Positions 1 through 64,000 of a stretch of 64,000 bases of DNA are shown here, one piece after another. The translations under genes and the position numbers were made by a program. Numbering within the stretch: the stretch's first letter is position 1; the number at the start of each line of letters is the position of its first letter. Source of the DNA: a phage; sequence record PX853108.1; one strand, written 5' to 3'. The notes under the pieces are model-generated. The model was not told the DNA's origin. It saw nothing but the letters and a program-made list of their open reading frames with translations, and made no database searches.

Positions 1-1003
1 GTTTCTTAGGCATAGTGTCAATCATATCTGCTACTACCTGACGGTCTACATAAGCAATAGTGCATGGGTCAAGATAATCCAGGATTGATACGGATAAAAA
101 GCCAGATTTCTCATAATGGCTCCATAGCTCTTGTACCTTCTCCAGGTTACCTTCAATTTCCCCATATTCTGATGGGCCTTCATCGCAGAGTTCTCGCACA
201 GCTTCCACTAGGTCACGGTCGAAGTTACAACGACGCAGCATCTCACGTACTACCATCCCATCAATAGAGTGGGTGATGTTAGCAGAGAGCATACGAGTCT
301 TCTCTTCAGTACCCTGAACCATACGAGTGATATCGAATGGCTTACCTAAGAAGTTAACAGTCTGTACTTCAGGGACCATGACCTTAATGACAGCGTGGAA
401 GTTGTCAGGCAGTACCCATACGTAACGGTTGGCATCCGGGTTACCACATTGCAGTAAGAACTTGTTAAGTGCCCAAGGACCACTAGCAACAGTTTCCATT
501 ACATTCTCAAAAGTCTTGAGACGAATACCTTCACCGAATACTTCTTTAGGCTTGGCTTCTGAGCCGTAGAATGCAGTCATAACTGCCTGCTTAGTTTCAC
601 TACGTTTAATACGCGATGCTTCACCAAGGATGTCCAGCATCTTATGATAGATAACTGTGTAAGCATCACGACGTAATGGCTTACCATTCTCTCCCATGTA
701 ATTAACTACGTTACACAGTTCAGCAGCAGAACGGTCACCAGTCAGACAGGCCAGTAACTGCAAACCAGATGATGTAGCATCCAGGGCTACGGCATAACCA
801 ATAGGCTTACCTGCTTTCATATCTTTCCATGCATTTACACCTGCAAAGAACAGAGCAGAATCCTCTGCTTCATCTACCAGATTAAGCAGGTTAGCTTCGT
901 TCTCATCGAACCAGGCAATACGCTCATCCCATGTCTTTTTATCCAAGCCATAGTTATTGGCGATATCTACTTTCAGGTATTCACGAGCGGTTAACAGTTG
1001 CAT
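1..1003 (-). CDS. T7-like single-subunit RNA polymerase, catalytic (large) subunit of a split phage RNAP II; C-terminus runs off the window
   Basis: Minus-strand frame open from ATG at 1003 (RBS AAGGAA upstream, in-frame stop at 1034-1036) to window edge; translation carries T7-RNAP-like motifs AGKPIG, motif A ALDATSSGLQ, motif B KQAVMTAFYGS, motif C ITHSIDG. Not in supplied ORF track because it is truncated. Confidence 0.8.
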   Translation of the reverse strand, partial: MQLLTAREYLKVDIANNYGLDKKTWDERIAWFDENEANLLNLVDEAEDSALFFAGVNAWKDMKAGKPIGYAVALDATSSGLQLLACLTGDRSAAELCNVVNYMGENGKPLRRDAYTVIYHKMLDILGEASRIKRSETKQAVMTAFYGSEAKPKEVFGEGIRLKTFENVMETVASGPWALNKFLLQCGNPDANRYVWVLPDNFHAVIKVMVPEVQTVNFLGKPFDITRMVQGTEEKTRMLSANITHSIDGMVVREMLRRCNFDRDLVEAVRELCDEGPSEYGEIEGNLEKVQELWSHYEKSGFLSVSILDYLDPCTIAYVDRQVVADMIDTMPKK

Positions 1004-1060
1004 TTTATGTTCCTTTTGCTTCTTGGCTCCCCACTATGGAGAGCCTGCTTATTGGATGGA

Positions 1061-1306
1061 TTAGCCAGCATTAAATGATGATAATACTATTCCTGGTTCC
1101 ACACCTTCGGTGGCAATACCAATGTACTTAACTTCTACCTGTTCTGGTGAACTACACCAGCCTGACCATAGCTCGCCCCATTTGCCATCGGGGTTTATCT
1201 GACGTGCTTCCTCTTCGGTAGCAGCAGCTACCACAGCGGAATCATATGTATCCCACTCATTACGCTCATTCTGGCTAATAAGCCATAGTTTTAATAGCTT
1301 ACCCAT
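1061..1306 (-). CDS. hypothetical protein (81 aa) lying between the two RNAP II subunit genes
   Basis: ORF in track; same strand as flanking operon; no recognisable motif. Confidence 0.4.
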   Translation of the reverse strand: MGKLLKLWLISQNERNEWDTYDSAVVAAATEEEARQINPDGKWGELWSGWCSSPEQVEVKYIGIATEGVEPGIVLSSFNAG

Positions 1307-1619
1307 TTGAGATTAGTCCTCTTGGTTCGTATATGGATTTATTTACGGTTACGTTTAGCTTCAGCTTCGCGTTTCATTGCTTCATTGATACGCTTTAATA
1401 CCAACTCTCTATGGGCATAGAAGTCAGCTACTGCACGATGATTAATCATTGTTTACTAACCCTTTATCTTAGATGGTTACTACGTCAGCAGTTAATTTAT
1501 AAATAATGGTCTTATTGCTTGGATTGTTTGTCTTAAACAGCTTTTCGAAATGAATGCATTTTTCTAACGTACCGGAGTAAACACATTCTTCATTAACCCA
1601 TAGCTCATAGGAACCAATG

Positions 1620-2438
1620 TTAGTCTTCATTTACTAACTCCTTATCAGCGAACTCTAGTACAGCTTTGTTGTAGCTGGTTCCCTGATAGTTGATGTGGTA
1701 ACCACAGGCATAGGTACGCCCACGTTTGTCATATTTGTGAGCCAGCGAGAAGTTATTACCTTCTTTGGTCACTAGCTCCATTACTTCCTTAGCTGTACGG
1801 CTGTACTTCTCAAAGGCTTTAACACGTTTCTCGTAGTCCTGACGGGTTTCACCTTCTTTAGGTTTATCCATATTAGGACGGGAGTCTTTTACATAGTTAG
1901 CAACGTCCCAGTTAATACAGAGACGTTGATTGTTCATACGGTTGATGTGGTCAAGACAGACGTCCATCTCATGATGGTTCTTCTTGAGGATGATGCTACC
2001 TCTGCTTTCGTAGTAACCAGTATCACGATTACACTTAACAGGCTTAGGAGCACTTACGATAGGTAATGGATACTGGAATGCTTCCAGTTCCATCTGTACA
2101 TCTTCACTAATCTCATAGATAACACCGAACTTGTCGATGGTAGGGTCATAGTTGAAGCAGTCATTCTCTGCCATCTTGTACAGACAGTCAGCGATGTACT
2201 GAGCATCATCTGAGTGACTCATAAGAGAGCCAATCATAGTTTGGATGTCAGCACGTTTATGTAAGGCAATCTGCACCATTGCATCAATGAGCAGCTTATA
2301 ATCAATTTCTAAATAGGCAGCGAATGCCTTAAAGTCAATTTCTTCGGAGTCCTCGAATTCCTTCCTCATGCGAGGCAAGAGCTGGTTTTTATTGAATAGT
2401 TTTTCGAGTTGCTTCTGATGTTCAATAGATGAGTACAT
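1620..2438 (-). CDS. T7-like RNA polymerase small (N-terminal-equivalent) subunit of split RNAP II
   Basis: 272 aa; C-terminal segment YDKRGRTYACGYHINYQG aligns with T7 RNAP DWRGRVYAVSMFNPQG (DxxGR motif region); immediately downstream of hairpin promoter at 2464-2485. Confidence 0.7.
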   Translation of the reverse strand: MYSSIEHQKQLEKLFNKNQLLPRMRKEFEDSEEIDFKAFAAYLEIDYKLLIDAMVQIALHKRADIQTMIGSLMSHSDDAQYIADCLYKMAENDCFNYDPTIDKFGVIYEISEDVQMELEAFQYPLPIVSAPKPVKCNRDTGYYESRGSIILKKNHHEMDVCLDHINRMNNQRLCINWDVANYVKDSRPNMDKPKEGETRQDYEKRVKAFEKYSRTAKEVMELVTKEGNNFSLAHKYDKRGRTYACGYHINYQGTSYNKAVLEFADKELVNED

Positions 2439-2463
2439 CGCTTATTCTCCTAAATGTGATTAA

Positions 2464-2485
2464 TAACCAAAAGCTGCGGAGCAGC
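2464..2485 (-). promoter_or_regulatory. N4 virion-RNAP-type hairpin promoter (AACC-N4-GCTGC GGA GCAGC); predicted +1 at 2468
   Basis: 5-bp stem, 3-nt GGA loop, G at -8 and -11, CC at +1/+2 on template (plus) strand; same architecture as sites at 6918 and 7483. Confidence 0.6.
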
Positions 2486-2525
2486 TATTACCTAACGCTT
2501 AGTCCAAAAGTTAAAGTGACTTCAT

Positions 2526-2702
2526 TTATTGCTCTACTCTCATTGAAATCCAATTGTATAATTTACGCTTTGCATACTCTGCGTTAGCTTCAATTATTTC
2601 TCTGTCTTCTGGATCTTGAGAACCAGACCATGATAGAGCAACTTGTGCTGCTACATGTTTACGTATTAAGGATTGTAGTTGACTGCATTCTTTTTTAGTC
2701 AT
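2526..2702 (-). CDS. small hypothetical protein (58 aa)
   Basis: Manually translated ORF (below 60 aa cut-off of track); ATGA start/stop overlap with upstream gene 2699-3058. Confidence 0.3.
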   Translation of the reverse strand: MTKKECSQLQSLIRKHVAAQVALSWSGSQDPEDREIIEANAEYAKRKLYNWISMRVEQ

Positions 2703-3058
2703 GAGGAGGTTCCCCAGTAGTTGTAAGCATCACCTAAGTATTTACGCCATGCTTCTGGTAATAGCACGTTGCCAGTTACATTAATGAATTGGTATGGGTC
2801 TAAGTAATCATTACTCATGACTTTAAAGTCCCACTGTGGATTAGAAGATGCATAGGCAATGAAGCCCTCAATAAAGCCATAAATAGCACCCTCTTTGATA
2901 CGGTTACCATTGCCATCCTTTACCGGTATGGCAAAGCTATTGCCGTAATGACCATAGGCCATACCCCAGCGAGCACCGTGTTTCTTATAAGCTAATTTGG
3001 CAGCAGCATTAGTATGTTGCCCAAGTACATTGGTAGTGAATACTAAGATTTCTTTCAT
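2699..3058 (-). CDS. hypothetical early protein, possible small Rossmann-like fold
   Basis: 119 aa ORF in tightly packed minus-strand array; motif ILVFTTNVLGQHTNAAAKLAYKKHG; function unassigned. Confidence 0.45.
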   Translation of the reverse strand: MKEILVFTTNVLGQHTNAAAKLAYKKHGARWGMAYGHYGNSFAIPVKDGNGNRIKEGAIYGFIEGFIAYASSNPQWDFKVMSNDYLDPYQFINVTGNVLLPEAWRKYLGDAYNYWGTSS

Positions 3059-3255
3059 TTACATGCCTCTCTGTTGTAAGTATAAGCATCGTGTGTGGAC
3101 ATATTGTTATGATGACGAGTTACTTCTAAGTAAGTAAGAGCATATTCATGGTCACGTTGTTCTTTCTTGGTTCGGCAATGACCACATTTATCATCCCATT
3201 GGGATACATAGCCTTTACCACATTTGCATTGCTTATCCATTAGGATTCTCCACAA
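3055..3255 (-). CDS. Cys-rich zinc-ribbon-like small protein
   Basis: 66 aa; CxC and CxxC pairs (CKCGKG...CGHC); overlaps neighbours by 4 nt. Confidence 0.4.
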   Translation of the reverse strand: MWRILMDKQCKCGKGYVSQWDDKCGHCRTKKEQRDHEYALTYLEVTRHHNNMSTHDAYTYNREACK

Positions 3256-3613
3256 AGTAGTTATACATAGCTTTTACTAGCTTCTCTTTAATAACCTCAC
3301 CATGACAAGGTTTTGGATAACAGAAGCACTGTAAGGCTAATCCTTTCTCGTCAATGGCTTTATTACCCAGACGATTAAGTTCATCCAATACAACTGGATT
3401 CCCTTTATCAATCTGTTCTTGTAACCAGACTATATACTTAGCAATTACTTGCTCTCTGGTTCCATGTTTACCAATGACAAATGGATTACCTAATGGTGAA
3501 CCACGTCCAATATACTCACCTGATTTACCGTGATGTTTATTAACAATGATAATTGGACGGGCAGATACACCCAGTAAAGCATTGGTGTCATCACCTAATG
3601 ACATAATCTTCAT
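3233..3613 (-). CDS. DUF4326-like small protein (assignment from memory of motif)
   Basis: 126 aa; motif GRGSPLGNPF followed by CFCYPKPCHG; domain family recalled, not searched. Confidence 0.45.
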   Translation of the reverse strand: MKIMSLGDDTNALLGVSARPIIIVNKHHGKSGEYIGRGSPLGNPFVIGKHGTREQVIAKYIVWLQEQIDKGNPVVLDELNRLGNKAIDEKGLALQCFCYPKPCHGEVIKEKLVKAMYNYFVENPNG

Positions 3614-3924
3614 GGTTTAAGTACCTGGAATGGGAACACAGGACGTTTACTACGCCACTGGTTCATAGCTAATTCACTAGTTTCAGAACCATCATGTAAG
3701 TCATAGATAAATGAGATTACATAGTCTGGTTCTTCCGGGAAGTTCTCTGTAGAAAATGGTAGACCTGATTCTTTAAGGATAGGAATCAGTGGTGATTCAG
3801 CATTACAGTACAGAGTAAACTCTTCATTGAATGCTTGGCTTGTCTGAGATACATAATCAATATTACGCATCATCTTATCTACATCAGTAAATGTAGCATC
3901 ATGAACTACTAAAATAGTTTTCAT
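3610..3924 (-). CDS. hypothetical early protein
   Basis: 104 aa ORF, 4-nt overlap with neighbours. Confidence 0.45.
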   Translation of the reverse strand: MKTILVVHDATFTDVDKMMRNIDYVSQTSQAFNEEFTLYCNAESPLIPILKESGLPFSTENFPEEPDYVISFIYDLHDGSETSELAMNQWRSKRPVFPFQVLKP

Positions 3925-4112
3925 ACTGGCTCCTTGCCCGTAAATGTTACTACTTTTCCTGACATATTCCGTATGGTTACCTGTGCTGAGTTAACATCAG
4001 CAAATTGCTCTGCAACCCAGTTAAGCATCTCAGGGTCATTATTTAATTGTTTTTTAATCACAGTTTTACTATCTGCTGTTACTAAAGTGATTTCATAATT
4101 TTCAATATTCAT
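3921..4112 (-). CDS. hypothetical early protein
   Basis: 63 aa ORF, operon packing. Confidence 0.4.
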   Translation of the reverse strand: MNIENYEITLVTADSKTVIKKQLNNDPEMLNWVAEQFADVNSAQVTIRNMSGKVVTFTGKEPV

Positions 4113-4366
4113 ACTACTTTCTCCAGTGTTAGGTAGACGTTATTATCGACAATACTCAAATCACAGAAACCAATCTCTTCTTGTCTCCCAGAGGATACCC
4201 AGATATTGTTCTCCGTTAGCTTAGGCTTCTTAGAGAATCCTATTAATGAGGTATTAGCACTCTTATATTGACGAGGTAGTAATGCTATATACTTAACCCA
4301 ATGTGGTACTTGAATAGTATGTTTCATATATTCCACAGTCTTACCAGTAGGGTATGTAATAATCAT
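4109..4366 (-). CDS. hypothetical early protein
   Basis: 85 aa ORF, operon packing. Confidence 0.4.
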   Translation of the reverse strand: MIITYPTGKTVEYMKHTIQVPHWVKYIALLPRQYKSANTSLIGFSKKPKLTENNIWVSSGRQEEIGFCDLSIVDNNVYLTLEKVV

Positions 4367-4723
4367 TTAGTACCTCACAACATATACAGGTTTATTAAGC
4401 TTATTCATGATATCAATCATGTGCTTGGTTCCTTTGGATTTACCATCCCAGAAACATACAGCAGCATCTGCAAATTCACCCATTTCCTGGTTACGTATAT
4501 AACCAGCAGACTTTCTATGCTTATCCCAGTTAGCTGGGAAATTATGAATAGGCATTTTGTTATTAGCCCATAGGCTGTATGCAAGCATATCTGCTCCACG
4601 AGCCATACCACATACTAATTCAGGATTAGGGTCAATCTTACCTTTCTCCACTAAATCCATTAATACGGTAATCATTACTTGGATATTTACGAAGTCTCTG
4701 CCACCAGCTACTATTAGTTTCAT
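4367..4723 (-). CDS. SLOG/LOG-like (DUF2493-type) Rossmann-fold protein (assignment from memory of motif)
   Basis: 118 aa; MKLIVAGGRDF ... GMARGADMLAY ... FWDGKSKGTKHMI pattern typical of SLOG-superfamily small proteins. Confidence 0.45.
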   Translation of the reverse strand: MKLIVAGGRDFVNIQVMITVLMDLVEKGKIDPNPELVCGMARGADMLAYSLWANNKMPIHNFPANWDKHRKSAGYIRNQEMGEFADAAVCFWDGKSKGTKHMIDIMNKLNKPVYVVRY

Positions 4724-4941
4724 TTCTGATAACCTTCTATGAAGTTAGTACGACGAATAAGCTGAGTAGATGCCCTAACAGCCATCTGTTTGAACTCATC
4801 TTTGTGCTGATTTTCCAACACCTTAGCCCATTCTTCATGGTTCCGTCGTTTCTGTAGGATACGACTACACTTCTTATGATTAGCAACTCCTCTTCCTTTC
4901 TTACAGATTGGGCATATTCCATAATTAGTGCTGAACAACAT
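4720..4941 (-). CDS. zinc-finger-like small protein
   Basis: 73 aa; CPICKKG...HKKC motif. Confidence 0.4.
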   Translation of the reverse strand: MLFSTNYGICPICKKGRGVANHKKCSRILQKRRNHEEWAKVLENQHKDEFKQMAVRASTQLIRRTNFIEGYQK

Positions 4942-4946
4942 TTTGC

Positions 4947-5177
4947 TTACTCCTTGGTAATGTGATTGGCAGTATAGAAGTTATTAATCTCTGATTGGGT
5001 AGTATCAGCATAACCGGATACACCGGTTTCTTTATTAACCCATTTATCGAAGCTCTCACTGTATCCAGGCGTACTAACTTTTACCCATGTACTGGTTCCA
5101 AAGATTGTTTTCTTCTCTACTTCTGCACCAATACCACGTTCATTATCTGCAAATCGTATTACTTTATATTTAGCCAC
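4947..5177 (-). CDS. hypothetical early protein
   Basis: 76 aa ORF in array. Confidence 0.4.
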   Translation of the reverse strand: MAKYKVIRFADNERGIGAEVEKKTIFGTSTWVKVSTPGYSESFDKWVNKETGVSGYADTTQSEINNFYTANHITKE

Positions 5178-5478
5178 TTAGTGCCTCCATTAATATTTTA
5201 CGAATAACATTTACATCAGATTCAGTACCAATTAAACCAACAGGCTTACCTGTACTATCTGTTACAAAGGATGCAATCCTTTCCATCTCTGCTGTAATTA
5301 GCTTGTCACCACTAATAAGACGATTACGAAGGTAAGCTTCATAGGCTACTTCTATATCCTCTACTGTGGTTCTTTCATTACGAGCGAATGGATTACTTAA
5401 TGGGAATGGTAAGTGGATACGTATATTCCGGTCAGCTATCTTAGCTGAATGAGGAAGTATACAAATAATTTCATTCAA
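5170..5478 (-). CDS. hypothetical early protein
   Basis: 102 aa ORF in array. Confidence 0.4.
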   Translation of the reverse strand: MNEIICILPHSAKIADRNIRIHLPFPLSNPFARNERTTVEDIEVAYEAYLRNRLISGDKLITAEMERIASFVTDSTGKPVGLIGTESDVNVIRKILMEALSG

Positions 5479-5521
5479 GGTTATTTCTCCTATTTAAATA
5501 CATATCTAACTATTCAAGAAT

Positions 5522-5552
5522 AAAAAATAGGAGCCTCCTATTGGAGGACTCC
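5522..5552 (-). terminator. rho-independent terminator (minus strand)
   Basis: On minus strand CCUCC-AAUA-GGAGG hairpin followed by UAUUUUUUAUU. Confidence 0.5.
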
Positions 5553-5615
5553 CAGTTCTACTAATGCACCATAGGTTAACAGTACAAACATGGTTAATGT
5601 GATAGGCCAGTTCAT
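5538..5615 (-). CDS. candidate 25-aa hydrophobic peptide (MNWPITLTMFVLLTYGALVELGVLQ)
   Basis: Manually translated; start overlaps stop of upstream small ORF as ATGA; stop lies inside terminator stem. Confidence 0.2.
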   Translation of the reverse strand: MNWPITLTMFVLLTYGALVELGVLQ

Positions 5616-5743
5616 TTGAATGCATCCGGGTGATTGAAGGTAATAATCTTACGTACTGGTTCAGATGTCTGTTTCTTAGCAGCCAGTCTCTCCTTCATCT
5701 TCTGTACGTCAGATTTATTACCCATGATTAATGATTTACGCAT
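5612..5743 (-). CDS. candidate small basic protein (43 aa)
   Basis: Manually translated ORF; overlaps end of 5728-5910 ORF by 16 nt so start uncertain. Confidence 0.2.
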   Translation of the reverse strand: MRKSLIMGNKSDVQKMKERLAAKKQTSEPVRKIITFNHPDAFK

Positions 5744-5910
5744 GATTTAGTGCTCCACATAAAGTTAAAAGGTTTATTGTTACGTACAATTCTTACAACC
5801 ATTTGATAGCCATTGAGCTGCACAACACCATAGTGTCGTTTCTGTACACCAGTGTGATACCTACGAAAGATACACTCTTCAATGGCATCATCTATGTTAG
5901 TGAATATCAC
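5728..5910 (-). CDS. hypothetical early protein
   Basis: 60 aa ORF in track. Confidence 0.35.
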   Translation of the reverse strand: MIFTNIDDAIEECIFRRYHTGVQKRHYGVVQLNGYQMVVRIVRNNKPFNFMWSTKSCVNH

Positions 5911-5954
5911 TGGTTCCTCCGTAATATTGGCAGTTAAGCACAGGTGAATAACGT

Positions 5955-6107
5955 TTACACATCTCCACCTGGTTCATCTCTACCACGAGCATCACTCCCT
6001 ATGACTGCAAACATACCAATAATTACACCTACAGCTAATAACCATGGAAATGCAGCCACTAGCAGTATCATTAATAAAGTACACAGAATCTCTGCCAGTA
6101 GCTTCAT
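5955..6107 (-). CDS. candidate small membrane protein (50 aa, two hydrophobic segments)
   Basis: Manually translated MKLLAEILCTLLMILLVAAFPWLLAVGVIIGMFAVIGSDARGRDEPGGDV; RBS AAGGATAA upstream. Confidence 0.3.
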   Translation of the reverse strand: MKLLAEILCTLLMILLVAAFPWLLAVGVIIGMFAVIGSDARGRDEPGGDV

Positions 6108-6111
6108 AGCA

Positions 6112-6375
6112 TTATCCTTTGTGTAGTTTACGGATTTGTTTACGAGTAGGTTTAGCTACAAAGAAGTGGTCATAGCATTGACCATTCTCATCTTTTACAG
6201 ATACCTGCCAACGAGCATCATAAGTCATCTTACTACCGTACATGGCCATTATGTTAATCAGCCTAGTTGGATTATAACGGTTACATATTGTACGCATAAT
6301 GGTTACTCCTTCATCTAATATAAATCTATATCTATCTGGATACTGTTTCAGTACCCTTCGTCTAAAGATACTCAA
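6112..6375 (-). CDS. hypothetical early protein
   Basis: 87 aa ORF in track. Confidence 0.4.
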   Translation of the reverse strand: MSIFRRRVLKQYPDRYRFILDEGVTIMRTICNRYNPTRLINIMAMYGSKMTYDARWQVSVKDENGQCYDHFFVAKPTRKQIRKLHKG

Positions 6376-6398
6376 AAAGTAGAAATAGCTTATCGTCT

Positions 6399-6430
6399 AG
6401 TTAAAAATAAAAGACTCCCCGAAGGGAGTC
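6399..6430 (-). terminator. rho-independent terminator (minus strand), UUCG tetraloop
   Basis: GACUCCC-UUCG-GGGAGUC followed by UUUUAUUUUUAA, just downstream of gene 6441-6821. Confidence 0.6.
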
Positions 6431-6440
6431 TAGTGATTGA

Positions 6441-6821
6441 TTAGAAAGTCAGTTTACGAGCATATTTATTCTCGTCTGCTGGGATGTCAGCAGCCTCTGC
6501 TTTCACACGACGAAGTTGAACTTGCAGGTTAATGATACCTTCCTCACCTGGTTCCAGGTTCTGAGCATACGCGATTAACTGTTCCAGCAAGTCGTTCTGT
6601 GCACAACGCATAGCACGGAAGTCAGCATTGCTGCTATTAGTAGGCAGCGGTTCCTGAGTATCCAGTGGAATACCAGTAGGCAGTGAGATGAATTTCTCAT
6701 CATCAGAGCCTTCGTTAGCTACATAACCAATGTTCAGCCAGAACTGAGCTTTTGGTTTGTCAGTTTTAGCAGTGGTAGCAGCAGCGTTAGATTGACCGAA
6801 AGTGAATTTTTGAATAGCCAT
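6441..6821 (-). CDS. early protein (126 aa), first gene of a hairpin-promoter transcription unit
   Basis: ORF in track trimmed to internal ATG at 6821 with RBS GGAGAG; about 100 nt downstream of predicted +1 at 6922. Confidence 0.5.
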
Positions 6822-6917
6822 TTTGTACTCTCCAGATTTATGTGATTTACGGGTGAACTCGTCGGTGAGAACACCCAAACAAAAGGATAAAAGTTCAATG
6901 ATTAGTGGATGCATTTA

Positions 6918-6939
6918 CATCCTTTAGATGCGGAGCATC
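6918..6939 (-). promoter_or_regulatory. N4 virion-RNAP-type hairpin promoter (CATCC-TTTA-GATGC GGA GCATC); predicted +1 at 6922
   Basis: 5-bp stem, GGA loop, -8G/-11G, +1/+2 CC; near-identical layout to recalled N4 P2 CATCC-AAAA-GAAGC GGA GCTTC. Confidence 0.65.
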
Positions 6940-7009
6940 TTTCTTTTAAAGATAGTGCGAGTTAGTTAACTTAAAGTAGATAGTTATCTACTTTTGACTA
7001 TCTATCTAA

Positions 7010-7040
7010 TGTTCAAAACAGGAGACTCCGAAGAGCCTCC
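7010..7040 (-). terminator. rho-independent terminator (minus strand), UUCG tetraloop
   Basis: GGAGGCUC-UUCG-GAGUCUCC followed by UGUUUUG, downstream of gene 7049-7372. Confidence 0.55.
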
Positions 7041-7048
7041 TATGTGAC

Positions 7049-7372
7049 TTATTCTTTAGTCAGGATGTCGATGACTTTGGAATATTCTGCGTTATAGATA
7101 CGAGCGTTCTCTGAATCCTTGCAGAAGTCCTCGATACTTTTCTTACGCAGAGTCTCAGTCATAGCTGTTTCCTCTGCCAGTTTATTAACAAAGGTATGCA
7201 TTTCTAATTTAGTACGAATGGCTTGTTTCTCTGCCATCGTACTAACATATGAATTAAGCATACCTACTGCTTTAGTTGCTGTGCTGAATGTATCTGCAAC
7301 AGTAGTAGCAGCTGAGTTAACAGTACCAAGTAAAGTTCCTGCGGTCATACGTACAGTAGCTTGAGTAGTCAT
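7049..7372 (-). CDS. early protein (107 aa), first gene downstream of outermost hairpin promoter
   Basis: ORF in track trimmed to internal ATG at 7372 with RBS GGAGAT; about 115 nt downstream of predicted +1 at 7487. Confidence 0.5.
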   Translation of the reverse strand: MTTQATVRMTAGTLLGTVNSAATTVADTFSTATKAVGMLNSYVSTMAEKQAIRTKLEMHTFVNKLAEETAMTETLRKKSIEDFCKDSENARIYNAEYSKVIDILTKE

Positions 7373-7482
7373 GATGATATCTCCAATAGTTAATGAATAA
7401 TGAGGTTGCCTGTGGATGCACAGGCACATCGTAAGGGATACATGTCCAATGGCTCATGAGATAAGGAGCTTACGATCTCGCA

Positions 7483-7504
7483 TATCCGTAACATGCGGAG
7501 CATG
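7483..7504 (-). promoter_or_regulatory. N4 virion-RNAP-type hairpin promoter (ATATCC-GTAA-CATGC GGA GCATG); predicted +1 at 7487
   Basis: 5-bp stem, GGA loop, -8G/-11G, +1/+2 CC on template strand. Confidence 0.65.
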
Positions 7505-7960
7505 TAGACGAACGAAGTTCGTCAAAAATGTTTTATAAAGATGTAGGCGCGTGCGCAAGCCGAAGGCTTGCGTGCGTGCCGAAGATATGCACATAAGCCC
7601 ATGGGCTTGCTTGCAAGCCTAGTGTGTGTAACGTGTAAGGTGGGGTAGGGTAGTGGCTACACGGTCAACATACCGGGGGGGATGGTTGAGTGTAAGGGTG
7701 TAGCCCTAGGTGTAACACTATAGCCATACATAGCTATCACAATTTTGACATGCAAAAATATTATAGGCACTATCTCTATAAGCAGATAACTTTGAGGTAC
7801 TAACCTGAAAGATGGTTGAGGTATCTATCCTCTATTCATCATAGCGTTTGATACTTAAAACCTCATACAGCTTACCATTTACAAGTAATGGTCCTCCCAC
7901 TTCTATGAAAGCCAGACTGTGTACTATCACTGGTTCAGGTAAGCCCTTGACTGTTACATA
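7505..7960. other. non-coding, locally GC-rich, hairpin-dense region; candidate genome terminus / terminal-repeat or origin region
   Basis: No ORF; hairpins GACGAAC-GAA-GTTCGTC (7507-7523), GCAAGCC-GAA-GGCTTGC (7555-7571), AAGCCC-ATG-GGGCTT; G-run ccggggggg; sits just upstream of the outermost early promoter. Confidence 0.3.
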
Positions 7961-7967
7961 CCACATG

Positions 7968-8297
7968 TTAATCCTTATACGCAGTTAAATAGGAGGGAGC
8001 ATACACCAAGTGAGGGGTTTGTAATTCATTCGTAATACCAAAGGTTAGAGAGTACTTATCCGTATTCACATGCCAGGGGGAGTACATGTAAGAGGACCAT
8101 GGTAGTTCCTTTCCTGGTTCAAGAACTTCTACAATAGTTTCCTTATTTAGTAATAAAGCTAATCCTTTAACTTCGTGTAGTGTTTGTTCATCCGGTACTA
8201 GGATAATAGGAGTGAGCCTACCTGGTACAAGGTCTTGTAAGGTTGTATGGGTAGTGGGGTTAGAACTACGAGCATAACCTATCTTAGTAAGTTTCAT
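7968..8297 (-). CDS. paralog family member 1 (109 aa), unknown function
   Basis: Shares core IILVPDEQTLHEVKGLALLL ... VEVLEPGKELPW ... SPWHVNTDKY with six neighbouring ORFs. Confidence 0.55.
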   Translation of the reverse strand: MKLTKIGYARSSNPTTHTTLQDLVPGRLTPIILVPDEQTLHEVKGLALLLNKETIVEVLEPGKELPWSSYMYSPWHVNTDKYSLTFGITNELQTPHLVYAPSYLTAYKD

Positions 8298-8331
8298 TTA
8301 ATATCCTAAGTGCTTGGGTTAGTAGCATATG

Positions 8332-8703
8332 TTAACTTTTTGTGATTACATCCCAATGAGGTGGCATATTAATATCCCAAGGAAGCATCTTTCCAGATTC
8401 AAGTATTCTTACAGACCTGAAGGAGTTACCTTCTTTTACCATACTGGTTCTTACTGTTACTGGTAAGAAGATATGAAAGTAGTCACCTTCTGGTGCAAGG
8501 TAAGTATCCCCTTCATTGAGAATAACTATCTTTGCATTGCTGTTAGTAAGAAGTTTATGCCCCTGTGCAAAGTCTGCTAACTCTCCTGGTTCCATTATTA
8601 GCGTTGGAGTTCCATAGGTCATAATGTGGATGATTGCTTTCTCCGGTTCTGAGGAATAGTGCAGTAAGTCTGTACCATTCATACCTAAGAGCTTAACGTT
8701 CAT
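8332..8703 (-). CDS. paralog family member 2 (123 aa), unknown function
   Basis: Divergent copy: KIVILNEGDTYLAPEGDYFHIFL ... VRILESGKMLPW. Confidence 0.5.
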   Translation of the reverse strand: MNVKLLGMNGTDLLHYSSEPEKAIIHIMTYGTPTLIMEPGELADFAQGHKLLTNSNAKIVILNEGDTYLAPEGDYFHIFLPVTVRTSMVKEGNSFRSVRILESGKMLPWDINMPPHWDVITKS

Positions 8704-8742
8704 GTTTTAGTACCTGTATCTGATAAGGAGATGTGTTTAGTT

Positions 8743-9027
8743 TCATTGCCTTTCCTTGTAGATTGGGGTGTTACCCTCGAAGGATAGGATGTACTTGTCT
8801 GTATTGAGATGCCAAGGACTAAAGCTACCCTGCCAGGACATAGGTGTTCCTGGTTCAAGTAGATGTACTTCTGCCTTCTTACTGTATAAGAAAAGTAATC
8901 CTTGTAATTCATGCAGAGACTGCTCATCTGGAACCAAGATAAGTACATCAGCGTCTAGATTCGCTATATCTTTATGACGGTAGTAGTCATCCTCATGTAC
9001 TGCTGAATAAATTTTACTGATAACCAT
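8743..9027 (-). CDS. paralog family member 3 (94 aa), unknown function
   Basis: LILVPDEQSLHELQGLLFLY ... HLLEPGTPMSW ... SPWHLNTDKY. Confidence 0.55.
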   Translation of the reverse strand: MVISKIYSAVHEDDYYRHKDIANLDADVLILVPDEQSLHELQGLLFLYSKKAEVHLLEPGTPMSWQGSFSPWHLNTDKYILSFEGNTPIYKERQ

Positions 9028-9347
9028 TAGAGGCTCTCGTCGCTAGATAAATATGAGGTAGAAGGATAGAGGGTAATAAGTCTACCTGTTAGGGTAGTAA
9101 CTACCATAGGCTCAGCAGTAGATAGTACGAATACCTGTGCAAACTCAGATATCTCAACTGATGTATCTATCTTAATGAAAGTGATGGGTATGCCTAACAT
9201 TAGACATGTACCTATGAACTCATCAGCCTCTTCATTTGGTTCATATAGGATAGTAGTTCCATCCAGCTCACCATTTAAACAATCCCGTTTAGTTGCTTTA
9301 CTGCGATAGCAACTTGTACTTAGTGCAACTAATGAGTAGAAGTGCAT
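9027..9347 (-). CDS. paralog family member 4 (106 aa), divergent
   Basis: TILYEPNEEADEFIGTCLMLG ... IKIDTSVEISEF; RBS AAGGAAG; stop/start overlap with members 3 and 5. Confidence 0.45.
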   Translation of the reverse strand: MHFYSLVALSTSCYRSKATKRDCLNGELDGTTILYEPNEEADEFIGTCLMLGIPITFIKIDTSVEISEFAQVFVLSTAEPMVVTTLTGRLITLYPSTSYLSSDESL

Positions 9348-9350
9348 AAC

Positions 9351-9620
9351 TTACTTCCTTACATAGTAGTAACGGTATTCACCCTTCTTATAACGACTCT
9401 CCCATTGGTAGTCATCAGATACCATCATGTATGGGATAGGGTCATTGGCGTTATAGTTGGTATAGACAGAAGGAGGGATAATACATACAACCTTACGGTC
9501 ATTACCTGCTAGAAAGAGTTGTCCCCTTACTTCATGGTAGTCCTCTAAGGTAGGAACCAGGATTACTTGATGGGGGTTGCTGTTCATGACTTCTTCTAAA
9601 GTGAAGTCAGTTGTGTACAT
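9351..9620 (-). CDS. paralog family member 5 (89 aa after start trimming)
   Basis: VILVPTLEDYHEVRGQLFLA; start moved to ATG at 9620 with RBS AGGGAG to avoid 110-nt overlap. Confidence 0.45.
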   Translation of the reverse strand: MYTTDFTLEEVMNSNPHQVILVPTLEDYHEVRGQLFLAGNDRKVVCIIPPSVYTNYNANDPIPYMMVSDDYQWESRYKKGEYRYYYVRK

Positions 9621-9630
9621 AGGCTCCCTT

Positions 9631-10029
9631 TCAGCAAAACTGGGGATGGTCATTATGAATTTCATGATGGATTTTCCTTCCTTTAGGAATGGGTCTGAAG
9701 TAAATGGATAGTGTTTTATTAAAGACGTTATGGTCAACAATCATTTCCCAGCCAGGTACTTTATAGAATCTGATTCCTGGAAAGAATGTTTCGAAGTTCG
9801 AGTACTCAGTAAGATCATACACCTTTGGTTCAGTAAGTATCTCAGTGTTAAGTTGCAGGTTGGATAAGAAAAAAGAACCAATAATCTCGTGTGATTCCTC
9901 GCAATCAGGAAAGAATACTGATTGCCTCGGGGATAGCATCTTACTTACTACCTCTGGTTCCTCTAGGTAATATGGTTCTTGCTTGCGTAGTACACCGGTA
10001 ATATCAATATCAAAAGCGTAGATGCTCAT
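9631..10029 (-). CDS. paralog family member 6 (132 aa), divergent
   Basis: VFFPDCEESHEIIGSFFLSN ... TEILTEPKVYDL. Confidence 0.45.
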   Translation of the reverse strand: MSIYAFDIDITGVLRKQEPYYLEEPEVVSKMLSPRQSVFFPDCEESHEIIGSFFLSNLQLNTEILTEPKVYDLTEYSNFETFFPGIRFYKVPGWEMIVDHNVFNKTLSIYFRPIPKGRKIHHEIHNDHPQFC

Positions 10030-10039
10030 AATTGCATTC

Positions 10040-10081
10040 CTCCAGAAAAAGAAATGGGGTAGAGCCTCTCGACTCTACCCC
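10040..10081 (-). terminator. rho-independent terminator (minus strand)
   Basis: 9-bp stem GGGGUAGAG/CUCUACCCC followed by AUUUCUUUUUCU. Confidence 0.5.
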
Positions 10082-10229
10082 TTACCGTTTTCTATCACGG
10101 GTCAGTTCATCACCCTAGATACATGTGTATCGTTAGCCTACTAGGTAGGAAAGGAGCCGGGCAACCCTGACTGTAGAAGTTATTAACTCTTTACGAGTAC
10201 CGCCACTGTCTACTAGGCGGCATGACTAA

Positions 10230-10520
10230 TCACATCGTCACCGTCATCCGAACACTGTCTTTGCTTCGCCTGACGGAGACACTATGAGGTAATTTTGTGA
10301 AGAACACAAGAGAGGAATGACGTTTTTCTAAAGAGTAAGTTTCTCTTGGTTCTAAGATTTTAATGCCGGGTCGATTCTCTAAAAGCATCATCCCAGCTAA
10401 TTCATGATAGGTATCTTCATCGTGAGTAATGATAATATCATTTGAAAGAATACCAGCTTTGGTGTGGTCTAGTTCTTTGTATTCATCTTTAGAGTCGTGG
10501 ACTCTCATATAGATTCTCAA
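10230..10520 (-). CDS. paralog family member 7 (96 aa)
   Basis: IIITHDEDTYHELAGMMLLE ... IKILEPRETY. Confidence 0.5.
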   Translation of the reverse strand: MRIYMRVHDSKDEYKELDHTKAGILSNDIIITHDEDTYHELAGMMLLENRPGIKILEPRETYSLEKRHSSLVFFTKLPHSVSVRRSKDSVRMTVTM

Positions 10521-10691
10521 AGGTTACTCCTTTTGGGAATAGGGTCATCGGAACATTACATACTATTTAGTATCATGAACTTTTTCTATATCATGACTAA
10601 AGTGTAACTGTATGGTATCGTTTCTTCAAGGGGTAACTCATCCCAAGAAAAGAATCTTCTTTAATAGACATAACTTTGTAGCGAGATAAGT

Positions 10692-11381
10692 ATGAGTGAA
10701 CTAACTAAGCAGCAGATTATTAATGCCTTACCTGCTAACTTCAAAAACAGTGTGACCCAGGAGTTGGTAGACACAATCAACAACATAACCCAAGACCAAC
10801 TGGTTGCTGAGTCCTTCCGTGAAAACTTTATCTCCTACTCTGGTGTAATGAAGGAAGGTAAGTTTAAGACACAGGACTACATGAATGCAGTTCAGTATGT
10901 GACTTACAAACACATGGGTTACTCAAATAAGGAAGCCTACTTCAAGACATTCCCTAACCGACAAGCAGAACTTGTTGCACGAGGAACCAGTGAGAAAGAC
11001 ATTAGTGCTTATGTATCCGCTTACCACAGAGGTAAGCTAGTTAACCTCATCATGGAACAAAGTTTGGTTCCAGTGTGGATTGTGAACCAGGACAACTATC
11101 AGAAGGCAATCAACGTTCAGGTTGAACTGATGACTACAGCAGCAAGTGAAAAAGTAAGATGTGATGCAGCTAACTCTATCCTTACTCACTTAGCTAAACC
11201 GAAAGACCAGGTAACGAATATCAATCTGGACTTGAGAGAGAACTCTGGATTAACTGACCTCAAGGCAACACTTGCTGCATTAGCTGAACAGCAAATTAAC
11301 GCAATCAATAGTGGTGTACCTACCAAAGAGGTTGCTGGTTCTAAACTAGTACGTGCAGATGAGGACATTACAGATGTCTGA
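10692..11381 (+). CDS. hypothetical protein upstream of terminase; possible small terminase subunit
   Basis: 229 aa; position immediately 5' of large terminase with ATG/TGA overlap; no diagnostic motif. Confidence 0.3.
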   Translation: MSELTKQQIINALPANFKNSVTQELVDTINNITQDQLVAESFRENFISYSGVMKEGKFKTQDYMNAVQYVTYKHMGYSNKEAYFKTFPNRQAELVARGTSEKDISAYVSAYHRGKLVNLIMEQSLVPVWIVNQDNYQKAINVQVELMTTAASEKVRCDAANSILTHLAKPKDQVTNINLDLRENSGLTDLKATLAALAEQQINAINSGVPTKEVAGSKLVRADEDITDV

Positions 11382-12963
11382 GTTAATTAAACAGGAACTA
11401 GATGAATGGCTAGACCAGGTGGATTACTCCCACCTTAATTCGTCTAACTATGTTCCTAGTCAGTTTGCTCTTACCTTTGCCAACTTTATTAAGTTGGTTA
11501 ATGGTAAAGAGGGTGAATCCAACAAAACACCTCCAGTTCACCTGAAGATGCTGGATAAGATGATTAGTCCTAACCAGTATGTAGTTAACCTGTGCTTCCG
11601 TGGTGCAGGTAAGACTGCTGTGTTTATGGAATACTTTACTTTGTTCCTGGCAGTGTTTGGACACTTACCAAGTCTGGGTAAAGTAGAAGGGATGATTTAC
11701 GTATCTGACTCAATGGATAACGGTGCTAAGTCTGCACGTAAGAACATTGAGTTTCGTTATAAGAATAGTGAGTTCCTACAGCAATGGATACCTGAAGCTA
11801 CCTTTACGGATAACCTATTAGAGTTTCGTAATGTAGAAGGACATCGACTTGGTGTTAAGCTGTTCGGTGCTAAGACAGGTCTTCGTGGTACGAAGATATA
11901 TGGTAAACGCCCAACACTCTGTGTACTGGATGACTTGATTAGTGATGGTGATGCTAACTCCAAGACTAGCATGGAAGCTATTAAGGATACTGTTTATAAA
12001 GGTGTGAACCATGCTCTTGACCCAACCCGTCGTAAAGTAATCTTCAACGGTACTCCCTTTAATAAGGAAGACATTATCATTGAAGCGGTAGAGTCTGGTG
12101 CATGGGATGTCAACGTATGGCCTGTGTGTGAGAAGTTCCCTTGTAGTAGGGAAGAATTTCAGGGTGCATGGGATGACCGTTTCTCTTACGACTATATTAA
12201 AGCCCAATATGACATGGCAGTTAAGACGGGTAAGCTGGCAGGCTTCTATCAGGAACTTATGCTCCGTATTAGCTCTGAAGATGAGAGACTGGTTCAGGAT
12301 AGTGAAATTAGATGGTATAGCAGACAGCAACTATTAAGGATGAAGTCCTGCTACAACTATTACATTACAACTGACTTTGCTACTTCGGAGAAACAGACCA
12401 GTGACTACAGTGTCATATCAGTTTGGGCTTATAGTTCTAATGGAGATTGGTTCTGGGTTGATGGTGTGGCTAATCGTCAGCTTATGGATAAAAACTTTGA
12501 TGATCTGTTCCGTCTGGTTCAAGAATACCAACCACAAAACGTTGGAGTCGAAATCACAGGACAACAGGGTGGATTCATCTCTCTCCTTCAGAAAGAAATG
12601 ATTAACCGTAATGTCTTCTTTAACTTTGCATCCTCCGAGGGTGGTAAGCCTGGCATACGTCCTGTAACCTCTAAGCTGTCACGTTTTAACCTGGTAGTTC
12701 CTTGGTTCAAAGCTGGTAAGATGTACTTCCCAGAAGAGTTGAGAGATTCAACTATCATGGGTCTGTTCATGGGGCAGATTAAACTAGCTACCATTAATGG
12801 AATCAAAGGTAAGGATGACTGTATTGATACTATCTCTATGCTGGGTTATCTCAATCCTTGGAAACCACAAGCAGGTATGACTATGGTGGATAACAAGGGT
12901 GACCCAATGTGGGATGACGAAGAAGAAGATAGTGTTAACCCACTACGTTCATACATTGTGTGA
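11353..12963 (+). CDS. terminase large subunit
   Basis: 536 aa; Walker A-like CFRGAGKT and Walker B-like LCVLDDL; head of structural operon; alternative start at 11374. Confidence 0.7.
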   Translation: MQMRTLQMSELIKQELDEWLDQVDYSHLNSSNYVPSQFALTFANFIKLVNGKEGESNKTPPVHLKMLDKMISPNQYVVNLCFRGAGKTAVFMEYFTLFLAVFGHLPSLGKVEGMIYVSDSMDNGAKSARKNIEFRYKNSEFLQQWIPEATFTDNLLEFRNVEGHRLGVKLFGAKTGLRGTKIYGKRPTLCVLDDLISDGDANSKTSMEAIKDTVYKGVNHALDPTRRKVIFNGTPFNKEDIIIEAVESGAWDVNVWPVCEKFPCSREEFQGAWDDRFSYDYIKAQYDMAVKTGKLAGFYQELMLRISSEDERLVQDSEIRWYSRQQLLRMKSCYNYYITTDFATSEKQTSDYSVISVWAYSSNGDWFWVDGVANRQLMDKNFDDLFRLVQEYQPQNVGVEITGQQGGFISLLQKEMINRNVFFNFASSEGGKPGIRPVTSKLSRFNLVVPWFKAGKMYFPEELRDSTIMGLFMGQIKLATINGIKGKDDCIDTISMLGYLNPWKPQAGMTMVDNKGDPMWDDEEEDSVNPLRSYIV

Positions 12964-12969
12964 GGAACC

Positions 12970-13680
12970 ATGCAGAAATTATCGGAAGTATATCGTGGCT
13001 TGGCACTAAGTACCTTGAAGGGTACTGGTGCAGTCACTGATGACAGATTAGGCATTGAACCAGATAGCAAGCCTGAAATATTGGCAGCTATTAATGAAGG
13101 GCTGGTACGACTACATAGTCGTTTCCCTTTAAGGACTAATAGCTGCATTGTGGAGATGAAGGAAGGTCGTACTGATTATCCCCTTCAATCCAGATATGCT
13201 TACTCCAAATTTATTAAGCCTACTCTTGAGATTCAATACCCATATATCATGGATGGGTTCATGAAACCTTTCCAGGATGATGTCATTAAAATCTTAAATG
13301 TGTTTGATAACTCAGGGAATCGACGTAGACTGAACGACGATTCAGACCCTCATGCAATCTTTACTCCTCGGCCTGATACTATTCAGTGTATGCGACCTCG
13401 ACACTTCGAGGCACTTAACGTAACTTATCAAGCTAAGCACCCTGTACTTACGGGTGATGAAGAACAGGAAGTTGATTTAGCTGATACGCTAATGACGGCA
13501 CTTCATAACTGGGTGGGTTATCGTTACCACACTGGTTTGAATACTCCGGAAGCTAATGCTAAGGCAGCAGAGTATCTGCAAACATATGAAAGCATCTGTG
13601 GTGAGGTTGTTGATTACGACCTGGCTAATGGAAGTATTTCAATTACCGAAACTAAATTTGAACAACGAGGATGGCGATGA
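12970..13680 (+). CDS. virion-associated protein, function unknown
   Basis: 236 aa; structural operon position; ATGA overlap with next gene. Confidence 0.45.
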   Translation: MQKLSEVYRGLALSTLKGTGAVTDDRLGIEPDSKPEILAAINEGLVRLHSRFPLRTNSCIVEMKEGRTDYPLQSRYAYSKFIKPTLEIQYPYIMDGFMKPFQDDVIKILNVFDNSGNRRRLNDDSDPHAIFTPRPDTIQCMRPRHFEALNVTYQAKHPVLTGDEEQEVDLADTLMTALHNWVGYRYHTGLNTPEANAKAAEYLQTYESICGEVVDYDLANGSISITETKFEQRGWR

Positions 13681-16358
13681 ACGCACATACCCCCTTTGAT
13701 GCAAAACAGGATTGGACCAATCCTTACTGCCAAAACAGTTCCAATGACCCAATGGTAGATGCATTACTTGGTAATGCTTACCATGTGGTTCGTACTGTTT
13801 ACTGTAACTTGGGTAACCTTAAACTTTTGTATGATTTCCTGAACCAGTATGGAATGGTTCTTGGTGTACAGTCAGAGGCAGAACTTAAAGCATTAACTAC
13901 TAAAGCTAAGTATGCACGTATCTATGGCTTTTCTCGTACAGGTGACCGGCAGGTAACTGACTACCTGTATGTGGAAGGTGATCGTACAGGCATTATCCCT
14001 GATGACCCAAAGGCAACAGGTTCATGGATTACTGTTGCTACTTCTGGTTCCACCGGTGGTGGTACTTCTTCCAGCGAAGGTGCTTACATTCCTTGGGTAT
14101 ACAGCAATGGTTCCGCTACTGGTGGGGAAACCACAATCAACGTACCAGATGGTACGGTAGGTGTGCCTTTCATTATTGTTAATGGCGACATGCAGTATGT
14201 AGGCCGTGGCTTTGAGTTTAATATTGACAGTCTGTCTGTAACTCTGGCTCAACCTTTAGAAGAAGGGGATGAAGTAGTATTCCTTCTGACAGGAGTGCCT
14301 GCTGTACCAGATAATCCTAACGTTAATGACTGGGTTCAGATTAACTGGTTATACAACAATGGTGCTGCTGTAGGTGGTGAACAGGTTATTACTATTCCTT
14401 ACACCTTCCAGTCTATTCCGGCTGTGTATAAGAATGGACTACGTTTGTATAAAGGATTAACTACTGAGTCCTATACTGCTGACCCAGATAACCAACGTAT
14501 TTTTCTTACCGAACCACTGACAACCAATGACCGTCTGATTGTACAGATTGGAGGGGAAACACAGGTACTGGAAACATCAGACCATACTATTCAGGAAGTT
14601 GCTCGTGCAGCTAACGTTAAGGATAGTGAGGTAATTCTTAGTACTGACGTTACTCAATTCTTAAATGGTAAGAAGATTGTTTATTCTGTTAGTGAGCAGA
14701 AGGCTTATGGGTTACCTTCTTTGCCTACCAATGTGTACATTCAATCCGTAGAGAACGGTAAGCTTACATACTCCCCTGGAGCCGTGGAAGTAGATTTAGT
14801 TCCTATCCCTGGTTCCTCTGAAGAATTAAAAAATAGTTTAATATCTGATACTGGGGCTGCCATAGTGAGCACTAGTTCTGGTGCAACTGTACAAGCAGAA
14901 CTTGATAATATTACAGAGAAATTGGGGGACTCTTACCCAAATATAAGAGGTAATATTAATACACCTGCAACTGGGTATGTATTCCAACCATATACCCGCT
15001 ATTACGGCGACCATGACATTCGATACATTGGGGGCGGTAATCCTAAGTCAACTAAGCGATTTAAAAAAGATGGGCATGAAACAATAACTCTTACTGGGAT
15101 TTCTACGACGGCATCTAATCCTCCAACCATATCGGTGGATACAGTTGCATATGTAAACCCTGCTAGTGCTGACCCTGATGATAGAACCTTCCCTGCAAGT
15201 ATTACCTTTAACGGCCTAGCCTTTGTAGGTGATGATGATGAGACGGGGGAAGTTGGATTAACCATCCTTCAGGGTCAGAATTTCCAGATTCAAGATTGTG
15301 GTTTTAGTAAGACTAAACTGGCAACTTGGTTTGTAGATGTATGGATGACCAGTGTGAGTAATTCCACCTTCTTTGGGCAGGTTCGCCATGATGGAGGTAC
15401 TAGCTGTTTCTACACTAACTGTTATGCCACTGTACATGATGCCTCAGTACCACTAGGTGCATACAGAATTTCTAATATTCAGTATGGTAATATGACCTCT
15501 TGTGCCTCGGATGGGACGATAAATGGTGCTTACTGGTTTAACGGTAATAATGGATTAACAGTTAATAACTGTGGGTCAGAAGTTCCTACCACAATGGACA
15601 GGAACTATGGTACTGCTGCGCACTTTGAAAAAAGTAATGAGATGGTACTTACCAATTTTTATACTTTACCCGCAGAAGGTACTAACATGCTCATATCAGT
15701 AAAAGATGATAATGAGTTAGTATTCAATAACATGATGGTATACGGTAGCCCTGATAGATACAGCCGGGATTTCTGGTTTACAGGCACGAACAATAACTTG
15801 ATTATTAATGGGGGCATCTTTGGTAATCGAGGAGACTTCCCACGTATTGCCACAGACCATGCAGGAAACACTGTAATTTACAATGCTGTTAATGGTAACT
15901 CATACATATGGAAAACTAAAACAGCGGCCATCACTGCTGTATGGGAACCAAAGTACCTTTCACAGACATTGGATACTACATCTGATGTCGTATTTACGAA
16001 CAGCGGTCCTGTAACAGGAGGAACACGAGATATTAAATTCACTAAGAATGGTAATACTGCTACTGTTGAATTTGATATTACTATTCCAAGTGTTTCTGGT
16101 GCAGTGGGACAACTTCGTATAAATGGTTTGCCTTATGCTGCTGCTCAACAAGCTAGTGGTAGTGTAGCTATAGCCATTGGTTTAGGTACGGGTGTTGGTA
16201 ATATTTCTTGTGCCGTTATCAGAAATGGGACTGAGATACTGTTCTATAAATCTACAACAGCAGGCGGTGTATCATCCGCACTTGTGCCATCAGACCTAAC
16301 CGATGGATGCAGCCTTCGCGGTAGTATTACCTACTCCTGTGTATCCGATTGGGATTAA
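13677..16358 (+). CDS. tail fibre / tailspike-like receptor-binding protein
   Basis: 893 aa; Gly/Ser/Thr-rich; internal tandem approx 70-aa repeat (IPWVYSNGSATGGETTINVP / INWLYNNGAAVGGEQVITIP); C-terminal NLIINGGIFGNRGD module shared with next gene. Confidence 0.55.
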   Translation: MNAHTPFDAKQDWTNPYCQNSSNDPMVDALLGNAYHVVRTVYCNLGNLKLLYDFLNQYGMVLGVQSEAELKALTTKAKYARIYGFSRTGDRQVTDYLYVEGDRTGIIPDDPKATGSWITVATSGSTGGGTSSSEGAYIPWVYSNGSATGGETTINVPDGTVGVPFIIVNGDMQYVGRGFEFNIDSLSVTLAQPLEEGDEVVFLLTGVPAVPDNPNVNDWVQINWLYNNGAAVGGEQVITIPYTFQSIPAVYKNGLRLYKGLTTESYTADPDNQRIFLTEPLTTNDRLIVQIGGETQVLETSDHTIQEVARAANVKDSEVILSTDVTQFLNGKKIVYSVSEQKAYGLPSLPTNVYIQSVENGKLTYSPGAVEVDLVPIPGSSEELKNSLISDTGAAIVSTSSGATVQAELDNITEKLGDSYPNIRGNINTPATGYVFQPYTRYYGDHDIRYIGGGNPKSTKRFKKDGHETITLTGISTTASNPPTISVDTVAYVNPASADPDDRTFPASITFNGLAFVGDDDETGEVGLTILQGQNFQIQDCGFSKTKLATWFVDVWMTSVSNSTFFGQVRHDGGTSCFYTNCYATVHDASVPLGAYRISNIQYGNMTSCASDGTINGAYWFNGNNGLTVNNCGSEVPTTMDRNYGTAAHFEKSNEMVLTNFYTLPAEGTNMLISVKDDNELVFNNMMVYGSPDRYSRDFWFTGTNNNLIINGGIFGNRGDFPRIATDHAGNTVIYNAVNGNSYIWKTKTAAITAVWEPKYLSQTLDTTSDVVFTNSGPVTGGTRDIKFTKNGNTATVEFDITIPSVSGAVGQLRINGLPYAAAQQASGSVAIAIGLGTGVGNISCAVIRNGTEILFYKSTTAGGVSSALVPSDLTDGCSLRGSITYSCVSDWD

Positions 16359-16412
16359 TATTTATATAGCCTCCGTAACTGGAGGCTTACTTAGAAAAAC
16401 AAAGAGGTTGTT

Positions 16413-18296
16413 ATGAACGAAATGTTCTCACAAGGTGGTAAAGGTTCAACTGGTATTCTTACCAATAAGCAAGCCATTGCCCGTAAGTTTGGTGTTAAGC
16501 AGAATGAAGTAGTCTACTTTTCTGTAGGTGTAGACTTAGGTGGATACAAAGTCATTTATGATAAGACTACTCAACGTGCTTACTCATTGCCCGTACTTCC
16601 AGTAGGAACCACTGCTGTAAGTCTCAGTGAGCAGGCAGTCCTGGTTCATTCAGCAGGTACAGTTGATTTGGGTGAACTGGCTGCTACACGTAGGGAATTC
16701 GTAAGCCTGTCTGATACGTTTGCTACTGGTTTGGTAGTGAATACTCGAAATGAGATTCTGATGCATGATGGTATAGGTTATACCTATTTAGGTGCTCTAC
16801 CTGTAACTATTGCCGCAGGAACTAACCCTGTCGGTAATTCTGACTGGAAGGCTCAGACAGACCCATATTTACGCACAGACTTGGCTAGTTCTGATGTAAA
16901 CAAAGGCGCATCGATTATCAACACTACTTCTGGTTTAAACGTTCAGGAGTCGCTAAACACCCTGAGGTTATCGGCTACCGCGAGTTCTATTTCGGCCAAT
17001 CTGGCTTTAGGCTCCGCAAAAGTTATTGACTCCGTATCCAGTGCCGATTCTTTTATCCTCCCATCCTTCGCTACGTTAGAAGGGGGAGATAATTTCTTAA
17101 CCGGCTTCATAGGAACCTCATACCAGAAAAACAAAACTATTCGTAAATCAAGTAATACAACTGTTACGTTAACAAACCAAGACCCCAGCGCTGGGAGTCA
17201 ATCCGTGGACGCGGTTGTATACCAAGACCCGGCATGGCCAGGTGGCGCTGTATTTCCTCAAAAATCGGCATTAAAGCATATTACTATTGAGGGTAACTCT
17301 GCTGCTAACCCTAGTCAGGCCGGTTTTTTTGTATTACAAGGCGGAGTAGTTGACATTGAGAATGTGGATTTCATCAACTGCACCTATGCGATATGGGCTA
17401 AAGATATCTGGCAAAGCCGCATCTCCAGAGTATTCTCCAACAACGGAAAGATTCGCCTTGATAACGGTACGTCTGTTGTACTAACAGGATGTGGGTTGGC
17501 TTCTGCCGATACTACAAGAACAGGCGCATTTGATCTTACGGGCATGAAGTATTCAACGCTTATTGGTTGTACATCAGACCATACTACCAATACTGCCTAT
17601 TCATTCGATGCTTGTGAAGGAATTGTGCTGGACGCTTGCGGATGTGAGGGGGCCAACACCACAACAGCTAATTCTGGAACGGCTCTGGCTTTTAAAGATA
17701 ACAATCATAATATAGTGGTCAACGCTTTCACATGTTTCCCGGTAGCTGACCAAGGCCCCGCTTTGATATCATTCGGTAGTAACAACCAGGTAACCCTAAA
17801 CTCGTTCGAGGTTATACCAGGAATTACATATAATGGGGACATATACCTTTATGGGGCTAATTCTCATATCACTATAAACGGGGGACGCTTTGGTTCAGAC
17901 GGCAATGCTATGCCTATTGTAACGGCTTCGGCTAATGCCATTGGCTCCACTATAACATATCATCACCGCAGGGGTATTACGTATACATACACAGTAACAG
18001 CCGCAGGAATTGTAACTCCGGTACAACATTTCCGCCCTATTGTGTCTGCTGTTATTAACTCTGATGGTACTGTTAGAAGCGGTTTCGGCGTTAATAATGT
18101 AACTAAAAATAGCACAGGTTCTTACACTATTAATTTCACTAGTGAGATTGCCACGGGATATGCGATCCAACATTTATCCTCATTTGGATTTGTGCAGGTG
18201 AGCGTTTTCGACTCAACAACACTAACGGTATTATTCCTTGACCCAAGCAAAACACCAACTGATACGGACTTCTCGGTTAATATAGCTGGCTGGTAA
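16413..18296 (+). CDS. second tailspike-like protein
   Basis: 627 aa; shares C-terminal module HITINGGRFGSDGN and ITIEGNSAANP beta-helix-like repeats with 13677-16358. Confidence 0.55.
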   Translation: MNEMFSQGGKGSTGILTNKQAIARKFGVKQNEVVYFSVGVDLGGYKVIYDKTTQRAYSLPVLPVGTTAVSLSEQAVLVHSAGTVDLGELAATRREFVSLSDTFATGLVVNTRNEILMHDGIGYTYLGALPVTIAAGTNPVGNSDWKAQTDPYLRTDLASSDVNKGASIINTTSGLNVQESLNTLRLSATASSISANLALGSAKVIDSVSSADSFILPSFATLEGGDNFLTGFIGTSYQKNKTIRKSSNTTVTLTNQDPSAGSQSVDAVVYQDPAWPGGAVFPQKSALKHITIEGNSAANPSQAGFFVLQGGVVDIENVDFINCTYAIWAKDIWQSRISRVFSNNGKIRLDNGTSVVLTGCGLASADTTRTGAFDLTGMKYSTLIGCTSDHTTNTAYSFDACEGIVLDACGCEGANTTTANSGTALAFKDNNHNIVVNAFTCFPVADQGPALISFGSNNQVTLNSFEVIPGITYNGDIYLYGANSHITINGGRFGSDGNAMPIVTASANAIGSTITYHHRRGITYTYTVTAAGIVTPVQHFRPIVSAVINSDGTVRSGFGVNNVTKNSTGSYTINFTSEIATGYAIQHLSSFGFVQVSVFDSTTLTVLFLDPSKTPTDTDFSVNIAGW

Positions 18297-18300
18297 AACT

Positions 18301-18328
18301 AAGGCCCCAAAGGGGGCCTTTCTTGTAT
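18301..18328 (+). terminator. rho-independent terminator
   Basis: AAGGCCCC-AAAG-GGGGCCUU followed by UCUUGU. Confidence 0.6.
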
Positions 18329-18703
18329 AGAGTTTACTGTTTGCATTACCCTAATAGATACTGCTGTTAGGGTGATTACTTGTCCGGATATGTTAAACAT
18401 ATCTAGCTGAATACCATCCACCATGAATGGGTCTGTTGAACCAAGTGTGTATGTAGCTAATACATTGTCTCTGTTAGCAATGTCCGTACCTTGTACCTTA
18501 ACACTAACATCTGAACATACTACTGTAGTTCCATTGGTTCATCTTGTTTGTGTTGCCATTCCCTTACCGTGCCAGCACTTCTTATAATAGTTCCTAGGGC
18601 AGACACTATGTCTGGATGTACCTCATCATACTAAGTATTATCTAATGGTCATCTTATGATATGACCCTATTGGGGTTCCTAACTACACAACTACGGTAAT
18701 ATT

Positions 18704-19033
18704 ATGAATGAATCGGGTGAACTGCTTCTAGTCAGACTGGAGGAACGATTGAAGACTCTGTTTGATAACCAGGCAAGAGACAGACAGGACCGTGAGAAAC
18801 TGGAGGAAACTCTGGTAGAACTACGGGATTCAATCAATGACATAGGTAATAGATTAAAGAATGTGGAGGATAGCTTAGCTAAGAATGAACCTACTATTGA
18901 AGAGTTCATCACCATTAAGCATAAAGTTGTTGGTGCTGGAATTTTTGGTAAGTGGGTATGGGCTGGGGCAGGTGCAATTATCGGTGTATTAGCTGCTGCA
19001 AGACGGGAGATATTCGCATGGTTCGCAGGCTGA
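18704..19033 (+). CDS. membrane protein with N-terminal coiled coil and C-terminal TM helix; lysis-associated candidate
   Basis: 109 aa; C-terminal VVGAGIFGKWVWAGAGAIIGVLAAA; precedes holin. Confidence 0.4.
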   Translation: MNESGELLLVRLEERLKTLFDNQARDRQDREKLEETLVELRDSINDIGNRLKNVEDSLAKNEPTIEEFITIKHKVVGAGIFGKWVWAGAGAIIGVLAAARREIFAWFAG

Positions 19034-19278
19034 GAAGAAAAGTAGAGTTAGTACCCAACTGGAAAAGGTGCTGGAAGTGGGCATCCATTCAGATTAGTAC
19101 CGTTGGCTTAATTTTATTTTCTGCCATAGATATTATCCAACCAATGATGACAGGATTACCTCGTCACATCCTGGAAGATATTCCCCATGGTTCCAATATT
19201 GCAATTGCACTGTTTGCCTTGAACATCATAGGCAGATTAATACGATTCCGACCAAAGGAAGATTCTCATGAAAGCTAA
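19018..19278 (+). CDS. holin candidate (two TM segments)
   Basis: Trimmed to ATG 19018 (RBS GGGAGA); basic N-terminus then TM1 ASIQISTVGLILFSAIDII and TM2 NIAIALFALNIIGRLI; directly upstream of endolysin. Confidence 0.5.
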   Translation: MVRRLRRKVELVPNWKRCWKWASIQISTVGLILFSAIDIIQPMMTGLPRHILEDIPHGSNIAIALFALNIIGRLIRFRPKEDSHES

Positions 19279-19903
19279 ACAGAAACTTGCTGCGAAAGGT
19301 GGTGCAGTGGGAGGAGTTGTCGCTGCTATCCTGGGGGCAGTGTTTTATATGGAAGGGGGATATGTAAACAATCCTCGTGACCCAGGTGGTGAAACTAATC
19401 ATGGTATTACCCAAGCAGTAGCTAAGACCCACAAAGAAGTTCTGGCTACTGAATACGGTTGGGATGGTTCTATGAAAGGTTTATCTAAAGAGATGGCTGC
19501 TGAGATATACATTGATGACTACGTACTTAAGCCTAACTTCGTAGCCTTCGCTGATATATCTCCTGCTGTAACACATAAGCTGGTAGATGCTGGTGTTAAC
19601 ACTGGTGTAACCCGTCCTGCTAAGTGGTTGCAATTATCTCTTAATGAGATGTCCCGTAATGGCAAAGACTACCCTAAAATACAGGTTGATGGTAAAGTCG
19701 GTACAAGTACTGTTAATGCATATAAAGCATTACAGAAAAAACGAGGCAAAGTTGAAGCATGTAAAGTAATGATTAAGTTACTTGATGCTAAACAACTGAA
19801 CCACTACACCTCATTAAACATGCCAGACTTTACGTATGGTTGGGTAGCTAACCGAATAGGCAATGTGCCACTGGAGGCATGTAATGAAGATGCTAATCTC
19901 TAA
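19268..19903 (+). CDS. endolysin, GH108-like N-acetylmuramidase with probable C-terminal peptidoglycan-binding domain
   Basis: 211 aa; conserved EGGYVNNPRDPGGETNHGIT motif; Gly/Ala-rich N-terminal hydrophobic stretch (SAR-like). Confidence 0.7.
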   Translation: MKAKQKLAAKGGAVGGVVAAILGAVFYMEGGYVNNPRDPGGETNHGITQAVAKTHKEVLATEYGWDGSMKGLSKEMAAEIYIDDYVLKPNFVAFADISPAVTHKLVDAGVNTGVTRPAKWLQLSLNEMSRNGKDYPKIQVDGKVGTSTVNAYKALQKKRGKVEACKVMIKLLDAKQLNHYTSLNMPDFTYGWVANRIGNVPLEACNEDANL

Positions 19904-20390
19904 AGGTTGGCCTTATCTTCTGGTGGTGGTCCTAGGGGCCACCATTTACTTTTGGGGTAATTCCAATGGACAGTCTACTGTTCAAAAGAAGTGGGATGAC
20001 CAAAAGGTTGAAGATCAGAAGGCAATGCAAAAACTACAGGACAAATACAATGCTCTCCAAAGAAACCATAGTTATGAAGTCGGGTTACTCACTTCCCGGT
20101 TGCAGACGGCTGAGAGTAATTACGCAAGCGAGCTTGCTCGCGTTAGCAATGATTACGACAGCCGGATGCAACAGTCTGAAAGACGAGCATCGGTATATAA
20201 ACGTCAAGCCGAAGCCGGAACCTTTGAGTGCAGAAGTCTTGCAAGCCATGCAGCCAGACTCGACAACAGTCTTGAAGAAGGCAGACGTTTGGTTGAAGAA
20301 CTCCGGGCAACTGTTAGACTCCGTGACAGCCAACTAATTGAGTTGGGTAAACAGATTCAGGCTGACCGTAAACTTTTTGAACAGGAATAA
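19884..20390 (+). CDS. i-spanin (Rz-like)
   Basis: N-terminal TM helix [16 protein letters not shown] then charged coiled-coil; start trimmed to ATG 19884. Confidence 0.55.
20074..20337 (+). CDS. o-spanin (Rz1-like lipoprotein) embedded in +1 frame of i-spanin gene
   Basis: Signal peptide with lipobox-like ITTAGC; fully nested in 19884-20390. Confidence 0.45.
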   Translation: MKSGYSLPGCRRLRVITQASLLALAMITTAGCNSLKDEHRYINVKPKPEPLSAEVLQAMQPDSTTVLKKADVWLKNSGQLLDSVTAN

Positions 20391-20392
20391 CT

Positions 20393-22663
20393 ATGGAACA
20401 CCAAGACACTTTTAAGCCTTTACCAGACCCGGCTCAATCAGAGAAGTTAACGGACTGGAAGAAGGAACCAAGTATCCAATTGCTGAAAGGTGATTTGGAA
20501 TCGGCTAAACCTGCTCACGATGCAATCATGGCTCAGATTCGTGAGTGGAATGATTTAATGGAAGTTAAGGGTAAGGCTAAACCCCCAAAGGTTAAAGGAC
20601 GTTCGCAAGTCCAACCTAGACTGGTTCGCCGTCAGGCAGAATGGCGTTATGCACCATTGTCTGAACCATTCCTCTCATCCAATAAACTCTTTAAGGTAAC
20701 TCCTGTTACTTTTGAAGATGAGTTAGCTGCACGTCAGAATGAATTAGTTCTTAACTACCAATTCCGTACCCAGCTTAATAAAGTAAAACTAGTGGATGAT
20801 TACGTACACAGTGTCGTAGATGACGGTACTGGTATTGCTCGTATTGGTTGGGAACGTAAGACTGTTAAGATTAAAACAGAAACCCCAGTCTTCCAGTTGT
20901 ATCCAATTGAGAACCAGGAACAAGCAGATATTCTTCAGCAGGCTTTACAGCTTCAGGCAGAGAATCCTCGTGAGTATGATGAAACAATGCCGGAAGATAT
21001 TAAGGAAGCTGTTAACTACTTCAATGAAACTGGAGAAGCTACCTATGCAATCCAGACAGGTGTTACTGAAGTAGAAGTTGAAAAAGCATTGGTTAACAGA
21101 CCTACTGTTGAAATGCTTAATCCTAATAACGTAGTCATTGACCCAAGCTGTAATGGTGATTTGGATAAAGCTCTGTATGCAGTTATCTCATTTGAGACTT
21201 GCAAAGCAGACCTCATGAAGAACAAGGACCGTTATCACAACCTGGATAAGATTGACTGGGAAAGTTCTAGTCCTATGACTGACCCAGACCATGAAAGTAA
21301 AACTCCTGGTGACTTCCAGTTTAAGGATGCACTTCGTAAGAAAGTCATTGCTTATGAATACTGGGGATTCTACGACATTAATGATGATGGTTCACTGGAA
21401 CCAATTGTTGCTACCTGGATTGGTTCTACCCTTATTCGTATGGAGAAGAACCCATTCCCTGACGGTAAGTTACCGTTGGTAGTTGTTCCTTACATGCCCC
21501 GTAAACGCGAACTCTACGGTGAAGCTGATGCTGAACTGTTAGGAGATAACCAAGCAATTCTTGGTGCAACTATGCGTGGGATGATTGACCTATTAGGTAG
21601 AAGTGCAAACGGTCAACGTGGTTATCCTAAAGGGATGTTAGATACCCTGAACCGACGTCGATATGATGATGGACAAGACTATGAGTACAACCCAATGCAG
21701 GGCAATCCTAGTCAGGCCATTATGGAGCACAAGTTCCCGGAATTACCTCAGTCAGCAATAGTAATGACTCAGATGCAGAACCAGGAAGCAGAAGCACTAA
21801 CTGGTGTTAAAGCATTCTCTGGTGGTGTAACTGGTGCAGCTTACGGAGATGTGGCTGCTGGTATTCGTGGTGCACTTGATGCAGCATCCAAACGTGAGAT
21901 GGCAATTCTTCGCCGATTAGCTAAAGGTATGGCAGACATTGGTACTAAGATTTGTGCAATGAATGCTGTGTTCTTATCTGAGAAAGAAGTAGTACGTATT
22001 ACTAATGAACAGTATGTAGAAATTAACCGAGAAGACCTTAAAGGTAATTTCGATATTGAGGTTGATATTAATACTGCTGAAATTGATAACCAGAAATCCC
22101 AGGACTTGAGCTTCATGGTTCAAACATTAGGTAATACAGTTGACCAGACTATTACGTTATCTCTTGTAGCTAAGATTGCAGAACTTAAACGTATGCCAGA
22201 CCTTGCACATGAATTACGTACCTGGAAACCACAACCAGACCCTATGGAAGAACAGCTTAAGCAATTAGCAATTCAGAAAGCACAGCTTGAGAATGAAGAG
22301 TTGAAAAGTAAGATTGCACTTAATAATGCTAAGGCTAAAGAAACTATTTCTAGTGGTGACCTTAAAGACCTGGATTATCTGGAACAAGAATCTGGTACTA
22401 AACATGCTCGTGATATGGAAAAACAAAAAGCACAATCTCAAGGAAACCAGAACCTTCAAATAACTAAGGCGTTGACAACACCTACTAAAGAAGGTGAAAC
22501 TACCCCCAACATATCTGCTGCTGTCGGATATAACGCTTTGACTAACGGGAACTCTTTACAGGAACGTGACTTAGCTGCACAGCAAGACCCGACTTATTCA
22601 CTAAGTTCCCAGTATTATGACCCTAGCCAAGACCCAGCATCGGCTCTTGGTATGAACTTATAA
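20393..22663 (+). CDS. portal protein
   Basis: 756 aa; size and position between lysis cassette and capsid genes as in N4-like phages. Confidence 0.6.
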
Positions 22664-22676
22664 GGCAGACCTTCAC

Positions 22677-23021
22677 ATGAGTAAAGAATCAACAATCGCA
22701 GGACTGGAACATCGACTGGAAGCTGCTAAAGGTGCAGTTGCACATGCAGAAGATGTACGTAAACTTCTGGAGAATCCACTGTTCCGTAAAGTAATCCTTC
22801 GTCAGTTCTGTGTAGAAGATTGTGCACGTTACGTGCAGGAGTCTGGTGACCCACTGCTTGAACCTAATAACCGTGCAGATGCACTCAACATGGCTCAAGC
22901 TGCTGGTCACTTACGTCGTTGGCTCGACCTCGCCATTCGTATGGGTGAGAATGAAGCTGACGTTATTCTACAGGTAGAAGAAGAACTCGACGCAGTTCGT
23001 GCTGAACCTGAAGACGAATAA
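22677..23021 (+). CDS. hypothetical head-assembly protein
   Basis: 114 aa ORF between portal and scaffold-like gene. Confidence 0.45.
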   Translation: MSKESTIAGLEHRLEAAKGAVAHAEDVRKLLENPLFRKVILRQFCVEDCARYVQESGDPLLEPNNRADALNMAQAAGHLRRWLDLAIRMGENEADVILQVEEELDAVRAEPEDE

Positions 23022-23040
23022 TTAACCGGAGATATTTCTT

Positions 23041-24261
23041 ATGACTACGGAAGCTGCAACCACAGCTTCCGACATTCTCGCAATGTCGGATGATGAGATT
23101 CTGAATATGGAAGCCCCAGCTATTATTGCTGAGGAAGATACTTCCACTCAGAACAACCCAGAAACCAACGGCGTACAGACTCCTGATGAAGAAGTTGACA
23201 CCTCTGCTGTTGAAGACCTACCAACCGAAGAAACCTCCCCTGAAACTGATCCAGATGAAGATGATTCAGCAAATTCTTTAACTTCTGATAAAGTTGATGA
23301 TAAAGTTGTTGACACAGAAGTTGATAGTAACGGTAAGCCGATTACTGAAGCTGAACCTTCTACTACTGAACCAGGCCAGGAACAGAAAGAAGAAGGCAAA
23401 CAGTCTGAAGGTCTGCCTGCTGACTTCAACTATAAGGAAGGTTATGAGAAGTTGATGGCTCCTTTTAAAGCTAACGGCAAAATGATTACTCCCCGTTCTC
23501 CGGAGGAGGCCATTAGCCTGATGCAGATGGGTGCTAACTATACTCGTAAGATGCAAGAACTTCAGCCGTACCGTAAGGTAATGCTGATGTTACAGAACAA
23601 CGGTTTAATGGATGAGGAAAAACTTTCTTTCCTGATTGACCTGGATAAGAAGAATCCTGAAGCCATTAAAAAGTTGTTGAAAGACTCTGGTACAGATCCT
23701 CTGGACTTTAATCCTGATGAGGAAATTAACTACCAGGGTGGCAATTACCGTGTTACAGACACCGAAGCAGATTTTGCAACCGAAATTGACGACTTAAAGT
23801 CTACTCAAGAAGGACAAGCTACATTAGGTGTTATTAGCTCGACATGGGATGCTGCCAGTAAAGATGCTCTTTATCAGAATCGTGGCTTACTCCACACCAT
23901 TCACGAACAACGTGAGAATGGTATTTATGACACCATTGCTAACGAAGTGAATCGTCTTCAGGTGTTGGGTCAGATTCCGGTAGGTACTCCGTTTATTCAG
24001 GCTTATAACTACGTTGGTAACCTCCTTGCACAACAGGGAGCATTTAACCAAGTGGCTAAGCCTGAGCCAGTACAAGCAGTTAAACCAGCTGTTCAGCCGG
24101 TAGTGCGTGTAGCACGACCTAAGCAGACTCTGGCTAATAACGAGCAAGCTAAAGCAGCTTCCCTTAATCGGGCTGCTACACGTAAAGCAACACCTATTGT
24201 AAACCCACTCGCTATGAGTGATGAAGATTTCGCTAAACTCCCAGTACCGGGTAGTCTTTAA
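23041..24261 (+). CDS. scaffolding-like protein with highly acidic low-complexity N-terminal region
   Basis: 406 aa; D/E/T-rich segment, position immediately upstream of major capsid gene. Confidence 0.4.
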   Translation: MTTEAATTASDILAMSDDEILNMEAPAIIAEEDTSTQNNPETNGVQTPDEEVDTSAVEDLPTEETSPETDPDEDDSANSLTSDKVDDKVVDTEVDSNGKPITEAEPSTTEPGQEQKEEGKQSEGLPADFNYKEGYEKLMAPFKANGKMITPRSPEEAISLMQMGANYTRKMQELQPYRKVMLMLQNNGLMDEEKLSFLIDLDKKNPEAIKKLLKDSGTDPLDFNPDEEINYQGGNYRVTDTEADFATEIDDLKSTQEGQATLGVISSTWDAASKDALYQNRGLLHTIHEQRENGIYDTIANEVNRLQVLGQIPVGTPFIQAYNYVGNLLAQQGAFNQVAKPEPVQAVKPAVQPVVRVARPKQTLANNEQAKAASLNRAATRKATPIVNPLAMSDEDFAKLPVPGSL

Positions 24262-24277
24262 ACAGGAATGAGATGAT

Positions 24278-25480
24278 ATGTTAAACTATAACGCTCCAAT
24301 TGACGGTCAGAAATCTAGCATTGATGGTGCTGGTTCCGACCAGATGAATACCTATTACTGGCTGAAGAAAGCTATTATTCAGTCCCGTAAAGACCAGTAT
24401 TTTATGCCTCTGGCTAACACCGTTAACATGCCGAAGAACTACGGTAAGACTGTTAAGGTGTATGAGTACGTTCCTCTGCTCGATGATAAGAACATTAACG
24501 ACCAGGGCATTGATGCTAATGGTGCTACCATCGTTAACGGTAACCTGTACGGTTCTTCTAAAGACGTTGGTAACATCACTTCTAAACTGCCCCTGCTGTC
24601 AGAGAATGGTGGTCGAGTTAACCGCGTAGGTTTTACTCGTCTGGCTCGTGAAGGCTCTATTCATAAGTTCGGTTTCTTCTACGAATTTACCCAAGAGTCT
24701 CTGGACTTCGATTCTGATGACCAACTGAAAGAACATCTGTCCCGTGAACTGATGAACGGTGCCGTACAGTTGACTGAAGCTGTTCTCCAGAAAGACCTGC
24801 TGGCTGCTGCCGGTACTGTACTGTATGCAGGTGCTGCTGTCTCTGATGCTACCATCACCGGTGAAGGTTCTACCCCGTCTGTAGTTTCTTATAAGAACCT
24901 AATGCGTCTTGACCAGATTCTTACTGAGAACCGTACTCCGACCCAGACTACTATCATCACTGGTTCTAAACTGACAGATACCAAAGTACTTGGTGGTACT
25001 CGTGTAATGTACGTTGGTTCTGAACTGGTTCCAGAACTGAAAGCGATGAAAGACCTGTTCGGTAACAAAGCATTCATCGAAGTTCAGCACTATGCTGATG
25101 CTGGTACTCTGATGAATGGTGAAATCGGTTGTATTGATAAGTTCCGTATTATCCAGGTTCCTGAGATGCTGCATTGGGCAGGTGCTGGTGCACAGGTTGG
25201 CACTAACCCTGGCTACCGTTCTTCCATGGTTGGTGGTCAGGAACACTACGACGTATTCCCGATGCTGGTAGTTGGTGATGACTCCTTCTCTACCATTGGC
25301 TTCCAGACTGATGGTAAGTCTGTTAAGTTCACCATCATGACTAAGATGCCGGGTAAAGAAACTGCTGACCGTAATGACCCGTATGGTGAAACTGGCTTCA
25401 GTTCTATCAAGTGGTACTATGGTATCCTGGTTAAACGTCCAGAACGTCTGGCTCTGATTAAGACTGTTGCTCCTCTGTAA
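24278..25480 (+). CDS. major capsid protein
   Basis: 400 aa; position after portal/scaffold; followed by strong hairpin; size matches N4-type coat protein. Confidence 0.65.
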
Positions 25481-25497
25481 TAGTCCGAAATAAAACA

Positions 25498-25525
25498 AGG
25501 GGGACATAAGTCCCCCTCTTAATAA
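25498..25525 (+). terminator. stable hairpin after capsid gene, weak U-tract on plus strand (partial terminator or RNA stabiliser)
   Basis: AGGGGGAC-AUAA-GUCCCCCU then CUUAAUAAAA. Confidence 0.35.
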
Positions 25526-25547
25526 AACTAAATGAACCACAGGAAAT

Positions 25548-26186
25548 ATGAACATGAGCATTAACGATAAACCGACCACTGACGTAGAAGTAAACGTACA
25601 GGGCAACGAAGATACCGTTAACGATATTGCAATGCCTAGCGAACTTGAAGTTCTTAAGCAACGTGCAACGTTGATGAATATCAAGTTCTCTAACAACATT
25701 TCCGTTGAAAAGCTTCGTGAGAAGATTGAAGCTGCACAGGTAAAAGATGAACCAGTAGTAGAAGCTGCTGTTAATCCACTGGGTGCTAACCAAGAAGCTG
25801 GTGTTAAGAAGATGACTCTGGGTCAGAAGATTCGTGCAGAACAGACTCGACTGATTCGTGTACGTATCCAGAACCTTGACCCTAAGAAGAAAGACCTGCC
25901 TGGTGAGATTATCACCGTAGCTAACGAATACATGGGTACTGTACGTAAGTTTGTTCCGTTCGGTGAAGTAACCGACAATGGTTATCATATTCCGTACTGT
26001 ATCTACGAGTTCCTTAAAGAGCGTAAGTTTATCAACATTACGACCCGTAAAGGTAAGAATGGCTTACCGGATATCCGTGCAACAGAAGCACGCGAGTTCT
26101 CCATTGAAGTACTGCCTCCGTTGACTGAAGCTGAATTAGCTCAACTGGCTCAAGCACAGATTGCTGCTGGTAGCCTTAACGATTAA
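25548..26186 (+). CDS. virion protein, function unknown
   Basis: 212 aa ORF in structural operon. Confidence 0.45.
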   Translation: MNMSINDKPTTDVEVNVQGNEDTVNDIAMPSELEVLKQRATLMNIKFSNNISVEKLREKIEAAQVKDEPVVEAAVNPLGANQEAGVKKMTLGQKIRAEQTRLIRVRIQNLDPKKKDLPGEIITVANEYMGTVRKFVPFGEVTDNGYHIPYCIYEFLKERKFINITTRKGKNGLPDIRATEAREFSIEVLPPLTEAELAQLAQAQIAAGSLND

Positions 26187-26256
26187 CGTATAAGCTACAG
26201 TTCAACACGGCTCACTGGGGTAACTCCGTGGGCCGTTTCTTTTTGAACCAAGAGGA

Positions 26257-27099
26257 ATGATTATGTCTTGTTCTGCTGAGGTAGAAGCTAACCGACTCTT
26301 AGAAGAGTTAACTAAGGGTGATGACTTTACCCTTCCTGATATTGATATGTCCGGTCCTGAATGGGATATACCTGGTGGAGATGCTTCTCCAATCTTTGGT
26401 GCTATTTCTAAAGTAACTAATGAATCCCTTACTACCCGTGAAGTAGGTGGCAGTGGTACGTTTGATGCATTAATGGAATCTGCACACAATCACCTTAAGG
26501 CTGAGTTTAAGGCTAACCGTATTACTGGTGGTGAATATACCAAAGCATACATTGCTATGATGGAATCCTGCATGAGTAATGCTGTTCAGTTCTTACTTGG
26601 CCGTGACCAGGCATACTGGGCTGCTGCACTGGCACAGATTCAGGCAGTTACTGCTCGTGTTACATTGGCAACTTCTAAAGCACAGTTTGTACTGGCTAAG
26701 ATTCAGGCACTGTCTGCTAAGAGTGAATATGCTCTTACTAAGATGAAGATTGCTACTGAGTCTGAGACATACTGTGCTGCATTGTTTAACGCCAGTCAGA
26801 TGTTACCTCAACAGCTTAAGCTGGTTACTGAGCAAACCGAATCACAACGTGCACAGACACTAGATACACGTAGTGATGGTGCTACTGTTACTGGTTCTGT
26901 AGGTAAACAGAAAGAACTGTACTCCCAACAGATTACTTCTTACCAACGTGATGCAGAGGTTAAGGCATCTAAGCTGTTTACTGATGCATGGATTACTCAG
27001 AAGACTATTGATGAAGGCTTGAACCCACCAAATGGTTTCACTAACGCAAGTATTGATACCATTCTGGCCAAGCTGAAGTCTAACAACGGGCTGAACTAA
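26257..27099 (+). CDS. virion protein, function unknown
   Basis: 280 aa ORF; stop adjacent to next start. Confidence 0.45.
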
Positions 27100-27100
27100 T

Positions 27101-29755
27101 ATGGGCTTATTCAGTGGGAAGACCAAAGTATACGTAGCATCCTCTGTCTATAACATGGCAGGGGATATACATAAACGTCCTAACTATATGAAGACTGTAG
27201 TCATTGGTAACATTGTTTCCAATACAGGATTCACTATGGCAGATACTATCTCTGATAGTTATCTGAATGGACCAGGTATTCGTATGCGACTGTTCTCCAG
27301 CTGGAGTAAGAACCACTATGATTCAGAAGTTGGTATGGCAGGTTCTTCATTGGGTGTACTGGCTAAGATTGATCCTACTGTAATAGAGGGTCAAATTACA
27401 CCTCCTGCTGGGGAATCTGTTTATGTTCAGGCAGCAGAGATTGGCTTTGCTGACTTTGAGCAATGGTGTGACCAGTATCTTTATGAGAATGCACCCAGTC
27501 GAATCATGGAACGATTCGACGTAGACATTGATGAAGATACTAATGAAATTACTATGACCTCCCTGGATGGAGGTTCTACTATTAAATTCACGCCTACTAA
27601 CTTTGAACCAGGTGCTTTGTATCTCTATGCTGATTACTCTTTCTATAAATCTCCTGTTACTAATCCGCCAGTAGTAGGACCAACTACTGTCTATGATAGT
27701 GAGGATGACTTACCATCTACTTTGTTATGGACTACCATCTCAAGTGACACAACAGCTAATACAACTAATCTTACCAAGACAATACATACCCATTCTGTTT
27801 ACTCTGATGGTAGACCAGATGAAGACAGTACTGTTACTGAACCAAGTGTGGATAACTGGAACTCTTACGTTAAGGTCTACCGTAGAGGATTTACCGAGAA
27901 ACCTGATGACGTAACTGTAGTTGTATCTGACAGGGTAATGACTCATAAAAAGTTCGGTGAGATTCAATCAAGTACTACTGTAACTACTAATGTAGTTGAT
28001 ATAGGTGGTGGTGTTACTCGTACTGACACAATTACTACAACCACAGAGACACTGGTTCGTAAGTATTCATCTCAGACTACTCGTACTGATACTGAGATGA
28101 CTGCTGTTGGCACACCTAAGATGCTTATTTATAAACAGAATTCCGGTAACGTTGTACTGGATTCACTGTTTGAAACCGAGGCTACTGACAACCGATTCTA
28201 CCCATTCATTCCAATCAGGAATGATAAACAATGGGTAGAGAATGACCCAATCTACCCACACTGTAAGAAAGCTCTTTATAAAGCTACTGGTGGAAAAATT
28301 GATAAGGTAGTGACAGAACTTAAGAAGAATAAGGATATAGGTGATATTCAGTACATTTACGGTACATTCGGTGTATCTCTTAATACCCCAGAGGATACTG
28401 CTAAGGAATACATCTACCGTTTCTTTCAGATGGCTACTGAAGCATTCCCACCTGACCCAACCTACCCGACTTTGGAAGCAGTAATTGCAGGTTATCAGGC
28501 AGCTAATGATGCAGTTGATGCATATGTAGAATGGTGGAACAGGACGGAAGGGCACACTATTGGAACTCCCCCACCACTGCCAGAATACCCTGTCATACCT
28601 AAGCGAGAGTTTAGGGTACACAGTAATAAACACTACAAGTACGATATGACCATTGGTTGGAATTACGTGTCTGAAACTACCCACTCAGGACAAGCATGGT
28701 CTGGTGCTAAGCAGGGTCAACTTCGATCCAGGTATGCAGGAGATATAACTCTTACTCGCAAGAATATACGTACTGCTAGTAACTCAGGTTCAACTAAGAA
28801 GCTGGAGGTAACTACTACGTTCTATTCAATGCAGGAGTATGAGTTGCTTTGGCAGGATGGTAATGACACTTACCGTAAACTCAGAGTACTGGGCCTAAAT
28901 CACAATAACAGAGTATATAAGAATAAGTCAGTACATATTGATGTTGCCGGGGCAATGGGTGATGCAGAGGAGAGTGGATTCATTATTCCATTACACACTA
29001 ACATCTACCGTTCCATGTCACTGGTTCGAAGTACTCAGCTATCTACTGCCTGTTCCTACTTAGTGATGAACTCATATAAGAAGGTTAAGAAGAAATGGTA
29101 TCAGACTGGGGCATTTAAGATTGTTGTTGTTGTGGTCGCTGTGGTTATCTCTGTATTTACAGCTGGTGCTGGTGGTGCAGGTATACTTGGAGCGTATGGT
29201 GCAGTTGGTGCATCTCTGGGTTTTGTTGGATTAGCTGCTGTAATAGTCGGTGCTGTAGCAAACGCCATTGCTGGAATGATTCTGGTATCTATTATCACTA
29301 AAGTATCCGCCTCACTGTTCGGTGATAAACTCGGTTTTATTATTGCAGCTATTGCTTCAATGGTAGCTATGAATGTTGGTACTGCATTGTCTACTGGTAC
29401 ATCATTATCTACCTTAGCTAGTGAAATGATGAATGCCCAAAACATTATGCAGCTTACCAGTTCAGTAGGTAATGGTATTAGTCAGTATATTAATGCATCT
29501 ACGGCTGCTACTATTCAGAAAGCAGAGAAAGTAATGCAGCAGTACAATACTGATATGATGGCAATCAATAAGCAGTATGAAGAGATGTTTGGTACTGCTG
29601 GGCAGGGTGTAATTGACCCAATGCAATTCGTGTCAATGGAGTCACTGGATTCATTCTTATCCCGTACTCTCATGACTGGTTCAGATATAGCTGACTTGTC
29701 TCTAGACATGATTGGCAACTACTCTGACATGACCCTTAATACAGACCTTGTTTAA
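27101..29755 (+). CDS. large internal virion protein with C-terminal Gly/Ala-rich hydrophobic segments
   Basis: 884 aa; C-terminal VVVVAVVISVFTAGAGGAGILGAYGAVGASLGFVGLAAVIVGAVANAIAGMILVSII. Confidence 0.5.
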   Translation: MGLFSGKTKVYVASSVYNMAGDIHKRPNYMKTVVIGNIVSNTGFTMADTISDSYLNGPGIRMRLFSSWSKNHYDSEVGMAGSSLGVLAKIDPTVIEGQITPPAGESVYVQAAEIGFADFEQWCDQYLYENAPSRIMERFDVDIDEDTNEITMTSLDGGSTIKFTPTNFEPGALYLYADYSFYKSPVTNPPVVGPTTVYDSEDDLPSTLLWTTISSDTTANTTNLTKTIHTHSVYSDGRPDEDSTVTEPSVDNWNSYVKVYRRGFTEKPDDVTVVVSDRVMTHKKFGEIQSSTTVTTNVVDIGGGVTRTDTITTTTETLVRKYSSQTTRTDTEMTAVGTPKMLIYKQNSGNVVLDSLFETEATDNRFYPFIPIRNDKQWVENDPIYPHCKKALYKATGGKIDKVVTELKKNKDIGDIQYIYGTFGVSLNTPEDTAKEYIYRFFQMATEAFPPDPTYPTLEAVIAGYQAANDAVDAYVEWWNRTEGHTIGTPPPLPEYPVIPKREFRVHSNKHYKYDMTIGWNYVSETTHSGQAWSGAKQGQLRSRYAGDITLTRKNIRTASNSGSTKKLEVTTTFYSMQEYELLWQDGNDTYRKLRVLGLNHNNRVYKNKSVHIDVAGAMGDAEESGFIIPLHTNIYRSMSLVRSTQLSTACSYLVMNSYKKVKKKWYQTGAFKIVVVVVAVVISVFTAGAGGAGILGAYGAVGASLGFVGLAAVIVGAVANAIAGMILVSIITKVSASLFGDKLGFIIAAIASMVAMNVGTALSTGTSLSTLASEMMNAQNIMQLTSSVGNGISQYINASTAATIQKAEKVMQQYNTDMMAINKQYEEMFGTAGQGVIDPMQFVSMESLDSFLSRTLMTGSDIADLSLDMIGNYSDMTLNTDLV

Positions 29756-29768
29756 CAGGAGAATCCCC

Positions 29769-30212
29769 ATGGATTTGTCATTCTTAACAGGCAACCAAAC
29801 CCCACAGCCAGCTGCTATGTCTTGGATGTCTAATAACAATCAGAACTTTAATACCCCGGCTATGAACTATAACCCTGGTGCAACTATTGGCATGGGTACG
29901 AATTTGGGTACATCTGCTTCTACTCCTTTCATGTCTGGCTCAGCTGGTCAATTGGGCATGAACGTACCTACCTTCCAACTAGGACTGGGTGCTCTTGGCT
30001 CATTAGCTAATATCTATAGTGGTTTCCAGGCTAATAAATTAGCTAAAGACCAGTTGAACTTTGCTAAGAGTGTTACTAACACTAACCTGAATAACCAGAT
30101 TAAGTCTTATAACACTGCACTGGAAGACCGTGCTCGTAGCCGTGCTGTTGCAGAGAACCGTGACCAATCCACTGCTGATGCTTATATTGCAGCTAATAAA
30201 TTAACCCGTTAA
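29769..30212 (+). CDS. virion protein, function unknown
   Basis: Track ORF starts at TTG 29748; first ATG at 29769 with RBS AGGAGA. Confidence 0.45.
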   Translation: MDLSFLTGNQTPQPAAMSWMSNNNQNFNTPAMNYNPGATIGMGTNLGTSASTPFMSGSAGQLGMNVPTFQLGLGALGSLANIYSGFQANKLAKDQLNFAKSVTNTNLNNQIKSYNTALEDRARSRAVAENRDQSTADAYIAANKLTR

Positions 30213-30224
30213 TAGGAAACCATC

Positions 30225-32180
30225 ATGGCTCAAATTACATGGCGTAATGTTGATGCACCTAACTTCTCTGGAGTTGGTGACAGCATTCGTACATTTGGCA
30301 ACATGATTGGTAACGCTACCTCCGGCTTAAGTGATGCACTGGGTAATTTCCAGAACGCTGCCAAGCAGGAGGCTGGCAATGCCGTCATGATGAATGCTAT
30401 GCGATACCAAGACCCTACTGAGTATCGTAATGCTTTGGCATCTGGTGCATTGTTTCAGGGGGTTGACCCTTCATTGGTAAGCCAGCGTACTCTTCAGAAT
30501 CTGGATGAGCGAGCAGGTACTCTTCTGACTCAGCAAGGTCAGCAGGGAACCAATGACTACAATGCTTATAATTTTGGTCGCTTAAAGGATGTTAACTCTG
30601 CATTAGATAATGCATCTCCAGCTATTCGTTTACTGTCTGAGGCTTATCAGTCTGGTGACCAGAACCGTATTAATGCTGCATTGGGTCAGACTCGTGATGC
30701 ATTATCTGCACTTCCTGCTGACCAACAACTGGATTTGTTGAGTCGTCTGCAAGGTCAAGGCGGTCAGGCTATTAACCAAGCACAGAACCGTTTTGATTTG
30801 GGAGTGGCTCAACGTAATGATGCTGATAGTCAGGCAGCTATGGGTGTAATGTCACAGATTACTCGTGGTGCTGAGAATGCTGACGATGCCCGTATTCTGG
30901 CAGAGTCTTATAGTAAGCATCTGTCTCCGGTTGCCCAGGCACGTTTACAGGAAATGCTTGCACGAGCATATCCGGGTGTTTACGGTAACAATGTTGGCGC
31001 TACATCTGCTCCTGGTACTGCTGGTACTCGTCAAGGTTCTCCTTACGATGTTACTTACCAATTTGCTGGTACATCTACTCCTATTACTCAGATGAGTATT
31101 GGTGATGTAATTAAGCACCAGGATAGTATGAAGACGAACCAGGGTGCTTCACCTGTTGGTGCATTCCAGATTAACCAAGCTACTCTACTAGACTTCGCTC
31201 CCAAAGTTCTCGGTTCAGATTGGCAAAGCCAGCCTCTTTCTCCAGAGAACCAGGATAAGATTGGTAAGGCTATCTTCGAGGCTCGTAAGAATGGTAACCT
31301 TAAAGATACCTGGGCTGCTTTACCTAACTCTACCCCAGGTGCTTATAAGGATATGACTTGGGAACAGATTAAGCCTGTTATTGCTCAAGCTGAGGTAGGG
31401 GCTGACCCACTGGCTATGATTCAGAATAATCAAGGTAATCAGGCAGTATCTACTCTGGCTACCGGTATGATTGGTACTCGTTCTATGGAGGACAATGCTG
31501 GAAGTATTGCTCCTGATTATTTACCTGCCTTAAATGACACCTCTACTGTTGGGGAGGTTGCTAATAGATTACTGGAGGGTGATTTTAAGGGGGCAGATAA
31601 AAAATGGGTTGTGGCTCGTATTAGTGATATCGCTCAACGTGCTAATGTATCCCCTGCTATGGCAGGTGTTGTTGTTCAACGTGCAATGACTAATGCACCA
31701 GAAAGTTATACAGGGCGTCTTATTGATTATCTAACCATAGGACAAACCCCAGAAGCCGGTAATGGCTTGCGTCTTAATGATGCTGCTGTAGACCAAATGG
31801 TTGAGGGGTTAAAACGTGGTGAACCCCTTGAAGCAAGTGTTCGTAACCTTGGTCGTGCTCAGGCTATGCAGAACATTCAGGCAGCACAGACTGCATATGA
31901 TGCTGCTGTAGCTGCACTGACAAATACCCAGAATAAGATTGCTACTGGGCAGACAGCACTCACTGCGTTACTTCCGTCACGACAGGAACAAGTGCGTAGA
32001 GCTGCTGAAATGCTTAAAAATGCACAAGGCCAAGTCCAGGCTGACCCACAAAACCTGGCTCCACGTAACTTTCGGTCACAGGCTTCCGTAGATCGAGAGG
32101 CTGAGAAAGAAAACCAGGAGCGTGCTATACGGTATATACGCCAAGCCCAGGGCATACCTGGGTATGTGAAAATGCCTTAA
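30225..32180 (+). CDS. large virion protein with Q/A-rich N-terminal half
   Basis: 651 aa ORF immediately upstream of vRNAP gene. Confidence 0.5.
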   Translation: MAQITWRNVDAPNFSGVGDSIRTFGNMIGNATSGLSDALGNFQNAAKQEAGNAVMMNAMRYQDPTEYRNALASGALFQGVDPSLVSQRTLQNLDERAGTLLTQQGQQGTNDYNAYNFGRLKDVNSALDNASPAIRLLSEAYQSGDQNRINAALGQTRDALSALPADQQLDLLSRLQGQGGQAINQAQNRFDLGVAQRNDADSQAAMGVMSQITRGAENADDARILAESYSKHLSPVAQARLQEMLARAYPGVYGNNVGATSAPGTAGTRQGSPYDVTYQFAGTSTPITQMSIGDVIKHQDSMKTNQGASPVGAFQINQATLLDFAPKVLGSDWQSQPLSPENQDKIGKAIFEARKNGNLKDTWAALPNSTPGAYKDMTWEQIKPVIAQAEVGADPLAMIQNNQGNQAVSTLATGMIGTRSMEDNAGSIAPDYLPALNDTSTVGEVANRLLEGDFKGADKKWVVARISDIAQRANVSPAMAGVVVQRAMTNAPESYTGRLIDYLTIGQTPEAGNGLRLNDAAVDQMVEGLKRGEPLEASVRNLGRAQAMQNIQAAQTAYDAAVAALTNTQNKIATGQTALTALLPSRQEQVRRAAEMLKNAQGQVQADPQNLAPRNFRSQASVDREAEKENQERAIRYIRQAQGIPGYVKMP

Positions 32181-32196
32181 AATACTTCATACTAAT

Positions 32197-32223
32197 AAAA
32201 GCCCTACGGGGCTTTTTTCTTTA
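32197..32223 (+). terminator. rho-independent terminator
   Basis: AAAGCCC-UACG-GGGCUUU followed by UUUUCUUU. Confidence 0.7.
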
Positions 32224-32283
32224 ACTGGCTTACTGTAGAGTAAGTTACCTATATACGATATAAGTTTGAATAGGAAACATGCT

Positions 32284-35200
32284 ATGTCAACATTTGACCG
32301 TCTGGCAGGTTTCGCAGACAGCATCACTAATGCTAAGCAAGTCGATGTCTCTACTGCAACCTCCCGGAAGCAAGCTGCACAGGGGCAAAGCCCTTTCCAA
32401 TTAACCCCAGATAATGCTTACAATCTACAGACTGGACGAGTAGGTAATCTTGGAATCGGTGCATACGAACCAGGTTCACTTCAGGCAGATTTCACTCAAG
32501 CCTCCCCCTTAGAAATCATTAATAAATATGGTAATGAGCAAGGTCTACAGATTCTTAATAGTCGAGCTAATGCTGCTGATGCTGTACGTCAGGACTTATC
32601 TAAACAACGTACTAACGCAGAAGCATTTGGCGATATCCTTTCTGGTGTTGGTCTTGGTGTTGCTAATACCCTTGGGGGCATTGCTGCTCTTGGCACAGGC
32701 TTGGTCAATGATAATGCCGGGGCATCCATTGCTTCCGGTCTTGACTGGTTGAATAAAGGTGTACACAACCTACAGTCCGATGCACTGAATGCTCGCCGTA
32801 ATGTAGTACAGAACCAGAACGTAATATCTGCACAGGAAAATGAGAAACTCTATAAGCAAGATATTGCTAAAGGAGAAAGCGAACTCGTTGCTTCCCTGTC
32901 TCGCATTGGTCGTGATGCTTACGATTCTGTTGCTAATACCCTGTCTAACGGCATGGCTGCTACTGATGGTATTGCTGAAGGTGTAGGTTCTCTGTTTACT
33001 GGTGGCCCATTAATCCGTGGTGTATCTGCACTCGGTAAGGTAATGGTAGGTGGAGATAAAGCTGTTAAGGGTATTACCTTAGCTGCTGAGTTAGGTTCAC
33101 GTCCTGCACGGATTGCACAGTCTGCTGGTCGTGTTGCTGCACCTGCTATAGCAATTGGTGGTATGGAAGCTGGTGGTGCATACCAACAGACTGCTAATGA
33201 AATTATGGAAATGCCATTCAGTGAACTGGCTGCTAAATCTCCAGTATACCAACAGCATATTAAAGATGGTTTATCTCCTGAAGAAGCACGTCGTCAGACT
33301 GCATCTGAAACAGGTATTACTGCTGCTGGCTTAACTGCTCCAGTTGCTGCTCTTACTGGTCCACTGGTATCCAAGTTTGAACTTAACCCACTCAAGGTAG
33401 GTTCACTGGCTGGTGCTGGTTCTAACATGCTGCGTGAGACTGTAGAAGAAGGTATCCAGTCTGGTACAAGTCAGTTCGCACAAAACACTGCAATCAAGGA
33501 AAATGTTGATGCATCTCGTGACATCCTCAAAGGTGTAGGCGAACAAACTGGTCTTGGTGCATTGTATGGCTTTGGTTCTGCTGGGGTTGCTCAAGCTCCT
33601 GGTGCAACTGTTAAGGCTGCTGGTGCTGCCGTTGGTCCTGCTGTACGTACTACCCTGGCTGGTGCTTCTTTGGCTGGTAAGGCACTAGCAAAAGTAGCCT
33701 CCCCTATTACTAACATCCTGGTTCAGCGTGGTGAAGAAGTAGCTAAACGTAACGAACAGGCATCTCCTGTATCTGATGCTACGGTTAATGCTGCTGCACA
33801 GGAAGCTACTGCTCAGGCAGAACAGGCCCAGGCAACCGTACAGGAAGCAGTAGATGCAATGGATATTTCTCCAGAAGAGAAAGCTGCTGCTACCCAGTAT
33901 GCTGCTGACTTAACTCAGGTAATGAAGTTTGATCCAGTAGAACTGGAACAAGCTAGCCCTACAGTCCGTGAAGCTGTTTCTGGTTCCACTAACCGTGTTG
34001 AAGCTATTCAGAAGATGGCTGACCTGGTTAATACTGCCGAAGACCCTAACGTTCAAATGGAAGCTGCAATCCAGATGTACGACAACATCATGTCTATGGA
34101 TAGCTTCATTAACCGTGACCCAGGTGCTCTGGCTAATCTGGAACAAGGCTCTCCTGCTGCTAATATCGTTGACCAATTCTCTGGCCTGATGGCTAACGTT
34201 CAGAATACACCGAAAGTACTTCGTGCATTCCGTGCTATTCATTCCATGATTCAGGAACAGGCAGAAGCAGGTAAACTGAAAGCTACTGAAGAAGCTAACC
34301 AAGCCCAGGCAAACAATATTGCCATGGCTGCTGATATGTCTCCAGAAGTACTGGATGCAGATTCAGTAAACATGGTTCTGAAACATGCAAGTGAAGGTAA
34401 GATTACACTGGGGAATCGTCAGCGTGCTGCCCTGCAATCTGCTGCTGCCTTGTTACAGGGTGCACGAGAATTTGACGCTAAAGCAGAAGAACTAGGCTTA
34501 CGTCCTCAAGACATTGTTAGTAAACAGATTAAAACCGACGAGTCTCGTTCTAATGAAGGCCAGTACTCTGCGTTGCAACATGCTAAACGCATTCGTTCTG
34601 CGTACAACTCTGGTAACTTCGATTTGGCTTCCGCTTATCTCGACGACTTTATGAAGTTCGCCCAGCACATGCAGAATAAGGTCGGAGCGTTGAATGAGCA
34701 TCTGATTTCTGGGAATGCGGATAAGAATAAGTCTGTCCATTATCAGGCTCTTACTCCCTCCCGTGAATGGGTACGTAGTCGTACTGGCCTCGGTGTCAAT
34801 CCGTATGATACCAAGTCTGTTAAGTTTGCCCAGCAAGTAGGACTGGAAGCCAAGACCGTAGCTGATATTGCTAACGCACTTGCTACGGCTTACCCGGAGC
34901 TTAATGTTTCTCATGTTAAGGTTACCCCATTGGATTCCCGTTTGGACAAGCCTGCTGCCCAAGTAGTTAAAGAGTTCCGTCAGGGCAATCTTGATGCTGC
35001 TCAATCCCAACAGACCAATGAACCAGTGAATCAGGTTGATGAATCTCCTGTTACAAAACAGGAACCAGTTACCCCTACTGTACAGACTAAACCCTCTGTT
35101 AGTGAAGCTGTTAAAACAGAACCTACTATTAAAGAGTCTAAACCACAGACTGCAAAAGAACCTGAGAACCAGTCTGAAAAACAGGATGCTGTTGAACAGC

Positions 35201-38200
35201 CTACTGAATCTGAAAGGGATGCTTATGTAAAAGAGAATACTATTTCTCAAGAAACTCTTAATAAGTATGGTGACCGTAGGGAGAGTCCTTGGCTATTTGC
35301 TGATGGTACTGTTGTTGGTTCCAATGGTGACCATATCAGCCTGTCTGATGTATTTGGTCATGATGGTTATCGTGACATGTCTTTGGATACTGGTGCTGTA
35401 CGTTCTACTTTCTACAAAGGAAGTGAGCAACCGTTCGTATCCCTGCAATTGTTTGATAATCAGAAGCTAACTGCTGAACAATTCAATACTGTTCAATCAT
35501 TCGTAGAAGCAAACAATGCACTGATTCAGATTGGTGTAGATACATCTGGGCTTAATACCAATAACGTTGAGAAAGAAGAAGTATCACTGGCTCAACTGAA
35601 AGCAGACTATACCGTTGGTGGTAAACCCCTATCTCAAATGGAAACAGTGTTCCCTGTCTATAACAATGAAAAGACATCGAACCAGTTCCTTAAAGCATTT
35701 TCTCTACCAGAGGAGCCTAAGTCTCGTACCATTGGTTCTGAATCTCCTTTGACTGATGTTAAGAAAGCACTGTCTTCTGCTGCCCGCTTTGAAGCATTCA
35801 CTCAAAAAGAAAATAACGCACTCACGAGTGATGTGATTAAGCGTTACCAGGATTTGTTTGATTTTGGTGAAACTTTGAAGACCACTCTGTCTGACCGTCT
35901 GGCTAAGTTCCTTGCTAACAAGAACGTTGGTAAACGTTTTGCAGAAGGTACTGAGGCTAACCGTTGGGTGGGTGGTAAGTTACTTAACATCGTAGAGAAA
36001 GATGGTGATACCTTTAAGTTCAACGACCAGTTGTTAGAGACTGCTGTACTTGCAGGTTTGCAATGGCGACTAACTGCTACACAGAATGCTGCTGTTAAAG
36101 ACATGAAAGACGTAGCTGCTATTACTGGTGTGGAAGCATCTCTGCTACCAGAAGGTATCCTCGCAGAGTTTGAGAATGCTCAAACCTTAGTAGAGGCTAC
36201 TAACTCACTGGCTCAGAAGATTGAATCCTATTGGGGGCTTAATCGTAATGCTGATGCACCATTGGGTTATACCAAGGGTATCCCAATGGCAATGGCTACA
36301 GAGATTCTGTCTTCTCTCATTGAGATGGGTGAAGTTAAAGAGTCCATGCTGGATGTGTCTGAGATTGACCCAGAATCTAATAAGACCGTTGGTTTGTATA
36401 CCATTGAGAAGTTAGATGATAACGATGCCATTAATAAATTCCCTACTGCTATTGAGGAAGCAGTCCTTCTAGAACCAGTAGAGAAATTGTACTTGGGTGA
36501 TGATATTCCTTCAGTGGCTCAAACTCAGTTACGTAACCCGGCTGTCAAGAATACCCCGGAACAGAAAGCTGCTCTTAAAGCAGAACAGGCTACTGAGTTC
36601 CGTGTACACATGCCCATGGTTAACTTCTATGAAGCATTGGGTCGTGACAACATTCTGGAATTGATGGGTGCTGGTGCTCTTAACCCAGAATTGCTGAATG
36701 TGAATACTGCTAAATCTCTGGAAGGTAAAAACCTGTCCGTGTCTATGGCATATGATTCCTTGTTTGGTGTTATCAATCAGATTAAGGAACAGGAGAATGG
36801 ACTGGATACACCTATTCACTATGGTTACAACATGACCCGTGTAGGTCGTATGCAGATGCTTGGTAAAAATAACCCACAATCCAGTAAGCTGGTCCGTGAA
36901 GCAATCTTACCAACCTTCTCTACCATCGACTTGAGCAATGAAAACAGTCAAACGTTCTCCGATTTCCAGTTAGGTCTGGCTCAGGCATTGGGCATCAAAG
37001 TTCATAAAATGTCTCGCGAAGTTATGTCAGATGAACTGACTAAAGCTCTGGAAGGTAAACTGAAACCTGCCGTTGATATGATGGTTGAGTTTGATAAGTC
37101 TGGACACTTACCTACTGATGCAGTGGATATTCTGAAGACCTCTTTGGGTAATGATAAATCATTTGTAGCTCTCATGGCTCTTATGGAATATGCCCGTTAC
37201 CTTAACAGTGATGACCGTGCCAACTTTAATACCCCACTGTACGTTGAAGCTGATGGTGTAACCAACGGACCAATCAACGCAATGGTATTAATGACTGGTG
37301 GTAAGTTCACCCCAGACTGGATTAAGAATACTGCTAAAGGTGGCTTGTTCTTCGGTAAAGCTGGCAAGACTATGAACGAGCATCATTCGCACGAGGACAG
37401 TGTTGACCTGTATGAAGCATCCACTAATGGTCTGCAACAAGCACTGAATGAATTACGTAGTACTTACCGTAACAACGTTCCTGTTATGAACCAGATGAAC
37501 CATCTCCAGAAATTAATGGACCTGTTCATTAAAGATTTCAATCTTAAGGAAGATGGTACTCTGGACCTGAAACGTGGTATTGCGAAAAACCCACTGACCA
37601 TTACCATTTATGGTTCTGGTGCTCGTGGTATTGCTGGCAAGATGGTTAGTGCAATTACTGATACCATCTACGAACGCTTCAGTGACGTTCTACAAGCTCG
37701 TGCTGCTGACCCTAGCATTTCACCAGCTATGGCTATGTTTGGTAAGGAGGCTGCGTCTGAGGCTGATGCTCAGGCTATGCTGGATACTTTCCTTACTTCT
37801 ATGGAAGCATTGACTGGCAATGTTCCGGTTATGCGTAAAGGTGAGTTGTCTATTCAGCAGGTAGAAGGTGCTCTGACCGGTAAATTAGACCCTCAGAAGT
37901 TTACTGTATCAGGCAATGCTCTGAAGAATTTACAAGAGAACATGCTTCACTTGTTCGTTGAACCAATGCGTACTGGTATCCGAAATACTGTTGGCGAAGG
38001 TTTGATGTACTCTACTGAGAATTTGCAGAAGGCTACCCAGATTCAGTCTCTGGTATTGCAGGATATGTTCCAACAGGCAGTACAGGCTAAGCTGGCAGAA
38101 AAAGAAAAAGACCCAACATGGAAGAAAGGTGATTTCTTAACACAGAAAGAACTGAATGAAATCCAGAATAGCTTAGCTCCACTGGCTCCAATGATTGAGA

Positions 38201-41200
38201 CTGGTTCACAGACTTTCTACATTGCTGGTAGTGAGAATACTGATGTTGCTAACCAAGTATTGGCTACTAACTTAGATGACCGTATGCGTGTACCAATGAG
38301 CATCTATGCTCCTTCACAGGCAGGCGTTGCAGGTATTCCGTTTATGACCATCGGTACTGGTGATGGCATGATGATGCAGACCCTTTCTACTATGAAAGGT
38401 GCTCCGAAGAATACCCTGAAAATCTTTGATGGTATGAACATTGGTATCAACGATATCACCGATGCAAGCCGTAAAGCTAATGAGGCTGTATATACTTCCT
38501 GGCAGGGTAACCCTATCAAGAATGTTTATGATTCCTTTGCTAAGTTCATGAAGAATGTAGACTTCAGTAAACTGTCTGATGAAACCAAACAGGCTATCGC
38601 TAAGTCTGCTCTGGAGTATGACCAGCGTGAGGGTGCTACCGATGACCTGTTACGTGTTGGTGCTGAACAGATTGAACGTAACCTGCGTAACATTGCTTTG
38701 GGTGTAGATATTCGTCACAAGGTAATGGACCAGGTACAGGTCACCGTTGACCAGATGGCTGCTGTTGGTGCTCCTTACGTGAACAACGGTAAAATCTCTC
38801 TGGAAGGTCTGACTGTAGACCAGCAAGTAGCTAAGCTGAACGAACTGTTTGATGCTGAATTAAACAAACGTCGTGATGCAGTTCGTGCTGCTAAAGCAGA
38901 ACCAGTGAAAGAAGTACCGGCTATGGAGAAGGTTGGTCGTGTACTGAAGTCTGGTGTACGTCTGTTGTCTAATACTGCCATTACTAAGCTGGCTAAAGAG
39001 ATGTCTCCTGAACAGCAAGCAGTATTGAAAGAAATACAGAAATCCCTCGCTGCTAAAGACTATAAGGTTGTTTACGGTACACCTGCTCAACTGGATGCTT
39101 ATGCTATTGAGAAGAATATTACTCGCCCAGCACCGGAAGATATTGAAGCTGCTGAAGCTGGTAATGCATATGGCTGGACTAACTTTGAAGATAAGACCAT
39201 CTACTTAGTTACCCCTTCCTTAGAGACTCTGGTTCATGAATTGGTACATGCTACTACTTTTGAATCTGTACTGGCTCATTATGAGGGTACTCCTAATGAA
39301 GCAGTACAGAATATTGAAGACCTGATGAACCAGTTCCTTACTCTGGATGTTAAGGATGAATCTCCGGCTGTACGTGAAGCGTATGCCGATGCACTGAATA
39401 CCATTAATGGTCATTTGTCTAATGGCTTCATTGAACCCGCAATGGCTAAAGCTGCTGCATTGAACGAGTACATGGCTTGGGGTTTAACCAACCGTGAACT
39501 GATTAGCAAGCAGAAGAAAACTACTGCACTTAAAACTATGGTTCAGGCTGTATATGAAGCAATCAAACGTCTGGTATTTGGACGTAAGAAAGCTCCAGCT
39601 AATGCAGATGATATGTTCTCTGGCTTACTGTTTAACTCTGCTGTAGTAATGCGTGGGCAAGCTCCTACTGCTGCTGTAGCTAAAGACACTACTCTGTTCC
39701 ATAACAAAGCATATGGTGACAATACTCGTCTGGAAGAGTTAGGTAAGACCTTTGATAAACTGATTACTGACTACATTGGTTCAGAACCAGTACAGCAAGT
39801 AATTCGTAAAGGTAAATTCTCTGATGCAGTAGTGAATGCAACTAAAGTAACCCGTGATGTTCAGGCTCATGGCTTCACCATGAATATGCAGGAACAACGC
39901 CTCTTCACTAACATTGTTGCTGCATTGGCTACTGAGGCTGCTATTAACCCTGCTGCTCTTGCTCGTGCACAGGAATACTACACGCATGTTACTAAAAACC
40001 TGACTGTTGAAGCATTTATGGCTGACCCTGATAGTACTAACCCTGCTGACCGTTATTATGCACAGCAGAAGTTCGATACTATCATGGGTGCTAACAACAT
40101 TGAGTTTGATGCACAAGGTCGTTCTTCCTTACTGCCTACCTTTGTTGGTCTGGCTATGGTAAGTGAAGAAGTACGTAAGGTTCTGGCTGATATTCCTGTT
40201 ATGAAAGCAGATAAGAAATCAGGCAATACTGTTGACGCAATGCTGACTAACATTGGTACTGCTGCAATGGCTAGCCTGAATGCTCGTGTAGCAGGTGATA
40301 CTAAAGCCACTAACGTACAGGAAGGTATGGATGCACTGGCTCAGACAATCATGCAGACCAGTCTTAATGCAGAATCCTTCTATGATTCCGTTGCTACCCC
40401 TACTGGTAATGCTATCGACCGTGCTAACCAGTATCTGGTGGATTCTATTGATGTACTGTCTACCCGTGCTTTGGAAGGTGCTCGTGAAGTTGCAGCTAAT
40501 ACCAAGAACCCGTTGGTTAAAGGTGCTGCTCATGCTGCACAATTGGTAGCTGCTATTGCTACAGAGAAGAATGGTGCAATCGTAGCCGAAGGTGTTATGG
40601 CTGCAATGAACCAGGGTAAAGTATGGCAACCCTTCCATGACCTGGTTAATGACATAATCGGACGTACTAAGAGCAATGCTTCTGTATACGATTTGATTAA
40701 AGCAGTTCGTGCACAGGTACAGGCTGACCGTCAACAGTTCCGTGAACACTTGCCTACCACTATCGCATCCAAGTTCAGCCGTAAGCTGACTAATGATGAG
40801 TGGAAAGCAATGCATACAGGTATGGGTAAAACTGACTTAGCTGTTCTGCGTGACACTATGTCTCTGGATGAAATCCGTGACCTGCTGTCTGACCAAAAGA
40901 TTGTTGACCGTGAGGTTAATAAACTGGAAGCAGATTTGCAGAAACAAGCAGGACGTAACTGGCCTCTGATTAGTCGTAAATCTAAGCAACTGGCTCAGTA
41001 CATGATTAATGGTACGGTTGGTAATAACCTGTTGCGTAATGCTACTGCAATTTCTCGTTTACTGGGTGAACGTAAGACTACACGTTCTGTTGTAGATGTA
41101 GCTCAACTGGATAAACTCATTACCCTGTATGCACTGGAAGCAATGAATAAAACTGACCGTGAGATGTTATCTTCACTGGCTCAGACAGAAATTGAAGGTA

Positions 41201-43038
41201 TGGACTTTGCTACTTCTTACCTGGTTGGTCAGCGTAAAGATGAAATGGCTAAAGCTAAGTCTGATAGTCGTGCAACCCTGAACCAGTACAAAGGGTATAT
41301 TCCTGGTGAGAACAAACAGGGTGTTAACCTGATTGTTGCTGAAGATAGTCAGTTTGCTGATTTGATTGAGAAATCCTATGTACGACTGGGTACTTATCAG
41401 GGTAGCTCTGCTAATCGTGGTCCAGCACGTAGTTACTACTTTGCACCGGTACAGGCACAGGCTCCATTCTCACAAGGTATCCTACAGAACGTTCGCAATA
41501 CTGCTGGTGGCGTAGACCTTGGCACAGGCTTTACGATGGGAACCATGGTAGCTGGTCGTATTACTGACAAGCCTTCTGTAGACCGTATCACTAAAGCACT
41601 GGCTCGTGGTGAACGCGGTAATGAACCACTGCTGCCTGTATATGATGCCAATGGTAATGTGGTTGCTTACGAGCAATCCATTGACCCTAACATGCTGAAG
41701 CACATCGAAGGTGAGAACCATCTTGCTCGTGCAATTGGTGTATGGCGTGGTCGTCAGGTGGAAGAAGCTAAGGCTCAGCGTTTCAACGATATGCTGATTG
41801 AGAACCTGCATAGCATGTACGAGAACGACATTAAGATGTCTGCTTCTAATAAGTCCCAGTACGTTAACCTTCTTGGTTCGAAACTGGACCCAGTAACTGC
41901 CGATGCTCTTAAACTGATGAACAGTGAAACTCGTCAGAAAGCAGAAAGTCTGTTTGGACCGGGTGAGTTGTGGGTACGTCGTGACATGCTCAACGATGCA
42001 CTGGGTTATCGTGCAGCTTCTGTTGGTGATGCCTGGTCTGGTAATTCTCGTTGGTCCCCAGAAACACTAGATACCTTCAAGAAAGCTATGCTGGGTGTCT
42101 TTGGAAACCGTGCTTATAAGTACGTAATGGGTGGTGAGAATCTGGTTCAAAACTTAGTTAAAGAAGCCAAGACTCTGATTGTAGTTAAGTCAGTAGTCGT
42201 ACCTGCTGTTAACTTCCTGGCTAACCTTTACCAGATGGTTGCTCGTGGTGTACCTGTTAAGAACATTGCTAAGAGCATCCCACAGAAAACTGCTGAGATT
42301 AATCAGTATCTGAAATCTCGCCTGCGTCAGGTAGATGCAGAAGCAGAATTACGTGCAGCTACTAACCCTAACCAGATTCGTAAGCTGAAGGCTGAGATTC
42401 AGTCCATCACGGATAGCCATAAGCGTTTGAGTATCTGGCCTCTGTTAGAAGCTGGTGAGTTTTCTTCAATTGCAGATGCTGGTATTGGACGTGATGACAT
42501 CCTGATTACTGAAGGTAAACTTCACGAATACATGGAAAAGCTGGCTGATAAGTTGCCTAAGTCTGTACGTAATGCTGGTCGTTATGCACTTATCACTAAG
42601 GATACTGCTCTCTTCCAGGGTATCCAGAAGACGGTTGAGTACTCTGACTTTATTGCTAAAGCAATCATCTATGATGAACTGACTCAGCGTAAAGGTAAGA
42701 CCCGAGAAGAAGCACTCGGACGTGTAACGGAAGAGTTCATTAACTATGACCGTTTGCCTGGCCGTTTCCGTGGGTATATGGAAAGTGTTGGTCTGATGTG
42801 GTTCTACAACTTTAAGATTCGTTCTGCAAAAGTTGCAGTGTCCATGATTCGTAACAACCCAGTACATGCTGCTATGGCTATGTTGGCTCCAACTCCTACC
42901 ATGTTTGGTAACGTTGGTCTGCCTATTAAGGACAACATCTTTAGTATTGCTGCACAGGGCAACCTCGGTTACTCCTTCGGATTCGGTATGGGCTTACGTG
43001 CCCATACCCTGAACCCGTGGCTCAACCTCACTAACTAA
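32284..43038 (+). CDS. giant virion-encapsidated RNA polymerase (vRNAP)
   Basis: 3584 aa from ATG 32284 (RBS AGGAAA; track start 32266); central T7-like motifs A EADGVTNGPINAM (near 37245), B LKRGIAKNPLTITIYGSG (near 37560), C KIFDGMNIGI (near 38417). Confidence 0.85.
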   Translation: MSTFDRLAGFADSITNAKQVDVSTATSRKQAAQGQSPFQLTPDNAYNLQTGRVGNLGIGAYEPGSLQADFTQASPLEIINKYGNEQGLQILNSRANAADAVRQDLSKQRTNAEAFGDILSGVGLGVANTLGGIAALGTGLVNDNAGASIASGLDWLNKGVHNLQSDALNARRNVVQNQNVISAQENEKLYKQDIAKGESELVASLSRIGRDAYDSVANTLSNGMAATDGIAEGVGSLFTGGPLIRGVSALGKVMVGGDKAVKGITLAAELGSRPARIAQSAGRVAAPAIAIGGMEAGGAYQQTANEIMEMPFSELAAKSPVYQQHIKDGLSPEEARRQTASETGITAAGLTAPVAALTGPLVSKFELNPLKVGSLAGAGSNMLRETVEEGIQSGTSQFAQNTAIKENVDASRDILKGVGEQTGLGALYGFGSAGVAQAPGATVKAAGAAVGPAVRTTLAGASLAGKALAKVASPITNILVQRGEEVAKRNEQASPVSDATVNAAAQEATAQAEQAQATVQEAVDAMDISPEEKAAATQYAADLTQVMKFDPVELEQASPTVREAVSGSTNRVEAIQKMADLVNTAEDPNVQMEAAIQMYDNIMSMDSFINRDPGALANLEQGSPAANIVDQFSGLMANVQNTPKVLRAFRAIHSMIQEQAEAGKLKATEEANQAQANNIAMAADMSPEVLDADSVNMVLKHASEGKITLGNRQRAALQSAAALLQGAREFDAKAEELGLRPQDIVSKQIKTDESRSNEGQYSALQHAKRIRSAYNSGNFDLASAYLDDFMKFAQHMQNKVGALNEHLISGNADKNKSVHYQALTPSREWVRSRTGLGVNPYDTKSVKFAQQVGLEAKTVADIANALATAYPELNVSHVKVTPLDSRLDKPAAQVVKEFRQGNLDAAQSQQTNEPVNQVDESPVTKQEPVTPTVQTKPSVSEAVKTEPTIKESKPQTAKEPENQSEKQDAVEQPTESERDAYVKENTISQETLNKYGDRRESPWLFADGTVVGSNGDHISLSDVFGHDGYRDMSLDTGAVRSTFYKGSEQPFVSLQLFDNQKLTAEQFNTVQSFVEANNALIQIGVDTSGLNTNNVEKEEVSLAQLKADYTVGGKPLSQMETVFPVYNNEKTSNQFLKAFSLPEEPKSRTIGSESPLTDVKKALSSAARFEAFTQKENNALTSDVIKRYQDLFDFGETLKTTLSDRLAKFLANKNVGKRFAEGTEANRWVGGKLLNIVEKDGDTFKFNDQLLETAVLAGLQWRLTATQNAAVKDMKDVAAITGVEASLLPEGILAEFENAQTLVEATNSLAQKIESYWGLNRNADAPLGYTKGIPMAMATEILSSLIEMGEVKESMLDVSEIDPESNKTVGLYTIEKLDDNDAINKFPTAIEEAVLLEPVEKLYLGDDIPSVAQTQLRNPAVKNTPEQKAALKAEQATEFRVHMPMVNFYEALGRDNILELMGAGALNPELLNVNTAKSLEGKNLSVSMAYDSLFGVINQIKEQENGLDTPIHYGYNMTRVGRMQMLGKNNPQSSKLVREAILPTFSTIDLSNENSQTFSDFQLGLAQALGIKVHKMSREVMSDELTKALEGKLKPAVDMMVEFDKSGHLPTDAVDILKTSLGNDKSFVALMALMEYARYLNSDDRANFNTPLYVEADGVTNGPINAMVLMTGGKFTPDWIKNTAKGGLFFGKAGKTMNEHHSHEDSVDLYEASTNGLQQALNELRSTYRNNVPVMNQMNHLQKLMDLFIKDFNLKEDGTLDLKRGIAKNPLTITIYGSGARGIAGKMVSAITDTIYERFSDVLQARAADPSISPAMAMFGKEAASEADAQAMLDTFLTSMEALTGNVPVMRKGELSIQQVEGALTGKLDPQKFTVSGNALKNLQENMLHLFVEPMRTGIRNTVGEGLMYSTENLQKATQIQSLVLQDMFQQAVQAKLAEKEKDPTWKKGDFLTQKELNEIQNSLAPLAPMIETGSQTFYIAGSENTDVANQVLATNLDDRMRVPMSIYAPSQAGVAGIPFMTIGTGDGMMMQTLSTMKGAPKNTLKIFDGMNIGINDITDASRKANEAVYTSWQGNPIKNVYDSFAKFMKNVDFSKLSDETKQAIAKSALEYDQREGATDDLLRVGAEQIERNLRNIALGVDIRHKVMDQVQVTVDQMAAVGAPYVNNGKISLEGLTVDQQVAKLNELFDAELNKRRDAVRAAKAEPVKEVPAMEKVGRVLKSGVRLLSNTAITKLAKEMSPEQQAVLKEIQKSLAAKDYKVVYGTPAQLDAYAIEKNITRPAPEDIEAAEAGNAYGWTNFEDKTIYLVTPSLETLVHELVHATTFESVLAHYEGTPNEAVQNIEDLMNQFLTLDVKDESPAVREAYADALNTINGHLSNGFIEPAMAKAAALNEYMAWGLTNRELISKQKKTTALKTMVQAVYEAIKRLVFGRKKAPANADDMFSGLLFNSAVVMRGQAPTAAVAKDTTLFHNKAYGDNTRLEELGKTFDKLITDYIGSEPVQQVIRKGKFSDAVVNATKVTRDVQAHGFTMNMQEQRLFTNIVAALATEAAINPAALARAQEYYTHVTKNLTVEAFMADPDSTNPADRYYAQQKFDTIMGANNIEFDAQGRSSLLPTFVGLAMVSEEVRKVLADIPVMKADKKSGNTVDAMLTNIGTAAMASLNARVAGDTKATNVQEGMDALAQTIMQTSLNAESFYDSVATPTGNAIDRANQYLVDSIDVLSTRALEGAREVAANTKNPLVKGAAHAAQLVAAIATEKNGAIVAEGVMAAMNQGKVWQPFHDLVNDIIGRTKSNASVYDLIKAVRAQVQADRQQFREHLPTTIASKFSRKLTNDEWKAMHTGMGKTDLAVLRDTMSLDEIRDLLSDQKIVDREVNKLEADLQKQAGRNWPLISRKSKQLAQYMINGTVGNNLLRNATAISRLLGERKTTRSVVDVAQLDKLITLYALEAMNKTDREMLSSLAQTEIEGMDFATSYLVGQRKDEMAKAKSDSRATLNQYKGYIPGENKQGVNLIVAEDSQFADLIEKSYVRLGTYQGSSANRGPARSYYFAPVQAQAPFSQGILQNVRNTAGGVDLGTGFTMGTMVAGRITDKPSVDRITKALARGERGNEPLLPVYDANGNVVAYEQSIDPNMLKHIEGENHLARAIGVWRGRQVEEAKAQRFNDMLIENLHSMYENDIKMSASNKSQYVNLLGSKLDPVTADALKLMNSETRQKAESLFGPGELWVRRDMLNDALGYRAASVGDAWSGNSRWSPETLDTFKKAMLGVFGNRAYKYVMGGENLVQNLVKEAKTLIVVKSVVVPAVNFLANLYQMVARGVPVKNIAKSIPQKTAEINQYLKSRLRQVDAEAELRAATNPNQIRKLKAEIQSITDSHKRLSIWPLLEAGEFSSIADAGIGRDDILITEGKLHEYMEKLADKLPKSVRNAGRYALITKDTALFQGIQKTVEYSDFIAKAIIYDELTQRKGKTREEALGRVTEEFINYDRLPGRFRGYMESVGLMWFYNFKIRSAKVAVSMIRNNPVHAAMAMLAPTPTMFGNVGLPIKDNIFSIAAQGNLGYSFGFGMGLRAHTLNPWLNLTN

Positions 43039-43044
43039 ATGAAA

Positions 43045-43066
43045 AAGCCCCTCTAATGAGGGGCTT
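43045..43066 (-). terminator. hairpin terminator at convergent junction (U-tract on minus strand)
   Basis: AAGCCCCUC-loop-GAGGGGCUU; minus strand continues UUUUUCAUUU. Confidence 0.5.
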
Positions 43067-43101
43067 CTGCTAGTACTCATACTTGATGTGCTGTAAAGGA
43101 T

Positions 43102-43335
43102 TTAATCACATTTTTTCCACATCTTAGGCTTACGCCCTTCACTTGGAAATTTACCAGTCTCTTTAATCTTCCGTAGCATTTCCTCTGATGGGAACCACAG
43201 GAATGAGAAGTAAAGTTTCTTAGCTACGTAACGAGTTACTCCTAGTTTCTCTGCGATTTCATCAAATGAATATGTACGAACAGTATTGTTGAGAATGGCT
43301 TCACGAACAACAGAGGTAATAGATACTTGTGTCAT
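43102..43335 (-). CDS. small helix-turn-helix-like protein
   Basis: 77 aa; segment FDEIAEKLGVTRYVAKKL. Confidence 0.4.
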   Translation of the reverse strand: MTQVSITSVVREAILNNTVRTYSFDEIAEKLGVTRYVAKKLYFSFLWFPSEEMLRKIKETGKFPSEGRKPKMWKKCD

Positions 43336-43356
43336 GCTATTTTCCTATAAATGAGA

Positions 43357-43389
43357 AAGCCCTCACTAGGAGGGCTTGTTTTGTTTTGG
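43357..43389. terminator. bidirectional-looking hairpin with U/T tract
   Basis: AAGCCCTC-ACTA-GAGGGCTT followed by GTTTTGTTTTG on plus strand. Confidence 0.35.
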
Positions 43390-43458
43390 CTTCATGAGCC
43401 TTACTACTTTGTCGGGTAGTTCAGTACCTTTCGGTAAAAACTACCTTACACCTTTGAA

Positions 43459-43851
43459 TCAGATTGTACAACCACCACCGTCACAGGTATTGTTCTCTGC
43501 AAAGGAAGCCAGAGCCTTAGCAGTCTCTTCTTTCTCATGTAGTGCCTGACGTAGCAGGTAACCCTCTAATTCCCAAATCTTATTGAATGCATTTTCATAT
43601 GCATACTGACGGCCCTTTTGCTCATCATAGATAGTCGGGTCTACACAGGCAGATACGCCTTCGACTTTGAATCCATTTTCCAGAATTATTACACAATAGG
43701 TTACCAGACCCAGGTTAGCCAAATCATCTGCCGGTAGTGCAGAGGGGTCAACGAATGCAGACTTCACTGCATCTGCACCATTAAAATAGTAGACGCTCTT
43801 AATCTTAGATTCGATTGCTTCTTTACTTACTGTTGCCATTATTAGCCTCAT
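43459..43851 (-). CDS. hypothetical protein
   Basis: 130 aa ORF in track. Confidence 0.4.
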   Translation of the reverse strand: MRLIMATVSKEAIESKIKSVYYFNGADAVKSAFVDPSALPADDLANLGLVTYCVIILENGFKVEGVSACVDPTIYDEQKGRQYAYENAFNKIWELEGYLLRQALHEKEETAKALASFAENNTCDGGGCTI

Positions 43852-43985
43852 AGAGTGGTTTGAGTTTGTACTTAAACATGACTGCGTTGTTATAGGCTAC
43901 GCTACCTGCAAATACCAAGTATTTATGTCCTCGATTATCCGTTACCTCATAGGCATACGGGGTAGAGATTAGGTCAATCATAACT

Positions 43986-44261
43986 TCAGCTTAGTGTTGT
44001 TGATTTAACATAGGTTTCCCGGAATATATCCGGTTTACAAGGATATAACTCCCCATGTATGCCCTGGATAATATAGTCATTAGGTGAAGCAGTTAAGATA
44101 CCCTCCAAGGTTCTAATACATAATTTACTATCATTCCCAGAGAACCAGACTACCCCATTACGAAGGGCATCTACTATCCAAGCTGGTTCTTTGTTCAGAT
44201 TAAGACTTCCGTCCCATTGAAAAGCTTCAATCTCAACAGGTTTTTTACGATATTTAGCCAT
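43986..44261 (-). CDS. hypothetical protein (91 aa after start trimming)
   Basis: Trimmed to ATG 44261 with RBS AGGAGA. Confidence 0.4.
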   Translation of the reverse strand: MAKYRKKPVEIEAFQWDGSLNLNKEPAWIVDALRNGVVWFSGNDSKLCIRTLEGILTASPNDYIIQGIHGELYPCKPDIFRETYVKSTTLS

Positions 44262-44278
44262 AGTATTTCTCCTACTTT

Positions 44279-44308
44279 CAAATAAAAAAGTCCCTCCGAA
44301 GAGGGACT
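44279..44308 (-). terminator. rho-independent terminator (minus strand), UUCG tetraloop
   Basis: AGUCCCUC-UUCG-GAGGGACU followed by UUUUUUAUUU. Confidence 0.6.
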
Positions 44309-44565
44309 TAGTAGCTTTAACGCAGCTAACGAGGCTTGTATGAGTGCTAGGATTTGTAACTCCCAGCATATCCCCACCGTTTTAGCTGACGGCAAACAGA
44401 GATTGATAGTCTCAGAGGATACTTTACTCAGGCGAGTATTATAGTCTACTCATACTCACACTACCCTAACGGGTAGTATGTTTGCAATACCTAGAGTGCC
44501 GGACTGTCTCACCGGCATTGTCTTTAGAGTGCAATGCAATCAGGACTATGTTCTCTATTAATGAG

Positions 44566-44638
44566 TACCCACTACTGGATTTGAACCAGTGACCTTCCGA
44601 TTATTAGTCGGTTGCTTTCCCCGTCTAAGCTAAGTGGG
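44566..44638 (-). tRNA. tRNA-like gene, canonical cloverleaf; anticodon reads AAU by hand (Ile-type, unusual A34)
   Basis: Acceptor GCCCACT/AGTGGGT, D-arm GCTT...AAGC, anticodon arm ACCGA-CUAAUAA-UCGGA, T-arm ACTGG-TTCAAAT-CCAGT; folded by hand only. Confidence 0.55.
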
Positions 44639-44643
44639 CATAA

Positions 44644-44719
44644 ATGGTTACCCGGACAGGATTCGAACCTGTGTCCTAGTTGGTTTACTAGTGGGGCTTT
44701 ACCACTAAGCCTACCGGGT
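44644..44719 (-). tRNA. tRNA-like gene with encoded CCA and non-canonical anticodon loop (6 or 8 nt)
   Basis: Acceptor TACCCGG/CCGGGTA, D-arm GGCT...AGCC, T-arm ACAGG-TTCGAAT-CCTGT, then A-CCA; anticodon region CTAGT-AAACCA-ACTAG does not give a 7-nt loop. Confidence 0.45.
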
Positions 44720-45304
44720 ATTAATGAGTGAGTCACGCCAGACTTTAACTGGCTCCTTCTTCGCAATCCTTACATACCCCTACATAATTATTGCGTTAAG
44801 CTTTTTTGTTTAAGTTTAAGTGAAGGCGTTCTTGCTGACTCATAATAGGTTGGGCGTTTGACGAATGACTAGTTCGTTACTACCCGTTTGCCATAAGTAC
44901 CTGGCGACTTTGGTTTGAGGTGGGAGTCCGAGTCCTGTACAGCCTTACCGTTCACACATTGGCAGCGTATCTAGAATAGCACTTCCGGCAACTGGATTTA
45001 ACTGTTACACCTCAAATCTGGTAGGGGCGTCCAGAAGTCTCATCTGGTACTTACGCCGTCGTATGGTTACGACTTACCCCCATAATCTTTCTAATTCAGA
45101 GTAGCACTGCTCCACGTTTGGCCTTTGAACTCCGGGATGGATTAGTGCAATGCTACTTTGAATTAGTTGTCAGGGATTCCACCTGGCTCCATCTGTTTTT
45201 ATAGTCACTCAGATATCGTCTGGACTCTTTACTATGGGACTCACCGGCTACTTAGAGTAACTACGGTAAATATTATTCCACAGCTTACATTGATGTCGCA
45301 TCCC

Positions 45305-45388
45305 ATCAAAGAGTACACTAGCACTGGGCCACGCATAAGTGGGCATCGGCCTTCCTCCCACAGCTAATCTACTAATGTACTCATTGAT
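45305..45388. repeat. element R1: 84-bp unit bounded by 14-bp imperfect inverted repeats
   Basis: Left end ATCAAAGAGTACAC, right end ATGTACTCATTGAT (12/14 match as reverse complement); internal hairpins. Confidence 0.5.
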
Positions 45389-45560
45389 TGGCCCCCCGTT
45401 TCTAATACATGGACGGGGGAACTCCACGGTCGTTTGATAATCAGGACGACTCACTCCTGACTGACGCTTGGCTTATTAGGCTGCCATCAGAACAACATCA
45501 TCGTTTGCATTTATGTTATTGGTTCGTTTCTAAAAAACCGCATAATCGCTTACGAAAACT

Positions 45561-45661
45561 ATCAAAGAGTACACTAAGCACAGGTAGCTATCCTGCCGTC
45601 TTCTCCACCTACACCGGCTACAGTGTAAACCTCCGCACGTTAGCTTAATGTACTCATTGAT
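45561..45661. repeat. element R2: 101-bp unit with the same terminal inverted repeats as R1
   Basis: Identical 14-bp termini to R1, different internal sequence. Confidence 0.5.
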
Positions 45662-46393
45662 AGGATGTCATAATAGGGGAGGGAGGACGAGTCCCTCTTT
45701 ACCCTATGATTTAGTTTGCATGTAAGACCTAACAATTCGATGCTGTAGGTAGCTATGCTATCCGACATTTAACCCAGCCCATATAGGGGCTTATGTGATT
45801 AAAATGCTCAACATTGAGCGGTTAGTTGATAAGGGATCTGAAGCCTTATCCCAAAGATACTAACCTTTGGGATATAGCCTAAGATTCAGAAATGGCCCCT
45901 ATAGGGAGAGGCCATTGATTAACCCGAATGTTGCTTTACCTTTTATGTGATAACCCATTCTTAAAATAGTCTAGCTGACGGATGGGGGGCCACCCCTAGC
46001 GTCAGTGCCATACGGCAAAGATTAAGTTAAGAAAGGTTATGATAGGAGTTCCTATCTCAAAGGATTCTAACAGAACCCTTCACGATATTAACTACTCAAC
46101 GTGAAATTCTTTGATTCCCTCGACAGGTTCTACACCCCAGGAAAAAGCTAACTTTTCCATTTAATTTTGATTGAACCAATGGACTGGGGAGAGTATTCCA
46201 ATCCACTGGTTCGGTTGTTGTTGTTACTCTGGCGGCTTGTCACCACCGTTTTTATCACTGAGTTTCCAAAGTATAAGCACAGTGATGATAAATGCTATGT
46301 ATGGAGCCGACACGTCCAGAATCCTGATAAGCAATAGCATCAGAATTACGAACACTACCACAAATAGCAGCAGCTTCTGAGCCACCTACCAGA

Positions 46394-46834
46394 TTAACTA
46401 CGTTTAAGGCCAGCGAACAGTGAAGGCTTAGTAGCAGGTTTCTCTGCTGGTTCTTCAGCCTTAACTTCTTCCTGCACAACTTCTTCTTGTGCTTCTGGTT
46501 CAGTCACTGCTTCTTCTTTAGGTTCCGGCGTAGAACTCTCGTTCTGACCACCAGTAGAGGTCTGGGTTTCTTCTACCTTTACCTCTTCAACTACTTCTTC
46601 CGGCTCTGATTCTACTGGACGGTGTTTAGCTTCTTGTGGGTTCTTACGAGAACGACGAGTTTTCTTCTCTACTCCCACGGGTGGGGTATCTTCGTGAACC
46701 TCTTCGTTGATGCCTACGGAGGCTGTACCATCTGCATTGATGACAATATTAACGTCACCAGCAAGATTGATTTGATCATCGACATAAGCCTGTACAGCAG
46801 CTTCTACTTCGGACTGGTTCAAAATGATTTGCAT
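46394..46834 (-). CDS. acidic low-complexity protein
   Basis: 146 aa; E/V/K-rich C-terminal half. Confidence 0.45.
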   Translation of the reverse strand: MQIILNQSEVEAAVQAYVDDQINLAGDVNIVINADGTASVGINEEVHEDTPPVGVEKKTRRSRKNPQEAKHRPVESEPEEVVEEVKVEETQTSTGGQNESSTPEPKEEAVTEPEAQEEVVQEEVKAEEPAEKPATKPSLFAGLKRS

Positions 46835-46835
46835 A

Positions 46836-47390
46836 TTACGCCTTTAATAACTTAATAAGGTTCTGGAAAGCTGGGAGATTTACACCAGCATGGATTGCAC
46901 CGATTGCATCAGCTAAGTGCTCATTCTTATTCAGAAGTTTGCCCTTCTTATCTGTGAGCCAGTTGGCTTCAGGATAGAAGGCATGAGCAGCACGAATCAT
47001 CGTGTCTTTGGATGCGGTTTTATCACCGACCAGTGCAAGTTTGTTTTCAATTGGGGATACTTCAAAGATTGGACAACCCAATGCACGAAATGCACCTATT
47101 AATCCTACGCATACTCCATAGGATTTCATACCATTAGCAGACTGGGAGCCTACTGGTACTTCTACGAATACTGCTTTAGCAGACCGTAACCATTCCTCAC
47201 AACCAAGAAACAAATCGTGAGCGGCTTGTATATCTTTGGAGTTGGTTCGAACTTGTTTGTTGTGGTCAACTTCAGTTTGAACCAGTTTAAGTTCGACCTG
47301 CTCGAAGACGCCGGACTCAATGTCCAGCGTCCCACGAGCTAAACCCCAATTGCGGAGACTAATGTCTGCACCAACAATTGGGATTTTCAT
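46836..47390 (-). CDS. hypothetical protein, possible RNase H-fold (RuvC/YqgF-like) nuclease
   Basis: 184 aa; N-terminal MKIPIVGADIS resembles resolvase start; weak. Confidence 0.3.
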   Translation of the reverse strand: MKIPIVGADISLRNWGLARGTLDIESGVFEQVELKLVQTEVDHNKQVRTNSKDIQAAHDLFLGCEEWLRSAKAVFVEVPVGSQSANGMKSYGVCVGLIGAFRALGCPIFEVSPIENKLALVGDKTASKDTMIRAAHAFYPEANWLTDKKGKLLNKNEHLADAIGAIHAGVNLPAFQNLIKLLKA

Positions 47391-48187
47391 TAACGTTTAC
47401 CGAACAGTGATTTACCACCAGCAGGAGTAGTACTCGTGCCAGCACCTGGTTTAGGAGGTAAGCCACCTTTACCATTACCACCAGCAGAACTCTTAGTCTT
47501 GTCGCGAGTTTTGCCTTTGTTCTTCTCCAGCCATGCTGCGTAGAATACAGCCAGTTCTGGGGTCAGCTCTTTTTCAGCCTTCTCTGCTTCCTGAGCCTCG
47601 ACGACTGTGACCAGCAGTTCCGGGTGAAACACTTTCTGAATCTCGTTTACTTCACGGGTTTCACCGGAGTCAACGTAGCCGTTGTCACCTTTAACCTGCT
47701 TGGATTCCAGAACTTTTTCCAGAGCGAAGGTAACAGTCTGGTTTACCAGATCAACTGGAACCATGACAGACTTATTAACTTCTGCTTTAGCATCGAAATC
47801 GTAGACTTTAACAATCTTCTCTTCGAAGTCTGCTTCAGGCAGTTCAGTACCAGTAGCCATTAGCATCATGTCGTTAATGACAGTGTAGCCAGGCAAGAAG
47901 TATTCTTTACCGTTCTTCTCGTAAGTAGGCTTGTTGCCTTTAGCATTACCAGAAGTGAAATATACCTGAGCACGGAACTCACCAGCAGGTACGCCATCTG
48001 AGTTTTTCATGTCATCAATGATTAACTGCATCCAGTCTGCCCCAGAGTCAGCTTTGCCTACGTAAGCTACTTTTACATTACCGGTGTAGATATCGGTTTC
48101 TTTTGCACCGAAGCCACCTCCACCCAGAGAGTCTTTAACAGCTTCAACGTTTTTGGTTTTTTCTTTCAGATTACTGAACAATGACAT
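47390..48187 (-). CDS. single-stranded DNA-binding protein-like (N4 SSB-like)
   Basis: 265 aa, Gly/basic C-terminal tail, position in replication module; assignment by size and synteny only. Confidence 0.45.
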   Translation of the reverse strand: MSLFSNLKEKTKNVEAVKDSLGGGGFGAKETDIYTGNVKVAYVGKADSGADWMQLIIDDMKNSDGVPAGEFRAQVYFTSGNAKGNKPTYEKNGKEYFLPGYTVINDMMLMATGTELPEADFEEKIVKVYDFDAKAEVNKSVMVPVDLVNQTVTFALEKVLESKQVKGDNGYVDSGETREVNEIQKVFHPELLVTVVEAQEAEKAEKELTPELAVFYAAWLEKNKGKTRDKTKSSAGGNGKGGLPPKPGAGTSTTPAGGKSLFGKR

Positions 48188-48226
48188 ATGATTTTCCTAA
48201 TAAGTGATTAACAACCAGGCAAACAC

Positions 48227-48979
48227 TTAAGCGTAGTATTCAGCCAGATGGTCTAAGAGTTTCTGGGCATCGTTATCAATGTAAGTCTCGGACTTATCGA
48301 ACATACCCATTGGGGAACGAAGTCGTTTGCCAACAGACTTCTTGGTTGGACGGGTCTGGAATACGTGTTTATAGCCTAAGTCACGTTCTTCTTCCGTAAT
48401 TTCTAGCATCTTGTTTCCGTACTTCTCCAGTTCTTTAATGTCTACACGTTCTGCGTAAACCACTGTAGAGAAGTAGGCTTCAAGCCCGTTATTCTTAAGA
48501 GAACCTTTCACTGGGATGAATGTTTTCATCACACCGGCAGCTTCATCAAGTTCGTCTTTAGCATGTGCAGTAATGATTACTGGCTTACCAAACTTAACGA
48601 CTTTCTGTTGCAGCAGTATCTTAAAGAACTGTGCAAAATCCCCCCATGCTTTCTGCGTATTTGCAGAAGGCAATACGTACTGGGATTCCAGCATATCCAT
48701 CATAAAGGTTGCTGAGTCAATGATGATACCATCAACATCATCTGCCATTTCTCCACCAGGAGATGCAACATCAAATGCTTCCCAGATTTGGTAAGGGTCT
48801 TCAATGTTGTAAGTATTGAACTTGTTACGGAAAGGCAGACGCTTACCTGCTTCAGTATTCAGATAGAGCCAGCGTTCCTGGTTCCGGATGTTACGCAGTG
48901 ATGCTGATTTACCACTCGCAGAGAATCCTGCAATCAGGATTAGCTGAGTGTTCATATCATTGGGAATTGCTTCGGACAT
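48227..48979 (-). CDS. P-loop NTPase
   Basis: 250 aa; Walker A GFSASGKS, Walker B-like GIIIDSATF. Confidence 0.5.
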   Translation of the reverse strand: MSEAIPNDMNTQLILIAGFSASGKSASLRNIRNQERWLYLNTEAGKRLPFRNKFNTYNIEDPYQIWEAFDVASPGGEMADDVDGIIIDSATFMMDMLESQYVLPSANTQKAWGDFAQFFKILLQQKVVKFGKPVIITAHAKDELDEAAGVMKTFIPVKGSLKNNGLEAYFSTVVYAERVDIKELEKYGNKMLEITEEERDLGYKHVFQTRPTKKSVGKRLRSPMGMFDKSETYIDNDAQKLLDHLAEYYA

Positions 48980-49035
48980 TATTTTTCCTCATTTAATTTA
49001 GGAGTCCTTCAAACCAAAGAAAGACTCCCGTTTGC

Positions 49036-51189
49036 TTACTTGCCAGCGAAGCGTTTAGCCACGGTGACCATTACGGTTGCATTCAATTCATCATCTGGTA
49101 ATGGATTAGCCAGTTTCTTATTGAATGAGTGGACGGCTTGCTGTACTTGGGCAAAATCCCAACCACTGTCAACCAATGCCAGTGCGTACTTAATCATTTG
49201 ATTATTACGATTACCGGTAGCAATACGACTAGCGAACCAACGCTCCAGATTATCCAAGGACTGTACTTCCTTCATCTGGTTCCGGAACTGCTCGTTCTTA
49301 CTAGTACGAGGAATAAAGTCACGCACGTCCAACAGATTTGCTTCAAGGTTGTAATGATAAGAACCAGTCTCGCAGGACATCCATTTCTTGGCTCGTTGGT
49401 TAGCAGATTCATCCGTTTCGAATGGTAGCCAAGACATAACGTTATTCATGAACTCTTTGTATTCCTCGGTGTCGAGGTGTAACTCATAGTTCATTGGAAT
49501 AATCAGTCGGAAGCGGTTCTCTTCATCAGAATGACGCTTAGTGGTATAGGTCATGAACTTATATTCCTTCATTAGTTCATGGCACGTATGCAGTGGTACT
49601 CCACCATCACAGTCAATAACAATCATGTTAAATCCTGGAATAACGTTCTCTTCAGAACGGTGTCCATTCTTCATGTGATGGTTTACCCAGTGCATACCGG
49701 GAGCTTGGGTTAATACATGCAACTGGTCGAACGGTACACGTTCACCAATGTAGTCATAAGCAAAGCTATCACTATATGCCACTATCATCTCATTGATGTC
49801 AGTCTCTTTCAGAGTCTCACCACGGAAGAACTCAATACCTTCGTTGAAGGTTTTCTTAATGATGATGTGCTGTTTGTAGCCCCATGCTGTAGCAAGGGTC
49901 ATCATCTCATTACGAGCTGCATTGCCACTCTTATAGAACGGCAATGACTCTAGTAAGTCAGCATGAGTCACTTCTTTACCTACAGAGGCAATGTACTTAG
50001 CCAGCTTCACATAGGCTTTCTCACGATTGAGAATACCCTGGAATGCTGCTCCAGATTCTTCTACAAGCAAAATTGCTTGTTTAAGATGAGACATCTCAAT
50101 GAATGAACTCTGGTCAACAAATGCCAGTGCTCCAGCTAGTTTAAGTGCTTTGAAGTAACGGTGGGAGATTTCAGCCTTACGAATTTCTTCGTGGTCAGCC
50201 ATAGCTTCTGCTTGTTTCTCACAATCAATTTTGTAAGTAATCAGAGCAATCCCCACTGCATCTTCTACAACCATCTTAAAGCCAAACAGGTTCGGGTCAG
50301 CCAGACTATGGAAGTGGTTAGCCCACTTACCAAGAGACTGTACGTTATCCTGCTTAATCAGGTTACGGTAGATTTCTTCCGGAGACATTGTTGCATGTGC
50401 TCGTTTGTCTAAATGCCCAATGGCAAACAGACAGCGACGTGCATATCCTGTATCGAGGAAGTCATAGAACTGGTCTTCAGTCTGACCACCATCCAGTAGC
50501 TTACTTGGTGTACCAAACAACAACAGGTTAGCTGGAGTCTTACCATCCAGTTCTTCACCACGAACACTTTCAGCAGTGTTTTTGGTTAGCTTCTGCTTAA
50601 CCTTACCCTGGTCATATAATTCCAGGAACAGGGTTAACACATCTGTGTTAGCCAGCAGGTTCGAACCAATTTCATCAATCTGAAGGTTGATTGAACCACA
50701 CCCAGCCATTAACAGCTTATGACGTAGCTGTTTAACTGCTGGTGGAGTACCAGAGTCAAACGTAAACGGATATGCCCCGGCACGTTTATACTCTGCTTCA
50801 ACTTTATCAAACTCATCATTCTGGTCTGTACCTTGACGAGCAGCACGTTCGTTAGCAATCTTCCATAAACGGTCATTTGCAATGACGGGCATGGTGTCTT
50901 CCATAAAGCGTTTACGGAAGCCAGTCATGAACCCGTCTTCAATAATATTTACCGAGTGACCTTTACCGAAACCAGATGTAGCCAACGCAATGGCGTAGAT
51001 GTTTACCGGCAGGTCACCACGGTCTTTAGTTACAATGGTTGCACCCATGCAGGATGCCATTTTAGCCAAGAAGTAGGCTACTTCGACACGGAAAAATCCC
51101 CGGTCATTATTCTGGGTTTTATTGCAGAGCACATCTACGATTTCTTCAATCGCTGGATGGTGACTGATGCCAGTAAGGTCGATACTCAT
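49036..51189 (-). CDS. DNA primase-like replication protein
   Basis: 717 aa; position between ATPase and polymerase; no motif confirmed by eye. Confidence 0.4.
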   Translation of the reverse strand: MSIDLTGISHHPAIEEIVDVLCNKTQNNDRGFFRVEVAYFLAKMASCMGATIVTKDRGDLPVNIYAIALATSGFGKGHSVNIIEDGFMTGFRKRFMEDTMPVIANDRLWKIANERAARQGTDQNDEFDKVEAEYKRAGAYPFTFDSGTPPAVKQLRHKLLMAGCGSINLQIDEIGSNLLANTDVLTLFLELYDQGKVKQKLTKNTAESVRGEELDGKTPANLLLFGTPSKLLDGGQTEDQFYDFLDTGYARRCLFAIGHLDKRAHATMSPEEIYRNLIKQDNVQSLGKWANHFHSLADPNLFGFKMVVEDAVGIALITYKIDCEKQAEAMADHEEIRKAEISHRYFKALKLAGALAFVDQSSFIEMSHLKQAILLVEESGAAFQGILNREKAYVKLAKYIASVGKEVTHADLLESLPFYKSGNAARNEMMTLATAWGYKQHIIIKKTFNEGIEFFRGETLKETDINEMIVAYSDSFAYDYIGERVPFDQLHVLTQAPGMHWVNHHMKNGHRSEENVIPGFNMIVIDCDGGVPLHTCHELMKEYKFMTYTTKRHSDEENRFRLIIPMNYELHLDTEEYKEFMNNVMSWLPFETDESANQRAKKWMSCETGSYHYNLEANLLDVRDFIPRTSKNEQFRNQMKEVQSLDNLERWFASRIATGNRNNQMIKYALALVDSGWDFAQVQQAVHSFNKKLANPLPDDELNATVMVTVAKRFAGK

Positions 51190-51701
51190 TTGATTAATCC
51201 TACGCTCTTATTAGTGACGGCATATTCTCCGAAGTATTTTACGGCAGCTAAGTCATACGCTTTGGCTGCTTCAATTGCTTCCAGGAATACACCTAAATGA
51301 ATTGATTTACGGTTTACTTTGATTTTGGCTAAGTAGTTACCCCTGAACTTAGTAACACCCATAAAACCACTGGTGTTGTTTTTATTCAGTCCACGGTTAG
51401 CACCATTGGTGCTTTTATCCGCTTCCCTTAGATTGTCTATCCAGTTGTGGTGACGTATGGTGTCTTTATGGTCTATTAAACCAGTAGGCCACATACCGTA
51501 CACGTACAACCAAGCTAACCTATGAGCAGCTTCCCGTTTGGAATCAACTGTTATGTAGAGATAACCGTCACTGTTATTGAGCGACCCAGCAACACTACCG
51601 ACAGGTGTTCGGTTACTGAGGGAGATGCGGCGAGTAAATATCCCAGTAAGTGGGTCATAATGCAGCAACTCTTTTAGCCGTTGCTGAGTCAGCTTAATCA
51701 T
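51186..51701 (-). mobile_element. free-standing HNH homing endonuclease with C-terminal AP2-type DNA-binding domain
   Basis: AHRLAWLYVYGMWPTGLIDHKDTIRHHNWIDNLR (HNH) and GFMGVTKFRGNYLAKI...GVFLEAIEAAKAYDLAAVKYFGEYA (AP2); ATGA overlaps at both ends. Confidence 0.75.
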
Positions 51702-52678
51702 GATGGAAAATATCTCTCTCTTTGTTTGCAAATGGACGCGACAGGGCAGTATAGACAACGCTTAACCTGCCCCTCCACGACCTTGATAGCACCCTTGCCA
51801 CCTTTTTCAGCCATGAAGATACGAGCAGATGCCATATCGTCAAAGTTTTTAGTACTTCTGGCTCCAGGTACATCTACCTTAGAAGCATCAGAGAAGTATT
51901 TGAACTGTGGCTCTGTTCGCCACAACTCCTCGTCAGTACATTCAGGAATTTCCTCTTCAGGTGCATTCCAGTACTTCTCAATGAGGTGAATCTTCTCTTC
52001 TACCCAACGTTCAGTCTTATCGACAGATAGCAACGGAATATCCTTATGCATAATACGATTAGCAGGATAGTTCGGATTGCTATTAGCCATGTGCTTCATG
52101 AAGTCAGTGAAGATGTAGTTAATACGAATTACATCCTCGGTAATGATGTCGTTGTGAATCCAACGATACAAGCTGCCTTGCATCTTGTGTTCATCATCAC
52201 GGGAACCAGCAACCCAGGAATAGGTTGAAGTAGACTTAAAGTCCTGCAACAGACCTTCTGTTACGATGTCGAACTTACCACCGATAGTCCAACCCTTAAC
52301 TACCCTGGTTCCACGTTGTTCAATGTAGATTGGGATAAGGTCAGGGTTAGCATCAAAGTCTGCTTCGGTTGGGTTAATGACTACTGCATCAATTACTCGT
52401 TGAGGATATCCCAACTTCTTCAATGCAGTTTTATGGCCTAACTTCCAGGCTTTCTCGATAGAATCATGTAAACCAGTACCCATTGATGTGGAGACAAAAT
52501 CCATAACATCAATCGACTGGTCACTAAGATCTACACGATGTTTCATGACGATTTGCTTAATAGGCTTAAGCAATGTAGTAACAGACAGGTACTTAGGATT
52601 GTCTACGTAATCATACTCGTCATGTAATAGCCATACAGCCAGAGCCAGTGAAACATCATGGTTGTTGGTTATCTTCAT
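51698..52678 (-). CDS. putative nuclease with C-terminal Cys cluster (Cas4/RecB-like exonuclease candidate)
   Basis: 326 aa; C-terminal CLYCPVASIC; acidic motifs LHDEYDY. Confidence 0.35.
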   Translation of the reverse strand: MKITNNHDVSLALAVWLLHDEYDYVDNPKYLSVTTLLKPIKQIVMKHRVDLSDQSIDVMDFVSTSMGTGLHDSIEKAWKLGHKTALKKLGYPQRVIDAVVINPTEADFDANPDLIPIYIEQRGTRVVKGWTIGGKFDIVTEGLLQDFKSTSTYSWVAGSRDDEHKMQGSLYRWIHNDIITEDVIRINYIFTDFMKHMANSNPNYPANRIMHKDIPLLSVDKTERWVEEKIHLIEKYWNAPEEEIPECTDEELWRTEPQFKYFSDASKVDVPGARSTKNFDDMASARIFMAEKGGKGAIKVVEGQVKRCLYCPVASICKQRERYFPS

Positions 52679-52940
52679 TATAAGCCTTTTTCAATATGCG
52701 ATTGGCATAGTGCACAATCTTCTCTGAGTCGTACACAGAAGAGTTTCCAGGTTTACCATTACCCATACGGGCAGCAGCATTTCGCCACAGAGCTTTAAAG
52801 GCACAACCTTCATCGAAGGTCATGCCCAGTGCTTGGATAATATCCTCACACTCTGCTTGGTATGGCTCTTGCTCTTCCCGTTGGGGATTCTTAATTAGAA
52901 CTACATAGTAGTTATTAAGACCACCGGAGAGCTTAGTCAT
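52656..52940 (-). CDS. hypothetical protein
   Basis: 94 aa; segment AFKALWRNAAARMGNGKPG. Confidence 0.4.
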   Translation of the reverse strand: MTKLSGGLNNYYVVLIKNPQREEQEPYQAECEDIIQALGMTFDEGCAFKALWRNAAARMGNGKPGNSSVYDSEKIVHYANRILKKAYNEDNQQP

Positions 52941-53245
52941 TATTTATCCTTAGGAATCATGTTTGCCTGGAACTCTGGTTCAGACATCAGACCCAGGTTG
53001 CTAAGAGACAGATAAACAATGTCTTTCAAGTCAACTGAGGTATCGAAACGCTGGTCCAGACTAATCTTCATGGAGTGATTGGCACGGGCCAAATCTTTAT
53101 AAGTCACATAAGGTTCATCAGTGAGCAACATTGTGTTCATGGTAAGCAGGGAACCATCATCCACTTTAGGAAGTTGGAAGACTACCTGTGCTGCTACCAT
53201 CCAATGATATTTTCTGACTACAGTTTCTTTAGTACTTTTGGTCAT
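52940..53245 (-). CDS. hypothetical protein
   Basis: 101 aa ORF, overlaps neighbours by 1-4 nt. Confidence 0.4.
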   Translation of the reverse strand: MTKSTKETVVRKYHWMVAAQVVFQLPKVDDGSLLTMNTMLLTDEPYVTYKDLARANHSMKISLDQRFDTSVDLKDIVYLSLSNLGLMSEPEFQANMIPKDK

Positions 53246-55821
53246 GCGAATGCCTTTTGAATTATTTGATGAACTTCTTCTGGGGTAGCGTGATTTGGAA
53301 TTTCAATCTCGTTAGCCCACGTTGGGTAGAACAAGGATAGTTCCCCACCCAAACCAACTTCTGGATGAGCAATATCAGGATGATCTTGCCAGTTAACAGC
53401 TTCAACCAAGTGCTTGTTCGTGAACTGCAAGGTATCCATGTTGTCACGAATCATGAAGTACTGGGCATCATGAATATGAATACTAGGACGAATATCTAAC
53501 CTGAACTCACTGGCTCTGACTTTACGCATAAACTCTGAACCAGCACGGTTATTCAGTAGACACCAGCTTTGCCCTAAAGCATTACCAGCAGTTCTGCCTT
53601 CTGCTTCTGCTTCATACGGAGTCTTACATGTCCCACGTAAAACCTGAGCCAGTAAAGGAGTACGCACTCTCAAACCGAATGCGGCAGTAACATAACCAGT
53701 TTTGGCAGCTTCGTCCAGTTTAGCCTGAACCCACATGTCGCTAACTACATAGAGGTCGTGATAACGTTTCTCTGTAGTCTTAGCCTTTTCTTCAGAGAAG
53801 CCACAGTTTTTCATTAAACCCATATACGTACCACCATAAGTAAGCAAGAAGGTTGGAGCCTTCGAGTCACTACGTAATGATTTGTACTTATGCTGGATGG
53901 AGTTAATGGATTCTACTGTGTCTTCGATATCTGGCATCTGCTCACCGAAGTAAGCATATGCACGGAGACTGTGCCCATCATAACCATCGGTATATACCTT
54001 AAGCTTCTGTGGGTCTTTAGTAGTTAAAGCTGAGATACGGTCTTCAAGGCTTGCAAAGTCCAGTCCACAAAAGATCCAACCTGGTGGGGCTTCGAAGCAT
54101 TTTTTAATCTTCTTGGCATATTTGGAGCCAGACGGTATGGTTTGCAAGTTTGGCTCGGAGGCAGATAATCTACCAGAAACCGTTCCCCCCAGATTGAGGT
54201 TGCCGAATAGATAGTGCCAGCCATCCGGTCCTGGTTGTGCATTCCTGAAAGCCGGGATGAAGCTAGTGATAATCTTATCCACGAGCTTATAGTCGATAAG
54301 TGCATTGAGCAGTTCCTTAACATCTTCACTCTGCGTATGTGTACGCAGTGCTTTAATAGTGTCACCGTCAGTAGCAGGTTGCTTGCTCTTAGTAAGACCA
54401 AGAACTGGTAAGCCAATATAATCAAATAACAGCTTCTGTAGTTGTGGACCAGAGTTTGGATTAAACTCGATGTCACAGTCAGCAAGCGTTACTTGCTTCT
54501 TCTTGAGCTTAGCATTCTTATCATCTACCCATTCCTGACGAAGCATCAGGGTAAAGTTCTTCATGAGCTTAGACTCACGAATAGTTTTCAGAGCTTGGTT
54601 CCTGTCAGTTTCCATCTCCTTAGCTACTTGGTTAACGGTATCCATATTCATAGGCATACCGGTTAATTGCATCTGGATGATGTCTTCACAAGCTGGCTTA
54701 AAGATGTTGTTGTAAACATCTAGCTGGTCATCAGCAATTAGAGTATCCCAGTGCTTCTCGTAGGTGTACCAGGTACACAAACCATCAATGAGGTTGTAGC
54801 GTAACAGCTGCTCATTGGGGATAAGACAAATGTCTTTAATATCATCCTGAGCATAGTTACCAGCATACTCCTGAGCCTGGTCTTTCAGACTAAGGTGATT
54901 GCCAGCACAACTATTAGTAGCCAGATAGGTGATTAACTTAGTGCAATCCCAGTTACGTAGCATGATTTCCATGCCATGCAGTAAGCCTTCCGTATCAATC
55001 AGGTTATCCATGAATAACTGATAGATGAGTACGTACACGTCATAGCTAATGTTGTGATACATCTGCCGTTGGGTGTACTTAATAAAGAACTCACGTAGAA
55101 GATTTCGAACAATATCATTTCTGTTGATACGCCCATAAGGTGCTTCAGTAGCCCCAGGGATTGGCTCGTAGTCCACATTAAAGGCTATGCCTTGTGTCTT
55201 ACTCCAACAGAGTGTAATTGTCCCTATACCGGCGTTATAGTGCTTTAAACCAAATGCCTCAATGTCTATAGCTAATGGCTTATTCATCTCAAGCAACTGG
55301 TCTAGCCAGGCTTTAATTTTCTCTGGAGTATCTGGATAGGCTTCAAACTCAATGATTCCCTGACCTGGTTCAGCATACTGTCCACGTATGTGGTTAAGTA
55401 ATGCATCCATACCCTGAGCAATCTTAGATTTCACTACAGGTGGATCATAGAAGACCTGCCTGTAGCTGGGTGCATAGATAACCTTCTGTTTACCCCATAC
55501 TGAGTCACAAACATAGCCGAGGTTAGCCTCTGCTTTAGCCTCTTTAGTCAGTATTTTGAAGTAGTCAGAATCGGTACAGATAATGTATTGAGTCTCTGCA
55601 TCATCCAGTACTTGTTGCAGTTCCTGCTGTATGAACTCTTTAATTTCCCTTGCAGGAGTCTTCTTCTTGCCTGGGGCAGAATGAAGTTCAATGAAGATGA
55701 AATCTTCCATGCTTAGGTCATTAGGCAGCAGGTAGGTTTTAATCATCTCCTCCCTTCGGATTTGATGACCGAGGATAGCAATAGGATACTTACCCGTATC
55801 TTGAGAGGTGATGTAACGCAT
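53242..55821 (-). CDS. family A DNA polymerase with 3'-5' exonuclease domain
   Basis: 859 aa; exo motif LAIDIEAFGL, motif A LDFASLEDRI, motif B RSDSKAPTFLLTYGGTYMGL, motif C HIHDAQY. Confidence 0.85.
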   Translation of the reverse strand: MRYITSQDTGKYPIAILGHQIRREEMIKTYLLPNDLSMEDFIFIELHSAPGKKKTPAREIKEFIQQELQQVLDDAETQYIICTDSDYFKILTKEAKAEANLGYVCDSVWGKQKVIYAPSYRQVFYDPPVVKSKIAQGMDALLNHIRGQYAEPGQGIIEFEAYPDTPEKIKAWLDQLLEMNKPLAIDIEAFGLKHYNAGIGTITLCWSKTQGIAFNVDYEPIPGATEAPYGRINRNDIVRNLLREFFIKYTQRQMYHNISYDVYVLIYQLFMDNLIDTEGLLHGMEIMLRNWDCTKLITYLATNSCAGNHLSLKDQAQEYAGNYAQDDIKDICLIPNEQLLRYNLIDGLCTWYTYEKHWDTLIADDQLDVYNNIFKPACEDIIQMQLTGMPMNMDTVNQVAKEMETDRNQALKTIRESKLMKNFTLMLRQEWVDDKNAKLKKKQVTLADCDIEFNPNSGPQLQKLLFDYIGLPVLGLTKSKQPATDGDTIKALRTHTQSEDVKELLNALIDYKLVDKIITSFIPAFRNAQPGPDGWHYLFGNLNLGGTVSGRLSASEPNLQTIPSGSKYAKKIKKCFEAPPGWIFCGLDFASLEDRISALTTKDPQKLKVYTDGYDGHSLRAYAYFGEQMPDIEDTVESINSIQHKYKSLRSDSKAPTFLLTYGGTYMGLMKNCGFSEEKAKTTEKRYHDLYVVSDMWVQAKLDEAAKTGYVTAAFGLRVRTPLLAQVLRGTCKTPYEAEAEGRTAGNALGQSWCLLNNRAGSEFMRKVRASEFRLDIRPSIHIHDAQYFMIRDNMDTLQFTNKHLVEAVNWQDHPDIAHPEVGLGGELSLFYPTWANEIEIPNHATPEEVHQIIQKAFA

Positions 55822-55830
55822 AGCTTTACC

Positions 55831-56361
55831 TTAGAAAATCAGATGGGAAGCTGCATAGTACTCAATAGAGGGAAGAATCTTCTCATACTGTTTTATTGCC
55901 ATAGGATCACCAGCAAGAGTCCAGGCTGCTTCACGAGTACGTGGCAGTTCCTTATACTTACCAGTCTGGTCTTGAGCTACCAGGCATTCAGGTAAAGCAT
56001 CACGTACATCCTGATAGGACATACAACCACGCACCAGACGATATACAGTCTGGTTCACAAGGTGTACTTCCATAATCAGACGACTGGAGGCTTTCAGATA
56101 CTTGTCCATTGCAGGCCACAGTTCTGGATTAAGAGTTAATCGTTCACCGTAGGTTGGAGGTCTGGAAGCATTAGAACGCTGATAGAACTCCCCTTGATAA
56201 AGGAATCCAGCTGATACATCAATACCATTGATACGGTCATTCTTATCAATGATACCGTTTAACACATTATCAAGACGAACCAGTTCTGCTAAGAACAGGT
56301 GTTTGACTATCTCACTGCTATTGGCAACTTGACCAATAGTCGCTGAACCAATCTGAGGCAT
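55831..56361 (-). CDS. hypothetical protein
   Basis: 176 aa ORF between polymerase and helicase. Confidence 0.45.
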   Translation of the reverse strand: MPQIGSATIGQVANSSEIVKHLFLAELVRLDNVLNGIIDKNDRINGIDVSAGFLYQGEFYQRSNASRPPTYGERLTLNPELWPAMDKYLKASSRLIMEVHLVNQTVYRLVRGCMSYQDVRDALPECLVAQDQTGKYKELPRTREAAWTLAGDPMAIKQYEKILPSIEYYAASHLIF

Positions 56362-56371
56362 ATATCCTCCC

Positions 56372-57682
56372 TTAGAAAGTTAGACCACCATACTTACTGG
56401 CAAGATTGCCATAGAACACTACTCGCTTACGGGCACGAGATACAGCGACGTAAAGCAGACGGGCAACCATATCTGGTTGGCGACAGCTTGAGAGGTCATT
56501 TGCATCAATGAAGATTGTGTCGTAAGTAGAGCCTTGTGATTTATGGACAGTACATGCGTGAGTAGCACGTAGGTCTGGAATGGTTTCTTTAAGACGGAAG
56601 TAAGGTTCCCAGTTTTTCTCTTTACCTAGCCACTTAACCAAACGGTTGAAGTATTCTGGGTCAGTAGGTACTGGAACTTCACTTACAATACCACCATAAC
56701 CAAGGTCCAGAGTACTATCACGAACTTCCAGTTCCAGGTCACCTGTAACCTTAATCATGCGAGTACTGCTATCCTGGTCGATGAGTTTTACGTCTTGCTC
56801 GATAGATAAACGGTCTTCCCCACCTAAGCGAACAGCAGAGTTAGAAACTAACTGTTCACCGATGGAGTACTCGCCTACATAGCCATTAGCTTCACGAATG
56901 TAGTTATTGTAATTAATAACTTGGTCATTTGTGTAAGCAACAATACGGCTATTGGTAGGTTGAGTGAAGTGACTGAGAACCAGTTTCTCCATCTCTTCCC
57001 CCTGTACCCAGTCAATAATGCCTGGAATACATTTAATAGGCAGGAAACCCGTCTTACCTTCCACCGTATCACGTAATTGCTGATGCAATGCTTTGAGTTC
57101 CGGTGCATCGGTACGCATCTGTTCAGTCAGATAATGTGTTGGGATATTACCTGCATACACTGGAGACTTATTCTCTTTAACAGGCAGAAGCTGAGAAGCA
57201 TCGCCTACGAATACCAGTTTGCACTGGTGAGTACCTTCACGAGCATACTTAAGTAACTGACGGTCAATCATGGATGCTTCATCTACGAAGATGATTTTGT
57301 TCTTCTTAATATTGAATGATTTAGACGGTACGACATTAGCCTCACCGGTCTTAAAGTCATTCTTAACAATCAATCCCTGGAAGGAATGATAGGTAGATGT
57401 AGGACGTCCAGTAGCCTGAGCCAGAACTTCGGCAGCTTTGTTCGTGGTCGCAGTCATAACAACTTCGTTATACAGAGGCTTGGTTCCCATAAGGGAGCAA
57501 GTTTCCATATATGCAGGCATTGTGTCATCAATGAGATGCGACATCAGGAATGTCTTGCCAGTTCCCCCTGGGCCACTAATATTGAATTCGGTAGCATTAG
57601 GGTTGAGCAGGAAGTCGAAGAACTCCTTCGCAACCGCTTCTTGCCCCTTGTTCAGCGGGGCTTTGGTAGGTTTGGAAAACAT
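56372..57682 (-). CDS. SF1 DNA helicase (Dda/RecD-like)
   Basis: 436 aa; Walker A GPGGTGKTF, Walker B IIFVDEASMID, motif VHKSQGSTYDTIFID. Confidence 0.8.
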   Translation of the reverse strand: MFSKPTKAPLNKGQEAVAKEFFDFLLNPNATEFNISGPGGTGKTFLMSHLIDDTMPAYMETCSLMGTKPLYNEVVMTATTNKAAEVLAQATGRPTSTYHSFQGLIVKNDFKTGEANVVPSKSFNIKKNKIIFVDEASMIDRQLLKYAREGTHQCKLVFVGDASQLLPVKENKSPVYAGNIPTHYLTEQMRTDAPELKALHQQLRDTVEGKTGFLPIKCIPGIIDWVQGEEMEKLVLSHFTQPTNSRIVAYTNDQVINYNNYIREANGYVGEYSIGEQLVSNSAVRLGGEDRLSIEQDVKLIDQDSSTRMIKVTGDLELEVRDSTLDLGYGGIVSEVPVPTDPEYFNRLVKWLGKEKNWEPYFRLKETIPDLRATHACTVHKSQGSTYDTIFIDANDLSSCRQPDMVARLLYVAVSRARKRVVFYGNLASKYGGLTF

Positions 57683-57715
57683 TAAAATCTCCAGTAAAAA
57701 ACCCTCCGTAGAGGG

Positions 57716-58171
57716 TTAGATGTAAGGGGTTAAATCCGGGGGAGTGTAGTCTTTCCCTTTCATAACTTTCATATTCTCATTGAAGACAGGTTCACCATCT
57801 TCAAACTTAGAATAGTTTGAGCGATTGACCTCAGCCAATGCTCCAGGGACATTCATCCCAAGGAAAGTACCGACGCCAGTTGCTGTAACAATCTGATCTG
57901 CCAGTGAATCCAGTAGGTTGGTACTAGCGTCAATGCGATAAGCATCGTCATTACGTTTCATACGGTTTGCCAGATTTGTAAGAGCATCCTGTGCACGTTG
58001 CAGTAATTCTGCATCGTAACTACCATTTGGATGAATGGTCTGAAGCATTTCTTCTACTTCTTCCAGATGGCAACCAATCTGGGTACTAATGTTCTTACTT
58101 GTTGGATTTGCTACTGCTTTCCGGAACCAGGCTTCCGTATTTGCCAGCGTACAAACGGATGAACTTGTCAT
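57716..58171 (-). CDS. possible MazG-like nucleotide pyrophosphohydrolase
   Basis: 151 aa; EEVEE and LLDSLADQIV helices resemble MazG EExxE/D motifs; overlaps upstream ORF by 77 nt so start uncertain. Confidence 0.3.
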   Translation of the reverse strand: MTSSSVCTLANTEAWFRKAVANPTSKNISTQIGCHLEEVEEMLQTIHPNGSYDAELLQRAQDALTNLANRMKRNDDAYRIDASTNLLDSLADQIVTATGVGTFLGMNVPGALAEVNRSNYSKFEDGEPVFNENMKVMKGKDYTPPDLTPYI

Positions 58172-58490
58172 GCTCAGTCTCTTGGTTAAGGTGGCGATTG
58201 TTATATGCCTCCAGAATCAAGTCTCTTACGTATGAGCGAATCTCATAAGCAGGACCAACTTGCTCTGACAGCCAATCAACCACATGGGTTGGTAAAGGTT
58301 TTAATACGTTTTCCATGAACGTCCGACGTGTGTCGGCTGGTTCAATGTTTAGAGAACGCAATCGCAAAGTAACCGTAGTGGGGTGAACCCCCAACGTCTT
58401 AGCGATAGTTGCGAGGGACAGACCAACAGCATTCATACGAATGATGTCTTCATCAGTTGCTTTGCGATTACTTCTGAATACTTTAGACAT
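58095..58490 (-). CDS. helix-turn-helix DNA-binding protein
   Basis: 131 aa; LSLATIAKTLGVHPTTVTLRL. Confidence 0.45.
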   Translation of the reverse strand: MSKVFRSNRKATDEDIIRMNAVGLSLATIAKTLGVHPTTVTLRLRSLNIEPADTRRTFMENVLKPLPTHVVDWLSEQVGPAYEIRSYVRDLILEAYNNRHLNQETEHDKFIRLYAGKYGSLVPESSSKSNK

Positions 58491-58552
58491 AGCTTATTTC
58501 CTCTTCAAATATAGCCTCACTTTATTATAAGTGAGGCTATTTGAACAGGCTA

Positions 58553-60601
58553 TTACTTAGCAGCTTTGACCAGATTGGTAGCTAATTTAGCTTCTTCTTC
58601 AGTCAGACCCATTGCAGTGAATGACTTCTTAGCATGACGCTTATAGTCTTGCAGAGCATGGCCTTTCTGATAGTCGGAGTACGTCGTATCGTTCAGGATG
58701 CTACGCAGATTATCAGCATGTTTACCAGACGGAGCTACTTTAGTGGCAGCAGCAGAACGCGTAGGTTTAACTGTCTTATCCTGCTTAACAGCTTTAGGTG
58801 CAGGAATGCGAGTACTACGGATAGTAGCAATAGCGTCTACTACATCGCTACCTACATCGAATGCACCCCAGGGCTTACGAGCTTTACCACGCAGTTCTAC
58901 CAGAAGGTCAGCAGCAGCTAACTTATCTTCTGGGGTTGTTGCATTGAGGAACTCTTTGACCAGTTCCTGGATTTGTTCTTTCACAGTAGGAGCCTTCTTA
59001 TTAACTGGTTTAAGGTCGGTAGCTTTCACTGGTTCAGCAGCTACAGCTTCATTCAGTGACTCTTCCATGTTCAGTGCTTCTTTACTAGCAACTGTACGGA
59101 ATTGTTCTACAGAACCAGATGTGAGATTAGTGTATTTGAGGTTAGTACCACGATGACCACCAACCATAATAAGTGTGGTGGGTGAACTATGGTTCCCAAC
59201 AATGGCATCATTAAGTAACTTCTTACCTACTTCTGTTTTAGACAGGTAGATACCATTGTTAACGTTATTACGTTCCTCTTCAGGCAGTTCAGCAATAATA
59301 TGATACGCAGATACACGCATCTTATTGGTGCTGTACTCAGGAACAGCAAATACATCTTCTGGTGCTACTTTACCAAGGATTGTTACGTTACCACCGAAGC
59401 TACGGATATAGCTCATGGATGCTACGTGCAGACCGTTAGAGCAGTCCTGACGACGGTCAGGGTCTACCAGGTCTTCACGTACCTGCACTTTACAGCCTAC
59501 CCACTGACGGATGTTACCTGAGTGACAGTCAACGAATACACGTTTACCATCTTCTGTTCCTTTATACTGAAGGCGTTTCAGAAACAGGATAGAACCATCA
59601 TCAGCAATAGGTAGCTCAGCAGTCTCCATGAATTTCATCAGGTCTTCTACTGAGTGCAGGCGGTCTTTAATAACCGGAGCCAGACGCTCAAGGAACTTAG
59701 TAAAGCCCTTGTAGTCTTTCAGCTTGGCTGACTGACGTAAGTGTCGATGCAGGTTTTCAACTCCAGGGATAACCCCATTGTTGGTAACAGCAACAACCAC
59801 TTCATCTTCCTTCACTTCAGTGTGGAAGTTAGCATCATCAGTACTAATAGCACCCAATGCAGCTAACTTCTCAGAAGCAGCAGCCAGCTTGTCCTGGTTC
59901 GCAGTTTTAGCTACTTCAATGTAAGGTGGTGGGGTATGTTTACGGCTGGTGAATACAATGTGTACTCCTTTGATGTGTTTGGCTTGTTTGGCAAACTCGC
60001 TCATTTCATCATCAGATACTGCACGAATTGCAATAGGCCATTCCTGTGCAAGGGTACGGTTGGTATGGTCATAACCATAACGCAGTACGTCATTGATAAA
60101 ACGAACCAGTGCAGGATGGTTATGGTCCTTATCCCAGCCAGTAACCCACATCAGGTTATCACGTCTGTCATAACAACCATCTGTTACAGTTACTTCTGGT
60201 TCATTAGCCTGTACAGCCAGGAAGGTATCTATAGCTTTAGACACCAGTGTCTTAGTAGGATTGCCCAGCTTAATATCTGAGACGATACGTGCAGGTGGAA
60301 TACCTGTACCATCCTGGAAGAACTCTTTCAGTTTAGCTTTGGCTACCTTGAAGAAACGGACAAATCCGTTAGTGTTCTTCTCTGCTTCCAGATACTCAGT
60401 ACGCAGGCTTACTTCTGGTGCAATGTTTACTTCTATCAAGTCTTTGGTAGTTCCCAGACCTTTGGTTTGTGCTTCAGATACAATGCGAGCAACCCGTGGG
60501 TCGCTCTGTGGGTATACAATTGTGGAGCCATCAGGCTTCCACAGTGTGAGGTTACGACTGTCAACTGCCAGTGCGATGATAGAAATCAGTTCGATTTTCA
60601 T
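58553..60601 (-). CDS. rIIB-like protein (by position next to rIIA-like gene)
   Basis: 682 aa; adjacent and co-oriented with GHKL-ATPase-containing gene. Confidence 0.4.
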   Translation of the reverse strand: MKIELISIIALAVDSRNLTLWKPDGSTIVYPQSDPRVARIVSEAQTKGLGTTKDLIEVNIAPEVSLRTEYLEAEKNTNGFVRFFKVAKAKLKEFFQDGTGIPPARIVSDIKLGNPTKTLVSKAIDTFLAVQANEPEVTVTDGCYDRRDNLMWVTGWDKDHNHPALVRFINDVLRYGYDHTNRTLAQEWPIAIRAVSDDEMSEFAKQAKHIKGVHIVFTSRKHTPPPYIEVAKTANQDKLAAASEKLAALGAISTDDANFHTEVKEDEVVVAVTNNGVIPGVENLHRHLRQSAKLKDYKGFTKFLERLAPVIKDRLHSVEDLMKFMETAELPIADDGSILFLKRLQYKGTEDGKRVFVDCHSGNIRQWVGCKVQVREDLVDPDRRQDCSNGLHVASMSYIRSFGGNVTILGKVAPEDVFAVPEYSTNKMRVSAYHIIAELPEEERNNVNNGIYLSKTEVGKKLLNDAIVGNHSSPTTLIMVGGHRGTNLKYTNLTSGSVEQFRTVASKEALNMEESLNEAVAAEPVKATDLKPVNKKAPTVKEQIQELVKEFLNATTPEDKLAAADLLVELRGKARKPWGAFDVGSDVVDAIATIRSTRIPAPKAVKQDKTVKPTRSAAATKVAPSGKHADNLRSILNDTTYSDYQKGHALQDYKRHAKKSFTAMGLTEEEAKLATNLVKAAK

Positions 60602-60605
60602 CAGA

Positions 60606-63173
60606 TTAGTTACCTTTCAGTTTATTTAGACGATTACGGTAGAGGGACTTAAACCCAGGAATATCCTCTGGATTCTTCTTGAGGTGTTTTACCAAACTAC
60701 CTAAGTCCAGCGTCTGTAGGATGTCATTTTTATTCCAGCTGTAGCTGAATAAACCTTTGTAACCATTAAGTATTTCAAAGTACTTATGGTTACGTGGATT
60801 AGTCATCACTATATATGGCTCTAGGTCATCTACTGATTTAATACAATCCATTTCAACAAGTTTTTCTTTGTTGTTATGTGGTCGATTTCGTAAAAAGTCA
60901 TATGCCCATTCATATTCTGGTTTAAAAATCAGATTCTGTAATGGTTTGAAGGTTAAACCTAGTATGTCGAGGATTTCCCAGTATTCTCTGTCGTCCAATC
61001 CTACATATTCCAGAATACCAATACGGTGTTCAGTAACATATTTCTTGAAGCCTTTACTGGTAATAACTGACATCAATTTACTGTAGCGAACATCATCAAT
61101 GTGGATAGCACCACGCCGTTTGGCCTTGTTAGCCTCGATTTGATTGCGACAGACAACTGTCTCTGCTTTCATCTCATCGGATAACTCATACCATTTCCAC
61201 ATGGTTCCAATTCGAGCAGTTACAGGACTACCAGAACTAATCTGATTAGCCAGTACATAGTACTTAGGCTGTTCTATCTCAACGAAACCATACTTCTCAT
61301 GGAAGCTAGGATCAGTAAAATCCTTGTCAATGTACGGTTTAGAATCCCAATCCCCACTTTTATTCCGTACAGGGGTAGTGCCGAGAACTGCATTCAATGA
61401 AATCAGAGCATTAGTTTTACCTCCTGCTTTGGTTTTATTAGCAGCTATTGTCTTAGCTCGCTTCTCAGCAGCTAACTTAGCCTGTTCCCTGCGGTAGTTA
61501 GTCGGTTTGTCCCACTCATTATATTGAGTAAGGTCAATTACCCGATAACCCATAGCAGTGAACTTAGCTACAGCTTCCTCTGCTGCACCCTTCTTAGGAC
61601 CAACAACGTGAACAAAAGCTGTACGCTCCAGATCACCTCGGTTGTACTCAGGGAAGTATGAGAAAGAGTCTGCACAATCAGATAAACGTCGGGTAACTAC
61701 AACGTTTTTGGTAGTGAATATGCCAATACTTTGGTGGGAGTTATTGTATATCCTAAAGTAGTCAGTAAGTTTACCTTTTACCAAGTCAACACGGTTACCT
61801 TGATTCATTATGTAACCATACCACTTAATACCAGAGGTTTTCAAAGCAGCCAGCTGAGGTAAGTGCAGATGGCGATATACTAATTCCGAGAATGGGGAGT
61901 ATGTACTTTCTTCACGAGTATCCTTAAGAGCACGCATAGCCTTACCATATAGTTTCTTAAGACCTGCATACTCAGGACGAGCTAATAATGCCTTATTGGA
62001 TAAATTACGCCAGTGCTTGATGCGATGCTTACGTTGCTTAGCCCATAAACTAGAGGACATATAACGTTGAACAATAGGGTCTGTAACAGCAAGTAGGAAA
62101 GAAGGATATTCCCAGAAGCGAGTAGAGGATTTAGAGGCGTATTCTTCAACTTGCTTAATAGCTTCAGGAATCTTAGCCTTAATCTCTTTCTCCATACGGT
62201 CTACTAAATCTATACACAGAGTAGTAATACCATCGTCGGTTAACTTCTGATTGGACAGCGTTTCTCGACTAGGAGCAATAGCTAGAGTATCCGGTGCAGC
62301 CTGAACTACTAAATTAGATGCTCCAATAATATTCATGAAGTTGAGAATAAGACCTACTGCCTCTTCACTAGCAGGGCTGGATACAATTGGGTACATTACG
62401 TTACCGTAACGAACGAAAATGTTACTGTTACCCATATAACCCTTATACCATCTATCAGACATATCATATGAACCAGGTTCAAATGACATACCCAGCGTAT
62501 CCAGCAGAGTGTAGTCGCCTTGCTGAATGTTAATGCCTTCTTCTGTTTTAACGAGTTTAGTGGTACTTAGCTCAGCTTTAATCTCACCGTTAAACACGAT
62601 TGATCTGATGTAATGCACGAAGGTATTTACGTCATGCTTACCTAACTGGAACTTAACTTCCAGACCAGATTCCTCAGTGGGAATATTGGTAACAATGGGG
62701 ACAATACCAGGCTTACCATCATTCTCAATCGCAGCCTTAGCTACGTTGTATACAGACATCTTCCCTTGGTTCCATGAAGTAACCTGGAAGCTATCTGTAT
62801 AAGCGAATGGGGATTTACATCCCAGACCAAAGCCACCAGTAACACTACTGTTGGCTTTCTTAGTAGATGCACCATAGACACCATAAATGGAGCCAATGAG
62901 TTCATCCGGGATTCCGTTACCGTAGTCACGGAAGGTAATAAAGTTGTCTTTATCAATGGTAATACGAATAGGGGTATCAGTCTTACCTGCTTCAATATGA
63001 GCATCCCAACTGTTACAGATAGTCTCACGAACTACTGCCAAAGTAGGATTGTTATACAAGGAAGTACTTAATACATGGAAGAATGCCGGGTCATCAGAGA
63101 TGCCAAAGGCAATTGTTTCTTTGCCACCCAGTGTCGCTGAGGTAGCTACTTCATTGGTATCTGCAACTAACAT
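60606..63173 (-). CDS. rIIA: rIIA-like protein with N-terminal GHKL (HATPase) domain
   Basis: 855 aa; motifs ETICNSWDAH, ITFRDYGNGIP, TGGFGLGCKSPF. Confidence 0.65.
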   Translation of the reverse strand: MLVADTNEVATSATLGGKETIAFGISDDPAFFHVLSTSLYNNPTLAVVRETICNSWDAHIEAGKTDTPIRITIDKDNFITFRDYGNGIPDELIGSIYGVYGASTKKANSSVTGGFGLGCKSPFAYTDSFQVTSWNQGKMSVYNVAKAAIENDGKPGIVPIVTNIPTEESGLEVKFQLGKHDVNTFVHYIRSIVFNGEIKAELSTTKLVKTEEGINIQQGDYTLLDTLGMSFEPGSYDMSDRWYKGYMGNSNIFVRYGNVMYPIVSSPASEEAVGLILNFMNIIGASNLVVQAAPDTLAIAPSRETLSNQKLTDDGITTLCIDLVDRMEKEIKAKIPEAIKQVEEYASKSSTRFWEYPSFLLAVTDPIVQRYMSSSLWAKQRKHRIKHWRNLSNKALLARPEYAGLKKLYGKAMRALKDTREESTYSPFSELVYRHLHLPQLAALKTSGIKWYGYIMNQGNRVDLVKGKLTDYFRIYNNSHQSIGIFTTKNVVVTRRLSDCADSFSYFPEYNRGDLERTAFVHVVGPKKGAAEEAVAKFTAMGYRVIDLTQYNEWDKPTNYRREQAKLAAEKRAKTIAANKTKAGGKTNALISLNAVLGTTPVRNKSGDWDSKPYIDKDFTDPSFHEKYGFVEIEQPKYYVLANQISSGSPVTARIGTMWKWYELSDEMKAETVVCRNQIEANKAKRRGAIHIDDVRYSKLMSVITSKGFKKYVTEHRIGILEYVGLDDREYWEILDILGLTFKPLQNLIFKPEYEWAYDFLRNRPHNNKEKLVEMDCIKSVDDLEPYIVMTNPRNHKYFEILNGYKGLFSYSWNKNDILQTLDLGSLVKHLKKNPEDIPGFKSLYRNRLNKLKGN

Positions 63174-63216
63174 TTATTTACTCTCCAGATTAAATGTTGC
63201 TTCTTGGTTATGACTA

Positions 63217-63441
63217 TTAAGAATCTAATGCTGATTTACAGGCTTCAAAGATTACTTTACGTAATTCCCGTTCTTTTTCCGGTTCCTCATGGGGACTGTA
63301 ACCAAAAGGACTGTTTTGCATAAAACCAGCCAGAATTAGTAAATCTTCTTCAGATAGACCATCAATAGTTATGGAGTATTGGTTTTTGCTTTTTACTGTA
63401 GCGTTAGCCATTTCGTTTCTCCGCCATTGCTTGTAATACAA
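63217..63441 (-). CDS. hypothetical protein
   Basis: 74 aa ORF; start may be internal ATG at 63411. Confidence 0.35.
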   Translation of the reverse strand: MYYKQWRRNEMANATVKSKNQYSITIDGLSEEDLLILAGFMQNSPFGYSPHEEPEKERELRKVIFEACKSALDS

Positions 63442-63718
63442 ATACTACAGTGTCTGAAATTTGGTCATCAGTTGGTTCAACTAATTGACCGTTCTCGTCA
63501 TACATTTCTTTCAGAAGTGCATTTAGTTCAGCCATACCAGCCAGTATCATTTCTTTACTTGGTTCCAGCCATAATTTTCGTTCCTCTGCTAGTGCAGCGA
63601 TGCACATACATAGAGAGGCAATGTTAGCTGGGCAAGCAGCAATATCACCAGTTACTGCAATCTCACTAAGTGGGACAGCTTTACCGGTTTTACTATGAAT
63701 AACTTCAGGATTAATCAT
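63404..63718 (-). CDS. hypothetical protein
   Basis: Trimmed to ATG 63718 to give ATGA-type junction with upstream gene. Confidence 0.35.
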   Translation of the reverse strand: MINPEVIHSKTGKAVPLSEIAVTGDIAACPANIASLCMCIAALAEERKLWLEPSKEMILAGMAELNALLKEMYDENGQLVEPTDDQISDTVVFVLQAMAEKRNG

Positions 63719-63923
63719 GGATTTGCTCCAGGTTATGGGCAGGAATAGGGAAGCATGGATAGTCACCTGTAGGGTCCAGTGTTACTGACACATGCAGTGT
63801 ATTGGTCATTTGGGTTAGCATTTGAGCAGCATTGAAATCATCCTGAATACAGGCATATACAATGTCACCTTTCTCACCTTCACACATTACTGGTGTGTCT
63901 TTGATGCGGTATTTAGCAGGCAT
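63711..63923 (-). CDS. hypothetical protein
   Basis: 70 aa ORF with RBS AAGGAA. Confidence 0.4.
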   Translation of the reverse strand: MPAKYRIKDTPVMCEGEKGDIVYACIQDDFNAAQMLTQMTNTLHVSVTLDPTGDYPCFPIPAHNLEQIHD

Positions 63924-64000
63924 ATCATTTCCTTATTTTTTAATAACAATGGGATTTCTGTAATTCCAGGCTCTATTAAGCTTTTCCAGCCTAAATCCTG

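Follow-up and report, generated by a model that had tools for sequence, protein, structure and literature searches.

A tandem array of seven genes beside the terminal repeat of a G7C-like coliphage belongs to one diversified protein family

Seven consecutive minus-strand ORFs (7968-10520) near one end of a G7C-like (Gamaleyavirus) N4-type coliphage genome constitute one protein family, not previously recognised as such, which we name the N4 gp70/gp71 family. The window, meaning the whole 64,000-nt stretch analysed, presents this genome reverse-complemented and circularly permuted. The family has a fixed locus on the early/middle-gene strand, opposite the late genes, in the interval from the terminase-associated gene gp69 to the terminal repeat. 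The G7C terminus maps to window position ~7712, the inferred terminal-repeat boundary lies near 7712, and hairpin promoters for the virion RNA polymerase (7507-7572) are located downstream of the seven genes, with no early hairpin promoter upstream of the array. Both the seven-ORF array itself and its suggested position, at the genome end opposite the early genes, are thereby upheld, the array sitting just inside the terminal repeat. In N4-like phages the right end enters the cell after all other DNA; this speaks against an immediate-early role for the array proteins and means that they cannot act on defences striking at DNA entry.

All seven genes lie on the minus strand. The proximal, stand-alone member, gene G (10230-10520; PHROG 7213), encodes 92 aa from ATG 10508 or 96 aa from TTG 10520, the latter start having a Shine-Dalgarno AAGGAG 6 nt before it; its orthologues are N4 gp70 (32% identity, E 1e-21) and G7C gp70. 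Gene F (9631-10029, 132 aa; PHROG 9160), orthologous to N4 gp71 (27% identity, E 2e-8) and G7C gp71, opens a tightly packed block that runs through to a gp72-like gene. Gene E (9351-9665, 104 aa) is the orthologue of G7C gp71.1. Read from TTG 9740, it would overlap F by 110 nt; we place the start at ATG 9665, preceded by AAGGAAGGA, which reduces the overlap to 35 nt. Gene D (9027-9347, 106 aa), the orthologue of G7C gp71.2, is the most divergent member, with 260 homologue clusters, and its stop is overlapped (TAATG) by the start of gene C (8743-9027, 94 aa), the closest paralogue of A. Gene B (8332-8703, 123 aa) is a divergent member with an 'EPGELADFxxG' form of the core, and gene A (7968-8297, 109 aa), carrying a 3' recombination box at 7996-7974, is the last of the family. 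Ribosome-binding sites and translational coupling are present in the array genes. The final gene before the terminal repeat is a 44-aa gp72-like ORF (7832-7966, minus strand; PHROG 19797), a homologue of N4 gp72 with 76% nucleotide identity; it was ruled out as a family member (family profile E 2.3).

A three-part core motif had originally been proposed for all seven proteins. Its first part is indeed common to all, forming a strand, helix and strand (roughly hh[LV][VT][PH][DT]x[ED][ST]x[HF]Ex xGxx[LF][LI]xN...hxh[LI]); the full three parts occur only in A and C, to which 'SPWHxNTDKY' is restricted. A and C share 55% identity over a 56-aa core (hhalign 99.8%), and C aligns to E at 95%. When a profile was made from the A, C, E and G types, it recovered all proteins of the F type, N4 gp71 among them (E 1e-5 to 7e-4); of 613 six-frame ORFs, the best unrelated one scored 0.011. 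The family profile hits gene F with E 3e-5 before F is included and 9e-28 after, matching A, C, E, F and G at 1e-22 to 1e-30. These five are thus tied together by direct profile matches; for B and D the connection runs through metagenomic intermediates and predicted structure.

For B, a profile enriched with metagenomic members recovers all B-type proteins (1e-5 to 7e-3; gene B itself at 1e-5), and hhalign places gene B in register with the family (88% probability, E 3e-6). Direct comparison of D with the family is weak (hhalign 9.8%), and the enriched profile scores D-type proteins at only 0.037-0.82, yet all eight outrank all 690 unrelated ORFs (best 1.3). Two intermediate proteins, L017_1993_2229 and L018_2712_3047, are matched significantly by the B, D and main profiles (for the latter protein, 9.5e-8, 1.5e-6 and 5.9e-6, respectively). 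AlphaFold models of gene A (pLDDT 73, pTM 0.67) and gene D (best pLDDT 87; the other four 43-48) have matching elements in the same order over residues 1-60. In BFVD searches each model retrieves the orthologue of the other together with a common set of N4-like phage proteins, and the B-type IME11 protein K4MQ72 is a structural neighbour of both; the orthologues and K4MQ72 come up at probability 0.96-1.0. The inclusion of D is a predicted one, drawn from one confident AlphaFold model and a transitive profile link. Were only A, C, E, F and G paralogous, with B and D unrelated small genes sharing a short motif by chance, one could account for the low D scores, for four of five D models being poor and for the B and D types not being returned by a search of 1.84 billion representatives. 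The in-register alignment of B, the bridging intermediates, the ranking of the D proteins and the shared secondary-structure order and neighbours of the A and D models all count against that division, which we consider very improbable. Profile, hhalign and structural-neighbour evidence together exceed chance, in agreement with the preliminary description of a diversified multigene family in an N4-like genome.

PHROGs divides the seven genes into six families (7213, 9160, 11661, 12099, 16338 and 12606), and Pfam holds entries for N4 Gp1 and Gp2 and none for the gp70/gp71 family. Searching the array proteins against Pfam, NCBIfam and PHROGs returned nothing, or 'unknown function' only. N4 gp70 and gp71, and G7C gp70, gp71, gp71.1 and gp71.2, are annotated as hypothetical proteins, and we found no functional or paralogy statement in the literature on N4 gp70, gp71 and G7C gp71.x. 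The search of 1.84 billion representatives yielded 33 real clusters at 50% identity, all of 54-136 aa; two further matches look spurious, P0034 (a 981-aa repeat protein with IBR and WW matches) and P0035 (5584 aa). A 5.8-billion-protein search gave 319 proteins at 90% clustering, none of them named and none with a Pfam domain. The absence of Pfam or NCBIfam matches would suit a reading in which the ORFs are no genes at all and their common motif is an artefact of chance or composition. This is already refuted by dN/dS well under 1 in every orthologue pair, by hundreds of conserved homologues, by profile E-values of 1e-20 and better and by the ribosome-binding sites, leaving it a negligible likelihood. 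Orthologue comparison indicates instead that the seven genes are real and under purifying selection.

Family members are small (92-132 aa), soluble, mildly acidic alpha/beta proteins with a strand-helix-strand core at the N-terminus; their C-terminal half is variable and rich in strands. The shared fold predicted from the A and D models runs strand, strand, strand, a 13-residue helix and strand, followed by the strand-rich half. A loose initial guess of a cupin-like small beta-barrel was rejected: the predicted fold is alpha/beta and not that of a cupin. No solved structure matches the family; sequence searches of the PDB (with the family profile, the D profile and B alone) gave nothing below E 0.08. 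Across 50 sequences, His41 is conserved in 44, Glu42 in 36 and Gly45 in 49. A catalytic motif was ruled out, the His, Glu and Asp residues being variable, and the 'PDE...HE..G' string did not identify a metal-dependent enzyme of the PD-(D/E)xK nuclease or HExxH metalloprotease kind. The array proteins have pI values of 4.3-6.6, net charges of -1 to -8 and low hydropathy, with no membrane segment or signal peptide seen by eye; these charge properties are not those of a DNA mimic. Because no polar residue is invariant, binding is likelier than catalysis. Taken with the absence of any enzyme or DNA-binding signature and with the dispensable distal copies described below, this suggests that the array proteins most likely work by binding other proteins.

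Copy number, a check proposed at the outset, varies between close relatives: there are two copies in N4, four in G7C, six in EC1-UPM, pSb-1 and IME11, and seven in the window phage. N4 lacks E through A and G7C lacks C, B and A; gene C is also missing from pSb-1 and EC1-UPM, and of the 40 phage records matching gene A, only 17 have it at full length. The collection searched contains no sequenced phage that covers 80% of the array region. G and F form a conserved proximal pair. The distal E, D, C, B and A are present or absent from one close relative to the next, and natural deletion variants, G7C for one, show that these distal genes can be dispensed with. Unrelated accessory-type genes also occur in the array region of relatives, for example one for a 104-aa HExxH protein. 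The array genes have dN/dS values of 0.12-0.49 (0.13-0.27 for gene G) versus 0.00-0.03 for the adjacent terminase genes gp68 and gp69. Protein-level evolution is therefore ~10x faster than in these neighbours, as the preliminary description's rapidly evolving family would have it.

The copy-number differences have their junctions at a 23-nt box, which lies beside the terminal repeat, at the last gene's 3' end, and codes for the C-terminal P-S-Y-L-T motif of whichever gene comes last. Copies are gained and lost at this box. Comparison with the ends of G7C gp71.2, PGN829.1 B and window A shows a degenerate second copy of the box (7776-7797, minus strand; CCTCAAAGTTATCTGCTTATAG), directly before the conserved sequence adjoining the terminal repeat. 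Recent duplication was ruled out, DNA-level repeats between copies being absent, and recent recombination as the origin of B's A-like C-terminus is unsupported, the DNA similarity falling within the codon-shuffled control range.

Tandem family arrays occupy the same locus in Klebsiella and Achromobacter N4-like phages, with at least 4 members in a Kaypoctavirus and 5 in Achromobacter phage Axy12, where they adjoin the 433-bp terminal repeat; two metagenomic contigs carry same-locus arrays as well. (For Klebsiella phage K60PH164C1, whose record annotation misfits its sequence, ORFs were used instead.) The family was found only in Enquatrovirinae and Rothmandenesvirinae, a narrow range compared with that of gp69, present in 465 phage records. 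A role as a structural component of the virion or terminase was rejected on this comparison and on the mass-spectrometry table of the Moo19 virion, which does not include its array genes gp1-gp6 (PMC11654681).

Between G and F lies a conserved, structured non-coding element (10030-10229, minus strand), ending in an intrinsic terminator (stem 10081-10056, T-tract 10055-10046) immediately before the F ribosome-binding site. Nearly invariant within Gamaleyavirus, the element keeps blocks and helices in Moo19, N4 and a Kaypoctavirus. RNAalifold gives 50 pairs, 16 with compensatory changes, with 93% of cells paired; none of 500 shuffles reaches the observed value, and slid controls give 1-7. Rfam has no match for the element, and Rfam and tRNA scans of the array region returned nothing relevant. 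A putative sigma-70-type promoter for G (10601-10629, minus strand; TTGAAG, 17 nt, TACACT) keeps its hexamers and spacing in N4 (TTGCAG, 17 nt, TAGACT), where the spacer sequence differs; it was picked out by conservation only and is not listed by a consensus scan. We infer that no promoter is dedicated to F through A and the gp72-like gene. Gene G would be made alone from the sigma-70-like promoter, stopping at the terminator (10081-10046), and F through A with the gp72-like gene would depend on transcripts reading through the conserved structured leader and terminator. These transcripts are probably the work of phage RNA polymerase II in mid-infection, as reported for the right-end cluster of phage LUZ7, whose same-strand ORFans are covered by mid-infection transcripts (PMC9163698). 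Conservation and analogy to this distantly related phage are the grounds for such a promoter and read-through model.

Host takeover or anti-defence is the most plausible reading of the array, suggested by circumstantial features. Each paralogue would be tuned to a different host target or competing element. Stated in full, this reading makes the array a set of dispensable host-interaction or counter-defence proteins of the middle/late phase, non-enzymatic and protein-binding, and we give it roughly an even chance of being right. Membership of a known anti-defence family (Ocr/ArdA DNA mimics; Acb, Tad and Sequestin sponges) was considered and rejected: neither the 5.8-billion-protein search nor Pfam, PHROGs or NCBIfam gave a named match, the charges are not mimic-like, and the array is not at the anti-defence hotspot of N4-like phages. 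That the one such hotspot defined by experiment has a different locus, described below, counts against the host-takeover or anti-defence reading. N4-like phages do not feature in the accessory-gene screen of Silas et al.

A G-type copy is kept in Escherichia, Klebsiella and Achromobacter phages, and F in Escherichia and Klebsiella phages. Such retention across phages of several host genera is better explained by a phage-intrinsic role, or by a very conserved host target, than by strain-specific counter-defence. The proteins might in that case serve the phage's own replication, a late-transcription switch or packaging and end processing, extra copies being subfunctionalised variants. Besides the position of G, which coliphages and Achromobacter phages have in common, and that of F, common to coliphages and Klebsiella phages, this alternative draws on the location of the array, adjoining gp68, gp69 and the terminal repeat, on a block in the divergent gp69-G intergenic region whose conservation extends to N4, and on a replication-related role suggested by the LUZ7 authors for that phage's mid-expressed right-end cluster (PMC9163698). 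It is harder to reconcile with the dispensable distal copies, with the ~10x elevation of dN/dS over neighbouring core genes and with acidic proteins lacking a DNA-binding signature. Nor was the family detected at the right ends of Erwinia and Pseudomonas (Litunavirus) N4-like phages, though these share the replication and packaging genes. We regard a phage-intrinsic role as possible, if somewhat unlikely.

Superinfection exclusion or competition between phages would have the mid-late paralogues blocking secondary infection by phages, related or not, or by satellites. The inferred mid or late expression is compatible with this, as are the accessory, copy-number-variable and fast-evolving nature of the family and the unrelated accessory-type genes in the array region of relatives; many exclusion proteins, however, act at the envelope, and the array proteins appear cytoplasmic and soluble. 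We judge exclusion improbable. An extension of the host-takeover or anti-defence reading would make the stretch from gp69 to the terminal repeat a dedicated 'paralogue nursery', in which the 3' box drives gain and loss of cassettes for a binding protein lacking any solved structural relative, the structured RNA and terminator gate expression, the products form a strain-specific anti-defence arsenal and the unrelated 29-copy family of LUZ7 represents an independent arrival at the same solution; in this full form it seems unlikely.

Phage therapy makes use of N4-like phages (Schitoviridae), which are frequent in sewage and gut samples. Their right-end genes, all annotated as hypothetical, can now be treated, at up to seven per genome in dozens of genomes, as one testable family, expandable and of a fold without any solved relative. 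Should the proteins prove to bind host targets, their paralogues would provide a ready-made specificity series on one scaffold. The 3' box offers a concrete way for the array to grow and shrink, and the conserved leader RNA provides a cis-regulatory candidate for a phage family in which middle/late transcription control is poorly understood. Because the distal copies appear dispensable in natural deletion variants, knock-outs and plating on defence panels should be straightforward.

The closest counterparts are the gp70-gp71 regions of N4 and G7C, which agree with the window array in locus, strand and gene order (G, F, E and D corresponding to gp70, gp71, gp71.1 and gp71.2) and differ in having two and four copies to the window's seven; we found no source treating gp70 and gp71 as paralogues. 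The N4-like Pseudomonas phage LUZ7 carries 29 small right-end 'ORFans' (gp87-gp115) at the same locus, tandem and uniformly small, beginning directly after a gp69-like gene, diverging from it and continuing on the early/middle strand to the genome end. They belong to a different family, of ~65 aa, helical-looking from sequence and with a 'KY.KE' motif; 26 pairwise links at E < 1e-3 join 21 of the 29 proteins, and the gp70/71 profile finds no relation to them. The resemblance is one of locus and evolutionary mode, not of homology. With its tandem paralogues, copy-number variation and relaxed but purifying selection, the array falls among terminal accessory multigene families, a class defined by analogy rather than homology. 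The MGF110, MGF360 and MGF505 families of ASFV and the terminal host-range families of poxviruses likewise consist of tandem diverged paralogues near genome ends, with recombination-driven copy number and dispensable copies, and their function in host range or immune evasion is established. The array has no sequence or structural relationship to them, and for it such a function is only hypothesised. The one experimentally defined anti-defence hotspot of N4-like phages (Acb4-Sequestin, Bes1, Bes2, Tad2 and Tad3) is also a variable accessory cluster of small proteins, with redundancy between adjacent genes; its locus is a different one, bounded by the primase-polymerase and the virion RNA polymerase (bioRxiv 10.64898/2026.06.04.730250). 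The hotspot proteins are mutually unrelated, whereas the array is built from a single paralogous family.

Seven consecutive small genes occupy the minus strand of the window, as a preliminary description had claimed and ORF calling confirms: G (10230–10520), F (9631–10029), E (9351–9665), D (9027–9347), C (8743–9027), B (8332–8703) and A (7968–8297). Beside G, on the plus strand, are an N4 gp69-like gene (10692–11381) and the large terminase gene gp68 (11353–12963). G is isolated (200 nt separate it from F), and from F to a 44-aa gp72-like ORF following A (7832–7966, minus strand; 76% DNA identity to N4 gp72) the packing is tight, with overlaps or gaps of ≤39 nt. A family profile search rejected this 44-aa ORF as a member of the array. 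Gene E starts at ATG 9665, where its PHROG match and all E orthologues begin, with AAGGAAGGA just upstream, and not at TTG 9740.

Region 7800–10700 matches 59 phage records at 80–92% nucleotide identity, nearly all Escherichia or Shigella phages of Gamaleyavirus (G7C-like, Schitoviridae), none of the 59 reaching 80% coverage. Records in the standard N4 orientation match at their extreme right end and on the opposite strand, showing that the window is a reverse-complemented, circularly permuted assembly. Elsewhere in it (44565–44720), ARAGORN places a tRNA-Ile (anticodon AAT) next to a second tRNA-like gene with an abnormal two-base anticodon.

We conclude that all seven genes form one family, D being its least certain member. 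Direct BLASTP links are strong for A–C (55% over 56 residues) and weak from A or C to G and E, and from E to F. Comparing family alignments drawn from eight related genomes, hhalign gives 99.8% for A–C, 95% for C–E, 93% for C–G, 92% for A–G and 81% for A–E, with lower values for F, B and D. In a search of 613 six-frame ORFs of the window and comparison loci, an A+C+E+G-type profile picks up the whole F type, N4 gp71 included, at E 1e-5 to 7e-4; the best score of an unrelated ORF is 0.011. Adding the 33 real representatives that a full HMMER scan of 1.84 billion proteins had yielded lets the profile recover every B-type protein (1e-5 to 7e-3) and rank eight of eight D-type proteins (0.037–0.82) ahead of every unrelated ORF (1.3). 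Against the family, hhalign aligns B in register at 88% (E 3e-6) and D, also in register, at 9.8%. Two proteins from metagenomic N4-like contigs are intermediates tying the B and D types to the main family: L017_1993_2229 scores 1.7e-9 with the B profile and 6.6e-12 with the main one, and L018_2712_3047 scores 1.5e-6, 9.5e-8 and 5.9e-6 with the D, B and main profiles respectively.

Structure prediction points the same way. The model of A (pLDDT 73, pTM 0.67) and the best model of D (pLDDT 87; the other four were poor) place the same elements at nearly equal positions through residue 60. With either as query, Foldseek retrieves from BFVD the same collection of small, uncharacterised N4-like phage proteins, containing A and D orthologues reciprocally, representatives of the E and F types, and also IME11 K4MQ72, verified as a B-type protein. 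The diversified paralogous family first proposed from sequence is therefore borne out, most weakly for D.

A three-part core of roughly 40 residues had been ascribed to all seven proteins; only its N-terminal part is common to them all. This begins with a hydrophobic strand ending [VT][PH][DT] and an acidic or Ser/Thr helix cap, continuing into a helix (x[HF]ExxGxx[LF][LI]xN) and a second hydrophobic strand, often LEPG. The helix glycine is the sole near-invariant residue (49 of 50 family sequences); His41 is kept in 44/50, Glu42 in 36/50 and Asp36 in 29/50, a pattern that looks structural rather than catalytic. The fold is predicted to be α/β and not a β-barrel, contrary to an initial cupin-like guess. 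The array proteins have a pI of 4.3–6.6, and no membrane segment was seen on inspection of the sequences by eye. Sequence-profile searches found no solved relatives, neither Pfam nor NCBIfam has a model, and PHROGs spreads the seven genes over six families of unknown function. A collection of 5.8 billion proteins yields 319 homologues, all unnamed or ‘hypothetical’; among those listed, source contigs are phage-size or smaller with one exception (168 kb).

The array lies at the genome terminus. G7C carries experimentally annotated terminal repeats of 1160 bp; its left end corresponds to window ~7712, and its right-end unique sequence to 10733–9045 before jumping to 7797–7626. This places the array just inside the right terminal repeat, with 7798–9044 (C, B, A and the gp72-like gene) missing from G7C. 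Four GC-rich hairpins of the kind that serve the N4 virion RNA polymerase as early promoters, with stems of 6–8 bp, loops of GAA or GGA and the plus strand as template, lie at 7554–7572, 7507–7523, 6926–6940 and 2472–2486, all downstream of the array and none within it. The first two form a tandem pair upstream of a gp1-like gene (7049–7369), just within the inferred left terminus. Terminus map and hairpins thus agree with the earlier placement of the array upstream of the outermost early promoter, at the end opposite the early genes. Comparing window 7061–6948 with G7C 457–1216 shows that gp1.1 and gp1.2, within the G7C terminal repeat, are missing from the window, suggesting that the repeat of the PX853108.1 phage is probably shorter, or different.

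The divergent gp69–G intergenic region (10521–10691) retains a block kept as far as N4, GA(A/G)GATTCTTTTCTTGGG.T.AG..ACCCCTTG(A/C)AGAAAC, an imperfect hairpin overlapping a sigma-70-like −35/−10 pair directed at G (TTGAAG-17 nt-TACACT, 10629–10601; N4 counterpart TTGCAG-17 nt-TAGACT, with a different spacer). Between G and F is a structured non-coding element (10030–10229, minus strand), almost invariant within Gamaleyavirus and more conserved than its flanking genes, with blocks retained in Moo19, N4 and a Kaypoctavirus. Its consensus structure comprises 50 pairs, 16 of them showing compensatory changes across four genera, and 93% of cells are paired; no shuffle out of 500 equals what is observed, and slid controls yield 1–7. 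Rfam returns no match. The element ends in an intrinsic terminator (10081–10046) immediately before the F ribosome-binding site; attenuator, leader and 3′ UTR-derived small RNA are all possible identities for it. This arrangement leaves the tightly packed F–A no room for a promoter of their own, so these genes would be made from transcripts that pass the element. LUZ7, another N4-like phage, has mid-infection transcripts of the equivalent strand that span the whole genome, including 29 small right-end ORFans (PMC9163698).

Copy number varies among N4-like relatives, from two in N4 to four in G7C and seven here. G and F are orthologues of N4 gp70 and gp71, and E and D correspond to G7C gp71.1 and gp71.2. 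N4 has G F; G7C, G F E D; EC1-UPM and pSb-1, G F E D B′ A; 24-32N and PGN829.1, G F E D C, an HExxH gene, then B; IME11, G F E D B′, the HExxH gene, then B; and the PX853108.1 phage, G F E D C B A. Of 40 phage records matching protein A, only 17 have it at full length. The HExxH-like (HELNHF) gene, of 104–108 aa and with no Pfam match, is inserted inside the array in several relatives (L001 1006–1320, L003 1784–2098, L005 3117–3431, L020 2525–2839 and L018 3719–4045) and missing from the window. Phage phi G17 has an extra unrelated 120-aa gene within the array region. Outside Gamaleyavirus, a Klebsiella Kaypoctavirus carries at least four members at the equivalent locus, and Achromobacter phage Axy12 (Rothmandenesvirinae) five consecutive ones beside an annotated 433-bp terminal repeat; profile searches of the right ends of one Erwinia phage and one Pseudomonas Litunavirus detected none. 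The family's range is narrower, in contrast to the gp69 marker (465 records). The annotation table of Klebsiella phage vB_Kpn_K60PH164C1 (OY978778.1) is at odds with its sequence: labels such as ‘Portal’ and ‘major head’ fall on the gp69 gene and small-gene array, and nearly all CDS are flagged as partial or pseudogene; an offset or a strand error in its coordinates may be to blame.

A 23-nt box, CCTCCTATTTAACTGC(G/T)TATAAG, encoding P-S-Y-L-T-A-Y-K, ends the last array gene in the window (A, 7996–7974), G7C (gp71.2) and PGN829.1 (B), its coordinates outside the window being about 1680–1705 of L010 and 1456–1480 of L003. A degenerate copy (7797–7776) directly precedes the conserved repeat-proximal sequence, next to the terminal-repeat boundary, and the 3′ end of D has the related CCTCATATTTATCT. 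The differences between genomes are those expected of recombination at the box, likely a site of cassette gain and loss. The duplications themselves are old, given that no DNA-level repeats exist between array copies; DNA similarity of B's A-like C-terminus does not exceed shuffled controls. Against six relatives, dN/dS is 0.12–0.49 for the array genes and 0.00–0.03 for gp68 and gp69, in keeping with the rapid evolution originally suggested: the array genes, which are functional, evolve about ten times faster than their neighbours at the protein level. Often dS is higher in the array too, indicating allele exchange.

Virion mass spectrometry of Moo19 did not include array proteins among those detected (PMC11654681), and the evidence favours proteins that would be non-enzymatic, non-virion and partly dispensable, acting by binding. 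The scaffold is fixed but the C-terminal half varies, copy number is variable and evolution fast; this combination makes host interaction or counter-defence the best fit, a tentative assignment that we hold at well below even confidence. Three points speak against it: G is retained in phages infecting three different genera, the right end is last to enter the cell, and the known N4-like anti-defence hotspot lies at another locus (bioRxiv 10.64898/2026.06.04.730250). The main rival is a role intrinsic to the phage, whether in replication, packaging or late control. The family is directly testable.

The gp70/gp71 family is new and undescribed, and belongs to a kind already known, the terminal accessory multigene families. 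At the equivalent locus of Pseudomonas phage LUZ7 (L016 8699–14346), 21 of the 29 right-end ORFans are interlinked by BLASTP (26 pairs at E < 1e-3) and so constitute a separate family of tandem paralogues. Its proteins, of ~65 aa, look helical from sequence and carry the motif ..Y.F..L...KY.KE; the two families share an equivalent locus, with no relation found between them.

Follow-up and report, generated by a model that had tools for sequence, protein, structure and literature searches.

Phages of the genus Gamaleyavirus normally carry two tailspikes (PMC11990801). According to the passage of PMC8825819 that cites Prokhorov 2017, binding of the G7C spike gp63.1 to gp66 requires XD3 and not XD2, and published homology analysis places both domains in gp66 (PMC8825819). 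In phage B2, gp49, a protein of 410 aa that consists of the N-terminal region only, was co-purified and its structure solved with gp48 (PMC11654681). The tailspike encoded directly 3' of the J-like protein in Kagunavirus isolates is described as an O-antigen-targeting receptor-binding protein (RBP), and exchange of receptor-binding domains of the pectin-lyase-like type among Kagunavirus, Gamaleyavirus and Lederbergvirus has already been published (PMC11990801).

Here, we analysed a 64,000-nucleotide stretch of phage DNA (record PX853108.1), referred to below as the window. Except for the spike C-termini, its DNA is 91–95% identical to Gamaleyavirus genomes. On its sequence, the source phage is a Gamaleyavirus, a G7C-like member of the Schitoviridae (an N4-related coliphage). 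The order terminase, 236-aa protein, long spike, short spike, lysis genes and portal is common to the window and to its Gamaleyavirus relatives ZQ2, E20, F22, L004 and L005, and in all of them the long-spike gene lies between the terminase/adaptor genes and a gp63.1-type gene. The locus contains the following features:

12970–13680, + strand: virion structural/adaptor-like protein of 236 aa, encoded upstream of the spikes (phrog_2125 'virion structural protein', E = 6.6e-91)
13671–16358, + strand: gene A, gp66-type primary (branching) tailspike; open reading frame of 895 aa from the ATG at 13671
16413–18296, + strand: gene B, gp63.1/CBA120 TSP1-type secondary tailspike; open reading frame of 627 aa
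18301–18320, + strand: terminator-like hairpin rich in GC, AAGGCCCC-AAAG-GGGGCCTT, with a T-rich tail behind it (consensus scan, pattern match only)

The 236-aa protein matched Pfam SU10_adaptor just under the 27-bit cut-off (26.2 bits, E = 1.3e-5). Its position is conserved in ZQ2, E20, L004 and L005, and it is probably a tail component adjoining the spike genes. Both spike reading frames named in the initial annotation are real. For gene A, an alternative ATG at 13677 yields the 893 aa given there, and this start appears likelier than 13671 because a GAGG lies 6 nt upstream of it (13667–13670) and because it overlaps the stop codon of the preceding gene as ATGA. The terminator-like hairpin begins 5 nt past the stop codon of gene B. 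Exact look-up of protein A, in its 893- and 895-aa forms, and of protein B in a collection of 15 billion proteins returned no identical entry, so the phage itself is absent from that collection.

Protein A could be divided into six segments (residues numbered on the 895-aa form):

13671–14075, + strand: A aa 1–~135, N-terminal particle-anchor domain; aligns to the N-termini of Moo19 gp82 and B2 gp49
14085–14297, + strand: A aa 139–209, T4 gp10-like XD2, first repeat copy (self-alignment and PDB matches)
14337–14555, + strand: A aa 223–295, XD3, second repeat copy and presumed docking site for B (self-alignment, PDB matches, analogy with G7C)
14592–14858, + strand: A aa 308–396, D1-type head domain, homologous to B aa 20–104
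14847–15932, + strand: A aa 393–754, neck and right-handed parallel beta-helix, A-type receptor-binding, presumed glycan-cleaving module
15933–16355, + strand: A aa 755–895, C-terminal beta-sandwich domain, all-beta and confidently modelled

Using phmmer, A aa 1–410 matched Moo19 gp82 (9d80, E = 6e-156) and B2 gp49 (9d83, E = 2e-138), and the protein matched phrog_12242 'tail protein' at E = 3.7e-282. The gp66-type particle-anchor region is thus present by homology to Moo19 gp82 and B2 gp49, with its anchoring role drawn from the G7C gp66 literature (PMC8825819). Within it, A aa 3–79 gave weak matches to 9lc0 ('60 kDa protein') and phrog_29955 ('appendage'). The tandem repeat of about 70 aa that had been reported in this protein is real. 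Whole-protein self-BLAST did not list it, and it was demonstrated by aligning the two segments and shuffling them: A 139–209 and A 223–295 are 31% identical over 72 aa (40 bits; z = 15.6 over 500 shuffles, with a best shuffled score of 54 vs 102 observed). The PDB matches to this part were 6w4q (CBA120 TSP2, XD2-XD3-D1; A 139–400, E = 8e-31), 7rej (CBA120 TSP4-N; A 91–210, E = 5e-13) and 7xy1 (A 137–204, E = 2.5e-11). Judged from these alignments, the repeat corresponds to XD2 and XD3, a pair of successive jelly-roll domains of the T4 gp10-like type behind the anchor. The same pair is found in Moo19 gp82, B2 gp49 and CBA120 TSP2/TSP4. The earlier reading of the repeat as a duplication in a host-range determinant is not supported: it is an ancient, conserved docking platform and not a recent duplication.

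Protein B is shorter and has three segments:

16413–16892, + strand: B aa 1–~160, D1-D2 head (attachment) domains (PDB matches to aa 1–~160 only)
16899–18011, + strand: B aa 163–533, neck and right-handed beta-helix, B-type module (AF2, Foldseek)
18012–18293, + strand: B aa 534–627, C-terminal beta-sandwich domain, all-beta, pLDDT 82–94

Residues 1–~160 of B matched CBA120 TSP1 (4oj5, E = 2.9e-55), B2 gp48 (9d84, E = 1.8e-54) and G7C gp63.1 (4qnl, E = 1.9e-53) by phmmer. Pfam gave no match for A. For B it gave Tail_spike_N (PF18668) at aa 93–139 with 15.8 bits, under the 25-bit cut-off, as well as a sub-threshold Beta_helix match and a CAT_RBD match that we rejected as spurious. Because Pfam matches were absent or sub-threshold, the families of both proteins were assigned from the structural models and from their matches in PDB and PHROG. 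The assignment of both as receptor-binding tailspikes in the initial annotation is supported.

The two proteins had been described as sharing a C-terminal module and having unrelated N-termini, and comparing them segment by segment moved both boundaries. The shared module is highly significant: A 393–754 and B 163–533 are 29% identical over 380 columns (BLASTP E = 3e-34; Smith-Waterman z = 49.9, 200 shuffles), and profile-profile comparison of the two subfamilies gave E = 4e-65 with 100% probability. The two motifs originally pointed out, at A 709 and B 485, align with each other. The module is, however, the central beta-helix and not the C-terminus. The extreme C-termini, A 755–895 and B 534–627, have no pairwise similarity (z = -0.8); hhalign reaches weakly into these domains, and on the pairwise score we rejected the idea that they are shared as well. 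At the other end, A 1–135 and B 1–160 showed no similarity (z = 1.0), and only A 1–~300 is without a counterpart in B. The D1 head is common to both proteins (A 308–396 vs B 20–104, 36% identity, BLASTP E = 2e-7, z = 14.4), and from D1 through the beta-helix A 308–754 is colinear with B 20–533. At the DNA level, the two beta-helix modules have no similarity. The helices belong to one pectin-lyase-fold family, in which A and B represent two old subfamilies that are about 29% identical.

The AF2 models of the two proteins reached pLDDT values of 87 and 80, with B aa 163–533 mostly above 85, and the distal parts of both are predicted to fold as right-handed parallel beta-helices. Foldseek matched the B helix best to CBA120 TSP3, TSP1 and TSP4, and also to the Sf6 tailspike and AS12 gp42, while catalytic-domain identity to the CBA120 spikes was only 10–22%. 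Across both subfamilies 21 columns are invariant, four of them acidic: D490, D614, E637 and D700 in the A-type module, corresponding to D266, D389, E412 and D476 in the B-type module, each invariant in 39 sequences. Also invariant in both subfamilies is a pair of motifs, C-x-S-D and C-G-x-E, with a spacing of 23 residues; in B it includes the invariant cysteines C386 and C409. The distance from D389 to E412 is about one helix rung. This spacing would match the usual active-site geometry of tailspikes, making the two residues candidates for catalysis. The beta-helix modules are expected to bind glycans and probably to cleave or modify them.

We then compared the locus with other phages to see where the modules occur. 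In gene A, a DNA mosaic breakpoint lies inside D1 at about 14750–14800, where similarity to ZQ2, E20, L004 and L005 stops (14749–14804). The breakpoint in gene B lies at about 16870–16990: similarity to ZQ2 stops at 16870 and similarity to PaulScherrer starts at 16989. At the protein level, the junction in A falls at about residue 375 and that in B at about residues 153–192. Beyond them, each module has its own distribution. L004 and L005 carry the module of B (96% and 82% identity) with an unrelated gp66 C-terminus, while in E20 and F22 the gp66 C-terminus is A-like (42% identity) and the second spike is unrelated. Protein B is 96% identical to P0012, encoded on a 72.5-kb Gamaleyavirus-like contig. 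Spikes on Kagunavirus contigs are 86% identical to it over B 89–627 and 93% identical over the module, and spikes with a P22-type head-binding domain (PF09008) are 64% identical over the module. The best match of the A module is 65% identical, a level at which the same specificity is not guaranteed, and lies in an E. coli protein whose head-binding domain is of the P22 type (PF09008); none above 65% was found among 5.8 billion proteins, and an IMG/VR scan with the C-terminal module of A found no relative. Two syntenic Kagunavirus contigs, L008 and L009, carry an A-type and a B-type module, respectively, at the same single tailspike locus, with flanks 85–88% identical. Of the C-terminal domains, that of A is conserved within the A family, and that of B co-occurs with the B-type helix in its homologues. 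With identities of 50–65% for the A-type relatives on other chassis (Kagunavirus, PF09008 spikes) and 64–93% for the B-type ones, the data indicate that A and B fall into two clades, each mixing several chassis.

The modular exchange proposed from the sequence is therefore strongly supported, with both modules found on the N-terminal chassis of other phage groups at identities far above that between A and B. Since close relatives have only one of the two modules, and since identity to other phages exceeds that between A and B, the two beta-helices were most likely acquired independently. The adjacency of genes A and B and the colinearity of A 308–754 with B 20–533 could also be explained by a duplication inside the phage lineage followed by divergence, making the helix modules paralogues. 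Such an origin is very improbable. A and B share only 29% identity, against 86–96% for B and 65% for A with other spikes; close Gamaleyavirus relatives hold one module without the other; and the modules have sharp DNA breakpoints around each and lack DNA similarity to one another. Duplication within the phage as the origin of the helices was rejected on these distribution and identity data.

Taken together, we assign a probability of roughly 85% to the reading that this cassette is the branched two-tailspike host-recognition set of a G7C-like phage, whose modules were acquired separately and which likely recognizes two glycans. Protein A, presumably a trimer, would use its first ~135 residues to anchor to the tail, present the jelly-rolls XD2 and XD3, and continue as a tailspike of its own made up of the D1 head and neck, the right-handed beta-helix and the C-terminal domain. 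A particle anchor is missing from protein B, whose D1-D2 head would dock on the XD3 platform of A; we infer this docking because both partners are homologous to the G7C and B2 pairs. Each tail position would thus bear two different spikes. Recombination at the head/neck boundary probably brought in each module separately, out of a pool shared by Kagunavirus, Stephanstirmvirinae and Drexlerviridae phages and by spikes with a P22-type head-binding domain. Two different surface polysaccharides would then be recognized, most probably two O-antigen types, corresponding either to two host serotypes or to two glycan layers on one host.

Two points of this reading can be questioned. One or both beta-helices might be non-catalytic binding modules, that is, adhesins and not depolymerases, as no curated enzyme family was matched. 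We regard this as unlikely, given that the acidic residues are invariant in 39 sequences, that D389 and E412 appear to sit one rung apart, and that the nearest structural neighbours are enzymatically active tailspikes. The other point concerns the glycan bound by B. E. coli C is a rough strain. Phages that were propagated on rough hosts, namely PaulScherrer (K-12) and Veterinaerplatzvirus (an E. coli C derivative), also have B-type modules, so the O-antigen assumption is weaker for B. B could instead target a conserved enterobacterial glycan (colanic acid, enterobacterial common antigen (ECA) or another exopolysaccharide), with A being serotype-specific. The B module is 87% identical to the lateral fibre bas60_0027 of PaulScherrer, isolated on the O-antigen-less K-12; its identity to a protein of Veterinaerplatzvirus phages, whose isolation host DSM 12242 is a derivative of strain C (ATCC 13706), is 57%; and its identity to proteins with an Enterobacter vonholyi or Citrobacter freundii annotation is 76–77%. 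Neither the BASEL papers nor the Aionostat preprint contains anything specific on bas60_0027. We nevertheless consider a conserved target for B quite improbable. PaulScherrer and Veterinaerplatzvirus have several RBPs, and this module need not be the one serving the laboratory host; the role of ECA-targeting fibre in the group of PaulScherrer is attributed to a different, deacetylase-bearing protein (PMC8594841); on Kagunavirus contigs the B-type module forms the only spike, and the locus concerned has been described as O-antigen- or capsule-specific; and O-antigen structures are common to different genera of Enterobacterales. A 'general plus specific' pair, in which B would take a conserved exopolysaccharide and the otherwise rare module of A would confer O-serotype specificity, is equally doubtful. 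If true, the paralogy of the helices would reflect a catalytic chemistry that the two share and use on different layers of glycan.

For the proposed branched pair, the closest described system is G7C gp66/gp63.1 (Prokhorov et al. 2017; PDB 4QNL), which shares the genus-level backbone and gene order and the assembly logic proposed here, a second spike hung on the first, with A and B probably binding through XD3. The first ~400 residues of A (anchor, XD2, XD3, D1) align with Moo19 gp82 (9D80) and B2 gp49 (9D83), and the first ~160 of B with G7C gp63.1 and B2 gp48 (9D84). The distal parts differ: esterase domains are found in G7C gp63.1, Moo19 gp82 and B2 gp48 (PMC11654681), whereas both distal parts here are modelled as beta-helices. 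The alignments to 4qnl, 9d84 and 9d80 end at ~160 (B) and ~410 (A), the gp63.1-type SGNH esterase C-terminal domain is absent from A and B, and phmmer found no significant PDB match for the distal parts of either protein. Here the two distal modules are also homologous to each other, unlike in ZQ2, E20, L004 and L005. In CBA120 (PDB 4OJ5, 6W4Q, 5W6F, 5W6H and 7REJ), TSP2 and TSP4 (XD2-XD3-D1-neck-beta-helix) have the domain grammar of A, and TSP1 and TSP3 (D1-D2-neck-beta-helix) that of B; CBA120 is, however, a myovirus with four spikes instead of two, a different anchor domain and an XD1 domain that is absent here. The spikes of Kagunavirus (Guernseyvirinae) and those with PF09008 carry the same A- or B-type beta-helix and C-terminal domain on other anchors, either a short Kagunavirus-specific N-terminus or the PF09008 head-binding domain, and the Kagunavirus contigs examined have a single spike at the locus where the window has a branched pair. 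The A-type module may represent an uncharacterized glycan specificity, since no protein among the 5.8 billion exceeded the identity given above. The exact junctions and the candidate catalytic residues could be used in phage engineering and host-range prediction. Set against these systems, the layout is already well described, and since both the branched architecture and such module exchange have been published, no concept is changed. The locus provides a worked example of how host range changes in Gamaleyavirus, with the scaffold of anchor, XD2/XD3 and D1/D2 heads kept fixed and the distal beta-helix modules swapped with unrelated phage groups at defined breakpoints.

Two adjacent tailspike genes, A (gp66-type) and B (gp63.1/CBA120 TSP1-type), lie between the terminase and lysis genes of the window:

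11353-12963: terminase large subunit
12970-13680: 236-aa virion/adaptor-like protein
13671/13677-16358, plus strand: gene A
16413-18296, plus strand: gene B
18301-18320: terminator-like hairpin
between this hairpin and the portal: lysis genes
20393-22663: portal

The order terminase, 236-aa protein, A, B, lysis genes, portal is common to phages ZQ2, E20 and F22 and to the metagenomic relatives L004 and L005. Judged by sequence, the 64-kb window is of Gamaleyavirus type (G7C-like N4 relatives, Schitoviridae), with 91-95% DNA identity to Gamaleyavirus genomes, PD205, Bp4, PD38, ZQ2 and E20 among them. In a DNA search of phage records, no single record covered more than 46% of 13000-19000. Similarity to relatives breaks off within A at 14749-14804, that to ZQ2 breaks off within B at 16870, and similarity to relatives picks up again past the B stop codon.

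Both ORFs are as the initial annotation described, including the 893-aa start of A. Gene A has two in-frame ATGs, at 13671 and 13677, and we prefer the latter because of its spacing from the GAGG at 13667-13670 and because it overlaps the upstream stop in an ATGA. Annotations of relatives start at the counterpart of 13677, whereas the Moo19 gp82 used for expression was the longer form. Residues of A are counted here from 13671 (893-aa form, minus 2). In the 54-bp gap between A and B, we spotted by eye a 7-bp inverted repeat (16370-16389, AGCCTCC-GTAACT-GGAGGCT) that has no T-run after it and was absent from the terminator-scan output.

Comparison of the two proteins revealed that their beta-helices, A 393-754 and B 163-533, are 29% identical over 380 columns (E = 3e-34; z = 49.9 against shuffles). 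Aligning the A subfamily (n = 12) with the B subfamily (n = 27) by hhalign gave E = 4e-65 at 100% probability. The shared module first noticed is therefore significant, but it had been misplaced at the C-terminus. The two motifs originally quoted, at A 709 and B 485, do align with each other, and colinearity with B spans A ~300 to 754; pairwise, however, the C-terminal domains (A 755-895, B 534-627) showed no detectable similarity (z = -0.8 against shuffles), nor did the N-termini A 1-135 and B 1-160 (z = 1.0 against shuffles). Given this lack of detectable similarity in the terminal domains, it is the central beta-helix that the two proteins share. The N-termini had been called unrelated, which holds for these outermost parts but not for the D1 head domain (B 20-104 versus A 308-396; 36% identity, E = 2e-7, z = 14.4).

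The tandem repeat of ~70 aa reported in A is also real (A 139-209 versus 223-295; 31% identity, 40 bits, z = 15.6). A 1-410 aligns to the solved Moo19 gp82 (9d80, E = 6e-156) and B2 gp49 (9d83, E = 2e-138), A 139-400 to CBA120 TSP2 (6w4q, E = 8e-31) and A 91-210 to TSP4-N (7rej, E = 5e-13). In the nomenclature of PMC8825819, this front half reads as anchor domain, XD2, XD3 and D1, and because of these matches the repeat is identified as the two T4 gp10-like jelly-rolls XD2 and XD3. This duplication is ancient and kept across gp66/CBA120-type spike families, rather than one in a host-range determinant as had been proposed. In Shigella phage B2, the 410-aa gp49 is this region alone, and it was co-purified and solved as a complex with gp48 (PMC11654681). 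For G7C, the passage of PMC8825819 citing Prokhorov 2017 states that gp63.1-gp66 binding needs XD3, not XD2.

The head of B, up to residue ~160, matches CBA120 TSP1 (E = 2.9e-55), B2 gp48 (1.8e-54) and G7C gp63.1 (1.9e-53). A PDB sequence search gave no further match to these proteins past ~160, so their esterase domain is missing from B. In phage PaulScherrer (MZ501100), a 101-aa ORF annotated 'tailspike protein' (bas60_0028, 7452-7757) lies directly downstream of a fibre bearing a B-type module and is 72% identical in DNA to the D1-coding part of gene B (16464-16683). This ORF may encode a TSP1-type head domain, either free-standing or left over, and might mark a past exchange of modules.

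AlphaFold2 models from 39-sequence alignments (pLDDT 87.2 for A 380-895; 79.5 for B, good over 100-627 and poor in D1) show a right-handed parallel beta-helix followed by a beta-sandwich in both proteins, in line with the beta-helix-like fold first suggested; the top Foldseek matches were CBA120 TSP3/1/4, Sf6 TSP and Det7. Across both subfamilies 21 columns are invariant, including D266, D389, E412, D476, C386 and C409 of B, equivalent to D490, D614, E637, D700, C611 and C634 of A. Because 23 residues, roughly one rung of the helix, separate the C-x-S-D and C-G-x-E motifs, D389/E412 in B and D614/E637 in A are plausible candidate catalytic pairs.

We then compared the distribution of the two modules. 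The B module (aa 161-627) is 95% identical (96% for the full-length protein) in P0012, which is the second spike of L004, a Gamaleyavirus-like contig of 72.5 kb, 90-93% in 600-aa proteins of ~44-kb contigs, 87% in the lateral tail fibre bas60_0027 of PaulScherrer (Stephanstirmvirinae), 76-77% in proteins annotated in Enterobacter and Citrobacter, 63-65% in spikes with a P22-type head-binding domain (PF09008) and 57% in a Veterinaerplatzvirus (Drexlerviridae) protein. A search of 5.8 billion proteins returned only 11 relatives of the A module, the closest (65%) an E. coli protein with the PF09008 domain and others bearing TSP1-type or different N-termini; the closest phage records were the gp66-type proteins of E20 and F22 (42%). 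In L004 and L005, B's module is accompanied by an unrelated gp66 C-terminus; in E20 and F22, an A-like module is accompanied by an unrelated second spike. Two syntenic Kagunavirus contigs with flanks 85-88% identical each have one tailspike locus, in the same position immediately after a J-like protein; L008 carries an A-type module there and L009 a B-type one. PMC11990801 describes the tailspike of this locus as the RBP by which its Kagunavirus isolates target O-antigen. Modules on other N-termini, and relatives with one module but not the other, bear out the module exchange initially proposed. From this distribution and the higher identity to spikes of other phages, we conclude that the two helices entered the phage by separate recombination events; they belong to sister subfamilies of old standing that circulate among coliphages. 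Local duplication as their source was rejected because of the module identities and the distribution in relatives.

In F22 (L007, OP870143), the gp66-type 'tail fiber' (3321-6437, 1038 aa) is the 891-aa protein of E20 plus an in-frame tandem duplication of ~378-524, covering the neck and beta-helix start. Each copy shares 99.8% identity with E20, so the duplication either happened very recently or is an artefact of assembly. Downstream of B, ~200 bp (18347-18545; sole ORF 54 aa, 18423-18587) of the 400-bp non-coding gap from the hairpin to the next gene (18704) are missing in L004 and mostly missing in ZQ2. That next gene, a 109-aa ORF (18704-19033) directly preceding the holin and endolysin genes, has counterparts annotated 'tail length tape-measure protein'. 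Read by eye, it has a charged, helix-like N-terminal part and a hydrophobic C-terminal segment. Its length falls far short of what a tape measure needs, and the label is probably wrong.

The analysis itself shows the homology, the order of the domains, their fold, the breakpoints and how the modules are distributed; what we infer is the trimer, the docking, the catalysis and which glycans are targeted. Most likely, A would trimerise, join the tail and display XD3, onto which the B head would dock. Each branch would bind surface polysaccharide and probably cleave or modify it, which would draw the virion up to the outer membrane. It is conceivable that B has a conserved target other than O-antigen, because some phages with B-type modules were grown on K-12 or on DSM 12242, a strain derived from C (ATCC 13706). 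E. coli C lacks O-antigen. K-12 lacks it too (PMC11990801). These phages carry several receptor-binding proteins, however, so their hosts argue only weakly for such a target. Two different modules most likely confer two glycan specificities, in line with the proposal made for Gamaleyavirus and SP6 (PMC11990801).

The anchor, XD2/XD3, D1/D2 head and gene position all agree with the branched tailspikes of the G7C gp66/gp63.1 and CBA120 types, and both distal domains belong to the pectin-lyase-fold tailspike class; the esterase domain that is a feature of G7C gp63.1 is lacking from this cassette. For Gamaleyavirus, N-termini that stay conserved while the distal modules can be exchanged have been published already, as has the sharing of such RBDs among Kagunavirus, Gamaleyavirus and Lederbergvirus (PMC11990801). 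Only two points are particular here: the helices of both branches are detectably homologous, and the A-type module is rare.

Follow-up and report, generated by a model that had tools for sequence, protein, structure and literature searches.

Known tmRNA derivatives and structured RNA arrays

Among described systems, the closest to the locus considered here is tmRNA (SsrA; Rfam families RF00023, RF01849, RF01850 and RF04321), including the circularly permuted forms in two pieces that occur in alpha-proteobacteria, beta-proteobacteria and cyanobacteria. An exhaustive survey of 2014 found ssrA in mycobacteriophages and Bacillus phage G only, with none in phages of Enterobacterales (PMC4131195). 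Mycobacteriophage DS6A carries a tmRNA fragment that consists of the tRNA-like domain (TLD) only and is thought to titrate SmpB (PMC4131195), and RNase R is bound by the t(m)RNA fragments that a staphylococcal phage anti-CRISPR employs (PMC11662646). The locus analysed here, which lies within a stretch of 64,000 nucleotides of phage DNA (the window), contains what appears to be a further phage-encoded tmRNA derivative, as are the full ssrA of the Bxz1 type, that of phage G and the half molecule of DS6A. Unlike these, in all of which the TLD is present and in DS6A stands alone, the module in the window is the complementary half.

Partial likenesses to other systems concern the surroundings of this module. 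As in the T4 tRNA region, tRNA genes are interleaved with small structured RNAs, and processing would start from a polycistronic precursor. The T4 tRNA cluster is co-transcribed with the stable species 1 and 2 RNAs, whose function is unknown and of which species 1 is an RNase III substrate. The two regions differ in that no sequence relation was found between them and the T4 cluster lacks both the framing stems and the tmRNA-like module described below. The framed modules also resemble Y RNA/YrlA (RF02553), a type of RNA that occurs in phages as well, in having a long terminal stem with a conserved bulge or mismatch and a variable apical domain, often with a T-arm-like hairpin. Unlike YrlA, they have no linked Ro60/Rsr gene (to our knowledge no rsr is known in E. 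coli K-12), and RF02553 gave no match in the window at E<=10; its sole match in the related loci fell on P1 tRNA genes, at 25.6 bits against a gathering score of 69. Integron attC sites offer another parallel, since in both cases variable centres are enclosed by imperfect inverted repeats that have a conserved unpaired base and that set independently mobile cassettes apart. Unlike attC, the repeats have no R/L box consensus GTTRRRY, the cargo consists of RNA genes rather than ORFs, the inserts are conserved RNA-like modules, and no integrase was found adjoining the island among the flanking proteins scanned.

Identity and extent of the locus

By its sequence, the source phage is a G7C/Bp4-like coliphage (Gamaleyavirus, N4-like), a placement based on a 3590-aa vRNAP ORF, an N4 SSB, a gp49-family gene and 93% nucleotide identity to PD38, Bp4 and ECBP1. 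Homologues of the N4 SSB/resolvase genes flank the island on one side and the gp49-family gene flanks it on the other. The initial annotation placed a structured non-coding island between convergent late and middle gene blocks; the convergence point is instead at 43038/43102, the island lies 1.2 kb inside the minus-strand block, and every conserved feature within it is on the minus strand. No conserved ORF is present on that strand from 46220 to 44280, and the island is about 1.9 kb long. The claim that about 2.1 kb lack a credible ORF holds for approximately 46090-44280, the strictly non-coding portion, but fails at the right edge, where 46224-46385 (minus) encodes a conserved 53-aa membrane-type ORF (PHROG 19025) and 46160-46092 holds the remaining 22 codons of an ORF that phage PBM-3 has intact, at 56 aa. 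Other ORFs, including those of the plus strand (e.g. 45409-45648, 79 aa), were rejected as they are unconserved and the conserved features lie on the minus strand. The many hypothetical proteins annotated here in some relatives (nithesis and Bas96) look like over-annotation. The island is highly variable among Gamaleyaviruses, with coverage of 54-84% in the best 40 of 172 matching records, and an HNH endonuclease gene is present in the same region of phage ZQ2. No smpB-like gene was found among the nine flanking proteins scanned.

Folding, candidate promoter, leader and terminator

The dense structure noted initially is borne out by folding. Minimum free energy z-scores relative to shuffles were -5.04 for 46060-45300 and -3.18 for 45300-44721; an equal-length adjoining coding stretch used as a control gave -2.70, and therefore the excess of structure over coding sequence is clear for 46060-45300 only. 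Terminator-like sites number seven, compared with 2.2 +/- 1.4 in shuffles.

A sigma-70-like promoter candidate is located at 46064-46091 on the minus strand (TTAATA, a 16-nt spacer and the extended -10 element TGtTAGAAT; nine of 12 consensus matches with the TG). Its sequence is identical in PBM-3, and the island transcript would begin near 46057 if it is used. Promoter consensus matches are not enriched in the island (six, versus 5.3 in shuffles). The sequence that follows (45690-46060, minus) folds as a structured 5' leader with a series of hairpins, including one at 45885-45836 and the stem CUGACG...CGUCAG. The hairpin reported at 45850-45872, TCCCAAAG...CTTTGGGA, is exact and was recorded as inverted repeat I2. 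The 3' half of the leader (45856-45685) is a module common to phiEco32-like Kuraviruses, for which BLAST (query 375-546) matched ECBP2, TH43, NC-B and others at 81-83%.

At the other end of the island is a 3' variable segment (44314-44564, minus) that is kept in the closest relatives only (Bp4, ECBP1 and PD38); BLAST coverage of query 1-221, which corresponds to it, is confined to a subset of Gamaleyavirus. It includes the hairpin at 44485-44455, which has a 7-bp stem, ACTACCC/GGGTAGT, with a weak extension in place of the long stem originally implied. A strong intrinsic terminator, AAGUCCCUC-UUCG-GAGGGACUU with a U-tract, occupies 44280-44309 (minus) and consists of a 9-bp stem with five G-C pairs and a T-run. 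The gene that follows starts with the ATG at 44261, and its ribosome-binding site comes directly after the terminator. The order on the minus strand is promoter-like site, tRNAs and terminator.

A tmRNA-like module without a tRNA-like domain

The tmRNA-like module is located at 45392-45559 on the minus strand and matches the Rfam tmRNA_permuted model at 33.4 bits (E 2e-4; gathering score 47). Its parts are a leader in which a pseudoknot may form, the resume codon with its frame of 10 codons, a helix-5-like stem and two H-type pseudoknots. The first pseudoknot pairs UCAGGA/UCCUGA with GUCG/CGAC, and the second pairs CCCCCG/CGGGGG with CGUGGA/UCCAUG; the hairpin CCCCCGT...ACGGGGG reported at 45393-45420 is exact. 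Both UAA stops sit inside the loop of the helix-5-like stem. The frame partly overlaps helix 5, which places an extra structural constraint on the same bases.

Rfam tmRNA models match the tag region of the window and of nine of 11 diverse homologous loci at 11.7-33.5 bits. All of these matches are below the gathering score and confined to the tag region, the best being 33.4-33.5 bits versus 47 for RF04321, 20.8 versus 50 for RF01849, 20.4 versus 84 for RF01850 and 11.7 versus 47 for RF00023. Covariation was counted in 54 homologues, with slid pairing partners and 500 shuffles as controls. In these homologues 88.4% of cells are paired, compared with 40-47% when partners are slid, and 17 pairs have changed on both sides; the score is 0.212 versus 0.111 and was reached in 0/500 shuffles. 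Compensatory changes occur in helix 5 (the outer stem of which covaries between G-C in 30 and A-U in 23) and in all four stems of the two downstream pseudoknots (helices 7-10). Variants of the downstream pseudoknots are also present in phiEa2809 and pSal-SNUABM-01, and RNAalifold recovers two helices of the module de novo. An analogue of PK1 can be drawn upstream of the resume codon, with GUUUU/GAAAC crossing CUUUGCGG/CCACAAAG, and N4-like copies differ in register. The pairs concerned (helices 1-4) are almost invariant and therefore give no covariation support for this element; RNAalifold puts a different small hairpin at the site.

The module resembles tmRNA in its GCA resume codon following AUAAAU, its AND(D/E)...(L/M/V)AA frame, the stop in the loop of helix 5 and the H-type pseudoknots downstream. 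Unlike tmRNA, it lacks an acceptor stem, a T-arm, a P2 helix and a CCA end, has two pseudoknots downstream of the frame where tmRNA has three, measures about 170 nt against about 360 nt, and is located inside phage non-coding RNA arrays. With ARAGORN, neither the window nor any of 20 related loci gave a tmRNA call. A scan for a T-arm and acceptor near the module, in permuted or standard order, gave separate tRNAs or tRNA-like RNAs only, and the nearest tRNA-like candidate in the window, which has C3-G70, lies downstream of the module, 877 nt from its conserved GCGAUUAUGCGG anchor. An insert resembling a permuted TLD (the T-module) occurs in only seven of 124 loci, with its G.U at 4:69 and not at 3:70. 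A hidden complete tmRNA was rejected on the basis of the negative ARAGORN result and the rarity and misplaced G.U of this insert. The arms around the module were also considered as a P2 helix, a reading that was rejected because copy-specific covariation of the flanks pairs each arm across its own insert. Pairing of the module with the ssrA of the host E. coli as an antisense RNA was rejected as well, since duplex energies were no better than those of shuffles. Nucleotide similarity of the module to host ssrA does not extend beyond GCAAACGA.

The tag reading frame

The tag reading frame (45476-45508, minus) is GCA AAC GAU GAU GUU GUU CUG AUG GCA GCC UAA, followed by a second UAA, and has the A/U-rich sequence AUAAAU directly before the GCA resume codon. 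Its product would be ANDDVVLMAA, which at 10 codons equals in length the gamma- and beta-proteobacterial tag ANDENYALAA found in the host. The features of a tmRNA mRNA-like domain are present, namely an alanine resume codon, a short frame whose tag closes with hydrophobic residues and AA, and a stop in the helix-5 loop, and the tag C-termini of the phages (LMAA, MVAA or LAVA) differ from the ALAA of tmRNA. Conventional translation of the frame was rejected, as it has neither an in-frame start codon nor a Shine-Dalgarno sequence. An overlapping AUG frame was rejected too: in four variants read by hand it would give peptides of 5-9 residues, and the most variable position would be codon position two.

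The length of the frame is nearly constant. In IMG/VR, 124 of 125 pattern matches have exactly 10 codons, compared with just one of 43 chance matches of the same pattern in bacterial genomes. The commonest phage tags among the IMG/VR matches are ANDDLMMVAA, ANDDVVLMAA, ANEEMYLAVA and ANDEQFLAVA, of which the first is the tag of P1 and the third that of HK620. Divergent copies retain the design, as in phiEa2809 (ANDNEFKVAA), pSal-SNUABM-01 (ANDNAVRVAA) and ST-W77 (ANDSEVLMAA, with GCU as the resume codon). The 28 distinct tag ORF sequences are all 33 nt in length and free of indels, and their entropy at the three codon positions is 6.04, 3.88 and 9.24, values taken from sequences that are related and not independent. 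Judged from these alignments, the variability of the frame is coding-like and indicates a coding-type constraint.

Hairpin modules and their framing stems

The direct repeats R1 and R2 were verified at 45373-45391/45646-45664 and 45305-45320/45561-45576, and their exact arm sequences do not recur elsewhere in the 64-kb window. They are the arms of stems of 16-21 bp that enclose variable inserts, and a related stem-framed design is found in other phage families. Module A (45559-45664, minus; repeats D1/D3), read directly from the sequence, pairs the 5' arm CCUAUCAAUGAGUACAUUAAGC (45664-45643) with the 3' arm GCUUAGUGUACUCUUUGAUAG (45579-45559) in a 21-bp stem with a single U.U mismatch around a 63-nt insert. 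A hairpin in this insert covaries, CAGG/CCUG being replaced by CAAG/CUUG in L113. Module B (45303-45390, minus; also repeats D1/D3) has the arms CAAUCAAUGAGUACAUUAGUAG and GUGCUAGUGUACUCUUUGAUGG and a 44-nt insert with a GUGGG...CCCAC hairpin. Its insert is also present in phiEco32-like phages, with BLAST matches (query 309-380) in PGN6866, KM01, FH3 and others. Module C (45091-45166, minus), which corresponds to inverted repeat I1 and is 90% complementary, has a 20-bp stem, CUAAUUCAAAGUAGCAUUGC/GCAGUGCUACUCUGAAUUAG, around a 36-nt insert; the stem is in both the MFE and the centroid folds, and its arms are a variant of those of A and B.

Two further units also occur elsewhere. A mobile module of about 70 nt with the T-arm-like hairpin CAGG-UGGAAUC-CCUG (45156-45226, minus; BLAST query 85-155) matches N4-like, T1-like, 9NA-like and other phages at 85-96% and is annotated as tRNA-OTHER in Klebsiella phage KP8. 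Module D (44917-45013, minus) is closed by GAGGUG...CCCACCUC, a stem that is present in the fold, and is common to Klebsiella and Enterobacter myoviruses of about 150 kb, where query 286-405 matches KaOmega, F4M1E and ENT3 at 83%.

The arm consensus is GGUAAGAGCA/UGCUCUUUCC, and the form in the window is AUCAAUGAGUACA/UGUACUCUUUGAU. Covariation was tested on the analogous R-X-L stems of other phages, in 44 modules selected on the arm core alone, with 2000 shuffles. Flanking pairs were 87.9% paired, compared with 66.6 +/- 3.2% when 3' flanks were swapped (shuffle maximum 78.4%). The U.U mismatch is kept in 31 of the 44 stems, and the lambdoid version has one bulge. Many inserts have RNA-type motifs, such as canonical T-arms. 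The stems, 16-21 bp in length and with copy-specific covariation, are putative RNase III-type processing substrates, a class with double-stranded stems of about 20 bp or longer, and the conserved arms are probably also DNA-level joints for the exchange of cassettes between phages.

tRNA genes

ARAGORN and Rfam agree on the two tRNA-like genes first noted in the island, both on the minus strand. At gathering score, Rfam detects these two tRNAs only in the window and tRNAs only in 15 related loci; sub-threshold matches to CRISPR-DR46, STnc100 and miRNA families were rejected as the terminator or chance. The gene at 44639-44565 encodes tRNA-Ile(AAU), which scores 64.8 bits with Rfam, has no encoded CCA and continues at its 3' end into the arm-like sequence GUACUCAUUAAUAG, where the arm-like repeats I3/I4 were recorded. 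The second, at 44720-44645, is a non-canonical tRNA that ARAGORN reports as tRNA-??? and that scores 42 bits with the Rfam tRNA model, the anticodon arm being unaligned. It has normal acceptor, D and T arms, an encoded ACCA, U1-A72, A2-U71 and C3-G70 as its first acceptor pairs, and an anticodon loop of 6 nt (or 8 nt). Given the 6-nt loop it is regarded as a tRNA-like gene of doubtful decoding function, despite passing the Rfam score. It is kept in PBM-3, where it is annotated as tRNA-OTHER. Long tRNA-like RNAs with a CCA end are present in PBM-3, L049 and pSal-SNUABM-01. Arm-like direct repeats flank the tRNA pair of the window.

Distribution of the modules

Homologues of the tag module were found in 286 phage records. 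The module is conserved in N4-like, P1-like, lambdoid/P22-like and T1-like phages as well as Ackermannviridae and Grimontviridae. Of 5426 complete E. coli genomes, 147 have it in prophages. A bacterial origin was rejected on a scan of bacterial genomes, in which six of 49 matches were true copies, all in prophage or plasmid contexts of Enterobacterales, and the rest were chance matches. Two copies are in transcribed leaders: that of P1 lies in the ban-operon leader, adjoining a dicF-like region and trnA/trnT, and that of HK620 lies in the late leader between qut and tQ. Every module of the window has a separate set of unrelated phage hosts. A k-mer survey for a universal partner of the tag module yielded only arms, P1-specific sequence and generic T-arms. 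No annotation of the tag element was found, nor did full-text searches of the literature yield a description of it, and no Rfam family or annotation pipeline captures the stem-framed modules at present. On this comparative evidence the island is built as a mosaic of RNA modules, every one of which is independently common to unrelated enterobacterial phages.

Possible functions of the island

The small-RNA and processing-signal reading proposed in the initial annotation gains comparative support from the tRNAs, the covarying tmRNA-like RNA and the covarying stem-framed modules, all on one strand and bounded by the promoter candidate and the strong terminator. The reading preferred here, with a probability of roughly one half, is that the island is a processed minus-strand non-coding RNA operon with its limits near 46060 and at the terminator (44288) and that its tmRNA-like RNA engages host trans-translation. 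Such an operon would consist of the leader, three stem-framed hairpins, small modules, two tRNAs and the tmRNA-like RNA, which lies between hairpins A and B. We infer that the island is expressed; cleavage of its transcript at the ends of the tRNAs and within the framing stems would free stable small RNAs. The tmRNA-like architecture and the coding-type constraint on the frame together suggest that the module engages the trans-translation machinery (SmpB, S1 and a rescued ribosome). Rescued nascent chains in infected cells would then receive the phage tag in place of that of the host, while host tmRNA-SmpB or a phage tRNA-like RNA would take the acceptor role in trans. Delivery in trans is pure inference and the weakest link of the mechanism, and we know of no established mechanism by which a ribosome uses an mRNA-like domain that is untethered to the entering tRNA-like domain.

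It is possible, if somewhat unlikely, that the module is instead a decoy or sponge, an undecoded mimic without a TLD that titrates the SmpB tail, S1, RNase R or a defence nuclease and so inhibits or redirects trans-translation or RNA decay. This would explain the missing acceptor domain directly, it has precedents in the TLD-only fragment of DS6A (PMC4131195) and the t(m)RNA fragments of the staphylococcal anti-CRISPR (PMC11662646), and the pseudoknots are the best-conserved structural parts of the module. A decoy, however, needs no reading frame, whereas the frame is constant at 10 codons, has no indels and varies mostly at third positions, and tmRNA-like residues (AND/E..., hydrophobic residues and a C-terminal AA or VA) are kept across divergent phage families.

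A broader form of the trans-translation reading is advanced tentatively and is rather unlikely to hold in full. Trans-translation would be split in at least six unrelated enterobacterial phage lineages, the ribosome decoding a free-standing module while host tmRNA-SmpB, or else the non-canonical tRNA-like RNAs with a CCA end that lie in the same islands, would act as acceptor in trans. The modules would spread as cassettes framed by a stem that serves in processing and recombination, in the manner of an RNA-gene integron. If the split system exists, the phage would rewrite the degradation tag on rescued proteins.

The arms could also be primarily DNA recombination joints, comparable to integron attC or to mosaic boundaries, with inserts that are passengers rather than processed RNAs. 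Module order does differ between close relatives (module B precedes the tag in PBM-3 but follows it in the window), each module has its own phylogenetic distribution, and the arm-like repeats around the tRNA pair and the HNH gene in the ZQ2 region would fit. Set against this, no recombinase is linked to the arrays, the attC core is missing from the arms and many inserts bear RNA-type motifs. The copy-specific compensatory changes in the arms point to selection on the folded strand and therefore argue against joints alone, an account that is improbable. The recombination-joint and RNA-processing readings are mutually compatible.

It is very improbable that a tmRNA gene was once captured and survives as a functionless tag module in junk or spacer DNA: the domain needed for canonical function is indeed missing, and the region is highly variable in Gamaleyaviruses and holds an ORF remnant, but the module is conserved over many phage groups, at least five of its helices show compensatory changes, its frame is intact in all but one of the IMG/VR matches, phage genomes are compact, and host ssrA similarity is limited to the short match given above. 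Least credible of all is a replication origin or packaging-signal cluster, as the initial annotation entertained for a gene-free stretch with dense hairpins and repeats, since repeat and skew scans found no iteron array or AT-rich unwinding element in the island and a sole skew inflection at the strand switch near 42.9 kb, the repeats are paired arms of RNA-type stems, and the conserved units are of RNA type and travel individually between phages with unrelated replication and packaging strategies (P1, HK620, T1-like phages and Ackermannviridae).

Implications for phage biology

What is new in this locus is a conserved, covariation-supported family that appears to keep the mRNA-like half of tmRNA alone, under coding-type constraint, in the model phages P1 and HK620 as well as in N4-like phages that are candidates for therapy. 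It raises the question of whether a trans-translation template can be supplied in trans or whether the module acts as a mimic and so disables ribosome rescue or RNA decay. The genetics of P1 and HK620 and the existing ssrA and smpB mutants of the host make this question directly testable. More generally, the non-coding gaps, tRNA-OTHER annotations and pseudo-tRNA calls of many phages appear to be arrays of exchangeable structured RNAs that have a framing stem in common.

Location and contents of the island

The single open reading frame (ORF) for an N4-type virion RNA polymerase in the window (3590 aa; 32266-43038, plus strand) places the phage among the N4-like coliphages of the G7C/Bp4/ECBP1 group (Gamaleyavirus). 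The homologous gene is labeled 'DNA polymerase' in the PBM-3 record, apparently in error. To the right of 43102 every gene lies on the minus strand, in the order Sak4-like, N4-type SSB (47390-48187), RuvC-like resolvase, two small unknown genes, the island, and four small genes, one of which encodes an N4 gp49-family protein. The initial annotation placed the island between convergent late and middle gene blocks. A gene-poor island is indeed present (~44280-46090), but the point of convergence is at 43038/43102, and the island is set ~1.2 kb into the minus-strand block (early/middle), close to the 3' end of that block. In BLAST comparisons the interval is 93% identical to phages PD38, Bp4 and ECBP1 across 84% of its length, and N4-like Klebsiella phages hold tRNA genes at the corresponding genome site (KP8 paper, PMC6950046).

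The tRNA genes, hairpins and repeats that had been described for the island were essentially all confirmed, the named hairpins by sequence inspection and a repeat search. The Rfam and tRNA scans that had been proposed (Rfam and ARAGORN) returned two tRNA genes, both called on the minus strand by both programs, and one unexpected sub-threshold match, to tmRNA_permuted. The first is a tRNA-Ile(AAU) (44639-44565; 64.8 bits). The second (44720-44645; 42 bits) has normal acceptor, D and T arms, an encoded ACCA and an anticodon loop of 6 nt (or 8 nt); it is kept among Gamaleyaviruses and may be a non-decoding tRNA mimic, possibly one that serves as an anticodon-nuclease decoy, or else may partner the tmRNA-like module described below.

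The absence of a credible ORF across 2.1 kb holds for most of the interval, but at the right edge its last 170 nt code for a conserved membrane-type protein of 53 aa (46224-46385, minus strand), and a 22-codon ORF (MEKLAFSWGVEPVEGIKEFHVE, then a stop; 46160-46092, minus strand) is the remnant, after a deletion, of a 56-aa ORF still complete in PBM-3 (L001, 3356-3186). Sequence scans found a candidate sigma-70-like promoter with an extended -10 element (46091-64), which overlaps the 3' end of this remnant, and a strong intrinsic terminator with a 9-bp stem and U-tract (44309-44288); both are on the minus strand and enclose ~1.77 kb. The records of nithesis, Bas96 and Mimir124 annotate 7-10 'hypothetical proteins' over the homologous island, probably an over-annotation of structured RNA. 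The homologous island of vB_EcoP-ZQ2 carries an inserted HNH homing endonuclease gene, as would fit a recombination-prone, insertion-tolerant region. By minimum free energy the island folds more stably than its dinucleotide shuffles (46060-45300, z -5.04; 45300-44721, z -3.18), but a coding control of equal length gave z -2.70, so that only 46060-45300 clearly exceeds ordinary coding sequence.

A tmRNA-like module with a conserved tag frame

The tmRNA_permuted match from the permissive Rfam scan of the window (45579-45476, minus strand; 33.4 bits, E 2e-4) does not reach the gathering score of 47. Its aligned part reads AUAAAU GCA AAC GAU GAU GUU GUU CUG AUG GCA GCC UAA UAA, a frame for ANDDVVLMAA that ends in two stops and compares with the host tag ANDENYALAA. 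For the module that holds this frame (the tag module; 45559-45392, minus strand), a structure was drawn from four sequences and its pairs were then counted on a MAFFT alignment of 54 distinct homologues. Paired cells amounted to 88.4% compared with 40-47% when partners were slid by 1-3 columns, the alignment being sequence-based and imperfect at the 5' end and in the P1- and N4-type loops, which lowers the paired percentage and does not raise it. Seventeen pairs were changed on both sides, and the covariation score was 0.212 compared with 0.111 in shuffles (0/500), although the homologues are related and shuffle statistics therefore overstate independence. Compensatory changes occur in the helix of the stop-codon loop (CUGG/CCAG, CUGA/UCAG; AAAG/CUUU and CGAG/CUCG in divergent copies), in both stems of the first pseudoknot (e.g. 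CAAGG/CCUUG, UGAGG/CCUCA, CGGGG/CCCCG, and in the loop pairing CCGA:UCGG, CCAG:CUGG, CCAA:UUGG, GUCG:CGAC), and in both stems of the second pseudoknot (CACU:GGUG, CAGU:ACUG, GUGGA:UCCAU, GCAGA:UCUGU, GGAGU:ACUCU). RNAalifold, run blind on the same alignment, again found one stem per pseudoknot with compensatory changes. The segment 5' of the resume codon allows a putative pseudoknot, but it is nearly invariant across homologues and so offers no covariation support. In 9 of 11 diverse loci the tag region gave sub-threshold matches to Rfam tmRNA models (permuted, alpha, beta, standard). By these results the tag module shares with tmRNA its mRNA-like domain, helix 5 and pseudoknots.

The tag frame is conserved as a reading frame. 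A degenerate pattern for the 5' part of the module matched at least 120 contigs in IMG/VR; the first eight frame bases were fixed in this pattern, so that conservation of codons 1-3 is by construction. Among the matches listed, the frame is exactly 10 codons long in 124 of 125, and the commonest tags are ANDDLMMVAA (43), ANDDVVLMAA (27), ANEEMYLAVA (13), ANDEQFLAVA (11) and ANDDLMLMAA (10). Applied to 596 Gb of bacterial genomes, this pattern returned 43 matches by chance, one of them with 10 codons, and six true copies, all in Enterobacterales-type sequence. Across 28 distinct tag ORF sequences there are zero indels, and entropy summed over codons 3-10 is 6.04, 3.88 and 9.24 at codon positions 1, 2 and 3, a distribution characteristic of a translated frame. 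Divergent copies beyond the reach of the pattern keep the same design (phiEa2809, ANDNEFKVAA; pSal-SNUABM-01, ANDNAVRVAA; ST-W77, ANDSEVLMAA with resume codon GCU).

BLAST found the ~170-nt segment at 70-97% identity in 286 phage records of very different lineages, as unannotated sequence in nearly all of the matches listed (60 of 286). The P1 copy (NC_005856; L002, 68791-69060) starts 7 nt past the annotated 'dicF-like region' and its terminator, in the leader of the C1-controlled ban operon; trnA/trnT lie downstream, and the arm sequence CACAACAGGTAAGGG is found again right after trnT. In HK620 the module is in the late leader, between qut and tQ. Further carriers include Ackermannviridae (Serratia phage Kevin), T1-like siphoviruses, Grimontviridae and one Aeromonas phage. 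A P1-type module also occurs on a 5.8-kb contig (L159) of a metagenome-assembled genome labeled Bacillota; this contig most probably comes from a P1-like plasmid or phage and was binned wrongly.

Search for a tRNA-like domain

Whereas tmRNA has a tRNA-like domain (TLD), the tag module has none, and by this defining feature it is classed as tmRNA-like only. ARAGORN made zero tmRNA calls in the window and 20 related loci, several of which have no tRNA gene at all. A scan for T-arms and acceptor strands near the tag module returned only separate tRNAs or tRNA-like RNAs, the nearest in the window being 877 nt 3' of the module's conserved GCGAUUAUGCGG anchor, and the window module has no special complementarity to E. 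coli ssrA.

A permuted-TLD-like insert, the T-module, is present in 7 of 124 loci (L006, L007, L009, L052, L090, L107, L120). It consists of a T-arm (GUAGAG-UUCGACU-CUCUAC) and a closed hairpin (CGUGGG-CUUUUU-CCCGCG, a 6-bp 'acceptor') between the strands of a framing stem, with a G.U pair at 4:69 instead of 3:70. In one of the seven, L090, it is directly 5' of the tag (~-90 to -1), the TLD site of permuted tmRNA, and may represent a complete form, either ancestral or alternative. In four other loci the tag module is directly 5' of or near unannotated, non-canonical tRNA-like RNAs: PBM-3 (L001, ~2510-2170, minus strand), contig L049 (+159 to +290 from the tag anchor), pSal-SNUABM-01 (L176, 1381-1585) and ST-W77 (L177, ~1400-1600). 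These RNAs of 75-150 nt have 7-bp acceptor stems, canonical T-arms (GGUUCGAAUCC type) and non-canonical bodies, with CCA encoded in some; G3.U70 is in none of the four. The window has no such long cassettes.

Framing stems and the cassette mosaic

The two repeats of the initial annotation, R1 and R2, are sequences of 16-19 nt with two copies each, and their exact forms are absent elsewhere in the 64 kb. They are arms: AUCAAUGAGUACAUUA and UAGUGUACUCUUUGAU pair over 16-21 bp, with one U.U, around two different inserts, in module A (45664-45559) and module B (45390-45303), between which the tag module sits. A third stem with variant arms encloses another insert (45166-45091), and all are on the minus strand. 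Other phage families have analogous arms, (CACAAC)A GGUAAGAGCAUU ... AGUGCUCUUUCC(GUUGUG). Forty-four modules were picked solely by arm cores, and six flanking pairs outside the cores were tested. Flank pairing was 87.9% compared with 66.6 +/- 3.2% when 3' flanks were swapped among modules (maximum 78.4% in 2000 shuffles), with pair types that include CACAAC/GUUGUG, CUAUC/GAUAG and CGAAAUCU/AGUUUUCG, and 31 of 44 conserve a U.U as their third arm pair. Each 5' arm is therefore the partner of the 3' arm on the far side of its own insert, and the framing stem is under selection as a folded strand. Comparison across phages for covariation, as had been suggested, yielded both compensatory changes in the tag module and kept pairing in the framing stems. 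The inserts are very diverse, with 81 distinct arm pairs; some recur as families and some have canonical T-arms. A recurrent module beginning GUGAAUGCGCAGGCUGAUGCGCGC is directly 3' of many 3' arms (50 of 108 distinct contexts; HK620, L003 2270-2330, and ~50 other loci).

All other pieces of the island (minus strand) likewise have separate distributions by BLAST: 45856-45685 is shared with phiEco32-like phages, 45226-45156 with N4-like, T1-like, 9NA-like and other phages ('tRNA-OTHER' in KP8), and 45025-44906 with ~150-kb Klebsiella/Enterobacter myoviruses. Module order varies among close relatives, module B being 5' of the tag in PBM-3. The direct repeat ACUCAUUAAUA, which resembles the 3' arm, brackets the two-tRNA cassette (44735-44725 and 44565-44555, minus strand) and runs into the 3' end of tRNA-Ile, as would be expected had recombination at an arm brought in the tRNA pair. 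By these distributions, the variable order and the arm-like repeats, the island is a mosaic of exchangeable RNA cassettes.

Relation to known elements and possible function

No Rfam 15 family covers the tag module or framing stems. Matches to the tag-module sequence are present in 147 of 5426 complete E. coli genomes, and PGAP annotated nothing on the homologous prophage sequence in any of the 25 listed. An exhaustive tmRNA survey in 2014 listed mycobacteriophages and Bacillus phage G as the only phages with ssrA (PMC4131195). A 2023 catalogue of ~10,000 candidate structured RNAs in viruses (PMC10690425) may hold some island modules as unnamed candidates. Full-text literature searches turned up no account of the tag module or the arms, and as far as could be found the stem-framed cassette organization is undescribed.

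The island is probably transcribed as one unit; the homologous arrays of P1 and lambdoid phages occupy known transcribed leaders. Stable RNAs would then be released by cleavage at the tRNA ends and within the long stems, which resemble RNase III-type substrates. Conservation of the tag frame argues that the tag module is decoded; it would engage a rescued ribosome while the acceptor function came in trans, and rescued chains would receive a phage-specified tag with an altered C-terminal degron. To our knowledge an untethered template has no precedent, and for this reason decoding in trans is rated about as likely as all the alternatives together.

Its chief competitor is a mimic that is not decoded and instead titrates SmpB, S1, RNase R or a defense factor. 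Such a mimic has precedents in the TLD-only element of DS6A (PMC4131195) and in the t(m)RNA fragments used by AcrIIIA1 (PMC11662646), but it leaves the conserved tag frame unexplained.
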